Origin: a virus | Lineage: Duplodnaviria > Heunggongvirae > Uroviricota > Caudoviricetes | DNA: 7,098 nt | Direction: 5' to 3' (one strand) | IMG/VR virus record: IMGVR_UViG_2606217102_000007 | Shown here: positions 1 to 7,098 of the stretch, in pieces | Numbering within the stretch: position 1 is the stretch's first letter | Layout of the letters: each line of letters begins with the position of its first letter | Program-made: the position numbers and the translations under genes | Notes under the pieces: generated by a model | Seen by the model: only the letters and a program-made list of their open reading frames with translations | Database searches by the model: none | What the model was told of the DNA's origin: nothing

Positions 1-329
1 CGGGCTGAAGACTGGCGCAGGGCGGATGGCAGTACCGGGTCATATTGCTCACCCAGCGTTTCCGCCATTTCTTCCTGAAGTGCGCTGATTCGCTCCTGTG
101 CTTCCTGTATCTGCCGTTCGGTTTTAGCGCGAAGTTTTTCTGAGCTTTTACCGAACTGCATGCGCTGCAGTTTCGCAACCAGCGCCTTCAGCCGGTTGAT
201 TTCGGAAGCATAAGCCGCCACCCGCTGTGAGAGCAGGCGGTTGTATTTCGCCATCTGGCGGATGGTGTCCTGTTGCGTCTGCAACAGTGCCCGCAGGCGG
301 GCATTCTCATGAGCAAGTGAGGTGTCCAT
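1..329 (-). CDS. tnpC: IS66-family transposase TnpC (orf3), N-terminal 110 codons only; continues past window start
   Basis: ATG at 329-327 on the minus strand; my translation reads MDTSLAHENARLRALLQTQQDTIRQMAKYNRLLSQRVAAYASEINRLKALVAKLQRMQFGKSSEKL..., a leucine-zipper-like N-terminus as in IS66 TnpC. Absent from the ORF track because there is no stop in the window. Starts 17 nt after the tnpB stop. Confidence 0.85.
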   Translation of the reverse strand, partial: MDTSLAHENARLRALLQTQQDTIRQMAKYNRLLSQRVAAYASEINRLKALVAKLQRMQFGKSSEKLRAKTERQIQEAQERISALQEEMAETLGEQYDPVLPSALRQSSA

Positions 330-348
330 ATCCTCACTTTACAACGGG

Positions 349-696
349 TTATATGCGGATGCCAGCGCGTTCCGTTCGTTTCGGGTGCTTCCAGTCGATG
401 CCTTCGAGAAGCATGGACAACTGAGCCGGAGTAAGGTGAACCTTTCCATCGCGGGTGACCGGCCAGACGAAGCGGCCCCGCTCCAGGCGTTTGGTGAAGA
501 GGCACAGTCCGTCACTGTCAGCCCACAGCACTTTTATCTGGTCACCCCGGCGTCCGCGGAAGATGAACAGATGCCCGGAGAACGGGTCATCCTTCAGGAC
601 GTTCTGAACTTTTGAGGCCAGGCCGTTAAAGCCATTTCGCATATCGGTGATACCGGCAACCAGCCAGATACGCGAACCGGCAGGGAGAGATATCAT
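349..696 (-). CDS. tnpB: IS66-family accessory protein TnpB (orf2), 115 aa
   Basis: ORF-track protein MISLPAGSRIWLVAGITDMRNGFNGLA...GHLFIFRGRRGDQIKVLWADSDGLCLFTKRLE matches the conserved IS66 Orf2 family by memory; its start codon overlaps the tnpA stop (ATGA). Confidence 0.9.
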   Translation of the reverse strand: MISLPAGSRIWLVAGITDMRNGFNGLASKVQNVLKDDPFSGHLFIFRGRRGDQIKVLWADSDGLCLFTKRLERGRFVWPVTRDGKVHLTPAQLSMLLEGIDWKHPKRTERAGIRI

Positions 697-1346
697 CAGT
701 GGCTGCTCCCTTTCATTTCGCGGATAAGTGTCTGTAATAACGCCGGTGTCAGTTCACCTTTCAGCCTGAGAGTTCCGGCCGGCAGAACCAGCTCGCAGCA
801 CAGACTGTCTGGCAGTGTATTTATCTGTTCAGGTATCTGCACTGGTGCCGGGATTTTATTATCCGGCTCCGGAGTTAACGTCACGGGAAGTAGCGATGTT
901 TCATGTTCGCCGGGCGGTTGCAGGCCACCGTTACGCCAGAGATGCCGCCAGTTAAAGAGCAGGTTATCGTTAATTCCATTCTCTCGAGCTATTTGTGCGA
1001 CACAGGCACCGGGTAAAAGAGTTTGCTGAACCAGTCTCCATTTAAACTCCGGTGAAAATCGGTTCCGGCGGGGTTTCTCTGCTTTCACAGGCTGAGTCAC
1101 GGTCGGGGCTGAAGGGTATCGCCCCGGGAAAAGAGCCCGGGCCAGTTGCCCGCAGGAATATTCACCGGAAAGAGGCCAGTCAGTGAATACCTGGTGAAAT
1201 CGCCTCACCAGAGAAAAAATGGCGGTTTTGCTGACACCAGTCTGCGCAGAAATGCGCGGGTACGACAGTGACTCGTCAAATCTCAGCTGTAGCACACGCA
1301 GGATCAATTCTGGATTATCTGCCAGTACCGCTTTTCGTGCATTCAT
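696..1346 (-). CDS. tnpA: IS66-family TnpA (orf1), 216 aa, helix-turn-helix protein
   Basis: First gene inside the IS terminus; contains the RRNRFSPEFKWRLVQQ...CVAQIARENGINDNLLFNWR segment typical of transposase Orf1/OrfA HTH proteins. The true start could be an alternative codon, since there is no internal Met. Confidence 0.75.
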   Translation of the reverse strand: MNARKAVLADNPELILRVLQLRFDESLSYPRISAQTGVSKTAIFSLVRRFHQVFTDWPLSGEYSCGQLARALFPGRYPSAPTVTQPVKAEKPRRNRFSPEFKWRLVQQTLLPGACVAQIARENGINDNLLFNWRHLWRNGGLQPPGEHETSLLPVTLTPEPDNKIPAPVQIPEQINTLPDSLCCELVLPAGTLRLKGELTPALLQTLIREMKGSSH

Positions 1347-1405
1347 CTTAAATGTCCTTTTACTGCGAAAATGGACATTAGTATCGGAAACAGGAAAGGG
1401 AGGCG

Positions 1406-1431
1406 AAAGACGGTTTAAATGATGCGCTTAC
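1406..1431. repeat. IS66-family terminal inverted repeat (outer end at 1431)
   Basis: Sequence ...gacggtttaaatgatgcgcttac; reverse complement begins GTAAGCG. The inner boundary is approximate because the partner repeat is outside the window. Confidence 0.6.
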
Positions 1432-2770
1432 CAGCCTCGGGAGTTAAATCTCCTTTATTTAGAACGTTTTTAAGGCGCGTTTGAGTTGCATGTGTTGCCA
1501 TTTTTGCATAATCAGCTTTTCCCGCTCTCCATGCTGAAGCATCTTTTGGGCTAAGTCCTTTCGCTATAGATTTACTAAGGCTATTGGTTAGCGAGTTGTA
1601 GACCCTGTCGACCATTGTTTGCGACATTGATGGCAGAACTGTACGATCGCCTTTTACGTCAATGCGGAACTGAGTTCTCAGCTTATCAAGTAACTCAAAG
1701 GCATCATCTCCATTTGTTATCTCCTGAATGGCATTCTTATAATCATTAAGCGCAGAAATGGTCTGGGTGTCAGAAACACCTTTAAGTTTCCCAAGTTCGT
1801 TTACTGCTCCGTCGATAGCTCTTATGGCGCCACTTGTATCAACTGGCTTTCCAACCATTCTTCCTGACAGGTTGTTTAGTTTTGACTTGGCTAACGATTT
1901 TTCCCTTGCAACGCCTGACTTTAGACTATCAACGACTACAGATGGATCGTAGTCGCCGTATTTTTCGGTGAAGCGATTAACAAGCTTGGTTCTAGCATCC
2001 TGCTGTGCGGCTCTCATTGGTCCAGTCCCAGCTATGACTCCTTCTGAGTAACCCTGCAGTTGATTGCCAAGTTTTGTTTTTGGAGGAACTACATCCGATG
2101 TCATAACTGGTACATCTGCCGCAGCGGCACGCTTGAGCAATTGCTGATCTGCTGGTGATATTTCGCCACGAACAGCAGTAATTCCACGCCCTATTCCCTT
2201 TGCTGCTGCGGAAAGAACCCCCTGAGCGGCAAGGTTAACTCCGGCATTTATGGCTGCATTTTGCGCGAAATCACCTTTCTGGTTTGCGGCCTCTGCCAGT
2301 GATCCAATAGCCATGCTTCCTGCCGTTCCAACTCCTGGAACTAAATACCCGCCAATTGTTTCTCCAGCTTGCGCGTAGGGGTCTGTCGGTCTGTCTACTG
2401 GACGATAAACATCATCCAATACTTTTGGCCCACCAAGCCCCTGACTGATTGCATTAATCAGACTTGCGCCACCCTGCAATACGTCAAATGGTATGTTTAC
2501 CAGACCGCGACCAGCCTGCTCTGCAATTTGCCCTGCACTTTGACCACCAGTGAGCCAATCGCCAGCTTGTTGCATCAATGATGGTTCTTCTTTCTGCTGC
2601 TGAGGTGGAGGGTATGCTGCATAAAACTGATCTCTTGCTTCAGCCCATTTGTCACCAGCCTTAGGGGCAACAACCTCATCAAAATATTGCGCTTGAGCCT
2701 GTGCTTTCTGTTCTTCAGTTAACGCCTGATACTGTGGAGAGGCGATAACATCTTTCCATGCTTTAGCCAT
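1415..2770 (-). CDS. Phage DNA-ejection (DNA transfer) protein, P22 gp16-like, with 3' end replaced by the IS insertion (native sequence 1432-2770; last codons and stop come from the IS repeat)
   Basis: 451-aa ORF whose final residues GKRII and stop are encoded inside the IS terminal repeat (stop = complement of 1415-1417). Third gene of a gp7/gp20/gp16-like cassette; P22 gp16 is about 609 aa, so roughly 150 C-terminal residues would be missing. Start overlaps the upstream stop as TAATG at 2768-2772. The family call rests on synteny, size and composition only. Confidence 0.55.
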   Translation of the reverse strand: MAKAWKDVIASPQYQALTEEQKAQAQAQYFDEVVAPKAGDKWAEARDQFYAAYPPPQQQKEEPSLMQQAGDWLTGGQSAGQIAEQAGRGLVNIPFDVLQGGASLINAISQGLGGPKVLDDVYRPVDRPTDPYAQAGETIGGYLVPGVGTAGSMAIGSLAEAANQKGDFAQNAAINAGVNLAAQGVLSAAAKGIGRGITAVRGEISPADQQLLKRAAAADVPVMTSDVVPPKTKLGNQLQGYSEGVIAGTGPMRAAQQDARTKLVNRFTEKYGDYDPSVVVDSLKSGVAREKSLAKSKLNNLSGRMVGKPVDTSGAIRAIDGAVNELGKLKGVSDTQTISALNDYKNAIQEITNGDDAFELLDKLRTQFRIDVKGDRTVLPSMSQTMVDRVYNSLTNSLSKSIAKGLSPKDASAWRAGKADYAKMATHATQTRLKNVLNKGDLTPEAGKRII

Positions 2771-4134
2771 TAATCACCCCATAGTGAAGAAAAGTTACTG
2801 CCGGCTGCTGGCTGTGATACCTGTGTAGGTTGAGATTGCTGCCGCTGAGATTTACCAACATTAACGTTATATTGTTGGTTGTAATTGTCGGTATATTGCT
2901 GAATGTCGCGCATTGATTGTTGCAGTGCTTCAGGGCTTGAGAAATCAACCTGTGGCATACCTTGAAAATACATCTTTGCTTCTGCAACGGTGTTGATACC
3001 GGATGCCCCCATGTCTCTGGCTGCTGCAATGCCCTGATTCTGCATCTTTCCTTGGATTCGCTGTGCAGCGTTGTATAGTTTCCTCTGATCACCACCAGAT
3101 GCACGGCTACGAATATCTGCACCAAGAGCAGGAGAACCTGAAGAGCCTGTAATGCCAGTCATGAAGCCAAGATCGTCAATTGATGCACCAGAAATTGCAT
3201 CAAGATCTTTCTTCATTGCGTAATTCTGCGCGCTTGCTGCCGATGTAGCCGGAGCGGCAATAGAGCCAGCAGGAACGCGAACCATATTCCCCTCGTTGTC
3301 GATACCTTCGTAGAACGCATTAGCCCCAGCGCCGTGAAGCTTCCCGCCTACCGTTACAGTTCTGCCATCTGCTAACTGAACTGTACGCTCATTATTCCCA
3401 ACCGACCCTTTCATTGATGCTCTCTGCATCGATAAATCCTGACCGCGCATCGTGATATTCTGACCGCGTGCTGTTAGCGCCTCTCCAGCCTTATTGCTGC
3501 GGATTGTCTCTGCCAGTCTGCCTCGGTCAATCTCACGACCAGCTATCTTGTCCTGAACAGCAAACGCCTTTTCTGGCCCAAGTGCACCGAGAGACATAGT
3601 AGTCAGCATGTGTGATAGCTGTTCTGGATTCTGGATACCTGTCTGAATCATCCAGTCAGCATTCGCACCCACGCGATTTAACCTGTCCTTGTTGTCAGTA
3701 ATGAATTTACTGTAGGCTTCCGGTCCCTGAGAAAGAGCGACGTTAGCCCTCATGGCTAAATCGCCCATATCGTTGCGTTGCTGCTCATTAAGACCGGAAA
3801 ACGCCTGTTGTGCCTGTGCAACAAACGCTGGATTTTCCTGGGCAAACTTAAATAGTCCCGATGGATCACCAGAAGCCCATGCATCAGCGTGAACCTTATT
3901 GAACGCCCTAATAGCTTTCTGTTGCTGTTCCTGATTGTAAATATCAGCAACTCCAGCCAGACCACGTAACGCGGTCAGACCAACGTTATTTGCACCTGAT
4001 CGAGCCAATTCATTGTTTTCGCGGATCAGACCAAGCGTTGCGTTAATGTCGCTTGCCTTTGGCGCATTCTCATTTTGCGTACCGATGCCAGCCAGAAAAC
4101 CACCAGAATTAATACCCTGTTGCCACGTAGCCAT
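2770..4134 (-). CDS. Phage DNA-ejection (DNA transfer) protein, P22 gp20-like, 454 aa
   Basis: Long intact ORF between the gp7-like and gp16-like genes; the size matches P22 gp20 (about 471 aa). The complement of 4139-4146 gives an AAGGGG ribosome-binding site upstream of the ATG. Gly/Ala/Gln-rich with a Q/N-rich C-terminus. Assignment is by gene order and size, not by sequence search. Confidence 0.55.
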
Positions 4135-4143
4135 GATTACCCC

Positions 4144-4545
4144 TTAAAACAACGAGCCAAGCAGACCAAGACCGCCACCAACAGCGGCACCAATACCAGT
4201 ACCAATACCAGGAACAATGCTGCCAAGTTTTGCTCCAGCAATTGCTCCAGAGGCAGCCCCGCCTATTGCAGATTGAAGGCCGGAAGGTCTATTAGCGTTT
4301 GCCGCCGCCAGTGCCGCGCTTTGCTGTGAAATCTGGCTCATGTTGTTGGCATATGTTTGCCCGGCATTTGCCTGCCCCTGAAGCGCGCCAAGACCAATAT
4401 TTGCCAGATTCTGGTAGTTGTTCATTTGTCCAGATAGCCATTGCTGACCAAGCGTTGGTGCGATTGTTGCTAACTGATTACTGGTTGAGGTGGAACCCAA
4501 TCCACCTGTTGCTTCCGCTGCCGCCAGACTCTGATATTCGCTGAC
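4144..4545 (-). pseudogene. 5'-truncated P22 gp7-like ejection protein gene (C-terminal ~130 codons native; the ORF-track N-terminal ~50 codons are read-through into unrelated DNA)
   Basis: The ORF-track protein (4144-4695) opens with an aberrant W/C/H-rich stretch (MAWWMASSSALWRVPLNGISRLGSNPITFPSSTIVLTSRSFHHCHGTGC), then switches to A/G/Q/N-rich sequence ending in a Gly-zipper-like hydrophobic tail. Those first ~150 nt are antisense to a plus-strand exonuclease-like frame. Confidence 0.5.
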
Positions 4546-4732
4546 AGGGCAGCCAGTTCCATGGCAGTGGTGGAATGACCGCGACGTAAGAACAATCGTC
4601 GAGCTTGGAAAGGTAATAGGATTCGACCCTAAGCGAGATATGCCATTCAAAGGAACTCGCCACAACGCGCTTGATGATGCCATCCACCAAGCCAAATACG
4701 TTTCAGCAATCTGGAAAAAATTAGCTAAATAA
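4535..4732 (+). pseudogene. 3' fragment of a DEDDh-family 3'-5' exonuclease gene (final ~65 codons including the Exo III-like motif)
   Basis: Plus frame open from 4535 (in-frame TGA at 4532-4534) to TAA at 4730-4732: ...WNDRDVRTIVELGKVIGFDPKRDMPFKGTRHNALDDAIHQAKYVSAIWKKLAK. H-N-A-L-D-D-A resembles the Exo III motif (H-x-A-x-x-D-A) of DnaQ-like exonucleases. No N-terminal Exo I/II region is present, and the next gene's RBS and ATG follow 16 nt later. Confidence 0.45.
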
Positions 4733-4737
4733 TCAAC

Positions 4738-4742
4738 AGGAG
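4738..4742 (+). promoter_or_regulatory. Ribosome-binding site (AGGAG) for the 4749 CDS
   Basis: caacAGGAGaaaaacATG, 6-nt spacer to the ATG at 4749. Confidence 0.6.
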
Positions 4743-4748
4743 AAAAAC

Positions 4749-5042
4749 ATGCCAGCGCCTTTGTATGGTGCGGATGACCCGCGCCGCTGTTCCGGCAAAT
4801 CAGTATCGGAGGTGCTGGATAAATTCAGAAAAAACTACGACCTGATAATGTCGCTACCGCAGGAAACGAAAAAGGAAAAGGAATTTCGCCACTGTATATG
4901 GCTTGCAGAGAAAGAAGAACGCGAGCGAATTTACCAGACATCAATCCGACCATTCCGTAAAGCCACATATACCCACTTCCCTGAAATTGACCCGCGCCTG
5001 CGTAATTACCGCTCACGCTATGGCGCTATCAGTAATGACTGA
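4749..5042 (+). CDS. Hypothetical prophage early-region protein, 97 aa, highly charged
   Basis: ATG preceded by an AGGAG RBS; the stop at 5040-5042 lies inside the next gene's RBS (tGAGGAa), indicating operon organisation. No family recognised. Confidence 0.6.
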
Positions 5043-5052
5043 GGAATTTACC

Positions 5053-5217
5053 ATGAGAGGACTTGCATACAATCCCGGCATTCTTCCGGCAGAAATGATT
5101 ATTCGCCAACGCGTAAAGCCAATGCCATCGAGAGAGGAATTGCTTAAGAGAAATTCTTTTCCATCAGTGAATCAAAACAAATATCTGAATGCAATGTGGC
5201 GGAGTTGGAAGAAATGA
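5053..5217 (+). CDS. Hypothetical small basic protein, 54 aa ([54 protein letters not shown])
   Basis: ATG at 5053 with a GAGGAA RBS 6 nt upstream. The ORF track extends the same frame back to 4903, but that would overlap the 97-aa gene; the internal start with an RBS is preferred. Its stop overlaps the next start as ATGA. Confidence 0.4.
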
Positions 5218-5645
5218 AACAAATGTCACTAATTGAGATGGATGGATTTCTGAAAGGTAAATGCATCCCACGAGATTTAAAGGTTAACGAAACAAACGCT
5301 GAATATCTGGTGCGTAAATTTGCTGAAGCGGAGGCCAAGTGCGCGGCGCTGGCAGCGGAGAATGCGGGGATGAAGTCTGGCGCTATGGACGAAATCAAGG
5401 TTATCAACCGTGGAGGGCAGGCATATTGTGTAAAAGATGGAGTGCAAGTTAATCCCATGTATGCAAGAGGGTGGAATGACTATCGCGCAAAGTCTATGCA
5501 ATCAGACACCCCAGCCACCGATGCTTTTCTGGCTGAAGTACGAGCGCAAGGCGTGGAGATGTTTGCGGAGTGTGCATACACACTTGAACATCATGATCAC
5601 GCAGTAGCTTTTGCCGCCGAGCTGCGCAAAGGAGGCAACCAGTGA
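5214..5645 (+). CDS. Hypothetical prophage protein, 143 aa from ATG 5214 (ORF track gives a GTG start at 5196); contains four Cys and an EHHDH cluster
   Basis: ATGA overlap with the upstream stop; GGAG 9 nt upstream of ATG 5214. Its stop (5643-5645) overlaps the next gene's GTG start as GTGA. No family confidently recognised. Confidence 0.6.
5632..5637 (+). promoter_or_regulatory. Ribosome-binding site (AGGAGG) for the 5642 CDS
   Basis: aaAGGAGGcaaccaGTG; strong Shine-Dalgarno sequence 4 nt upstream of the GTG start. Confidence 0.6.
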
Positions 5646-6394
5646 GCAAGATTGACTATCAGGCACTGCGTGAGGCGGCAGAAAAAGCAACGTGTGGCGA
5701 GTGGTCGCTCGAATATGGAGAGGGCCGATTTGATGGTGATGATGCACTAATTCATCGCGAGGCTGCTGGATATATTCCCATTTGCAGAATTGAAGGAGCG
5801 CATCCTGAAAGCGGTTTCGATGAAGATTTCCAAATGGAACAGCAGGCCAATGCTGAATTCATCGCCGCAGCCAATCCGGCTACCGTCTTGGCGCTGCTGG
5901 ATGAGCTGGAAAGAAACCAGCAATACATAAAACGCCTCGACCAGGAGAACGAGGATATTGCGCTAACGGTAGGGAAGCTGCGCGTTGAGCTGGAAGGCAA
6001 AGACAGCAAAATAGCCAATCTTACCGCCGAACGCGATGCTCTTCGTGAAGGTGAGATGGGCGACGCTAGGCATAGCAACACACGGGCCGCAGCTGATATC
6101 TACTTCCAACTGGTCGAGGAGTGCGAAATTCCTGCTGGCGGATCTCTGGTCGAGTACGTTGACGATATGCGCGAGAAGCTGGAAGCCGCAGAGAAGCGCA
6201 TTGCAGAGTTAGAAAGTGGTTCTCAGGCACAAAAGTTAGTTGAAGCAATCATTGTTGCGATAGAAAACGAACAGGAAAGGCTTTTTGATGAAGATTACCT
6301 AATGGATTCGAAAGAATGCATTGACGTAATTCGTGAAGAAGTAAAGCGATGGAATGATTCCCGTGCCGCTGGCATTCGCATCAAAGGAGAGTGA
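5642..6394 (+). CDS. Ead/Ea22-like prophage early protein, 250 aa, acidic with a central coiled coil
   Basis: GTG start with a strong AGGAGG RBS. The N-terminus [21 protein letters not shown] and the AANPATVLALLDELERNQQYIKRLDQENEDIALTVGKLRVELEGKDSKIANLTAERDALREGEM heptad-like region resemble Ead/Ea22-family proteins of lambdoid prophages, as recalled from memory and not searched. Confidence 0.5.
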   Translation: MSKIDYQALREAAEKATCGEWSLEYGEGRFDGDDALIHREAAGYIPICRIEGAHPESGFDEDFQMEQQANAEFIAAANPATVLALLDELERNQQYIKRLDQENEDIALTVGKLRVELEGKDSKIANLTAERDALREGEMGDARHSNTRAAADIYFQLVEECEIPAGGSLVEYVDDMREKLEAAEKRIAELESGSQAQKLVEAIIVAIENEQERLFDEDYLMDSKECIDVIREEVKRWNDSRAAGIRIKGE

Positions 6395-6395
6395 G

Positions 6396-7098
6396 ATGAT
6401 TCACTATCACGGTGGGCCTATTACTCCGGATACGTGCGCCATGAGAGCATGGAAAGGGCGACATGCGTTTATCAGTTTTGCGCATTCAGGCCAGATCAAT
6501 CTCGCGGCTGAATACTGTCAGTCGTTCGCGCTGGACAACGGTGCATTCACCGCCTGGAAAGCAGCTGGCAAAAACAAAATCGACTGGAGCGATTACTACG
6601 AGTTTGTTGCTCGCTGGAAGAATCACCCAGGATTCGATTTTGCCATTATCCCGGATGTTATTGATGGCGGAGAGGAGAAAAATGATGCGCTTCTGAATGA
6701 GTGGCCTCACGGAAAACTAGCTGGCGTTCCAGTGTGGCACATGAATGAAAGTGACGAGCGATTTATTCATTTGTGCAATGAGTTTCCGCGAGTGGCTATC
6801 GGTAGTTGTGGCGACTATGACGTAAAGCGCCCAACTCTTGCGGTAGCCAGAATGAAAGACCTGATTCGTCACATTGTTGATGAGCATGGTCAGCCGGTTA
6901 CGAAACTACATGGATTGCGCATGTTAAATCCGCAGATATTCACAAAATTACCCTTAGCCAGCGCAGATAGTACGAACGTCGCTCGAAACATCGGTATTGA
7001 TAAAGCCTGGTCTGGGGCTTATGCACCTGCAAGTAAAGAGACACGCGCAGCATTAATGGTAGAACGGATTGAGGCACACAATAGCCCTGGTTCTCTTG
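6396..7098 (+). CDS. TGT-superfamily protein, candidate DpdA-like 7-deazaguanine DNA transglycosylase (first 234 codons; continues past window end)
   Basis: ATG at 6396 with AGGAG 6 nt upstream, open to the window end, so absent from the ORF track. Motif order and spacing parallel bacterial Tgt: LDNGAF (D47, 6534-6536) vs TDSGGF; AIIPDVIDGG vs IVMIFDEC; RVAIGSCGD vs YAVGGLAVGE; KLHGLRMLNP vs YLMGVGKP; ADSTNVARNIG (D191, 6966-6968) vs FDCVMPTRNARNG, the nucleophile-Asp motif. No Zn-binding CxCxxC is seen in the portion present. Confidence 0.55.
   Translation, partial: MIHYHGGPITPDTCAMRAWKGRHAFISFAHSGQINLAAEYCQSFALDNGAFTAWKAAGKNKIDWSDYYEFVARWKNHPGFDFAIIPDVIDGGEEKNDALLNEWPHGKLAGVPVWHMNESDERFIHLCNEFPRVAIGSCGDYDVKRPTLAVARMKDLIRHIVDEHGQPVTKLHGLRMLNPQIFTKLPLASADSTNVARNIGIDKAWSGAYAPASKETRAALMVERIEAHNSPGSL

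What the first reader, a model, noticed from the sequence alone, without database searches (positions are those of the whole stretch)
1400..1440. IS66-family element inserted into the 3' end of the gp16-like ejection protein gene
The IS terminal repeat (outer end at 1431) lies inside the 451-aa minus-strand ORF. The last residues (KRII) and the stop codon of that ORF are encoded by IS sequence, so the native C-terminus has been replaced; P22 gp16 is about 609 aa, implying roughly 150 residues lost. This marks the prophage as defective for DNA ejection and gives an exact insertion junction (1431/1432, flanking sequence CAGCCTCG).
Basis: partly seen in the sequence, partly recalled or inferred. 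Interest (0 to 1): 0.45.

Follow-up and report, generated by a model that had tools for sequence, protein, structure and literature searches.

The report
IS679 insertion splitting prophage gp16 gene
A known mobile element, IS679, has jumped into the gene for a phage DNA-injection protein inside an E. coli prophage that was already badly deleted, so this is an ordinary piece of genome decay.

Summary
Window 1-1431 is 100% identical to IS679 (IS66 family), and its outer end is at 1431. Homology to the uninterrupted gene starts at 1432. The intact homologue is 621 aa and is identical to the phage JEP4 protein. The window ORF keeps native residues 1-446, then reads G-K-R-I-I-stop across and into the IS terminal repeat.

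I recovered the other junction from a second contig of the same assembly, JNQO01000066.1. It reads IS679 end, then CGAGGCTG (the reverse complement of CAGCCTCG), then the missing 175 codons, which are 100% identical to the intact C-terminus. The two contigs overlap by 213 bases and rebuild a 2704-bp IS679. Removing the IS and one repeat copy restores the intact sequence exactly. This is a simple transposition with an 8-bp target-site duplication.

- 175 residues, not about 150, are cut off. Their coding sequence is displaced 2.7 kb, not lost.
- The prophage was already a remnant. An older deletion joins gp7 codon ~102 to an early-region exonuclease fragment and removes every gene that lies between the early left operon and gene 7 in intact phage JEP4. 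That deletion also occurs in strains without the IS.

The finding is ordinary and of low interest.

The parts
1..1431 (-). One arm of IS679 (IS66 family), 1431 of 2704 bp. The contig ends inside the element. The rest is on contig JNQO01000066.1 (L012 1-1486), with a 213-bp exact overlap.
   Evidence: 100% identity over 1-1431 to annotated IS679 copies. The composite of the two contigs is 2704 bp with 3 mismatches to the IS679 copy in L002.
1..329 (-). 5' part of tnpC (DDE transposase), cut by the contig end.
   Evidence: Gene call with PF13007 LZ_Tnp_IS66. The remainder on L012 scores 476 bits against NF033517 transpos_IS66.
349..696 (-). tnpB, IS66-family accessory protein, 115 aa.
   Evidence: PF05717 E=2.8e-40. 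NF033819 at 128.9 bits against a cut-off of 50.
696..1346 (-). tnpA, IS66-like accessory protein, 216 aa.
   Evidence: NF038385 at 283.6 bits against a cut-off of 150. PF01527 HTH_Tnp_1.
1407..1431 (-). Terminal inverted repeat of IS679 on the tnpA side. Read from the outside it is GTAAGCGCATCATTTAAACCGTCTT. It supplies codons K-R-I-I and the TAA stop of the fusion ORF.
   Evidence: Comparison of the two ends of the rebuilt element: the first 7 bases are identical and 17 of the first 25 match. The same end is seen in L002.
1432..1439 (.). One copy of the 8-bp target-site duplication, CAGCCTCG. The second copy is at L012 1487-1494, written there as CGAGGCTG.
   Evidence: The uninterrupted target in L001 carries a single copy.
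1415..2770 (-). Truncated gp16-type ejection protein gene fused to IS sequence. It has 446 native codons (1433-2770), then G-K-R-I-I and a stop.
   Evidence: DNA is 99.9% identical to the intact gene of EC0026B. The intact 621-aa homologue is 53.6% identical to P22 gene 16 over residues 64-621.
2770..4134 (-). gp20-type ejection protein gene, 454 aa, intact.
   Evidence: PF16928 Inj_translocase, E=3.8e-118.
4144..4534 (-). 3' remnant of the gp7-type ejection protein gene. The first ~100 codons are missing.
   Evidence: It matches only positions 101-230 of the 230-position PF25688 P22_gp7 profile. Homology to JEP4 ends at window 4536, which corresponds to JEP4 10234 inside the gp7 gene at 9931-10626. 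RefSeq marks the same gene in EC0026B as incomplete, missing its N-terminus.
4535..4732 (+). 3' fragment of an early-region 3'-5' exonuclease gene, joined directly to the gp7 remnant. This is the old prophage deletion junction, at about 4534/4535.
   Evidence: RefSeq annotation of the identical region in EC0026B. In most genomes only the exonuclease half of a probe across the junction matches, and only 8 records (4 strains) span it.

Best explanation
A copy of IS679 transposed into codon 447 of the 621-codon gene for the P22-gp16-type DNA ejection protein, inside a P22-like (Lederbergvirus) prophage remnant of E. coli 2-222-05_S4_C2. IS679 is a 2704-bp IS66-family insertion sequence with tnpA, tnpB and tnpC. 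The insertion duplicated 8 bp of target, CAGCCTCG on the window + strand.

The IS lies in the same orientation as the gene. The 5' part of the gene now runs 17 bases into the terminal inverted repeat, which adds G-K-R-I-I and a TAA stop. The 3' part (175 codons) sits 2.7 kb further on, beyond the IS, without its own start.

Shown here: the identity of the IS, both junctions, the duplication, the exact restoration of the empty site, and the older deletion.

Inferred: the split gene product is non-functional, because the cut-off C-terminal 175 residues are conserved as far as P22. Also inferred: the event had no effect on phage production, because the prophage could already make no particles.
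For: - IS identity and end.
- Break of homology at 1431/1432 against the intact gene.
- Intact homologues: 621 aa in EC0026B and phage JEP4, 609 aa in P22. They align to the C-terminus with conserved blocks such as KGKD..RAAYISKIA, ANVVT.TG and LLRLANTK.GTPAYERAL.
- Reciprocal junction in the same assembly: L012 (JNQO01000066.1) reads ...GGCGAGCCGCTTAC|CGAGGCTG|TAAATACCATTGTG.... The sister isolate's assembly, JOSP01000053.1, reads the same.
- The 213-bp exact overlap gives a 2704-bp element. The left flank, minus one repeat copy, plus the right flank is found exactly in L001.
- The right junction is present in two NCBI assemblies and one Logan assembly.
- An 8-bp duplication is the reported footprint of IS66 (PMC6778807, citing Machida 1984 and Han 2001).
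- Older deletion.
Against: - The two halves lie on separate contigs of a short-read draft, both broken inside the IS. Their physical adjacency in the chromosome is inferred from the 213-bp overlap, the matching duplication and the perfect restoration of the target. It was not read on one molecule.
- The two NCBI assemblies are colonies C2 and C3 of one sample, so they are not independent lineages.
- No complete E. coli genome in the collection carries this insertion.
- Loss of function of the truncated protein is inferred, not tested.
Confidence: 0.96

Rival explanations
1. IS-mediated deletion or rearrangement. The IS abuts gp16 on one side only, and the 3' part of the gene was lost or moved by recombination between IS copies.
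For: The window ends inside the IS, so the window alone cannot exclude this. Another IS679 copy (L002) has non-matching 8-bp flanks, AGATTAAC and GATTATTC, which shows such events do happen to this element.
Against: The missing 3' part sits directly against the other IS679 end, with the matching 8-bp repeat, in the same assembly. Excising the IS in silico restores the intact sequence exactly.
Confidence: 0.03
2. Assembly artefact. The contig is a chimeric join of a repeat (IS679) to prophage sequence.
For: The source is a short-read draft, and both contigs break inside a repeated element.
Against: The same junction appears in three separately made assemblies: JNQO01, JOSP01 and Logan SRR1186684. 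The join falls exactly at the true IS terminus. The reciprocal junction carries an 8-bp duplication, which a mis-join would not create.
Confidence: 0.01
3. A naturally short gp16 variant whose end happens to resemble an IS terminus.
For: None beyond the existence of an open reading frame with a stop at 1415-1417.
Against: All full-length homologues run to about 605-621 aa. Sequence downstream of 1431 is 100% IS679 for 1431 bases. The intact allele is 99.9% identical up to the junction and then continues.
Confidence: 0

Closest known systems
IS679 (IS66 family; Han et al. 2001, J Bacteriol 183:4296, cited from memory and via the reference list of PMC6778807)
   Same: 100% identity over the 1431 bases in the window. 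The rebuilt element is 2704 bp. It has tnpA, tnpB and tnpC in series, termini beginning GTAAGCG, and an 8-bp target duplication.
   Different: Nothing of substance. There are 3 base differences from one reference copy (L002), within bases 421-481 from the tnpC-side end.
P22 gp16 DNA ejection (pilot) protein. With gp7 and gp20 it forms the trans-envelope conduit for DNA entry (PMC8402733, PMC8954989).
   Same: The gene order gp7-gp20-gp16 is kept. The intact allele is 53.6% identical to P22 gene 16 over residues 64-621, and 100% identical to the protein of Escherichia phage JEP4.
   Different: Here the gene is split at codon 447 of 621. The N-terminal ~60 residues differ from P22, which is a mosaic N-terminus.
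Cryptic P22-like prophage remnant of E. coli EC0026B, E100341, AST19 and AST205
   Same: Window 1432-7098 is 99.9% identical to EC0026B (2 mismatches), including the gp7'/exonuclease' deletion junction.
   Different: Those genomes have an uninterrupted gp16 gene. The window's strain has IS679 in it.

Membership tests
IS66 family (IS679) | Three genes in series: tnpA, tnpB and tnpC (DDE transposase) | tested here: met
   All three score above the curated cut-offs: NF038385 at 283.6 bits, NF033819 at 128.9 and NF033517 at 476.4. The order tnpA-tnpB-tnpC is seen on the window and L012.
IS66 family (IS679) | Imperfect terminal inverted repeats beginning 5'-GTAAGCG | tested here: met
   Both ends of the rebuilt element start GTAAGCG, and 17 of the first 25 bases match.
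IS66 family (IS679) | 8-bp target-site duplication | tested here: met
   CAGCCTCG is at window 1432-1439, and its reverse complement is at L012 1487-1494. The empty site in L001 has a single copy. The 8-bp footprint is reported for IS66 (PMC6778807).
IS66 family (IS679) | Near-identity to the named element and its length of about 2.7 kb | tested here: met
   100% over 1431 bases to RefSeq copies annotated as IS679. The composite is 2704 bp. The ISfinder reference sequence itself was not available.
P22 gp16-type ejection protein | Sequence homology to P22 gene 16 product | tested here: met
   tblastn of the intact allele against P22 NC_002371 gene 16 gave E=3e-178 and 53.6% identity over residues 64-621. 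A precomputed PF26808 hit is listed on the 451-aa product. The local Pfam and NCBIfam scans returned no family for it.
P22 gp16-type ejection protein | Position directly after the gp7 and gp20 genes in the late operon | tested here: met
   PF25688 (gp7) and PF16928 (gp20) lie immediately upstream on the same strand. The order is the same in P22 and JEP4.
P22 gp16-type ejection protein | Full-length protein of about 600-620 aa with the conserved C-terminal region | tested here: not met
   Only residues 1-446 remain in the ORF. The conserved C-terminal 175 residues are encoded beyond the IS. The window holds a disrupted member, not a functional one.
P22 gp16-type ejection protein | Required for DNA delivery into the host cell | not testable with these tools
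   This needs phage genetics. In any case this prophage cannot form particles.

The most novel reading that the evidence does not exclude
The retained block gp7'-gp20-gp16(1-446)-GKRII might still be expressed from the remnant. The truncated ejection proteins could then interfere with incoming P22-like phages, as a decoy or exclusion function. That would explain why this block survives in several strains. Nothing here supports expression or selection. The IS insertion looks recent and is confined to isolates from one sample.
Probability: 0.02. Interest if true: 0.4.

Novelty: already known. Interest (0 to 1): 0.07.

Why it matters
It matters little. It is a clean, fully resolved example of IS66-family transposition: both junctions, the 8-bp duplication and the empty site are all in hand. 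It could serve as a strain marker for the E. coli 2-222-05_S4 isolates, or as an annotation fix, since three gene calls (451, 149 and 160 aa) are pieces of one pseudogene. It says nothing new about IS66 mechanism or about phage DNA ejection. It does not change the status of the prophage, which was already unable to make virions.

Tried and rejected
- Exact-pattern scans for the right junction in genome contigs found nothing. Scans for the predicted left junction in metagenome contigs and genome contigs also found nothing. These collections do not hold this draft genome.
- A protein search with the C-terminal 175 aa and look-ups of P0003, P0004 and P0029 led only to unrelated truncated or frameshifted copies in other samples.
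- The search with the neighbouring HTH protein turned out not to be needed.
- What worked was an exact look-up of predicted fragment proteins with alternative start codons. It gave P0074 and P0075, and through them the partner contigs.
- Predicted contig-edge chimeric peptides were not in the collection.
- The Han et al. 2001 IS679 paper is not held in the library.
- The local Pfam and NCBIfam copies have no model that hits gp16.
- Rfam found nothing in the window.
- Megablast's apparent extension of homology to 1428 was examined and rejected as a gapped chance match.

Full report
**What is in the window**

The window is the whole of contig JNQO01000082.1 of assembly GCA_000704165.1. Its proteins are named in NCBI as from Escherichia coli 2-222-05_S4_C2. 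On the minus strand it carries, from high to low coordinates:
- a C-terminal remnant of a P22-gp7-type gene (4144-4534);
- an intact gp20-type gene (2770-4134);
- a 451-aa ORF (1415-2770);
- tnpA (696-1346), tnpB (349-696) and the start of tnpC (1-329) of an IS66-family element.

On the plus strand, from about 4535 onwards, are early-left-operon genes of a P22-like phage. These are a 3' fragment of an exonuclease gene, abc2 (anti-RecBCD), DUF2737 and Ead/Ea22.

**Checking the observation**

The + strand at 1421-1440 is GATGCGCTTAC|CAGCCTCGG. The minus strand therefore reads ...CCC GAG GCT GGT AAG CGC ATC ATT TAA, that is P-E-A-G-K-R-I-I-stop.

Window 1-1431 is 100% identical over its full length to elements that RefSeq annotates as IS679 in many E. 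coli chromosomes and plasmids. In one such copy in an unrelated context (L002), the element spans 2704 bp. It ends ...GATGCGCTTAC followed by different DNA, so the terminus is at the base corresponding to window 1431.

Aligned against the uninterrupted gene of E. coli EC0026B (L001), the window matches from 1432 rightwards. To the left of 1432 the two sequences are unrelated. Megablast reported homology from 1428, but only by opening a 1-base gap over TTAC/TTTAC.

**What the interrupted gene is**

The uninterrupted allele in EC0026B encodes 621 aa. It is 100% identical to the "DNA transfer protein" of the isolated Lederbergvirus Escherichia phage JEP4. It is 53.6% identical to P22 gene 16 over residues 64-621. 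P22 gene 16 is 609 codons and follows genes 7 and 20, the same order as here.

In a four-way alignment the window ORF follows the intact protein through residue 446 (...KGDLTPEA) and then diverges: GKRII against VNTIVYG... The 175 residues beyond that point contain blocks conserved between the E. coli and P22 proteins. No full-length homologue ends near residue 446.

gp7, gp16 and gp20 are the proteins P22 injects to build the conduit for DNA entry (PMC8402733, PMC8954989).

**The other end of the insertion**

Pattern scans of the public contig collections found nothing.

I then predicted what a gene caller would make of the orphaned 3' part, using the in-frame GTG, TTG and ATG starts at codons 451, 462 and 473. 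All three exact sequences exist in the protein collection:
- The 149-aa version is KDX84078.1, which has the same accession prefix as the window's KDX83389.1.
- The 160-aa version lies on a 14,494-bp contig.

Looking these up returned contig JNQO01000066.1 of the same assembly (L012) and JOSP01000053.1 of the sister isolate C3 (L016). Both read ...TCAATACGGTTCTGGCGAGCCGCTTAC|CGAGGCTG|TAAATACCATTGTGTATGG.... That is:
- the tnpC-side terminus of IS679 (GTAAGCGGCTCGCC... on the other strand);
- the reverse complement of CAGCCTCG;
- the gp16 sequence from codon 447 onwards.

The encoded remainder is 100% identical to the intact C-terminus.

The IS arm on L012 (1486 bp) and the arm in the window (1431 bp) overlap by exactly 213 bases. 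Together they give a 2704-bp element with 3 mismatches to the L002 copy. Joining the two flanks with a single copy of the 8-bp repeat gives a string that occurs exactly in L001.

This is the signature of a simple transposition with an 8-bp target duplication, the size reported for IS66 (PMC6778807). The base before the repeat in the target is also C, and so is the last base of the IS. A 9-bp repeat could therefore be drawn, but the terminal C belongs to the IS in other contexts.

**Context: the prophage was already a wreck**

The gp7-type ORF matches only positions 101-230 of the 230-position P22_gp7 profile. Homology to JEP4's late region stops at window 4536, inside JEP4's gp7 gene. It resumes at 4749 in abc2, on the other side of the JEP4 map.

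In intact JEP4, the genes lying between these two points are the rest of the early left operon, immunity, replication, nin, lysis, terminase, portal, scaffold, coat and head-completion genes, plus the first ~100 codons of gp7. In the window, nothing lies between the two points except a 198-bp 3' fragment of a different exonuclease gene.

The same junction, at 100% identity, is present in EC0026B, E100341, AST19 and AST205, which have an uninterrupted gp16 gene. Window 1432-7098 differs from EC0026B by two bases. The deletion therefore predates the IS insertion, and the insertion is a later, probably recent, hit in a cryptic prophage.

L012 shows the rest of the remnant beyond the IS: an immI-like region, a tailspike gene and then host genes.

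**Mechanism and consequence**

Shown:
- IS679 inserted in the same orientation as the late operon at codon 447 of gp16.
- It duplicated 8 bp.
- It created a fusion ORF ending 17 bases inside the terminal repeat.
- It left a promoterless 3' fragment that annotators call as separate 128- to 171-aa proteins.

Inferred:
- The truncated protein is non-functional, because a conserved quarter of it is gone.
- There is no phenotypic cost, because the remnant lacks every gene needed to build a particle.

**Rivals**

- IS-mediated deletion of the 3' part is contradicted by the reciprocal junction.
- An assembly artefact is unlikely. The junction recurs in three separately made assemblies, it sits exactly at the IS terminus, and it has a matching duplication.
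- A naturally short variant is excluded.
- The residual uncertainty is that the two arms lie on separate short-read contigs, so their contiguity is inferred.

**Verdict**

The number of residues cut off is 175, and they are displaced rather than lost. The insertion is not what makes the prophage defective. The finding is an ordinary IS insertion in a decaying prophage, involving a known element and a known target family, and is of low interest.

Noticed in passing
window 4534/4535: Old prophage deletion junction. The gp7-type gene, missing its first ~100 codons, is joined head-on to a 198-bp 3' fragment of a 3'-5' exonuclease gene, followed by abc2. The identical junction occurs in 8 complete records from 4 strains (EC0026B, E100341, AST19, AST205). 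About 590 other genomes match only one half of the probe.
   Followed up: partly
window 4144-4695 (-): The 183-aa ORF listed mechanically here is a chimera. Only residues 53-183 are gp7-like. The upstream 52 codons, starting from a TTG, read through the antisense strand of the exonuclease fragment. Gene callers start it at 4500 (118 aa).
   Followed up: yes
proteins P0002, P0028, P0039, P0045: Other E. coli assemblies hold different fusions onto the same gp16 C-terminus, including a terminase-gp16 fusion, a gp20-gp16 fusion and others. This family of P22-like prophages seems to have decayed by many independent deletions ending inside gene 16.
   Followed up: no
L002 1220-1227 and 3932-3939: This 100%-matching IS679 copy in E. 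coli FDAARGOS_1059 has non-matching 8-bp flanks, AGATTAAC and GATTATTC. That suggests recombination between IS copies or an adjacent deletion at that locus.
   Followed up: no
window 1 and L012 1 (contig ends): Both contigs break inside tnpC with a 213-bp overlap. The rebuilt copy differs from L002 at 3 bases, at positions 421-481 from the tnpC-side end. The breaks suggest the genome holds several IS679 or IS66-type copies that the assembler could not resolve.
   Followed up: partly
L012 8223-12021: Beyond the tailspike gene the remnant ends. Host genes follow: a PBP5/Peptidase_S11 family gene, a GyrI-like gene and a FUSC-family gene. This gives the chromosomal side of the prophage's right end. 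The attachment site was not mapped.
   Followed up: no
window 6396-7098 (+): An ORF runs off the right end of the contig (234 aa seen). It corresponds to a 251-aa hypothetical protein in EC0026B (L001 10968-11723). No function is assigned.
   Followed up: no

Follow-up and report, generated by a model that had tools for sequence, protein, structure and literature searches.

Remains of a P22-type ejection-protein cassette in a decayed Lederbergvirus prophage

Introduction

Three genes lying one after the other on the minus strand of a 7,098-bp draft contig raise the question of whether they represent a phage ejection-protein cassette and, if so, whether this cassette still serves any function. 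The whole contig is referred to here as the window; its left end lies inside an insertion sequence, IS679. In a live P22-like phage, the ejection ("E") proteins are carried inside the virion, leave it before the DNA does and build a trans-envelope channel on the gp10 tail hub. A dodecamer of gp7 makes up the sleeve outside the cell and contributes to the outer-membrane pore, a dodecamer of gp20 lines this pore and spans the periplasm, and gp16 provides the part of the channel in the cytoplasmic membrane (bioRxiv 10.64898/2026.09.03.749273; PMC8402733; PMC8954989). Mosaic variability of the ejection proteins is already known (PMC8954989). A preliminary description of the window had assigned the three genes to this set from synteny, size and composition, quoting lengths of 229, 471 and 609 amino acids for P22 gp7, gp20 and gp16. 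These lengths are correct, and direct comparison to P22 and Sf6 revealed strong homology.

Results

Three ejection-protein homologues in the canonical order

Features of the window are listed in Table 1. The three consecutive open reading frames of the minus strand (4144-4695, 2770-4134 and 1415-2770) are joined by tightly coupled junctions, as previously described. The strand reads ...GAT TAATG GCT... at 2772-2768; hence, the gene 20 stop codon and the gene 16 start codon have one base in common. On the other side, gene 7 ends 9 nt (GGGGTAATC, 4143-4135) before the ATG of gene 20. The layout in P22 matches in strand and order, with 10 nt between genes 7 and 20, and genes 20 and 16 overlapping by one base. 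All three families were detected among the products, gp7 (PF25688), gp20 (PF16928) and gp16, with similarities that far exceed chance. By homology, the minus strand from 1432 to 4536 is thus a P22-type ejection-protein cassette with genes in the canonical order 7-20-16, and we encountered no evidence contradicting this identification. Neither a lack of homology nor a clear relationship to tail fibres, the two outcomes named beforehand as fatal to the assignment, was found.

Table 1. Positions of the window features considered in this study.
Feature	Coordinates	Strand	Evidence
IS679 (IS66 family), partial copy	1..1431	-	100% identity to annotated IS679 copies
tnpC, first 109 codons	329 down to 1	-	LZ_Tnp_IS66
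tnpB	349-696	-	Pfam TnpB_IS66; NCBIfam IS66_TnpB
tnpA	696-1346	-	Pfam HTH_Tnp_1; NCBIfam IS66_access_TnpA
Gene 16 homologue, truncated	1432..2770	-	PHROG, BLASTP vs P22 and JEP4
Gene 20 homologue, intact, 454 aa	2770..4134	-	Pfam, PHROG, BLASTP
Gene 7, 3' remnant	4144..4536	-	Pfam, BLASTP
Deletion junction	4535..4536	.	Three-way comparison: window, JEP4, mEp235
3'-5' exonuclease gene (Rv2179c-like, early-left operon), 3' remnant, 65 codons	4537..4732	+	PF16473
abc2 (anti-RecBCD)	4749..5042	+	PF11043, E = 1.7e-63, full length; phrog_656

The preliminary description also had the middle gene intact and both flanking genes damaged, and this proved accurate. The gene 20 product matches the Inj_translocase profile PF16928 (E = 3.8e-118, profile positions 1-217 of 218) and phrog_917 (E = 1e-210, full length). 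Aligned with P22 gp20 along its entire length (471 columns), it shows 80% identity and is 17 residues shorter because of a gap in the region opposite P22 residues 236-251. The same protein shares 450 of its 454 residues (99%) with gp12 of coliphage JEP4 and is 100% identical to its counterpart in strain EC0026B. Complete frames were not found for the other two genes, both of which are truncated. Genes 7 and 16 belong to their families by homology, but as pseudogenes. In RefSeq, the cassette genes are labelled either "DNA transfer protein" or pseudogene.

None of the three ejection proteins matched an NCBIfam model, and the Rfam gathering scan of the window returned no RNA families. With phmmer, none of the three matched any PDB chain at E <= 0.001, so no solved structure can be linked to the cassette proteins by sequence.

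Gene 16 is truncated at an IS679 end

What is left of gene 16 amounts to 446 complete codons plus one base, out of 621 codons; the last 175 are gone. The mechanically called frame (1415-2770, 451 aa) appends five residues encoded by the insertion sequence (GKRII) and a stop codon within the IS end. The remnant matches positions 2-479 of the 668-position profile phrog_770, "DNA transfer protein", at E = 1.8e-174, and is 53% identical to residues 53-433 of P22 gp16 by BLASTP; the frame shares 447 of 451 residues (99%) with JEP4 gp13, a 621-aa protein. Since neither the local Pfam copy, which holds no gp16 model, nor NCBIfam matched this product, its assignment rests on PHROGs, on direct BLASTP and on a precomputed Pfam match to PF26808 (Phage_P22_gp16) recorded for the contig.

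Several E. coli chromosomes and plasmids carry annotated IS679 copies with 100% identity to bases 1-1431 of the window. Consecutive tnpA, tnpB and tnpC genes with the domains of the IS66 family are present, tnpC lying only partly within the window. In this family, the terminal inverted repeat starts GTAAGCG and the target-site duplication is 8 bp. Here, the terminal inverted repeat (GTAAGCGCATCATTTAAACC..., minus strand) stops at base 1431, the end reading GTAAGCGCATC... from 1431 down to 1421, and phage homology restarts at 1432, the first base past the element and exactly the point from which the cassette had originally been said to extend. IS679 itself runs past the left end of the window, and the other IS end, the duplication and the distal 525 nt of gene 16 all lie beyond the contig.

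The junction between IS679 and gene 16 had no copy in complete E. coli genomes (megablast), and exact-match scans of genome and metagenome contigs returned none. However, an exact-protein look-up located the 451-aa fused product in three assemblies, draft or raw, one of them an independent Logan build from raw reads; the contigs carrying this junction all end in the IS. Absence from complete genomes combined with presence in three assemblies indicates that the insertion is real and younger than the deletion described below, which establishes the order of the two events.

Gene 7 is fused to an exonuclease gene by a deletion

Gene 7 is reduced to its last 130 codons and stop codon, corresponding to residues 102-231 of JEP4 gp7; the native start codon, the ribosome-binding site and the first ~101 codons are gone. 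Accordingly, the remnant aligns with PF25688 (P22_gp7) at E = 4.8e-64 over profile positions 101-230 of 230 only. Identity is 91% to residues 99-188 of P22 gp7 and 96% to residues 100-231 of JEP4 gp7. For strain EC0026B, RefSeq lists this stretch among the pseudogenes, with the remark "missing N-terminus".

On the other side of the junction lies the 3' remnant of an exonuclease gene read from the opposite strand. Its product covers positions 118-177 of the 177-position profile PF16473 (E = 7.6e-22), and it too is a RefSeq pseudogene in EC0026B. From this gene to abc2, the window is 96% identical to phage mEp235 at the DNA level. Antisense reading of the exonuclease remnant yields the spurious first ~50 codons of the 183-aa mechanical frame 4144-4695. 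The gene 7 and exonuclease sides have 2 bp (TA) in common, placing the crossover between 4534 and 4537; the length of this microhomology is approximate because the parent phage is deduced from mosaic relatives, JEP4 on the late side and mEp235 on the exonuclease side. Of the interval first proposed for the cassette, 1432-4545, the start stands and the end falls 9 nt past the true junction at 4536/4537.

The usual late-operon setting (...10-26-14-7-20-16, with late promoter and antiterminator) was not found upstream of gene 7, where the exonuclease remnant and abc2 sit on the opposite strand. As abc2 is the first intact early-left gene beyond the deletion, the cassette now adjoins the early region. 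The arrangement upstream of the gene 7 remnant is identical in sister strains.

The prophage remnant in sister strains

When 5,426 complete E. coli genomes were searched, the right junction, between gene 7 and the exonuclease gene, was present with 100% identity in 8 records, which represent 4 strains. These sister strains are 99.96% identical to the window and carry a remnant of ~15 kb between dacD and sbcB, in agreement with the degraded prophage initially proposed. Over 5,667 nt, EC0026B and the window differ at 2 positions, both of them substitutions outside the cassette. The remnant includes the tailspike gene, an immI-like region, gene 16 (full length in these strains), gene 20, the gene 7 remnant, the exonuclease remnant, abc2, early-left genes and the integrase gene; the locus map shows no portal, coat, terminase, lysis, replication or immC genes. 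Thus, of the structural genes that the preliminary description suggested seeking in the host genome, tailspike is present, and portal and coat are absent. The missing interval measures ~24.5 kb on the JEP4 map and ~24.4 kb on that of P22.

The remnant has lost the late promoter as well as the corresponding antiterminator gene. On the minus strand, the region upstream of the cassette yielded no promoter-like site in a crude consensus scan, which over the window scored 3 sites, with 7.6 expected by chance. PADLOC reported no defence families for gp20, gp16 and the neighbouring early genes.

Discussion

The reading we favour, with a probability of roughly 0.93, is that the cassette represents the far end of a late operon belonging to a P22-like temperate podophage (Lederbergvirus), now a non-functional fossil made in three steps. 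The phage integrated between dacD and sbcB. A single illegitimate deletion of ~24.5 kb at the 2-bp microhomology then took out everything between the exonuclease gene and codon ~101 of gene 7, namely immC, the replication and nin regions, the late promoter, the lysis, terminase, portal, scaffold and coat genes, and genes 4, 10, 26 and 14. Lastly, IS679 inserted after codon 446 of gene 16, in the window's lineage only. On this reading, gene 20 owes its intactness solely to its place between the two lesions and to how recent the events are, and not to being maintained. For the late region, coliphage JEP4 is the nearest match; because JEP4 has no annotated exonuclease beside abc2, the parent prophage was a mosaic relative and not JEP4 itself. 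The data demonstrate the homology, the order of events and the position of both breaks to a precision of a few bases; that the cassette is neither expressed nor functional we infer. Transcriptional read-through from IS679 or from an unseen promoter may occur, yet the remnant is almost certainly inactive.

A different view would be that a domesticated or satellite-like element keeps the ejection proteins and the tailspike on purpose, so that they enter the particles of a helper or superinfecting P22-like phage, or so that truncated gp16 and gp7 poison the invader's progeny virions as a form of defence. We consider this quite improbable. Intactness of gene 20, and of gene 16 in the sister strains, is in line with such a role, but the deletion cuts into two reading frames at a microhomology of just 2 bp, the mark of an accidental event, and IS679 further destroyed gene 16 in the window's lineage. 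In an independent remnant, at argW in strain isolateD, a comparable loss of the central part has also left 14-7-20-16, immI and tailspike in place, yet distal late-operon genes beside attR would be kept because of their position alone. A preprint describes gp16 as able to act in trans between co-infecting particles (bioRxiv 10.64898/2026.09.03.749273), which suits domestication; set against it are the loss of the late promoter and antiterminator gene with no promoter-like site upstream, the lack of PADLOC defence-family matches, the presence of the junction in only 4 of the 5,426 complete-genome strains, and a near-zero divergence with no sign of selection. A narrower version, in which the gene 20 and truncated gene 16 products poison an invader's virions or, more modestly, the genes act as a recombination reservoir, appears very improbable. 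If true, it would involve transcription by read-through, or by the late antitermination of a superinfecting related phage acting in trans, and co-packaging into the invader's procapsids, giving progeny with defective injection channels and hence a prophage-encoded defence; the reservoir would operate by mosaic exchange of ejection genes.

Two further explanations were rejected, their likelihood being close to negligible. The three frames might belong to another virion module (tail fibre, tape measure, transglycosylase or endolysin) and resemble the cassette in size and order only, as hinted by secondary PHROG labels ("lytic tail fiber protein", "transglycosylase", "tail fiber protein", "tape measure"). 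These secondary matches are partial and score 256 bits against 583 for gp16 and 134 against 702 for gp20 when set beside the ejection/DNA-transfer families, and the P22 proteins themselves, compared directly by BLASTP, are 53-91% identical to those of the window. The other explanation, that one or both joins (IS679 to gene 16, gene 7 to exonuclease) are chimeras of assembly, derives from the window being an entire 7,098-bp draft contig ending in a multi-copy IS. It is countered by the recurrence of both junctions in independent assemblies: the gene 7-exonuclease junction is 100% identical in the closed genomes of four strains, and the exact 451-aa fused product is found in three separate assemblies.

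In conclusion, the cassette is a passive fossil whose proteins were already known; nothing about it is new, and it matters little beyond correct annotation. The locus does let the decay of a prophage be followed base by base through two steps, first an illegitimate deletion of 24.5 kb and then an IS679 insertion, and it shows that an assignment from synteny and size, made from the sequence alone, was accurate to within a few bases. The 183-aa frame (antisense exonuclease plus gp7) and the 451-aa frame (gp16 plus IS end) are chimeric pseudogene products, not to be carried forward as proteins. The IS679::gene 16 junction could be used as a lineage marker.

Comparison with known systems

Relative to P22, gene 7 of the window is without the OpdA-cleaved leader (P22 record note) and the ascending helix, and without part of the gp10-docking "fingertip", residues 90-126 (bioRxiv 10.64898/2026.09.03.749273). 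Gene 14 is not upstream in the window, and the late promoter is absent. The closest complete phage is JEP4, a Lederbergvirus of 39.2 kb, which carries the cassette as JEP4_11, _12 and _13 with 98.9% DNA identity over window positions 1428-4536. Its immI-like genes downstream are the same as in the EC0026B remnant, whereas its early-left region is unlike the window's.

Phages Sf6, HK620 and CUS-3 have the same cassette in the same order. Comparison with Sf6, which the preliminary description had proposed alongside that with P22, gave identities of 82% for gp11, 49% for gp12 (N-terminal 245 residues) and 38% for gp13; HK620 and CUS-3 match part of the cassette at the DNA level. Divergence affects the C-terminal half of gp20 and the greater part of gp16, an instance of the mosaic variability already described for these proteins (PMC8954989).

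The T7 ejectosome (gp14, gp15 and gp16) is an analogous set of three ejected proteins, which provide a pore in the outer membrane, a tunnel through the periplasm and a part in the inner membrane. Structures of T7 gp15 and gp16 are present in the PDB, and the phmmer search of PDB chains with the three window proteins detected no sequence similarity to the T7 set at E <= 0.001. P22 gp7, gp20 and gp16 have been tabulated as gp14-like, gp15-like and gp16-like (PMC8954989). Judged on this comparison, the relationship to the T7 type is one of functional analogy only.

The state of the locus itself has parallels among defective prophages at argW. CPS-53/KpLE1, at argW in K-12, is a defective P22-like prophage of E. 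coli. Both CPS-53/KpLE1 and the isolateD remnant are internally deleted prophages of lambdoid or P22-like type and, as here, keep integrase-proximal early genes together with attR-proximal late and immI genes; in isolateD, the exonuclease gene is fused to a late gene, analogous to the fusion in the window. The argW prophages differ in their integration site, which here is dacD-sbcB, and in the end points of their deletions, and the IS679 insertion is a further step peculiar to the window's lineage.

The three genes and their relatives

The window had been described, from sequence alone, as holding genes like 7, 20 and 16 of P22 in a degraded prophage: three consecutive minus-strand genes with coupled junctions and P22-like order. 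The observation holds, and both junctions can be read on the minus strand. At 2772-2768 (TAATG), the TAA that ends the middle gene and the ATG that opens the third overlap by one base, while nine bases (4143-4135) separate the stop of the first gene from the ATG of the middle gene. The same architecture is seen in P22 (gene 7, 9369-10058; gene 20, 10069-11484; gene 16, 11484-13313), and the protein sizes quoted for that phage (229, 471 and 609 aa) agree with its record.

Features of the window, by position
Feature	Position	Strand	Remarks
tnpC, start only	329 down to 1		in IS679 part
tnpB	349-696		in IS679 part
tnpA	696-1346		in IS679 part
Third ORF (gene 16)	1415-2770	minus	451 aa
Middle ORF (gene 20)	2770-4134	minus	454 aa
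First ORF (gene 7 side)	4144-4695	minus	183 aa
3'-5' exonuclease gene, last 65 codons	beyond 4536	plus	PF16473, profile positions 118-177 of 177
abc2	4749-5042	plus	
Early-left protein	5214-5645	plus	143 aa
Partial ORF, off right end	6396-7098	plus	234 aa within window

In Pfam, the middle protein matched PF16928, the DNA/protein translocase of the P22 injectosome (E = 3.8e-118), and the first ORF matched PF25688, P22 gp7 (E = 4.8e-64). In PHROGs, the first ORF matched phrog_598 (DNA ejection), the middle one phrog_917 (released from phage upon infection; E about 1e-210) and the third phrog_770 (DNA transfer protein; E = 1.8e-174). BLASTP against P22 gave 91% identity for the gene 7 product (P22 residues 99-188), 80% for gene 20 (full length) and 53% for gene 16 (P22 residues 53-433); against Sf6 gp11, gp12 and gp13, identities were 82%, 49% (N-terminal half) and 38%. 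The closest complete phage is Escherichia phage JEP4 (Lederbergvirus), whose DNA is 98.9% identical over 1428-4536 and whose proteins are 96%, 99% and 99% identical to the products of genes 7, 20 and 16. Altogether, these matches support the original assignment at sequence level, in addition to the support from synteny. Judged by homology, the genes are members of the P22/Lederbergvirus E-protein families, 7 and 16 as pseudogenes. A tail-fibre or other virion module is excluded by the direct BLASTP identities to P22 proteins. A search of PDB chains detected no sequence similarity between the cassette proteins and any solved structure. The finding is correct and of a kind known before: in RefSeq these genes already carry the name 'DNA transfer protein', and the fragments of gene 7 and of the exonuclease gene are entered there as pseudogenes.

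A deletion truncates gene 7

As the preliminary description had it, the middle gene is intact and its neighbors are damaged. Gene 7 is cut N-terminally and gene 16 C-terminally. What is left of gene 7 is its final 130 codons (4536 down to 4144, stop included), corresponding to JEP4 gp7 residues 102-231 and to Pfam profile positions 101-230 of 230. Beyond lies the exonuclease stretch, with 96% identity to phage mEp235 in the exo-abc2 region; abc2 is followed on the plus strand by DUF2737, a hypothetical gene, Ead/Ea22 and the partial last gene. A three-way comparison placed the crossover at a common TA (4535-4536), a 2-bp microhomology that indicates illegitimate recombination. The deleted interval, about 24.5 kb on the JEP4 map and about 24.4 kb on that of P22, extends in JEP4 from a point immediately upstream of abc2 as far as codon ~101 of gene 7 and spans immC, replication, nin, Q, lysis, terminase, portal, scaffold, coat and tail-completion genes. 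Since its first 50 or so codons are antisense exonuclease, the first ORF is a chimera. Gene callers either start the gp7 fragment at an internal TTG (118 aa, start 4500) or run into the antisense exonuclease.

IS679 truncates gene 16

Over bases 1-1431 the window matches annotated copies of IS679, a member of the IS66 family, with 100% identity. On the minus strand the IS679 terminus reads GTAAGCGCATC..., with the end at 1431, and from exactly 1432 onwards the sequence aligns without gaps to gene 16 of JEP4 and of the sister E. coli strain EC0026B, in both of which that gene is uninterrupted. Of the 621 codons of gene 16, 446 and one further base thus remain, and the ORF continues into the IS679 end as GKRII-stop. 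The resulting chimera, gp16(1-446)+GKRII, whose reading frame enters the IS679 inverted repeat, is found in public protein sets. As both damaged ORFs stand there as chimeric products, they are an annotation hazard.

The exact fusion product is encoded in three assemblies (GCA_000704165.1, GCA_000713785.1 and Logan SRR1186684); the IS679::gene 16 junction was absent from all complete E. coli genomes searched and was not found in scans of genome and metagenome contigs. The window is the entire draft contig JNQO01000082.1 (7,098 bp) of GCA_000704165.1. One of its ends falls within multi-copy IS679; the other, 53 nt short of the stop of a DpdA-like gene, presumably lies at another repeat common to several prophages.

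Sister strains and order of events

Among 5,426 complete E. coli genomes, eight records carry the deletion junction with 100% identity; they come from the strains EC0026B, E100341, AST19 and AST205, four in all. The EC0026B remnant sits between dacD and sbcB, and its genes run in the order hypothetical gene, tailspike, Arc-family gene, immI-like genes, HTH repressor, gene 16 at full length (621 aa), gene 20, gene 7 pseudogene, exonuclease pseudogene, abc2, early-left genes and integrase. The prophage is indeed degraded: of the remaining structural genes the tailspike is present in this strain, and portal, coat, terminase, lysis and replication genes are all absent. Window and EC0026B differ by two substitutions in 5,667 nt, neither within the cassette.

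Phage integration therefore came first, followed by the 24.5-kb deletion and, in one sub-lineage, by IS679 insertion. An assembly artefact is excluded, both junctions recurring in independent assemblies. In E100341 and AST205, IS3-family elements lie inside DNA-transfer genes of the same remnant (the match covers 'DNA transfer protein x4' and IS3 transposases); the remnant is therefore gaining independent IS insertions in different lineages. Directly downstream of gene 16, EC0026B (7569-8210 of the region compared) and JEP4 (2641-3210) carry a divergently oriented HTH or 'C2-like' repressor, and P22 carries sieA; at the present locus the corresponding region lies beyond IS679, outside the window.

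Early-left genes and a second remnant

The partial ORF at the right end matched phrog_887, 'queuine tRNA-ribosyltransferase' (E = 9e-99), and had no Pfam match. On the strength of the PHROG match, its product is a putative DpdA-like transglycosylase, the kind used by phages for 7-deazaguanine DNA modification. The EC0026B counterpart (251 aa) is annotated only as 'hypothetical protein'. The gene belongs to the early-left part of a P22-like prophage, and no preQ0-synthesis genes are visible nearby. The early-left protein between DUF2737 and the Ead/Ea22-like gene had no Pfam or PADLOC match, and the PHROG families that it matched strongly are of unknown function (phrog_614, E = 5e-52).

The argW locus of E. 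coli strain isolateD (about 13000-28200 of that region) carries a second P22-like remnant, independent of this one, whose central deletion is very similar: 90 nt of the exonuclease gene, adjoining abc2, are joined to a tail-needle gene that lacks its N-terminal part, and genes 14, 7, 20, 16, immI and tailspike are kept. Two unrelated deletions thus have their left end point within the same small exonuclease gene, which might reflect chance, or selection to lose kil and recombination genes yet keep abc2.

A presumably inactive cassette compared with known ejection systems

The late promoter and the antiterminator gene have been deleted, a consensus scan of the minus strand found no promoter-like site upstream of the cassette, and there is no capsid to package ejection proteins. 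We infer that the cassette is inactive, and that gene 20 is intact only through its position between two lesions and the recency of these events. The idea that the remnant is a domesticated or defensive element is improbable and finds no support: PADLOC gave no matches, the cassette has no promoter by the same scan, the deletion end points look accidental, IS679 has damaged the remnant further, and the deletion junction is narrowly distributed.

The E proteins of intact P22 travel inside the virion and are ejected earlier than the DNA (PMC8402733, PMC4992974). Recent in situ cryo-EM shows a gp7* dodecamer docked on the gp10 hub via a 'fingertip' (residues 90-126), each monomer doubling back to form two helices of a 24-helix bundle, with a V-shaped C-terminus seated in the outer membrane; the gp20 dodecamer, its N-terminal 47 residues inside the gp7 sleeve, contributes 12 of 36 outer-membrane helices and crosses the periplasm, and gp16, less well resolved, is the cytoplasmic-membrane part (bioRxiv 10.64898/2026.09.03.749273). 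Compared with P22 gp7, the gene 7 remnant would have only part of the fingertip and neither the leader nor any of the ascending helix; the gene 16 remnant would be shorter by its C-terminal 28%. The functional analogues of the cassette proteins in T7 are gp14, gp15 and gp16.

What the first reader, a model, noticed from the sequence alone, without database searches (positions are those of the whole stretch)
4535..4748. Probable deletion junction fusing the structural module to the early-left accessory operon
The same ~160 nt give (minus strand) an aberrant W/C/H-rich N-terminal extension on the gp7-like ORF and (plus strand) the C-terminal end of a DEDDh exonuclease-like frame that flows into a coupled operon. 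Neither gene is complete: the gp7-like gene lacks its 5' end and the exonuclease lacks its N-terminal Exo I/II region. In P22-like genomes the ejection genes and the ea/exonuclease region sit at opposite ends of the prophage, so this juxtaposition implies loss of the whole central region (immunity, replication, lysis and most morphogenesis genes).
Basis: inference. Interest (0 to 1): 0.5.

Follow-up and report, generated by a model that had tools for sequence, protein, structure and literature searches.

The report
Deletion scar in decayed P22-like prophage
This is the scar of a roughly 25-kb deletion that removed the middle of a P22-like prophage in E. coli, joining half of a DNA-ejection gene to the tail end of an exonuclease gene; it is real but is ordinary prophage decay.

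Summary
Database matches to the window split at 4536|4537. Sequence to the left (through 4536) is the 3' part of a P22 gp7 ejection gene on the minus strand. Sequence to the right (from 4535) is the last 65 codons of a 182-codon Rv2179c-like 3'-5' exonuclease on the plus strand, followed by abc2, DUF2737, a hypothetical gene and an Ead/Ea22 gene. The two parents share only 2 bp (TA), and there is no filler DNA and no IS at the join.

E. coli E189 carries an intact P22-like prophage at the same chromosomal site (dacD-sbcB) in the same orientation. Measured against it, both flanks are collinear and about 25.3 kb is missing: most morphogenesis genes, lysis, Q, nin, replication, cII/cro/cI, ral, sieB, kil, the Rad52-family recombinase gene and ssb. 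The W/C/H-rich N-terminus of the 183-codon minus-strand ORF is the antisense reading of the exonuclease remnant.

The identical junction occurs in 8 complete E. coli records and in the 5 fetched metagenome or read-set contigs, so it is not an assembly artefact. RefSeq annotation already marks both genes as N-terminally truncated pseudogenes. An IS679 insertion in gp16, found only in this window, shows decay is continuing. Interest is low.

The parts
4535..4537 (.). Deletion junction. The left parent matches through 4536 and the right parent from 4535. The 2-bp overlap is TA at 4535-4536, with no filler bases.
   Evidence: The 80-mer centred on the join is exact in AST19 and in contigs L009-L013.
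4144..4536 (-). 3' remnant of a P22 gp7-type DNA-ejection gene (codons 102-231 of 231). The first 101 codons are deleted.
   Evidence: alignment to JEP4 gp7. (PF25688 positions 101-230 of 230, E = 4.8e-64). PGAP pseudogene 'missing N-terminus' in AST19.
4537..4695 (-). Spurious N-terminal extension of the chimeric ORF: 53 codons from TTG at 4695, or 49 from ATG at 4683. It is the antisense reading of the exonuclease remnant, and no clear Shine-Dalgarno sequence lies upstream.
   Evidence: Gene callers do call the ATG-start 179-aa chimera in public assemblies.
4535..4732 (+). 3' remnant of an Rv2179c-like (DEDDh-type) 3'-5' exonuclease gene: codons 118-182 of 182 plus the stop. Only the H-x4-D motif is retained. 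There is no usable start codon, and an in-frame TGA sits at 4532-4534.
   Evidence: PGAP pseudogene 'missing N-terminus'.
4749..5042 (+). Intact abc2 (anti-RecBCD protein 2, 97 aa), now cut off from the PL promoter.
   Evidence: PF11043 1-97 of 97, E = 1.7e-63.
5053..5217 (+). Intact DUF2737 gene (54 aa).
5214..5645 (+). Hypothetical early-left gene (143 aa from ATG 5214; ATGA overlap with DUF2737). No Pfam match.
5642..6394 (+). Ead/Ea22-like gene (250 aa), with a GTGA overlap with the preceding gene.
2770..4134 (-). Intact gp20-type ejection gene (454 aa), now cut off from the late promoter.
   Evidence: PF16928 Inj_translocase. (98.9% identity to phage JEP4 over 1432-4536).
1432..2770 (-). 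gp16-type ejection gene truncated by an IS insertion. About 446 of 621 codons remain. The ORF runs 17 nt into the IS, ending with the stop at 1415-1417.
1..1431 (-). End of an IS679 (IS66-family) element: tnpA 696-1346, tnpB 349-696, and the start of the transposase gene. The terminal GTAAGCG lies at 1431.
   Evidence: 100% identity to IS679 copies on plasmids. It is absent at this position from every other carrier of the junction.

Best explanation
The window comes from a defective P22-like (Lederbergvirus-type) prophage integrated between dacD and sbcB in an E. coli lineage. An illegitimate, essentially homology-independent deletion of about 25 kb joined codon 102 of the gp7 ejection gene to codon 118 of the early-left 3'-5' exonuclease gene. 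It removed every gene needed for immunity (cI/cro/cII), replication, late-gene activation (Q), lysis and head assembly. It also removed kil, sieB, ral, the Rad52-family recombinase gene and ssb.

The junction has no function of its own. It leaves two pseudogenes lying tail to tail on opposite strands. It also creates an artefactual chimeric ORF whose N-terminus is the antisense reading of the exonuclease remnant.

Shown here: the position of the join, the collinear orientation of both flanks, the extent of the loss, the two truncations, and the recurrence of the junction in independent assemblies.

Inferred: (i) the loss was a single event rather than nested deletions; (ii) the surviving gp20/gp16 and abc2-ea genes are now largely silent, because PL and the Q-dependent late promoter are both gone; (iii) the deletion persisted because it removed lethal functions. 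The IS679 insertion in gp16 is a later, separate step in the decay.
For: - Hits split at 4536/4535, and no phage record spans the join. The overlap is 2 bp with no filler.
- Both flanks map in ascending order onto the intact same-site prophage of E189, at L008:17545 and L008:42888, which are 25.3 kb apart.
- In AST19 the remnant lies between dacD and sbcB. It has tailspike, immI genes, gp16, gp20 and truncated gp7 on one side, and truncated exonuclease, abc2, ea genes, xis and int on the other. An 11-bp repeat, TTTGGTACACA, sits in the equivalent position at both prophage ends in AST19 and E189. The repeats are about 15.9 kb apart in AST19 and about 40.9 kb apart in E189.
- Pfam matches only the C-terminal parts of both family profiles. 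The exonuclease frame is closed by a stop codon at the join.
- The identical junction is present in 8 complete RefSeq records (4 strain names) and in the 5 fetched metagenome or read-set contigs.
- IS679 is absent from all other carriers of the junction.
- No sigma-70-like promoter was found in 3900-5300.
Against: - No intact prophage carrying both a JEP4-like structural arm (98.9%) and an E189-like early-left arm (98%) was identified. The exact ancestor is therefore inferred from two different mosaic relatives. The E189 structural arm is only 70-77% identical to the window.
- A single junction cannot distinguish one 25-kb deletion from successive nested deletions. The parallel case in isolateD did go through at least two steps.
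- Silence of the orphaned genes is inferred only from a simple consensus promoter scan.
Confidence: 0.93

Rival explanations
1. Assembly chimera: two prophage fragments were misjoined by the assembler.
For: Prophage regions are repeat-rich and often misassembled. No record in the collection contains the whole window including the IS.
Against: The 80-mer junction is exact in 8 complete genome records and in 5 contigs from independent metagenome or read-set assemblies. In AST19 and L009 the remnant is flanked correctly by dacD and sbcB.
Confidence: 0.01
2. The deletion occurred between two different P22-like prophages, either in tandem at the sbcB site or after co-infection. It ran from gp7 of a JEP4-like phage to the exonuclease gene of an E189-like phage, rather than lying within one prophage.
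For: The two arms have different closest relatives. The left arm is 98.9% identical to JEP4, which has no such exonuclease. The right arm is 98% identical to E189, whose structural arm is only 70-77% identical to the window.
Against: Lambdoid and P22-like genomes are routinely mosaic, so different nearest relatives for different modules are expected. A single prophage with both flanks collinear is the simpler explanation. No trace of a second att site or a second int is seen in AST19.
Confidence: 0.04
3. IS-mediated or homologous (RecA-dependent) deletion between repeated sequences.
For: An IS679 lies 3.1 kb away in this window, and IS3-family insertions occur in the same remnant in E100341 and AST205.
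Against: There is no IS sequence at the junction, and the IS679 is absent from every other carrier of the identical junction. The parents share only 2 bp at the breakpoints. For random joins, P(2 bp or more) = 0.16.
Confidence: 0.02
4. The chimeric 179/183-codon ORF is a genuine new gene: a gp7 C-terminal domain with a novel N-terminus.
For: The ORF is open, and automatic gene callers call it in public assemblies with a P22_gp7 Pfam hit.
Against: Its N-terminus is simply the reverse complement of a conserved exonuclease coding sequence. No clear Shine-Dalgarno sequence lies upstream and no promoter-like site was found. Its natural Q-dependent late promoter is deleted. All carriers are at least 99.4% identical over the shared sequence, so there is no conservation signal. 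PGAP treats it as a pseudogene.
Confidence: 0.02

Closest known systems
Cryptic or defective lambdoid prophages of E. coli K-12 formed by internal deletions (KplE1/CPS-53 at argW, Rac, DLP12, Qin, e14)
   Same: This is a temperate prophage that kept its att-proximal ends (int and xis on one side, tail and late genes on the other) and lost the central lethal and replicative functions. It is then eroded further by IS insertions. The review PMC6379469 describes grounded prophages as highly prone to deletions, insertions and inversions. My own knowledge: KplE1 keeps intS and torI and remains excisable.
   Different: This remnant derives from a P22-like podovirus, sits at dacD-sbcB, and is confined to a very closely related set of genomes (99.4-100% identity). 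It is therefore a recent scar with two cleanly identifiable half-genes, not an old, heavily eroded island.
Intact P22-like phages and prophages (phage JEP4, genus Lederbergvirus; the E. coli E189 prophage at sbcB; P22, HK620, Sf6)
   Same: The gene order matches: gp7-gp20-gp16, then the immI region and tailspike, and an early-left operon of exonuclease, abc2, DUF2737, ea genes and xis. The window is 98.9% identical to JEP4 over 1432-4536 and 98.3% identical to E189 over 4535-5339.
   Different: About 25 kb between gp7 codon 101 and exonuclease codon 118 is absent, so no virion, replication, lysis or cI immunity functions remain.
Parallel decay of a P22-like prophage at argW in E. coli isolateD and six related records
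   Same: The structural arm (here a truncated tail-needle gene) is fused to the truncated 3' end of the same exonuclease gene just upstream of abc2. The right breakpoint lies 77 bp from the one in this window.
   Different: It is at a different chromosomal site and has a different left breakpoint. A 121-bp scrap of the Q antiterminator gene is retained between the two arms, which shows at least two successive deletions.

Membership tests
Deletion junction within a prophage (cryptic-prophage scar) | The two flanks map to distant positions of an intact relative, in the same orientation. | tested here: met
   Window 3968-4536 maps to L008:16986-17545 and window 4535-5339 maps to L008:42888-43692. 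Both are ascending and lie 25.3 kb apart.
Deletion junction within a prophage (cryptic-prophage scar) | Both interrupted genes are truncated exactly at the join. | tested here: met
   gp7 keeps profile positions 101-230 of 230. The exonuclease keeps positions 118-177 of 177.
Deletion junction within a prophage (cryptic-prophage scar) | The remnant occupies the same host site as an intact relative, with both outer ends present. | tested here: met
   AST19 and E189 both have the element between dacD and sbcB, with the same xis protein accession and a shared 11-bp repeat at both ends. This lies outside the window itself.
Deletion junction within a prophage (cryptic-prophage scar) | The junction is reproducible in independent assemblies. 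| tested here: met
   8 complete records. Exact 80-mer in 5 further contigs.
P22 gp7 ejection protein (Pfam PF25688) as a functional member | Full-length match to the 230-position profile. | tested here: not met
   Only positions 101-230 are matched. Residues 1-53 of the ORF are unrelated.
Rv2179c-like / DEDDh 3'-5' exonuclease (Pfam PF16473) as a functional member | All catalytic motifs present: Exo I (DxE), Exo II (xxFD) and Exo III (H-x4-D). | tested here: not met
   The intact E189 protein has DLE at 7-9, GASFD at 106-110 and HNALDD at 160-165. The window retains only residues 118-182, so it has Exo III alone.
IS-mediated adjacent deletion | An IS end lies at the junction. | tested here: not met
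   There is no extra sequence between the two parental matches. The IS679 lies 3.1 kb away and is absent in the other carriers.
Homology-dependent (RecA or short-repeat) deletion | A direct repeat of appreciable length is present at both parental breakpoints. | tested here: not met
   Only TA is shared. 5 of the 10 bases up to and including the join match between the parents, and chance P(2 bp or more) = 0.16.
Excision-competent cryptic prophage (KplE1-like) | Intact int, xis and both att sites, with demonstrated excision. | not testable with these tools
   int (392 aa) and an xis-like HTH gene are annotated as intact, and a candidate 11-bp core is present at both ends in AST19. Excision itself needs an experiment.

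The most novel reading that the evidence does not exclude
The 3' end of the exonuclease gene, just upstream of abc2, may be a preferred or selected deletion endpoint. At least four independent truncations in E. coli genomes have partners ral, gp7, a Q scrap with tail needle, and the DnaB-type helicase. All keep at least the last 103 bp of the exonuclease gene, and those examined also keep the abc2 operon. One possible reason is that a signal needed to express abc2 and the ea genes lies there. In that case these remnants would be domesticated, possibly still excisable, anti-RecBCD/ea modules rather than neutral debris.
Probability: 0.05. Interest if true: 0.35.

Novelty: new member of a known kind. 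Interest (0 to 1): 0.1.

Why it matters
The main value is for annotation. The 179/183-codon ORF that gene callers report as a gp7-family protein is a chimera and should be treated as a pseudogene, as should the 65-codon exonuclease fragment. The element cannot produce phage, replicate or lyse the cell.

It is also a clean, datable example of prophage decay. There is one precise 25-kb illegitimate deletion, followed by independent IS679 or IS3-family insertions and frameshifts in different descendants. That could serve as a lineage marker. It adds nothing new in principle to what is known about prophage degradation.

Tried and rejected
(1) I looked up the TTG-start 183-aa chimeric protein in public assemblies and found nothing on record. 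The ATG-start 179-aa version was found on 6 contigs.

(2) I tested whether the exonuclease 3' end is a deletion hotspot. The exonuclease query shows several independent truncations, but that query can only detect endpoints lying inside the exonuclease gene. The control with abc2+DUF2737 gave partial hits that mostly start or stop at gene boundaries (query positions 293/304 and 318/321). Those are mosaic module exchanges, so the comparison is uninformative and no hotspot claim is made.

(3) Promoter scans of 3900-5300 and of the whole window found fewer consensus sites than shuffled controls. There is no evidence for a new promoter created at the join.

(4) I searched for extended microhomology or filler DNA at the join and found none beyond TA.

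(5) A literature search for sbcB + P22-like + prophage returned no papers.

(6) The first Pfam call failed because of a wrong DUF2737 frame. It was repeated with correct coordinates.

Full report
**Layout of the window.** ORF listing and Pfam scans give the following map.
- 1-1431: the end of an IS66-family element. It is 100% identical to IS679 copies on many plasmids, and its GTAAGCG terminus lies at 1431.
- Minus strand: a gp16-type ejection gene cut by that IS (1432-2770), an intact gp20-type gene (2770-4134, PF16928), and an ORF at 4144-4695.
- Plus strand: abc2 (4749-5042, PF11043, full length), DUF2737 (5053-5217), a hypothetical gene (5214-5645) and an Ead/Ea22 gene (5642-6394).

**Checking the observation.** Megablast of 4100-5100 against 50,697 phage records gave two disjoint sets of hits. 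The gp7/gp20 hits cover query 1-437, ending at window 4536. The exonuclease/abc2/DUF2737 hits start at query 436, which is window 4535. No phage record covers 80% or more of the query.

The same split appears in E. coli genomes, except for 8 records that match the whole query at 100%. In register against phage JEP4 on the left and phage mEp235 on the right, the join reads ...GCCAGACTCTGATA|TTCGCTGACAGG.... Only the dinucleotide TA (4535-4536) is common to both parents, and there are no inserted bases. For random joins, the chance of 2 bp or more of microhomology is 0.16. The join therefore carries no signature of homology-driven recombination.

**Protein-level confirmation.**
- Minus-strand ORF: residues 54-183 align to residues 102-231 of JEP4 gp7 (231 aa). 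Pfam P22_gp7 matches only profile positions 101-230 of 230. They have no gp7 counterpart and contain 3 W, 2 C and 3 H.
- Plus strand: 4535-4732 encodes 65 residues identical to residues 118-182 of the 182-aa exonuclease of E. coli E189. Pfam Rv2179c-like matches positions 118-177 of 177.
- That plus-strand frame is closed by TGA at 4532-4534, directly at the join. The only internal start codon would give a 30-aa peptide.
- In the intact exonuclease, the acidic motifs DLE (7-9) and GASFD (106-110) lie in the lost part. Only HNALDD (160-165) survives.
- The W/C/H-rich extension is simply the antisense reading of the conserved exonuclease coding sequence.
There is a 16-nt spacer with AGGAG before abc2, a 10-nt spacer before DUF2737, and then ATGA and GTGA overlaps.

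**What was lost.** E. coli E189 carries an essentially intact P22-like prophage between dacD and sbcB. Strain AST19 has the same junction as the window and carries the remnant at the same site and in the same orientation.

BLAST of the window against the E189 locus aligns window 3968-4536 to L008:16986-17545 and window 4535-5339 to L008:42888-43692. Both alignments are ascending, so the event is a simple collinear deletion and not an inversion. The E189 interval between the two breakpoints is about 25.3 kb. It contains:
- the 5' part of gp7, the DUF2824 gene in the gp14 position, the tail needle, gp10 and gp4;
- coat, scaffold, portal and both terminase subunits;
- the lysis cassette, two tRNAs, Q and the nin region;
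- the helicase and replication genes, cII, cro and the cI-type repressor;
- ral, sieB, kil, a Rad52-family recombinase, ssb, and the first 117 codons of the exonuclease.

An 11-bp repeat, TTTGGTACACA, lies in the equivalent position at both prophage ends in AST19 and in E189. The repeats are about 15.9 kb apart in AST19 and about 40.9 kb apart in E189, which is consistent with the computed loss.

**Is it real?**
- The junction is present at 100% identity in 8 complete RefSeq records: AST19, AST205, E100341 and five EC0026B derivatives.
- The ATG-start 179-aa chimeric ORF is on record on 6 contigs from metagenome and read-set assemblies.
- The 80-mer centred on the join is exact in all five contigs that were fetched.
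- One of those contigs (L009) again shows sbcB, int, the early-left genes through abc2, then gp7', gp20 and gp16.
- PGAP already annotates both half-genes in AST19 as "incomplete; missing N-terminus".

An assembly artefact is therefore excluded.

**Later decay.** The IS679 in gp16 is present only in this window. All other carriers of the junction continue with intact gp16 sequence at that point. AST205 and E100341 have IS3-family insertions in the same remnant, and contig L011 has a split gp16. Carriers are 99.4-100% identical over the shared sequence. The deletion is therefore recent and is shared by a group of near-identical carriers, probably by descent.

**Mechanism and consequences.** The best-supported reading is one illegitimate, microhomology-independent deletion within a single prophage. 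Nested deletions cannot be excluded, because a single junction records only the last event.

The deletion removed PL, the Q-dependent late promoter and Q itself. The remaining ejection genes and the abc2-ea operon are thus cut off from their native promoters. A consensus scan found no sigma-70-like site in 3900-5300, and fewer sites in the whole window than in shuffled controls. Their silence is an inference, not a demonstration.

Removing kil, lysis and replication functions is the classic route by which a prophage becomes harmless to its host. [quoted passage not shown]

**Rivals.**
- Assembly chimera: refuted by the recurrence of the junction.
- IS-mediated or repeat-mediated deletion: not supported, because there is no IS and no repeat at the join.
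- Deletion between two different prophages: cannot be excluded. The left arm is closest to JEP4 (98.9%) and the right arm to E189 (98%). However, module mosaicism explains this more simply.
- The chimeric ORF as a new gene: there is no positive evidence for this.

**Side observations.** A search with the intact exonuclease gene found it in 173 genomes, 21 of which hold only a partial copy. The spread sample shows four different 5'-truncation points, each fused to a different partner:

| Example | Query start | Fused partner |
|---|---|---|
| CT02 | 254 | ral |
| This lineage | 352 | gp7 |
| isolateD group | 431 | Q scrap and tail needle |
| N1083 | 447 | DnaB-type helicase |

In isolateD, whose prophage is at argW, a truncated tail-needle gene is joined to a 121-bp scrap of the Q gene and then to the exonuclease 3' end. 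That arrangement shows at least two deletions.

This recurrence shows that central deletions ending in the early-left operon are common. The query design can only detect endpoints inside the exonuclease gene, though. The abc2 control was dominated by mosaic gene-boundary breaks. No hotspot is claimed.

**Verdict.** The feature is an ordinary prophage-decay scar. It is a new instance of a well-known kind, and automatic RefSeq annotation already flags it as two pseudogenes. Interest is low.

Noticed in passing
window 1-1431 (junction with gp16 at 1431|1432): An IS679 (IS66-family) element is inserted in the gp16-type ejection gene, leaving about 446 of 621 codons. No other carrier of the deletion junction has it, so it is a later, strain-specific step in the decay. 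The target-site duplication could not be checked because the other IS end lies outside the window.
   Followed up: partly
L005 (E. coli isolateD NZ_CP135488) 12846-13655: This is an independent, parallel decay of a different P22-like prophage at argW. A truncated tail-needle gene is joined to a 121-bp fragment of the Q antiterminator gene, then to the last ~119 bp of the same exonuclease gene and abc2. The right breakpoint lies 77 bp from the one in the window. Seven records share this structure.
   Followed up: partly
E. coli CT02 NZ_CP081698 (~1453219-1453514) and N1083 NZ_CP189444 (~1439955-1440057); hits H144 and H150: These are two further independent 5' truncations of the same exonuclease gene. 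One is fused next to a ral gene and the other next to a DnaB-like helicase gene. In all, 21 of 173 genomes with this gene hold only a partial copy. Whether this reflects a hotspot or only ascertainment bias is unresolved.
   Followed up: partly
L001 (AST19) 4900 and 20811; L008 (E189) 6742 and 47625: An 11-bp direct repeat, TTTGGTACACA, lies at both ends of the prophage in both the remnant and the intact relative. It is a candidate att core. With intact int and xis-like genes, the remnant might still be excisable.
   Followed up: partly
L009 10046-10687; L001 10898-11539 (outside the window, beyond gp16): A 213-aa HTH_3 plus Peptidase_S24 (LexA/cI-type) repressor-like gene sits in the immI region between gp16 and the antirepressor genes. 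It survives the deletion even though the main cI-type repressor was lost.
   Followed up: no
window 5214-5645: This 143-aa early-left gene is translationally coupled to DUF2737 and to the Ead/Ea22 gene. It has no Pfam match and its function is unknown.
   Followed up: no
L001 19429-20779 (AST19); L008 46243-47593 (E189): The integrase gene is oriented convergently with the early-left operon and overlaps the 3' end of the xis-like HTH gene by about 20 bp. In P22, int and xis are co-directional.
   Followed up: no

Follow-up and report, generated by a model that had tools for sequence, protein, structure and literature searches.

A coupled four-gene string in a defective E. coli prophage is probably the abc2-proximal 'ea' segment of a P22/HK620-like pL operon

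The window, that is, the whole stretch of 7,098 nucleotides that we analysed, is a defective E. coli prophage flanked by dacD and sbcB. By reading the sequence directly, we found that four plus-strand open reading frames (97, 54, 143 and 250 aa) occupy positions 4749–6394. A first-pass annotation of the same DNA had described these frames and their junctions, and both were confirmed upon re-reading. They are referred to below as genes 1 to 4, and the features of the locus are as follows.

4144–4542, minus strand: P22 gene 7 (DNA ejection protein) pseudogene, 3' part; PF25688 (P22_gp7), profile positions 101–230 only
4535–4732, plus strand: 3'-5' exonuclease (Rv2179c-like), 3' stub; PF16473, profile positions 125–177 of 177
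4738–4742, plus strand: SD AGGAG of abc2, 6 nt 5' of the ATG (from sequence)
4749–5042, plus strand: gene 1, abc2, phage anti-RecBCD protein 2, 97 aa; PF11043, phrog_656
5053–5217, plus strand: gene 2, DUF2737 small protein, 54 aa, equivalent to P22 orf56, HK620 hkaI and HK97 gp38; PF10930
5214–5645, plus strand: gene 3, mosaic EaE-like protein, 143 aa (HK620 hkaH slot); phrog_614/492/368
5508–5555, plus strand: conserved linker, gene 3 residues 99–114 (16 residues), residues 93–100% conserved
5556–5621, plus strand: hypervariable cassette, gene 3 residues 115–136, holding an EHHDH cluster at 5586–5600
5630–5635, plus strand: SD AGGAGG of gene 4, within the K-G-G codons of the gene 3 LRKGGNQ tail
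5642–6394, plus strand: gene 4, Ead/Ea22-like protein, 250 aa; PF13935
6384–6389, plus strand: SD AAGGAG of the TGT-like gene, within the terminal K-G-E codons of gene 4
6396–7098, plus strand: TGT/DpdA-like gene, truncated by the end of the window (full length 251 aa) and lying outside the four-gene unit

The stop codon of abc2 (TGA, 5040–5042) overlaps the SD of gene 2 (GAGGA, 5041–5045), which lies 7 nt 5' of the ATG at 5053. Genes 2 and 3 overlap by ATGA at 5214–5217, genes 3 and 4 meet in GTGA at 5642–5645 after the AGGAGG, and the stop of gene 4 (TGA, 6392–6394) is followed by the single base G6395 and then by the ATG of the TGT-like gene at 6396. We found no terminator-like sites on the plus strand within 4749–6394. 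Among related loci, the ATGA overlap between the DUF2737 gene and gene 3 is retained in 60 of 62, the 10-nt spacer between abc2 and DUF2737 in 43 of 52, and the 1-nt gap in front of the TGT-like gene in 46 of 66. As the same junctions recur in independent relatives, they are more than chance, and the earlier view of one translationally coupled string is correct. The string is translated as a coupled chain, since every stop overlaps or abuts the next SD and start. Synonymous change is in excess in all four frames, dN/dS being about 0.04–0.63 and below 1 for each gene (0.08–0.37 for abc2; mostly 0.04–0.5 for gene 2, with 51 distinct intact alleles; 0.05–0.12 for close alleles of gene 3; 0.31–0.63 for gene 4). 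The coding conservation proposed as a check on these small frames is thus present throughout the string.

From its sequence, gene 1 is identified as Abc2, the anti-RecBCD protein of P22. It matches PF11043 with 211.3 bits (cut-off 25; residues 1–97 on profile positions 1–97) and chain A of PDB entry 8B1T with an E value of 7.7e-58, where 88 of 97 residues are identical as counted from the alignment. Its IRPF motif is intact and includes Pro68, which in P22 Abc2 is the residue engaged by host PpiB (PMC9836394). The mechanism of Abc2 has been described and its complex with RecBCD has been solved (PMC9836394). The protein encoded here would bind RecC and redirect RecBCD to phage recombination, away from degradation of the phage DNA, as established for the 91%-identical P22 protein. 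Host-takeover genes had been suspected in the string, and this part of the earlier proposal holds for one member, Abc2. Gene 2 lies directly downstream of abc2, matches PF10930 with 107.3 bits (cut-off 25) and is 75% identical to P22 orf56. A sequence search of the PDB with gene 2 gave nothing significant, and our literature search on DUF2737 found no paper. Together, abc2, gene 2 and the 5' third of gene 3 form one conserved, jointly inherited DNA block.

Gene 3 consists of an N-terminal head, a short coiled coil, a beta-rich middle and a C-terminal helical hairpin. It matched no Pfam family, and the PHROGs 614, 492 and 368 carry no function. When it was compared with P22 EaE, only residues 32–113 aligned (82 aa, 37% identity, E value 4e-10), which covers the coiled coil and a stretch of 14 residues. 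In relatives of gene 3, this body is joined to an Ead_Ea22 or an Arc head. By these alignments gene 3 is probably a mosaic relative of P22 EaE that has modules in common with the Ea22 proteins. Its PDB sequence search gave nothing significant. An AlphaFold2 model built from a 16-sequence alignment had a mean pLDDT of 57.8, with only the C-terminal hairpin (residues 100–139) at about 80, and Foldseek with this low-confidence model found no match in the PDB at E ≤ 0.001. At the nucleotide level, the linker is an island of conservation present in 71 of 79 loci. The depth of conservation falls to 29 of 79 loci at the cassette, for which we counted at least 14 unrelated types among 148 sequences, and the LRKGGNQ tail is again conserved family-wide. 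The cassettes vary in length and share no sequence, and we therefore consider that they were replaced rather than mutagenised; a diversity-generating retroelement as their source is ruled out on the same ground.

In gene 4, an Ea22-type N-terminal domain and a coiled coil are followed by a C-terminal part whose type is rare. Its match to PF13935 scores 116.7 bits (cut-off 27), its residues 1–124 match the N-terminus and coil of lambda Ea22 (BLASTP, E value 5e-24), and it is similar to P22 EaD with an E value of 3e-17. On sequence grounds we classify it as an Ead/Ea22-like protein related to both. Residues 125–250 had no PDB sequence match, including the solved CTD of lambda Ea22; since unrelated CTDs are known within this family, such a mismatch is compatible with membership. 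The protein ends in ..IRIKGE, that is, in the terminal basic-Gly-Glu ('+GE') motif that has been described for Ea22 proteins (PMC7093339). In PADLOC, which gave no defence-family match, the single hit was a coiled-coil-level one of gene 4 to LmuB (E value 0.0088). Genes 3 and 4 are not paralogues at the sequence level (BLASTP E value 0.85). They do draw on a common module pool, via fusion relatives.

The dacD/sbcB prophage remnant L001 is 99.9% identical to the window by genomic context comparison, and in it RefSeq names genes 1 to 4 as anti-RecBCD, DUF2737, hypothetical and ead/Ea22-like, respectively. An NCBIfam scan of all eight window proteins returned zero matches. The four proteins had been taken as uncharacterised, which no longer stands: gene 1 is Abc2 with its solved RecBCD complex, genes 2 and 4 belong to the curated families DUF2737 and Ead_Ea22, and RefSeq already annotates all four genes. 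The string is in fact already known: it is what P22-like phages ordinarily carry as the accessory tail of their pL operon, it is RefSeq-annotated, and its first gene is structurally characterised.

The DNA upstream of the string tells how it came to lie here. RefSeq flags both the gene 7 and the exonuclease stubs of L001 as pseudogenes. The gene 7 stub, a partial pseudogene, is one edge of a prophage-internal deletion, and the exonuclease stub, whose translation is broken by stops upstream of about 4535, is the other; the two share 4535–4542, and this overlap is the deletion joint. A single internal deletion took out pL, N and the immunity, replication, lysis and head genes. The first-pass annotation had treated the region as a prophage early region, and what we find is a stranded remnant of one, not active, with pL and everything upstream of the string deleted. 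In the window, gene 16 is additionally interrupted by an IS66 element. The region is partly present in 2757 of 5426 complete E. coli genomes (about half), and the whole combination in only 22.

We next compared the string with three known systems. HK620 is the closest sequenced phage for this stretch, with about 95% nucleotide identity over parts. Its order is pL-N-...-Sak4-SSB-hkaJ(abc2)-hkaI-hkaH-hkaG, and the four slots are chained alike, downstream of pL, N and the recombination genes. It differs from the window in that hkaH and hkaG are only 44% and 77% identical to their counterparts, that hkaF comes next and no TGT-like gene is found, and that an SSB gene lies upstream of abc2, where the lineage of the window had the 3'-5' exonuclease. 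In P22 the early-left order is abc2-orf56-eaE-orf45-eaF-eaD-eaI-eaA-eaG-eaC-xis-int. Operon position and gene order are shared, Abc2 and orf56 being 91% and 75% identical, as are the 10-nt abc2/orf56 spacer and the overlapping junctions, and genes 3 and 4 can still be recognised as kin of EaE and EaD. Unlike in P22, however, gene 3 has only 37% identity to EaE over 82 aa, the likeness of gene 4 to EaD is confined to the coiled coil, orf45 and eaF are missing, and a TGT-like gene, which P22 lacks, follows. Ea22 of lambda and the Stx phages, encoded in the exo-xis region, has the N-terminal segment and the coil start in common with gene 4 (ERNQQYIKR.DQENEDIALTVGKLRVELE is nearly identical). Both proteins are three-part mosaics and both end in ..AGIRIKGE, whereas in gene 4 the N-terminal domain contains an insertion of 36 aa, the coiled coil is longer, and the C-terminal part bears no relation to the solved domain of lambda Ea22.

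The family matches and the HK620 and P22 synteny agree with the earlier assignment of the string to the early-left (pL) operon of a lambdoid, P22-like prophage. We consider it very likely, with a probability of about 85%, that the string is the abc2-proximal 'ea' segment of the pL operon of a P22/HK620-like Lederbergvirus, kept in the defective dacD-sbcB prophage.

Two other proposals would give the string a present role, one together with the TGT-like gene and one in the host. The four genes might be uncharacterised anti-restriction or exclusion genes that form a functional unit with a TGT-like DNA-modification enzyme. The junction to the enzyme gene is indeed tight, with a gap of 1 nt and an SD that falls within the final codons of gene 4; in 42 of 66 loci the TGT-like gene is preceded, within 450 nt, by an Ead/Ea22-like gene; and anti-restriction genes such as Lar occur in the early-left accessory region of relatives. 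However, our survey of co-occurrence, which the first-pass annotation had suggested, went against such a linkage: none of 60 loci anchored on gene 3 has the TGT-like gene downstream, and none of 66 loci anchored on the TGT-like gene has all four genes; in these 66, abc2 occurs in 12, DUF2737 in 13 and gene 3 in 9. The Ea22-like genes preceding the TGT-like gene are of many unrelated types with only the junction in common, HK620 and P22 bear the string without this enzyme, the known function of Abc2 is unrelated to DNA modification, and there was no PADLOC match to defence-system models. We thus regard a functional unit of this kind as highly improbable. The TGT-like protein itself matched neither Pfam (PF01702, TGT) nor NCBIfam nor PADLOC, had no match in the PDB by phmmer, and gave only noise in a profile search with its family; its only matches are PHROG 887 and, at 35% tblastn identity, DpdA of phage 7-11. 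As the survey makes plain, the TGT-like gene moves independently, as a cassette of its own, and is to be judged by itself. As for the host, it might have domesticated the remnant and retained the intact string and the TGT-like gene because they are expressed and of use, for instance in modulating RecBCD, in defence or as a decoy. All frames are intact in spite of the defective prophage, and the same remnant recurs in several complete genomes. These genomes, however, are 99.9–100% identical across the region, which points to recent common descent with no time for decay; the adjoining genes are already pseudogenes, gene 16 carrying an IS66 besides; and a simple consensus scan of 4100–7098 found no sigma-70-like promoter, against 3.6 expected. 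Domestication is therefore improbable in our judgement. The intact frames are compatible with a recent deletion or with continued use.

Gene 3 has been the subject of two further proposals. Four cysteines (C17, C43, C72 and C120) and the cluster E125-H-H-D-H129 had suggested a metal-binding protein. These residues are present as described, and C17 is invariant among 59 homologues. The cluster, however, sits in the cassette that relatives exchange for at least 14 unrelated sequences, and the remaining ligands are poorly conserved in the same 59 homologues (H126 27%, H127 7%, H129 29%, C120 53%, C43 80%, C72 75%). The model places it in a helix-turn-helix hairpin and, at usable confidence, does not bring it together with the cysteines. 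The proposed site is not conserved, and a metal-binding role is very hard to maintain. The hairpin tip might instead be a true specificity cassette, swapped between invariant flanks and neutralising variable targets of the host or of rival phages, perhaps together with DUF2737, its constantly coupled partner, rather than a product of neutral shuffling. Such a reading, which would liken gene 3 to an anti-defence protein or decoy, we hold to be unlikely. For hkaH and hkaJ the literature offered nothing but a cell-division screen; the fragment enriched there contains kil as well and is uninformative on hkaH.

Returning to the pL-operon assignment, the HK620 and P22 synteny suggests that in an intact phage the string would be transcribed from pL by antiterminated read-through. 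In the remnant it is probably silent, because the deletion removed pL and the upstream genes, or expressed by fortuitous read-through alone, to judge from the consensus scan. Genes 3 and 4 encode coiled-coil proteins assembled as mosaics from modules of the EaE and EaD/Ea22 pool; the mosaicism is seen in the block-and-island profile of conservation and in the interchange of N-terminal heads and of cassettes. Published work describes Ea22 as a mosaic protein with a pro-lysogenic effect (PMC7093339, PMC10834534) and lambda ea22 as non-essential (PMC10695390). By analogy with Ea22 of lambda and the Stx phages, the products of genes 3 and 4 most likely act as oligomeric adaptors, which would either tilt the choice between lysis and lysogeny or bind partners in the host through their exchangeable C-terminal modules. 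For gene 4 the Ea22 analogy is based on the N-terminal and coiled-coil parts only. Genes 2 to 4 are reasonable targets for anti-defence or lysogeny screens.

Finally, the junction sequences may serve twice, as ribosome-binding sites of the next gene and as joints for the exchange of modules between phages. According to the literature, the significance of the conserved C-terminal '+GE' tails is unknown. Read as nucleic acid, the conserved 'KGE' and 'RKGG' tails encode the SD of the next coupled gene and so appear to mark recombination joints. This offers a nucleic-acid explanation for the conservation of Ea22-type tails, and is a small but useful by-product of the analysis.

The plus strand of 4749-6394 is wholly occupied by four ORFs of 97, 54, 143 and 250 aa (genes 1 to 4). 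The first-pass annotation had described these small ORFs as chained by stop/start signals, and reading the sequence directly we observed the same junctions, all on the plus strand:

abc2 (gene 1)/gene 2: TGA 5040-5042 overlaps GAGGA 5041-5045, which lies 7 nt 5' of ATG 5053
Gene 2/gene 3: ATGA 5214-5217
Gene 3/gene 4: AGGAGG 5630-5635, then GTGA 5642-5645
Gene 4/TGT-like gene: AAGGAG 6384-6389, TGA 6392-6394, one base, ATG 6396

A scan of the string found no plus-strand terminator-like site breaking it up, and a scan of 4100-7098 for sigma-70-like promoters gave 0 against 3.6 expected.

Next, the genes were mapped onto 80 viral loci retrieved via gene 3 (gene-3-anchored) and 80 retrieved via the TGT-like gene (TGT-anchored), and dN/dS was computed against the window.

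dN/dS of the four genes and their neighbour
abc2: 0.08-0.37
DUF2737 (gene 2): mostly 0.04-0.5, with 51 distinct intact alleles
Gene 3, close alleles: 0.05-0.12
Gene 3, mosaic relatives: 0.2-0.6
Gene 4: 0.31-0.63
TGT-like gene: 0.02-0.03, dS saturated

From these values, we concluded that all are real genes. The coding conservation on which the first-pass annotation had made its proposal depend was evident as a synonymous bias in all four small ORFs (0.04-0.63). The four genes are thus real, and they are translationally coupled. The gene 3 frame is also open 5' as far as GTG 5196 (5196-5213), and gene callers in some relatives lengthen the gene by 28 aa across DUF2737 in the other frame, giving 171-200 aa forms, some of which are labelled 'HNH endonuclease'. 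Purifying selection acts on the DUF2737 frame, so this extension is probably a calling and annotation artefact.

The same annotation had called the four products unknown proteins, a description that does not hold: gene 1 is fully characterised, genes 2 and 4 fall into curated families, and gene 3 is a mosaic relative of EaE. Gene 1 encodes Abc2, with a full-length match to PF11043 (211 bits), and a match to phrog_656; it shares 88/97 residues, Pro68 among them, with P22 Abc2 as solved in PDB 8B1T/8B1U. P22 Abc2, along with host PpiB, binds the Chi-recognition domains of RecC and is thought to make RecBCD assist phage recombination (PMC9836394). Gene 2 is a DUF2737 gene (PF10930, 107 bits) with 75% identity to P22 orf56, and is the counterpart of HK620 hkaI. 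Gene 4 is Ead/Ea22-like (PF13935, 116.7 bits); its similarity to lambda Ea22 (E 5e-24) covers the N-terminal segment and the first part of the coiled coil, that to P22 EaD the coiled coil, and a PDB sequence search returned no solved structure for its C-terminal part. This agrees with the published description of Ea22, in which an N-terminal segment and a coiled coil are followed by a C-terminal domain that is unrelated and exchangeable (PMC10834534). Ea22 is non-essential; in lambda and Stx phages it is pro-lysogenic (PMC7093339, PMC10695390). In HK620, the four slots occur in identical order 3' of pL (the early-left promoter), N, kil and the recombination genes, and the P22 order is abc2-orf56-eaE-...-eaD. 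RefSeq names are already given to all four genes in an identical locus. The string is the familiar accessory tail of the early-left operon in P22-type phages.

The window is a segment of the E. coli chromosome. Its 1428-7098 part is 99.9% identical to the dacD-sbcB locus found in strain EC0026B as well as in a few further genomes, where about 15.5 kb of a decayed P22-like prophage is left. This prophage holds the tailspike, arc/ant, ejection genes 16 and 20, a 5'-truncated gene 7, a 5'-truncated 3'-5' exonuclease, the four genes, the TGT-like gene, DUF551, DUF4222, xis and int. The following features bear on its decay:

349-696, minus strand: TnpB_IS66 of an IS66-family element
696-1346, minus strand: HTH transposase of an IS66-family element
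4144-4542, minus strand: 3' part of gene 7, covering Pfam model positions 101-230 only
4535-4732, plus strand: 3' stub of the 3'-5' exonuclease, covering the last 53 positions of PF16473 only

The exonuclease frame is closed 5' of about 4535, and the two annotated stubs meet divergently at 4535-4542, overlapping by about 8 nt. Since the late and pL operons of a P22-type prophage are transcribed divergently, one internal deletion explains this arrangement. From the HK620 and P22 maps, we infer that this single deletion took out pL, N and the immunity, replication, lysis and head genes. The string now lies in a promoterless prophage remnant. Separately, ejection gene 16 is cut short near 1415-1427 by the IS66-family element (1-1427); in EC0026B, whose locus is identical apart from this, the gene is whole and encodes 621 aa.

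We then compared gene content. DUF2737 was upstream of gene 3 in 60/77 gene-3-anchored loci with enough flank, with the ATGA overlap in all 60; abc2 was also present in 51, and an Ea22-like gene followed gene 3 in 44/60. Among the 66 TGT-anchored loci, an Ea22-like gene of some kind preceded the TGT-like gene in 43, while abc2 was found in 12, DUF2737 in 13 and a gene 3 relative in 9. The co-occurrence of string and TGT-like gene anticipated by the first-pass annotation was not borne out: the TGT-like gene was downstream of gene 3 in 0/60 gene-3-anchored loci, all four genes stood together in 0/66 TGT-anchored loci, and there is no specific tie. These counts indicate a stable block of abc2, DUF2737 and the gene 3 head, and an independent TGT-like cassette. 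Of 5426 complete E. coli genomes, 2757 contain parts of the region and only 22 the entire combination. Elsewhere in E. coli, the slot after DUF2737 (about 5214-5645) can hold unrelated accessory genes, such as DUF5405, DUF7446, DUF7739, YfdS or Lar, so that this position behaves as an accessory-gene hotspot. A dATP/dGTP pyrophosphohydrolase also occupies it in other prophages, and Lar is a restriction-alleviation protein. The conservation-depth profile showed a conserved block at 4749-5350 and islands, separated by troughs, at 5500-5550, 5600-5700 (gene 3/4 junction), 5850-6000 and 6350-6400 (gene 4/TGT junction).

A terminal basic residue-Gly-Glu has been noted in every Ea22 protein, and its significance has been called unknown (PMC7093339). 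We observed that gene 4 closes with AAA GGA GAG TGA, which supplies an AAGGAG Shine-Dalgarno sequence 6 nt 5' of the next ATG (6380-6398), and that the codons for the gene 3 RKGG tail (AAA GGA GGC) likewise form the Shine-Dalgarno sequence of gene 4 (5626-5645). ORFs preceding the TGT-like gene end in ..GI(R/K)(I/V)KGE with a 1-nt gap in 46/66 loci, and the Shine-Dalgarno core is retained despite differing residues (KES, VKGE, EAE). Judged from these sequences, the likeliest explanation of the '+GE' and RKGG tails is that each holds a ribosome-binding site and marks a joint for recombination. Lambda ea22 (1340-1360 of the lambda locus) has identical 3' nucleotides, but ATC at the ATG position and no gene after it; we read it as a probable fossil of the same junction.

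Gene 3 matched no Pfam family; the PHROGs that it matched are of unknown function. It aligns with P22 EaE over 82 residues, a coiled coil and a motif of 14 residues being common to both. Its relatives carry a cassette of 22-51 residues between two invariant segments, one of 16 residues and the other FAA(E/Q)LRKGGNQ, with at least 14 mutually unrelated types in 148 sequences:

5556-5621, plus strand: hypervariable cassette of gene 3, forming the tip of a predicted helical hairpin

The four Cys (17, 43, 72, 120) and E125-HHDH-129, earlier proposed as a possible metal site, are there; the metal site itself is unsupported, because EHHDH falls within the cassette and its conservation is low (H127 7%). 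Only the helical hairpin of the cassette region was confidently modelled, and Foldseek against the PDB found no fold match for the model. In relatives, the same gene 3 body carries alternative N-terminal heads, namely an Ead_Ea22 domain (loci L145, 5758-6363, and L112, 5451-6113) or an Arc-like ribbon-helix-helix DNA-binding domain (L126, 5767-6411). These fusions suggest that the body serves as a module for binding partners or for oligomerisation.

The neighbouring gene is the following:

6396-7098, plus strand: TGT/DpdA-like protein of 251 aa, cut by the window end; the full gene is at 16968-17723 of the 99.9%-identical locus (L001)

The protein gave no match in Pfam, NCBIfam, PADLOC or, by sequence, the PDB. 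It falls in PHROG 887, 'queuine tRNA-ribosyltransferase', and has 35% identity to DpdA of Salmonella phage 7-11, so the 'TGT-like' label is reasonable at the level of sequence, family membership being putative. Phage 7-11 DpdA was placed by Hutinet et al. 2019 in the 'singleton DpdA' group, whose phages are without preQ0 synthesis genes (PMC6884629), and the present protein is a putative member. Purifying selection on the gene is very strong (at dS above 1.5 the proteins still share 92% of their amino acids), and the gene is widespread in prophages of Enterobacterales, Vibrio, Aeromonas and Shewanella.

Follow-up and report, generated by a model that had tools for sequence, protein, structure and literature searches.

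The ea22 gene is non-essential (PMC10695390); when it is deleted, lytic growth proceeds faster and lysogens are fewer (PMC7093339). This pro-lysogenic phenotype was measured with the lambda and Phi24B proteins, whose C-terminal domains (CTDs) are unrelated to the CTD described below. An acidic CTD is present in every Ea22 (PMC10834534; Goddard 2024), and a C-terminal K/RGE ending has been described as an Ea22 feature (Dydecka 2020). The Ea22 proteins of lambda and P27 are tetramers with dimeric acidic CTDs, the tetramer being that of the full-length protein in lambda (PMC10834534). Phi24B-type Ea22 proteins have "two additional regions flanking the coiled coil" (PMC8614690). No Ea22 is known to have a binding partner, two-hybrid screens having found none (PMC10834534, PMC7093339), and the description of the family in an earlier note on the present DNA as widespread yet functionally obscure agrees with these two studies.

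The window analyzed here is a stretch of 7,098 nucleotides (IMG/VR record IMGVR_UViG_2606217102_000007). An Ead/Ea22-family coding sequence occupies positions 5642 to 6394 on the plus strand, with a GTG start, a TGA stop, and 250 codons for amino acids (ORF list, PF13935, phrog_250, and RefSeq). The earlier note had proposed this ORF, its Ead/Ea22 identity, its strong acidity, and an N-terminal CGEW segment, all of which were confirmed. The product has 58 D+E versus 30 K+R residues, a net charge of -28, and a pI of 4.46, and CGEW lies at residues 18 to 21. The Pfam Ead_Ea22 model (PF13935; InterPro IPR025153) matched with 116.7 bits against a gathering cutoff of 27 bits, and its full length (positions 1 to 139 of 139) aligned to residues 2 to 191. 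Matches were also obtained with phrog_250 (E = 8e-67) and, by BLASTP, with lambda Ea22 (E = 5e-24). A chance ORF is ruled out by the E value of the PF13935 match (1.5e-33), by at least 8,000 homologous protein clusters, and by a start and Shine-Dalgarno sequence kept in 70+ loci. An identical protein (100%) is deposited in RefSeq as WP_032202076.1 under the name "ead/Ea22-like family protein." The protein terminates in ...AGIRIKGE, and residues 191 to 250 contain 15 D/E versus 9 K/R by hand count. NCBIfam gave no match for the protein or its neighbors, a PDB sequence search with the protein gave only a chance match to YbaB (E = 0.28), and an Rfam search of the window gave none. Judged by sequence, the ORF is a genuine, intact long-form Ead/Ea22 member of the Phi24B/HK620-HkaG type. 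The gene is ordinary, and its family is already known and annotated in public genomes; since this phage gene family is very common, the identification as such matters little.

From the N to the C terminus, the long layout consists of an N-terminal helix, a globular insert, a coiled-coil core, an extra helical segment, a KRIAELE hinge, the acidic CTD, and the K/RGE tail. The N-terminal helix IDYQALREAAEKAT (5651 to 5692, plus strand; residues 4 to 17) is common to lambda Ea22 in the alignment and was predicted at residues 6 to 17 by AF2, with low confidence. The N-terminal insert cassette (5693 to 5857, plus strand; residues 18 to 72), which contains CGEW and IEGAHPESGFDEDF, is largely missing in lambda Ea22, where the alignment has a gap. 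At least nine alternative cassettes use this slot, and the present one, N1, was found in combination with eight CTD classes. The central coiled-coil helix (5876 to 6052, plus strand; residues 79 to 137) comprises the linker NPATVLALLDE and the core ERNQQYIKR.DQENEDIALTVGKLRVELE, and residues 82 to 118 match the coiled-coil core of lambda Ea22 almost residue for residue. This near-identity suggests that the protein shares the oligomeric state of lambda Ea22. The heptad-like center pointed out in the earlier note, a stretch beginning at residue 85, was borne out, with the register unbroken over approximately residues 71 to 133, a second heptad block at residues 168 to 196, and a best coiled-coil window scoring above 99.4% of shuffles. 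The full-length AF2 model, built from a shallow alignment, had a pLDDT of 46 and was judged unfit for a fold search, so its secondary structure alone was used: a 59-residue helix at residues 79 to 137 and further helices at 146 to 160 and 169 to 191. The second extra segment (6065 to 6190, plus strand; residues 142 to 183) is likewise an alignment gap in lambda Ea22, and together with the N-terminal insert it makes up the Phi24B-type pair around the coiled coil. The KRIAELE hinge (6194 to 6214, plus strand; residues 185 to 191) is a recombination linker beyond which relatives diverge completely. CTDs switch right after it, and short forms fuse LLDELE directly to AAKKRIAELE.

Lambda Ea22 (P03756) thus has the same Pfam family, N-terminal helix, and nearly the same coiled-coil core, and it also shares the hinge (as KRIA.LES), the AGIRIKGE tail, the 24-nt DNA junction encoding that tail, and an operon position between recombination genes and xis/int. 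It differs in lacking most of residues 22 to 72 and all of residues 142 to 183 and in its CTD. In HK620 HkaG and the long variants V1 to V3 of Stx phages (Phi24B/933W/P27), the coiled coil likewise has an extra segment on either side (PMC8614690). Over its whole length, HkaG shares 83% identity with the present protein, residues 1 to 190 being practically the same, and its gene lies in the order hkaJ(abc2)-hkaI(DUF2737)-hkaH-hkaG. HkaG and the Stx-phage variants carry another CTD cassette, and V2 has DUF551, whereas the present protein showed no match to that domain (PF04448); DUF551 was found in three relatives (P0100, P0105, and P0112). With P22 EaD, the namesake of "Ead," the protein shares the coiled coil and hinge, residues 84 to 191 being 44 to 47% identical to proteins annotated as EaD in P22-like Salmonella phages. 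However, the EaD-annotated records match over these residues alone and not over the N-terminal module, and they are absent from the 14 phage records that carry the present CTD.

The C-terminal mini-domain (6224 to 6367, plus strand; residues 195 to 242) is a predicted acidic helix-loop-helix hairpin whose conserved core is IENEQERLFDEDYLMDSKECIDVIREE. Modeled by AF2 with a diverse alignment, it gave a helical hairpin with a pLDDT of 89.2. The lambda CTD is an alpha/beta dimer (PDB 8DSX, beta-beta-alpha-beta-beta-alpha; PMC10834534); the two CTDs do not align and have no sequence or fold similarity, and two relatives (P0108 and P0118) combine the scaffold of the present protein with a CTD of the lambda type. 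The hairpin, approximately 45 amino acids long, was present in 106 representative clusters, and no Pfam or PHROG model covers it. A tblastn search with the CTD returned only 14 phage records, among which HK620, lambda, and Stx phages were absent, and the same CTD (~97% identity) was found on N-terminal modules only 43 to 57% identical to that of the present protein. The same mini-domain, at 55 to 70% identity, occurs in EaA/DUF551-type proteins (N terminus MTTITKEQ...ARIALASLEAEP; mini-domain consensus IAAIEKEQDRLfgEDYLMDSKDCIDVIREE), whose genes (classes D1 and D6) are frequently found immediately after Ea22 genes. In these proteins, it is usually internal, after a PAPVVPD linker and before DUF551, pyrophosphohydrolase, or other domains, and the Ea22 N-terminal and coiled-coil scaffold is lacking. 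The CTD is distinct from the four published classes and is shared with EaA/DUF551-type proteins. A Foldseek search with the confident CTD model returned nothing at an E value of <4 in PDB and nothing at an E value of <1 in BFVD plus PDB. A helical hairpin is too generic a fold to point to a function. As an unmodeled unit of at least 100 protein clusters, the hairpin provides a concrete handle for finding partners.

Both ends of the gene lie in short conserved boundaries. The 5' boundary, CAAAGGAGGCAACCA-GTGA-GCAAGATTGACTATCAGGC (5627 to 5664, plus strand), holds a strong AGGAGG Shine-Dalgarno sequence (5630 to 5635) 6 nt before the GTG start (5642 to 5644), which overlaps the upstream stop TGA (5643 to 5645) in the 4-nt GTGA (5642 to 5645). 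The coupling noted earlier is therefore present, and it recurs in 48 of the 52 loci with an abutting upstream ORF. The same ~38 nt stand behind otherwise differing upstream genes, and the upstream proteins terminate in ..RKGGNQ* irrespective of family. The 3' boundary, GGCATTCGCATCAAAGGAGAGTGA-G-ATG (6371 to 6398, plus strand), encodes the tail GIRIKGE* and holds the Shine-Dalgarno sequence of the next gene (AAGGAG, 6384 to 6389), the TGA stop (6392 to 6394), a 1-nt gap, and the next ATG at 6396. Of 79 loci, 47 had the 24-nt junction with no more than one mismatch; 8 CTD classes and at least 12 classes of downstream gene were represented, and lambda has the junction as well. The shared sequence extends only 24 to 34 nt upstream of the Ea22 stop and only 4 to 6 nt downstream of it when the next gene differs. 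A 24-nt DNA boundary with the ribosome-binding site of the next gene is a better reading of the published "K/RGE motif" than a protein motif, and this changes how Ea22 CTDs should be delimited. Cassette classes (9 x 10 x 10) were seen in 33 combinations, and recombination at short linkers of conserved sequence has put the gene together.

The explanation that we favor, with a probability of approximately 0.6, is that the protein is a long Ea22 family member that would serve as an oligomeric coiled-coil scaffold with exchangeable cassettes, of the kind that favors lysogeny in lambda and Phi24B. At this locus, we observed the identity and architecture of the protein, its mosaicism, the junctions, and the genomic context; early expression, the tetramer, and the pro-lysogenic phenotype are taken from the literature. 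Ea22-type genes are accessory and non-essential, and they belong to the early leftward (P_L) operon in lambdoid and P22-like phages, where they are situated between the recombination/anti-RecBCD genes and xis/int. We infer the oligomeric state, binding mechanism, and target as follows. The protein is most likely a parallel coiled-coil scaffold, dimeric or tetrameric, which would display two exchangeable surface cassettes, the N-terminal globular insert and the small acidic C-terminal helical hairpin. Early in infection, it may bind or sequester a protein of the host or the phage, and in lambda and Phi24B the net genetic effect is a delay of lytic growth in favor of lysogeny.

The location agrees with such an operon position, the gene order in Escherichia coli EC0026B being abc2, DUF2737, EaE-like gene, Ea22-like gene ... 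integrase, as in HK620. The anti-RecBCD gene abc2 (PF11043, 211 bits) lies ~600 nt upstream of the Ea22-like gene. The surrounding prophage is a decayed, P22-like remnant in E. coli, located between dacD and sbcB, and it lacks the head, replication, immunity, and P_L regions. Just upstream of abc2, a deletion has brought a truncated gp7 gene up against a fragment of an exonuclease gene, which is a pseudogene, and the window also contains an IS66-family insertion. Since P_L is lost, expression in this prophage is doubtful, and the gene is probably silent cargo here. The chances are about even that it has no function in this genome, being an intact but unexpressed relic kept only through the recency of prophage decay. 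In addition to the losses just listed, no sigma-70-like site was found in positions 4100 to 7098 against 3.6 expected, and strains with this remnant have copies that are 99.9 to 100% identical, which leaves no time for decay. On the other hand, the entire block from abc2 to the integrase retains intact ORFs and coupled starts, and read-through or nonconsensus promoters may exist. The lack of consensus promoters is not proof of silence. A relic status bears on expression in this host alone and is compatible with the scaffold explanation of the protein.

The main rival to the scaffold explanation, clearly less probable, is that Ea22-type proteins are counter-defense effectors, which evolve quickly and inhibit host immune or recombination-surveillance proteins or serve as decoys for them; the acidic coiled coil and its cassettes would bind a defense protein or mimic its substrate, and the "pro-lysogenic" phenotype would be a side effect. 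The gene lies in a recombination-linked anti-defense hotspot near abc2, and the GTGA-coupled upstream ORF is a full-length but mosaic homolog of HK446 gp27, or Oad2, a demonstrated inhibitor of P2 OLD. Oad2 and P22 EaE occupy the same hotspot with the same linker-plus-cassette build, and in 39 of 52 loci (75%), the gene immediately before Ea22 is of the EaE/Oad2 type. According to a preprint (10.64898/2026.07.10.737580), some phages encode fusions of Oad2/EaE with EaD/Ea22 proteins, and phrog_368 and phrog_14548 match both ORFs of the window. Because the Ea22-like protein and the EaE-like ORF showed no similarity in direct comparison, these shared PHROGs represent fusion proteins in other phages and not paralogy. 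Arms-race proteins and DNA mimics typically show such extreme cassette shuffling and strong acidity, and Lar (restriction alleviation) and dATP/dGTP pyrophosphohydrolase proteins are among the carriers of the CTD mini-domain. However, the upstream ORF resembles Oad2 only in the linkers and N terminus, and the left junction is a generic slot, with DUF2737 and other genes bearing the same RKGGNQ* tail, so that the adjacency of Ea22 and Oad2 is weak evidence. The literature ties Ea22 to defense only through the fusion remark in the OLD preprint, with no experiment found. PADLOC matches were weak coiled-coil noise (E = 0.009 to 0.016), and neither PADLOC nor the Oad2/EaE comparison placed the Ea22-like protein among anti-phage defense or anti-defense proteins. 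The likeness to Oad2 implies anti-OLD activity for neither the Ea22-like protein nor the EaE-like ORF. A counter-defense role is cheaply testable, since the gene stands beside an Oad2-type gene in a hotspot encoding anti-immunity proteins.

A related and slightly more tentative possibility is that Ea22 and EaE/Oad2-type genes form a combinatorial cassette system, in which the oligomeric scaffold would bear modules that bind targets and are exchanged through homologous recombination at built-in boundaries of 20 to 35 nt. These boundaries would double as ribosome-binding and stop-start coupling signals, and phages could thereby quickly reassort anti-immunity or host-takeover specificities. The EDYLMDS.DCI.VIRE hairpin would be one widely reused target-binding module, and the "pro-lysogenic" phenotype may be secondary to the neutralization of a host surveillance protein.

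Far less credible is the partnership implied in the earlier note by the tight spacing to the next gene, in which the two proteins would form a complex, for example one that targets or regulates a DNA or tRNA transglycosylase: the neighbor is indeed TGT-like (DpdA-like; phrog_887, "queuine tRNA-ribosyltransferase," E = 9e-99), with its Shine-Dalgarno sequence embedded in the Ea22 stop region, and an Ea22-type tail stands upstream of ~70 of 80 TGT-like genes, but a control with an unrelated 63-amino-acid hkaF-like cassette gave the same tail in ~79 of 80 loci, upon which the pairing was rejected. TGT-like genes follow many different CTD and N-terminal insert classes and were next in only 3 of the 79 loci found with the Ea22 query, the sequence in common beyond the stop amounts to only 4 to 6 nt when the next gene differs, and Ea22 genes precede all the other downstream classes counted above. 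The adjoining TGT-like gene thus reflects a cassette slot and not a partnership, the same 3' junction being found ahead of both TGT-like and hkaF-like cassettes. The idea that the junction serves solely as the ribosome-binding site of the next gene lost weight through lambda, which keeps the same 24 nt followed by GATC and not GATG and whose next annotated gene, ea8.5, lies ~190 nt beyond it.

The Ea22-like gene (5642-6394, + strand) starts with GTG, ends with TGA at 6392-6394, and encodes a protein of 250 amino acids (aa). The protein matched Pfam Ead_Ea22 (PF13935) along the entire model with an E value of 1.5e-33 and 116.7 bits (gathering score, 27), and phrog_250 of PHROGs at 8e-67. At least 8,000 relatives, including the exact sequence, were found among 5.8 billion proteins searched, and nearly all named relatives among the matches listed are labeled "ead/Ea22-like family protein," as is RefSeq WP_032202076.1, which is 100% identical to the gene in complete Escherichia coli genomes. 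Membership of the Ead/Ea22 family is therefore close to certain; the interpretation in the earlier note is supported, and the gene had already been annotated, so the finding is real and rightly read but ordinary and known before. About 20 further PHROGs each match separate segments of the protein only partially, an early sign of mosaicism in the gene.

The sequence features described in that note were likewise recovered. The protein is strongly acidic (58 acidic versus 30 basic residues; net charge, -28; pI 4.46), and CGEW lies near the N terminus at residues 18 to 21. The central heptad-like stretch, which starts at residue 85, belongs to a region of constant register at about residues 71 to 133, followed by a second block at 168 to 196 (simple heptad score), and the best heptad window beats 99.4% of shuffles. 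AlphaFold2 modeling of the whole protein, at low confidence, predicts helices at 79 to 137 (59 residues) and 169 to 191. The GTG start (5642-5644) shares bases with the TGA stop of the upstream ORF (5643-5645) in a GTGA overlap, with a Shine-Dalgarno AGGAGG 6 nt 5' of the start, and a single base separates the stop from the ATG of the downstream TGT-like gene at 6396.

[quoted passage not shown] Lambda Ea22 (182 aa) shares with the Ea22-like protein the N-terminal helix, an almost identical coiled-coil core, the KRIA.LES hinge, and the AGIRIKGE tail, but it lacks most of aa 22 to 72 and all of aa 142 to 183. Among close relatives, aa 1 to 190 are nearly invariant, and complete divergence begins after KRIAELE; some of their CTDs are lambda type (HRYYGIGG loop), some DUF551, and some other. 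The best-supported account, with an overall probability of about 0.6, is that the protein would be a nonessential early accessory protein that oligomerizes via the lambda-identical coiled coil, displays swappable N- and C-terminal cassettes, and acts through binding a host or phage protein, with lysogeny favored as the genetic outcome in lambda and Phi24B. The binding step on its own is more tentative, with roughly one chance in three.

The CTD (aa 189 to 250) was found by tblastn in only 14 phage records, which come from P22-like phages of E. coli and Salmonella and from some large phages (roughly 100 to 140 kb). No lambda or Stx phage was among the 14, so the CTD is not of the lambda type or of the V1, V2, or V3 type (long Ea22 variants of Stx phages). 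Some of these records carry it on N-terminal modules just 43 to 57% identical to that of the Ea22-like protein, which indicates that the CTD is a portable cassette. When aa 191 to 250 were used for an exhaustive phmmer search against 1.84 billion representatives, 106 clusters had an E value of ≤1e-3; many of them are 55 to 70% identical, and some have the match in the interior of proteins as long as 405 aa. Conserved in these clusters is a helical-hairpin mini-domain of about 45 aa (6224-6367, + strand; aa 195 to 242), with the core IAAIEKEQDRL..EDYLMDSKDCIDVIREE and, as numbered in the Ea22-like protein, invariant positions E210, Y219, M221, and C226. Its hosts are often EaA/DUF551-type proteins, with a PAPVVPD linker usually preceding it in the EaA type, and include a few enzyme fusions (dATP/dGTP pyrophosphohydrolase, Lar, and ASCH). 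The confident AlphaFold2 model of the CTD, built from a diverse alignment (pLDDT, 89.2; pTM, 0.70), predicts a helix-loop-helix hairpin with an EDYLMD motif at the turn, clearly unlike the alpha/beta CTD of lambda. Foldseek returned nothing significant in PDB and BFVD, and the fold as modeled gives no clue to function. What is added here is incremental: a CTD cassette outside the four published classes and a mini-domain covered by no Pfam or PHROG model.

Each end of the gene has a short DNA boundary sequence that joins a Shine-Dalgarno sequence to a stop/start coupling and is near-invariant although the cassettes flanking it are unrelated. At the 3' boundary (6371-6398), the last 24 nt of Ea22, GGCATTCGCATCAAAGGAGAGTGA, followed by N-ATG, occur with ≤1 mismatch in 47 of 79 loci, which reach down to 56% protein identity and represent 8 classes of CTD, with genes of at least 12 classes downstream. 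The DNA in common extends 24 to 34 nt upstream of the stop and 4 to 6 nt downstream, no more. K/RGE ends all Ea22 proteins (Dydecka et al., PMC7093339), and the codons for K, G, and E form an AAGGAG Shine-Dalgarno sequence that lies 6 nt upstream of the following ATG. In lambda, the identical 24 nt are retained, yet GATC rather than GATG comes next, which indicates that the junction is not a ribosome-binding site alone. The 5' boundary sequence (5627-5664), CAAAGGAGGCAACCA-GTGA-GCAAGATTGACTATCAGGC, comes after differing upstream genes, each ending in ..RKGGNQ*. The published K/RGE motif and the RKGGNQ tail of upstream genes are translations of DNA boundary sequences, and the two boundaries are those that Clark et al. 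2001 and Susskind and Botstein 1978, cited in PMC3029335, proposed for lambdoid phages under the term "short conserved boundary sequences." When 57 distinct Ea22-type proteins were cut at linker peptides, 9 N-insert, 10 middle, and 10 CTD classes were obtained, in 33 combinations; the N-insert class of the window protein is joined to 8 CTD classes, and its CTD class to 4 N-insert and 4 middle classes. Of 5,426 complete E. coli genomes, 2,466 contain fragments of the gene, and only 34 contain it in the full-length combination.

In E. coli EC0026B and related strains, the match to the window is a degraded P22/HK620-like prophage located in the dacD-sbcB interval. P22-type ejection-protein genes (gp16-like, gp20-like [PF16928], and the C-terminal half of gp7) lie on the - strand. 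At a deletion junction (~4536-4748), the truncated gp7 gene, keeping Pfam model positions 101 to 230 only, abuts a 3'-5' exonuclease gene fragment on the other strand. The + strand then carries abc2 (anti-RecBCD, PF11043), a DUF2737 gene (5053-5217; 54 aa; PF10930, 107 bits), a 143-aa EaE-like ORF joined to it by an ATGA overlap, the Ea22-like and TGT-like genes, more small genes, and the integrase. The order agrees with that in HK620, hkaJ(abc2)-hkaI-hkaH-hkaG(Ea22-like). Elsewhere, DUF2737 proteins have an RKGGNQ* tail and directly adjoin Ea22. An IS66-family element (1-1427; - strand ORFs TnpB_IS66, 349-696, and HTH transposase, 696-1346) sits inside the gp16-like DNA-transfer gene; the EC0026B locus, whose match begins at 1428, lacks it but is otherwise 99.9% identical. 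Four terminator-like sites in 4100-7098 are at chance level. The immunity, replication, and early-left promoter region is missing in its entirety from the prophage, including P_L and all sequence upstream of abc2, and neither strand of 4100-7098 has a sigma-70-like promoter site (3.6 ± 2.4 expected from shuffles). It is therefore doubtful that the Ea22-like gene is expressed from this remnant, and the chances are about even that the gene is unexpressed cargo in the present genome, which is compatible with the accessory-protein account.

The EaE-like ORF (5214-5645, + strand) has no Pfam or NCBIfam match but is a full-length mosaic homologue of HK446 gp27 (BLASTP E value, 2e-37). In a July 2026 preprint (10.64898/2026.07.10.737580), gp27 is named Oad2 and shown to bind the P2 OLD abortive-infection nuclease, which it inhibits; some phages are described there as fusing Oad2/EaE to EaD/Ea22 proteins, and the region is called an anti-defense hotspot. 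Ea22 is directly preceded by an EaE/Oad2-type gene in 39 of 52 loci and has the GTGA overlap in 48 of 52. Oad2 and the ORF share their first 36 aa, two linkers, and the tail LRKGGNQ but differ in the middle cassettes; because the likeness is limited to these parts and a 54%-identical homologue is reported inactive, anti-OLD activity cannot be assumed. The main rival to the accessory-protein account, that Ea22-type proteins would have a counterdefense role, draws on this hotspot context, the Oad2-type neighbor, the fusions described in the preprint, the acidity of the protein, and the shuffling of cassettes, and it is considered rather unlikely.

The TGT-like gene (251 aa, + strand) runs from 6396 past the window end at 7098 and is whole at L002:16968-17723. 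It matches no family but phrog_887, "queuine tRNA-ribosyltransferase" (E value, 9e-99), and nothing in Pfam, NCBIfam, PADLOC, or PDB sequences; RefSeq labels it "hypothetical protein," and the product may be a DNA transglycosylase of the DpdA type. A specific partnership with the Ea22-like protein is very improbable and largely excluded: an Ea22-type tail precedes the TGT-like gene in about 70 of 80 loci, but it precedes the unrelated hkaF-like gene (63 aa) in about 79 of 80, and many different Ea22 cassette combinations precede the TGT-like gene, so the adjacency is a property of the slot. IMG/VR contains the TGT-like gene in at least 488 stretches, where it nearly always occupies the slot behind an Ea22-type tail.

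What the first reader, a model, noticed from the sequence alone, without database searches (positions are those of the whole stretch)
6396..7098. Candidate DpdA-like 7-deazaguanine DNA transglycosylase in the prophage early operon
Five motifs occur in the same order and with similar spacing as the catalytic landmarks of bacterial tRNA-guanine transglycosylase, including LDNGAF (cf. TDSGGF) and ADSTNVARNIG (cf. the nucleophile-Asp motif FDCVMPTRNARNG). The protein appears compact with no Zn-binding CxCxxC in the part present, as would fit a phage-type DpdA. By established knowledge, DpdA enzymes swap guanine in DNA for preQ0-type 7-deazaguanines and protect phage DNA from restriction; a lone copy here would depend on host QueCDE for the base. 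A DNA-hypermodification gene in a lambdoid early-left operon, coupled to unknown partners, is a plausible anti-restriction system.
Basis: partly seen in the sequence, partly recalled or inferred. Interest (0 to 1): 0.7.

Follow-up and report, generated by a model that had tools for sequence, protein, structure and literature searches.

The report
Lone phage DpdA gene, already catalogued
The open reading frame is a compact phage-type relative of the enzymes that swap guanine in DNA for 7-deazaguanine bases; this family was already listed in the literature in 2019, and here it sits in a crippled prophage, so the finding is correct but ordinary.

Summary
An ORF starts at ATG 6396 and runs off the window end. 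It shows 234 of 251 codons and carries LDNGAF (aa 46-51, D47) and ADSTNVARNIG (aa 190-200, D191).

The DpdA reading also holds:
- PHROG 887 'queuine tRNA-ribosyltransferase', E 9e-99.
- Profile-profile match to the experimentally validated phage 9g DpdA: 98.3%, E 1.7e-14, with the motifs in register.
- 38% and 35% identity to the lone DpdAs of phages MED16 and 7-11, whose DNA contains dADG.
- D47, D87, H115, G136, H172 and D191 are 95-100% conserved.

The family has no zinc site, and neither does 9g DpdA. Its neighbours vary, so there is no conserved partner. No preQ0 genes lie nearby.

The 93%-identical SPN3UB protein is already listed as a 'DpdA-only' phage gene (Hutinet 2019), so this is already known.

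Caveats:
- Relatives carry only 0.02-0.13% dADG, with no measured protection from restriction.
- This copy lies in a deletion remnant of a P22-like prophage that has lost its early promoter.

Interest is low.

The parts
6396..7098 (+). dpdA-like ORF: first 234 of 251 codons, cut by the window end
   Evidence: Translation. Full length in L001:12001-12756. PHROG 887 E 9e-99. hhalign to 9g DpdA 98.3%.
6384..6389 (+). Shine-Dalgarno-like AAGGAG, 6 nt before the ATG. The upstream gene's stop (6392-6394) lies between them, which suggests translational coupling.
   Evidence: Read directly from the sequence.
6531..6548 (+). LDNGAF motif at the end of strand beta3. D47 (6534-6536) is the predicted general acid/base, equivalent to D95 of bacterial DpdA and the TDSGGF Asp of TGT.
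   Evidence: D47 98% conserved in 87 sequences. Aligned to LDSGAF of 9g DpdA. Strand positions from the model.
6654..6656 (+). D87 (IIPD, end of beta4), the predicted base-recognition Asp
   Evidence: 98% conserved. Assigned by its position at the strand end in the model. Inferred equivalent of D130 of bacterial DpdA (PMC10164549).
6738..6740 (+). H115 (VWH, end of beta5), the predicted base-edge contact
   Evidence: 99% conserved. Aligned to FH of 9g DpdA. Inferred equivalent of H181 of bacterial DpdA.
6909..6911 (+). H172 (KLHGLRM, beta7), the only invariant residue. Predicted hydrogen-bond partner of the nucleophile, as H226 is in Cap10.
   Evidence: 100% conserved. Aligned to KVHGFGI of 9g DpdA. 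The role is inferred from the Cap10 description (10.1101/2025.04.06.647259).
6963..6995 (+). ADSTNVARNIG motif at the end of beta8. D191 (6966-6968) is the predicted nucleophile that forms the covalent enzyme-deoxyribose intermediate.
   Evidence: D191 98% and S192 99% conserved. Aligned to SCDSS of 9g DpdA. D47-D191 spacing is 144 residues against 143 in 9g DpdA.
4749..6394 (+). Upstream genes of the same tightly packed early-left block: abc2 anti-RecBCD (4749-5042), DUF2737 (5053-5217), a hypothetical (about 5214-5645) and an Ead/Ea22-like gene (5642-6394)
   Evidence: Pfam and PHROG hits. RefSeq annotation of L001.
4535..4732 (+). C-terminal 65 codons of an Rv2179c-like 3'-5' exonuclease gene. 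Its 5' end marks the prophage deletion junction (about 4535-4542), where it abuts the 5'-truncated P22 gp7 gene on the other strand.
   Evidence: PF16473 positions 118-177/177 and PF25688 positions 101-230/230. RefSeq 'partial' flags. No sigma-70-like promoter in 4100-7098.

Best explanation
The ORF encodes a member of the compact (about 250 aa), zinc-less 'singleton' clade of phage DpdA, the DNA-guanine transglycosylases related to tRNA-guanine transglycosylase.

Most likely mechanism, inferred from homologues: during lytic growth the enzyme flips out a guanine in double-stranded DNA. D47 protonates the leaving base. D191 attacks C1' to form a covalent enzyme-deoxyribose intermediate. A 7-deazaguanine made by the host queuosine pathway (preQ0 or its amide ADG) then takes the guanine's place.

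In relatives of this clade the product found in virion DNA is dADG, and only at a few to a few dozen sites per genome.

The gene travels alone as a mobile early-region gene of temperate enterobacterial phages.

In this window it sits in a deletion remnant of a P22-like prophage that has lost PL, so this copy is probably silent.

Shown here: homology, fold, and conservation of the catalytic set. Inferred: substrate, product, and expression status.
For: Sequence homology:
- PHROG 887 'queuine tRNA-ribosyltransferase', E 9e-99.
- hhalign of the family profile against 9g DpdA, which inserts preQ0 into DNA in E. coli (PMC6884629): 98.3%, E 1.7e-14, all motifs in register. Pairwise BLASTP E 2e-7.
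- 38% identity, E 4e-44, to MED16 DpdA.
- 35% identity, E 3e-33, to 7-11 DpdA. Both are lone DpdAs, and both phages have dADG in their DNA (PMC8306585, PMC6884629).
- 92.7% identity to the SPN3UB protein listed as DpdA in Hutinet 2019, Supplementary Data 1.

Fold:
- AF2 model pLDDT 92.8, pTM 0.90, eight-stranded barrel.
- BFVD Foldseek: 27 hits with E<=1e-3, and all the named ones are phage 'queuine tRNA-ribosyltransferase'.

Conservation and constraint:
- D47, D87, H115, G136, H172 and D191 are 95-100% conserved down to about 33% identity, and all lie at the C-terminal ends of strands.
- dN/dS about 0.02.

Context:
- Early-operon position in intact phages SfI and SPN3UB.
- One homologue lies next to a QueD-like gene, and one is fused to a Dam-type DNA methylase.
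Against: No member of this exact clade has been assayed as an enzyme. The link to dADG in 7-11 and MED16 is correlative.

Hutinet 2019 explicitly leaves open whether the singleton clade has diverged in function.

The modification levels in those phages are tiny (0.02% and 0.13% of G), and no protection from restriction enzymes was seen for MED16.

Pfam, NCBIfam, PADLOC and HMMER against the PDB give nothing. However, validated 9g DpdA also fails Pfam.

This copy has no recognisable promoter.
Confidence: 0.72

Rival explanations
1. It is the first reader's stronger version: a true DNA-hypermodification, anti-restriction system that replaces a substantial share of guanines and protects the phage genome from host restriction enzymes, possibly with neighbouring partner genes.
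For: DpdA1 enzymes with a co-encoded preQ0 pathway modify 25-32% of G and block many restriction enzymes (PMC6884629). The gene sits among early anti-host genes such as abc2.
Against: No FolE, QueD, QueC or QueE homologue lies within +/-8 kb in 80 related viral loci. Neighbours are not conserved. Lone-DpdA relatives reach only 0.02-0.13% of G, and MED16 DNA was cut normally. 9g DpdA alone in E. coli gave 0.03-0.3% of G.
Confidence: 0.12
2. It is a TGT-fold enzyme that has diverged to another job. Candidates are exchanging a base in host or phage RNA, removing rather than inserting a base (glycosylase-like), or handling a base tethered to a protein as Cap10 does in type IV CBASS.
Against: No Cap9/QueC-like or CD-NTase gene lies nearby. 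The full base-exchange residue set is conserved. The closest validated homologue by sequence is a DNA enzyme. The protein lacks the zinc subdomain and other extra domains of the tRNA enzymes. 7-Deazaguanine is in fact present in the DNA of two phages carrying clade members.
Confidence: 0.14
3. It is an unrelated TIM-barrel protein, and the TGT-like motifs are a chance resemblance.
For: No Pfam, NCBIfam or PDB sequence hit. Foldseek against the PDB returns only generic barrels. hhalign against a single E. coli Tgt sequence finds nothing.
Confidence: 0.02

Closest known systems
Singleton ('DpdA-only') phage DpdA of gamma-proteobacterial phages: group 3 of Hutinet et al. 2019, cluster DpdA/TGT_1 of the MED16 study. 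Members include SPN3UB, BTP1, SfI, HK106, SEN1, 7-11 and MED16.
   Same: Same family. 92.7% identity to SPN3UB, 69.5% to SfI, 38% to MED16, 35% to 7-11. Same length of about 250 aa, same motifs, no preQ0 genes in the phage, and an early-region location.
   Different: No difference in the protein. This copy lies in a defective, promoter-less prophage remnant, and RefSeq labels it 'hypothetical protein'.
DpdA1 of Enterobacteria phage 9g / Escherichia phage CAjan (validated preQ0 DNA transglycosylase)
   Same: Homologous barrel core with LD(N/S)GAF, (W/F)H, K(L/V)HG and S(A/C)DS(T/S) in register. Asp-to-Asp spacing is 144 against 143 residues. No CxCxxC zinc motif in either.
   Different: Only 22% identity. 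9g DpdA is 317 aa, with extra N- and C-terminal segments. It is encoded next to folE, queD, queE and gat-queC and modifies about a quarter of G.
Bacterial DpdA of the Dpd restriction-modification system (Salmonella Montevideo, PDB 7UI4)
   Different: 413 aa, with a 128-residue Ins8 carrying the structural zinc site. It needs the DpdB ATPase and is part of a multi-gene island. PADLOC's DpdA model does not match the window protein.
Cap10 of type IV CBASS (PDB 9NTN chain B)
Bacterial tRNA-guanine transglycosylase (Tgt, Pfam PF01702)
   Same: Same superfamily fold and catalytic logic: TDSGGF compared with LDNGAF, FDCV compared with ADST.
   Different: Tgt is 375 aa with a CDCYTC zinc site, acts on tRNA, and has an Asp-to-Asp spacing of 175 residues. 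No detectable sequence-profile match.

Membership tests
Phage DpdA (DNA-guanine transglycosylase), singleton clade | Significant sequence homology to proteins already assigned to the clade | tested here: met
   92.7% identity to SPN3UB, 69.5% to SfI, and 35-42% to SEN1, HK106 and 7-11. 38% identity, E 4e-44, to MED16. These proteins are listed as DpdA in Hutinet 2019, Supplementary Data 1. PHROG 887 E 9e-99.
Phage DpdA (DNA-guanine transglycosylase), singleton clade | Homology to an experimentally validated DpdA | tested here: met
   hhalign against 9g DpdA: 98.3%, E 1.7e-14, 149 columns. BLASTP E 2e-7.
Phage DpdA (DNA-guanine transglycosylase), singleton clade | TGT-like (beta/alpha)8 barrel | tested here: met
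   [not shown]
Phage DpdA (DNA-guanine transglycosylase), singleton clade | Catalytic Asp pair (general acid/base after beta3, nucleophile after beta8) plus the base-recognition Asp and His | tested here: met
   D47 98%, D87 98%, H115 99% and D191 98% conserved in 87 sequences down to about 33% identity. Strand ends taken from the model.
Phage DpdA (DNA-guanine transglycosylase), singleton clade | No preQ0 or G+ synthesis genes in the same phage (lone gene) | tested here: met
   None in the annotated prophage remnant. No tblastn hit for 9g FolE, QueD, Gat-QueC or QueE within +/-8 kb in 80 viral loci plus four annotated phage loci.
Phage DpdA (DNA-guanine transglycosylase), singleton clade | Exchange of guanine in DNA for a 7-deazaguanine | not testable with these tools
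   Correlative only: dADG in the DNA of 7-11 (50 per 10^6 nt) and MED16 (354 per 10^6 nt).
Bacterial DpdA (Dpd system) | Structural zinc site within the large beta8/alpha8 insertion (Ins8) | tested here: not met
   The protein ends 60 residues after D191. There is no CxCxxC and no conserved Cys.
Bacterial DpdA (Dpd system) | Genetic association with dpdB, dpdC and the dpdD-K restriction genes | tested here: not met
   Neighbours are phage early genes and vary between loci. The PADLOC DpdA model gives no hit.
tRNA-guanine transglycosylase (Pfam PF01702) | Match to the family profile above the gathering score | tested here: not met
   No Pfam hit for the window protein or any of the 87 family members. 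As a control, validated 9g DpdA also gives no hit.
Cap10 (type IV CBASS) | Operon with a Cap9 (QueC-like) gene and a CD-NTase carrying an N-terminal Gly-rich tail | tested here: not met
   No such genes in the window, in L001 or in related loci.

The most novel reading that the evidence does not exclude
The zinc-less, partner-less DpdA clade carried by temperate enterobacterial phages may not be a bulk anti-restriction device. It may instead be a specialised enzyme that places ADG, rather than preQ0, at a handful of specific sites per genome. It would use a host QueC-pathway intermediate, and the marks might serve as a self-mark, a packaging or replication signal, or a decoy against modification-sensing defences.
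Probability: 0.2. Interest if true: 0.55.

Novelty: already known. Interest (0 to 1): 0.22.

Why it matters
It matters little as a discovery. The family is in PHROGs and in the published DpdA catalogue.

Two points have modest value. First, RefSeq still labels this widespread gene 'hypothetical protein'; it is found in 201 of 5426 complete E. coli genomes and in a Stx1a-converting phage. Second, no lone DpdA of a temperate coliphage has been tested biochemically, so it remains open what a few dADG residues per genome do for a lambdoid phage.

Tried and rejected
Searches that found nothing:
- Pfam, NCBIfam and PADLOC scans of the protein, and Pfam on all 87 family members. I rejected these as evidence against DpdA, because validated 9g DpdA also fails Pfam and reaches only E 0.02 on PADLOC's DpdA model.
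- phmmer and a family-profile hmmsearch against PDB sequences. The only result was a spurious E 0.39 metalloproteinase hit.
- Foldseek against the PDB: only generic TIM barrels, none with E<1e-3.
- hhalign of the family profile against a single E. coli Tgt sequence.

Tool problems:
- The search for related loci with the 87-sequence alignment failed because the alignment was too diverse. I repeated it with an 18-sequence alignment.
- The afdb50 library was unavailable.

Ideas considered and rejected:
- A conserved partner gene. Upstream neighbours form 35 clusters among 72 loci. The largest downstream cluster (23 of 60) matches the SPN3UB gene annotated 'putative Eaa protein'.
- Nearby preQ0-pathway genes. 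None was found in 80 viral loci plus four annotated phage loci.
- A defence 'moron' expressed from the lysogen. Judged unlikely because the gene is packed into the delayed-early operon without its own promoter.

Full report
**The observation**

The + strand carries an ORF that starts at ATG 6396-6398. The start lies one base after the TGA of the preceding Ea22-like gene and six bases after an AAGGAG. The ORF stays open to the last base of the window, giving 234 codons.

Megablast finds the same gene at 95% identity or more in 200 of the 201 complete E. coli genomes (of 5426) that carry it. In strain E100341 it is a 251-codon CDS labelled 'hypothetical protein' (WP_113419895.1), so the window lacks only 17 C-terminal residues.

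There is no CxCxxC in the window part or in the full-length protein.

**What it is by sequence**

Pfam and NCBIfam give no hit. PHROGs places the protein in phrog_887, 'queuine tRNA-ribosyltransferase', with E 9e-99.

tblastn against GenBank phages finds 108 records:
- a Stx1a-converting phage: 98.3% identity
- Salmonella phage SPN3UB and relatives: 92.7%
- SfI: 69.5%
- SEN1 and SW9: 41.6%
- HK106: 38.5%
- Salmonella phage 7-11: 35.5%

Hutinet et al. [quoted passage not shown] That is their third group of 76 phages. They note that these singleton DpdAs form a separate cluster in phages of gamma-proteobacteria.

**Link to a validated enzyme**

An 87-sequence family alignment (A1), reaching down to about 33% identity, was compared by hhalign with the DpdA of phage 9g. 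That enzyme was shown to insert preQ0 into DNA when expressed alone in E. coli. The comparison gives 98.3% probability and E 1.7e-14 over 149 columns. The motifs line up as follows:
- LDNGAF on LDSGAF
- VWH on CFH
- AIGS on TLGG
- KLHGLRM on KVHGFGI
- SADST on SCDSS

Pairwise BLASTP already gives E 2e-7. The distance between the two catalytic Asp residues is 144 residues here and 143 in 9g DpdA, against 175 in E. coli Tgt.

9g DpdA also has no CxCxxC.

As a control for the negative library searches, 9g DpdA itself has no Pfam TGT hit and reaches only E 0.02 on PADLOC's DpdA model.

**Fold**

AlphaFold2 was run on the alignment, with the 251-aa Salmonella orthologue P0001 as target. P0001 is 93% identical to the window protein. 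The model has mean pLDDT 92.8 and pTM 0.90, with eight beta-strands alternating with helices.

Foldseek against the PDB returned only generic barrels with weak E-values. Foldseek against BFVD gave 27 hits at E<=1e-3, and every named one is a phage 'queuine tRNA-ribosyltransferase'.

A published HHpred run on the MED16 protein, which is 38% identical to this one, matched T. maritima TGT at 99.18% (PMC8306585).

**Active site**

In the 87-sequence alignment the most conserved residues are:

| Residue | Conservation |
|---|---|
| D47 | 98% |
| N48 | 91% |
| D87 | 98% |
| N96 | 99% |
| H115 | 99% |
| E118 | 98% |
| G136 | 95% |
| H172 | 100% |
| D191 | 98% |
| S192 | 99% |

D47, D87, H115, G136, H172 and D191 fall at or just after the C-terminal ends of strands 3, 4, 5, 6, 7 and 8 of the model. 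That is the catalytic face of a TIM barrel.

The same topological positions hold D95, D130, H181, G206/G207 and D256 in bacterial DpdA. There, D95A and D256A abolish guanine exchange (PMC10164549). Cap10 pairs its nucleophile D248 with H226. The invariant H172 is the likely equivalent; this is an inference.

No cysteine is conserved, so there is no zinc site.

The gene is under strong purifying selection: dN/dS is about 0.02 against Salmonella-type orthologues.

**Context**

The window is part of a P22-like prophage next to sbcB. On the + strand the genes run as follows, all butted together:
- a C-terminal fragment of an Rv2179c-like exonuclease gene (4535-4732)
- abc2 anti-RecBCD (4749-5042)
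- DUF2737
- a hypothetical gene
- an Ead/Ea22-like gene
- the dpdA-like gene
- beyond the window: DUF551, DUF4222, an excisionase-like gene and int

The prophage is a remnant, however. The exonuclease fragment abuts, head to head, a P22 gp7 gene that lacks its first 100 or so codons. The immunity, replication, lysis and head regions, and PL with them, are therefore gone. No sigma-70-like promoter is found in 4100-7098, where 3.6 would be expected by chance.

The same remnant occurs at 99.9% identity in strains EC0026B, AST19, AST205 and E100341. This copy is therefore probably silent; that is an inference.

**Partners**

I found no conserved partner.
- In SfI the gene follows exo and DUF1317 in the early-left operon. 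In SPN3UB it lies in the early-right region after the replication genes.
- In 80 IMG/VR loci plus four annotated phage loci, the upstream neighbour falls into 35 clusters among 72 loci. The largest downstream cluster (23 of 60) matches the SPN3UB gene annotated 'putative Eaa protein'.
- No FolE, QueD, QueC or QueE homologue lies within 8 kb.

Two weak links to DNA modification were seen. A Caulobacter phage homologue sits next to a short QueD/PTPS-like gene. One representative is fused to a Dam-type methylase domain.

**How it most likely works**

By homology, the enzyme exchanges guanine in duplex DNA for a host-made 7-deazaguanine. D47 acts as general acid/base and D191 forms a covalent intermediate.

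What is known experimentally for lone DpdAs of this clade is limited to virion DNA composition:
- Phage 7-11: dADG at 50 per 10^6 nt, about 0.02% of G.
- Phage MED16: dADG at 354 per 10^6 nt, about 0.13% of G, with almost no dPreQ0. The dADG had no noticeable effect on the restriction enzymes tested.

A bulk anti-restriction role is therefore doubtful. Hutinet et al. left open whether this clade has diverged in function.

I found no paper in the searchable library that tests a lone DpdA from a lambdoid or P22-like phage.

**Verdict**

The family is already known, so novelty is low.

The remaining open question is biochemical: what base does this compact clade insert, where, and to what end?

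Noticed in passing
window 1-1427: An IS66-family element is inserted into the 3' end of the P22 gp16-like DNA-transfer gene. It carries TnpB_IS66 at 349-696 (-) and an HTH_Tnp_1 protein at 696-1346 (-). The interrupted gene (1415-2770, -) is 451 aa here against 621 aa in E100341. Related E. coli genomes match the window only from base 1428 onward.
   Followed up: partly
window about 4535-4542: A prophage deletion junction. The P22 gp7 ejection gene (4144-4695, -) lacks about 100 N-terminal codons. It abuts the last 65 codons of a 3'-5' exonuclease gene on the + strand. The whole immunity, replication, lysis and head region is missing. The same remnant is found at 99.9% identity in four other E. 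coli strains.
   Followed up: yes
[not shown]
   Followed up: partly
protein P0232 (421 aa, metagenomic representative): One ORF carries a D12-class Dam-like DNA adenine methylase domain (residues 7-193) followed by a DpdA-like domain. I did not check whether the fusion is real or a gene-calling artefact.
   Followed up: no
L006:5705-6726 (Caulobacter phage DMCA): A 37%-identical homologue directly follows a 98-aa PTPS/QueD-like gene (Pfam PF01242, 22.5 bits, just above the cut-off). This was the only case seen of a preQ0-pathway gene beside a member of this clade.
   Followed up: partly
E. coli genomes: Five of the 214 places where the gene occurs are on plasmids (for example NZ_CP069886.1, 91.6 kb), possibly phage-plasmids. 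A 98.3%-identical copy lies in a Stx1a-converting phage (LC744180.1).
   Followed up: no
window 4749-5042: An intact P22-type abc2 anti-RecBCD gene (PF11043, E 1.7e-63) heads the surviving early-left block, immediately after the exonuclease fragment.
   Followed up: partly
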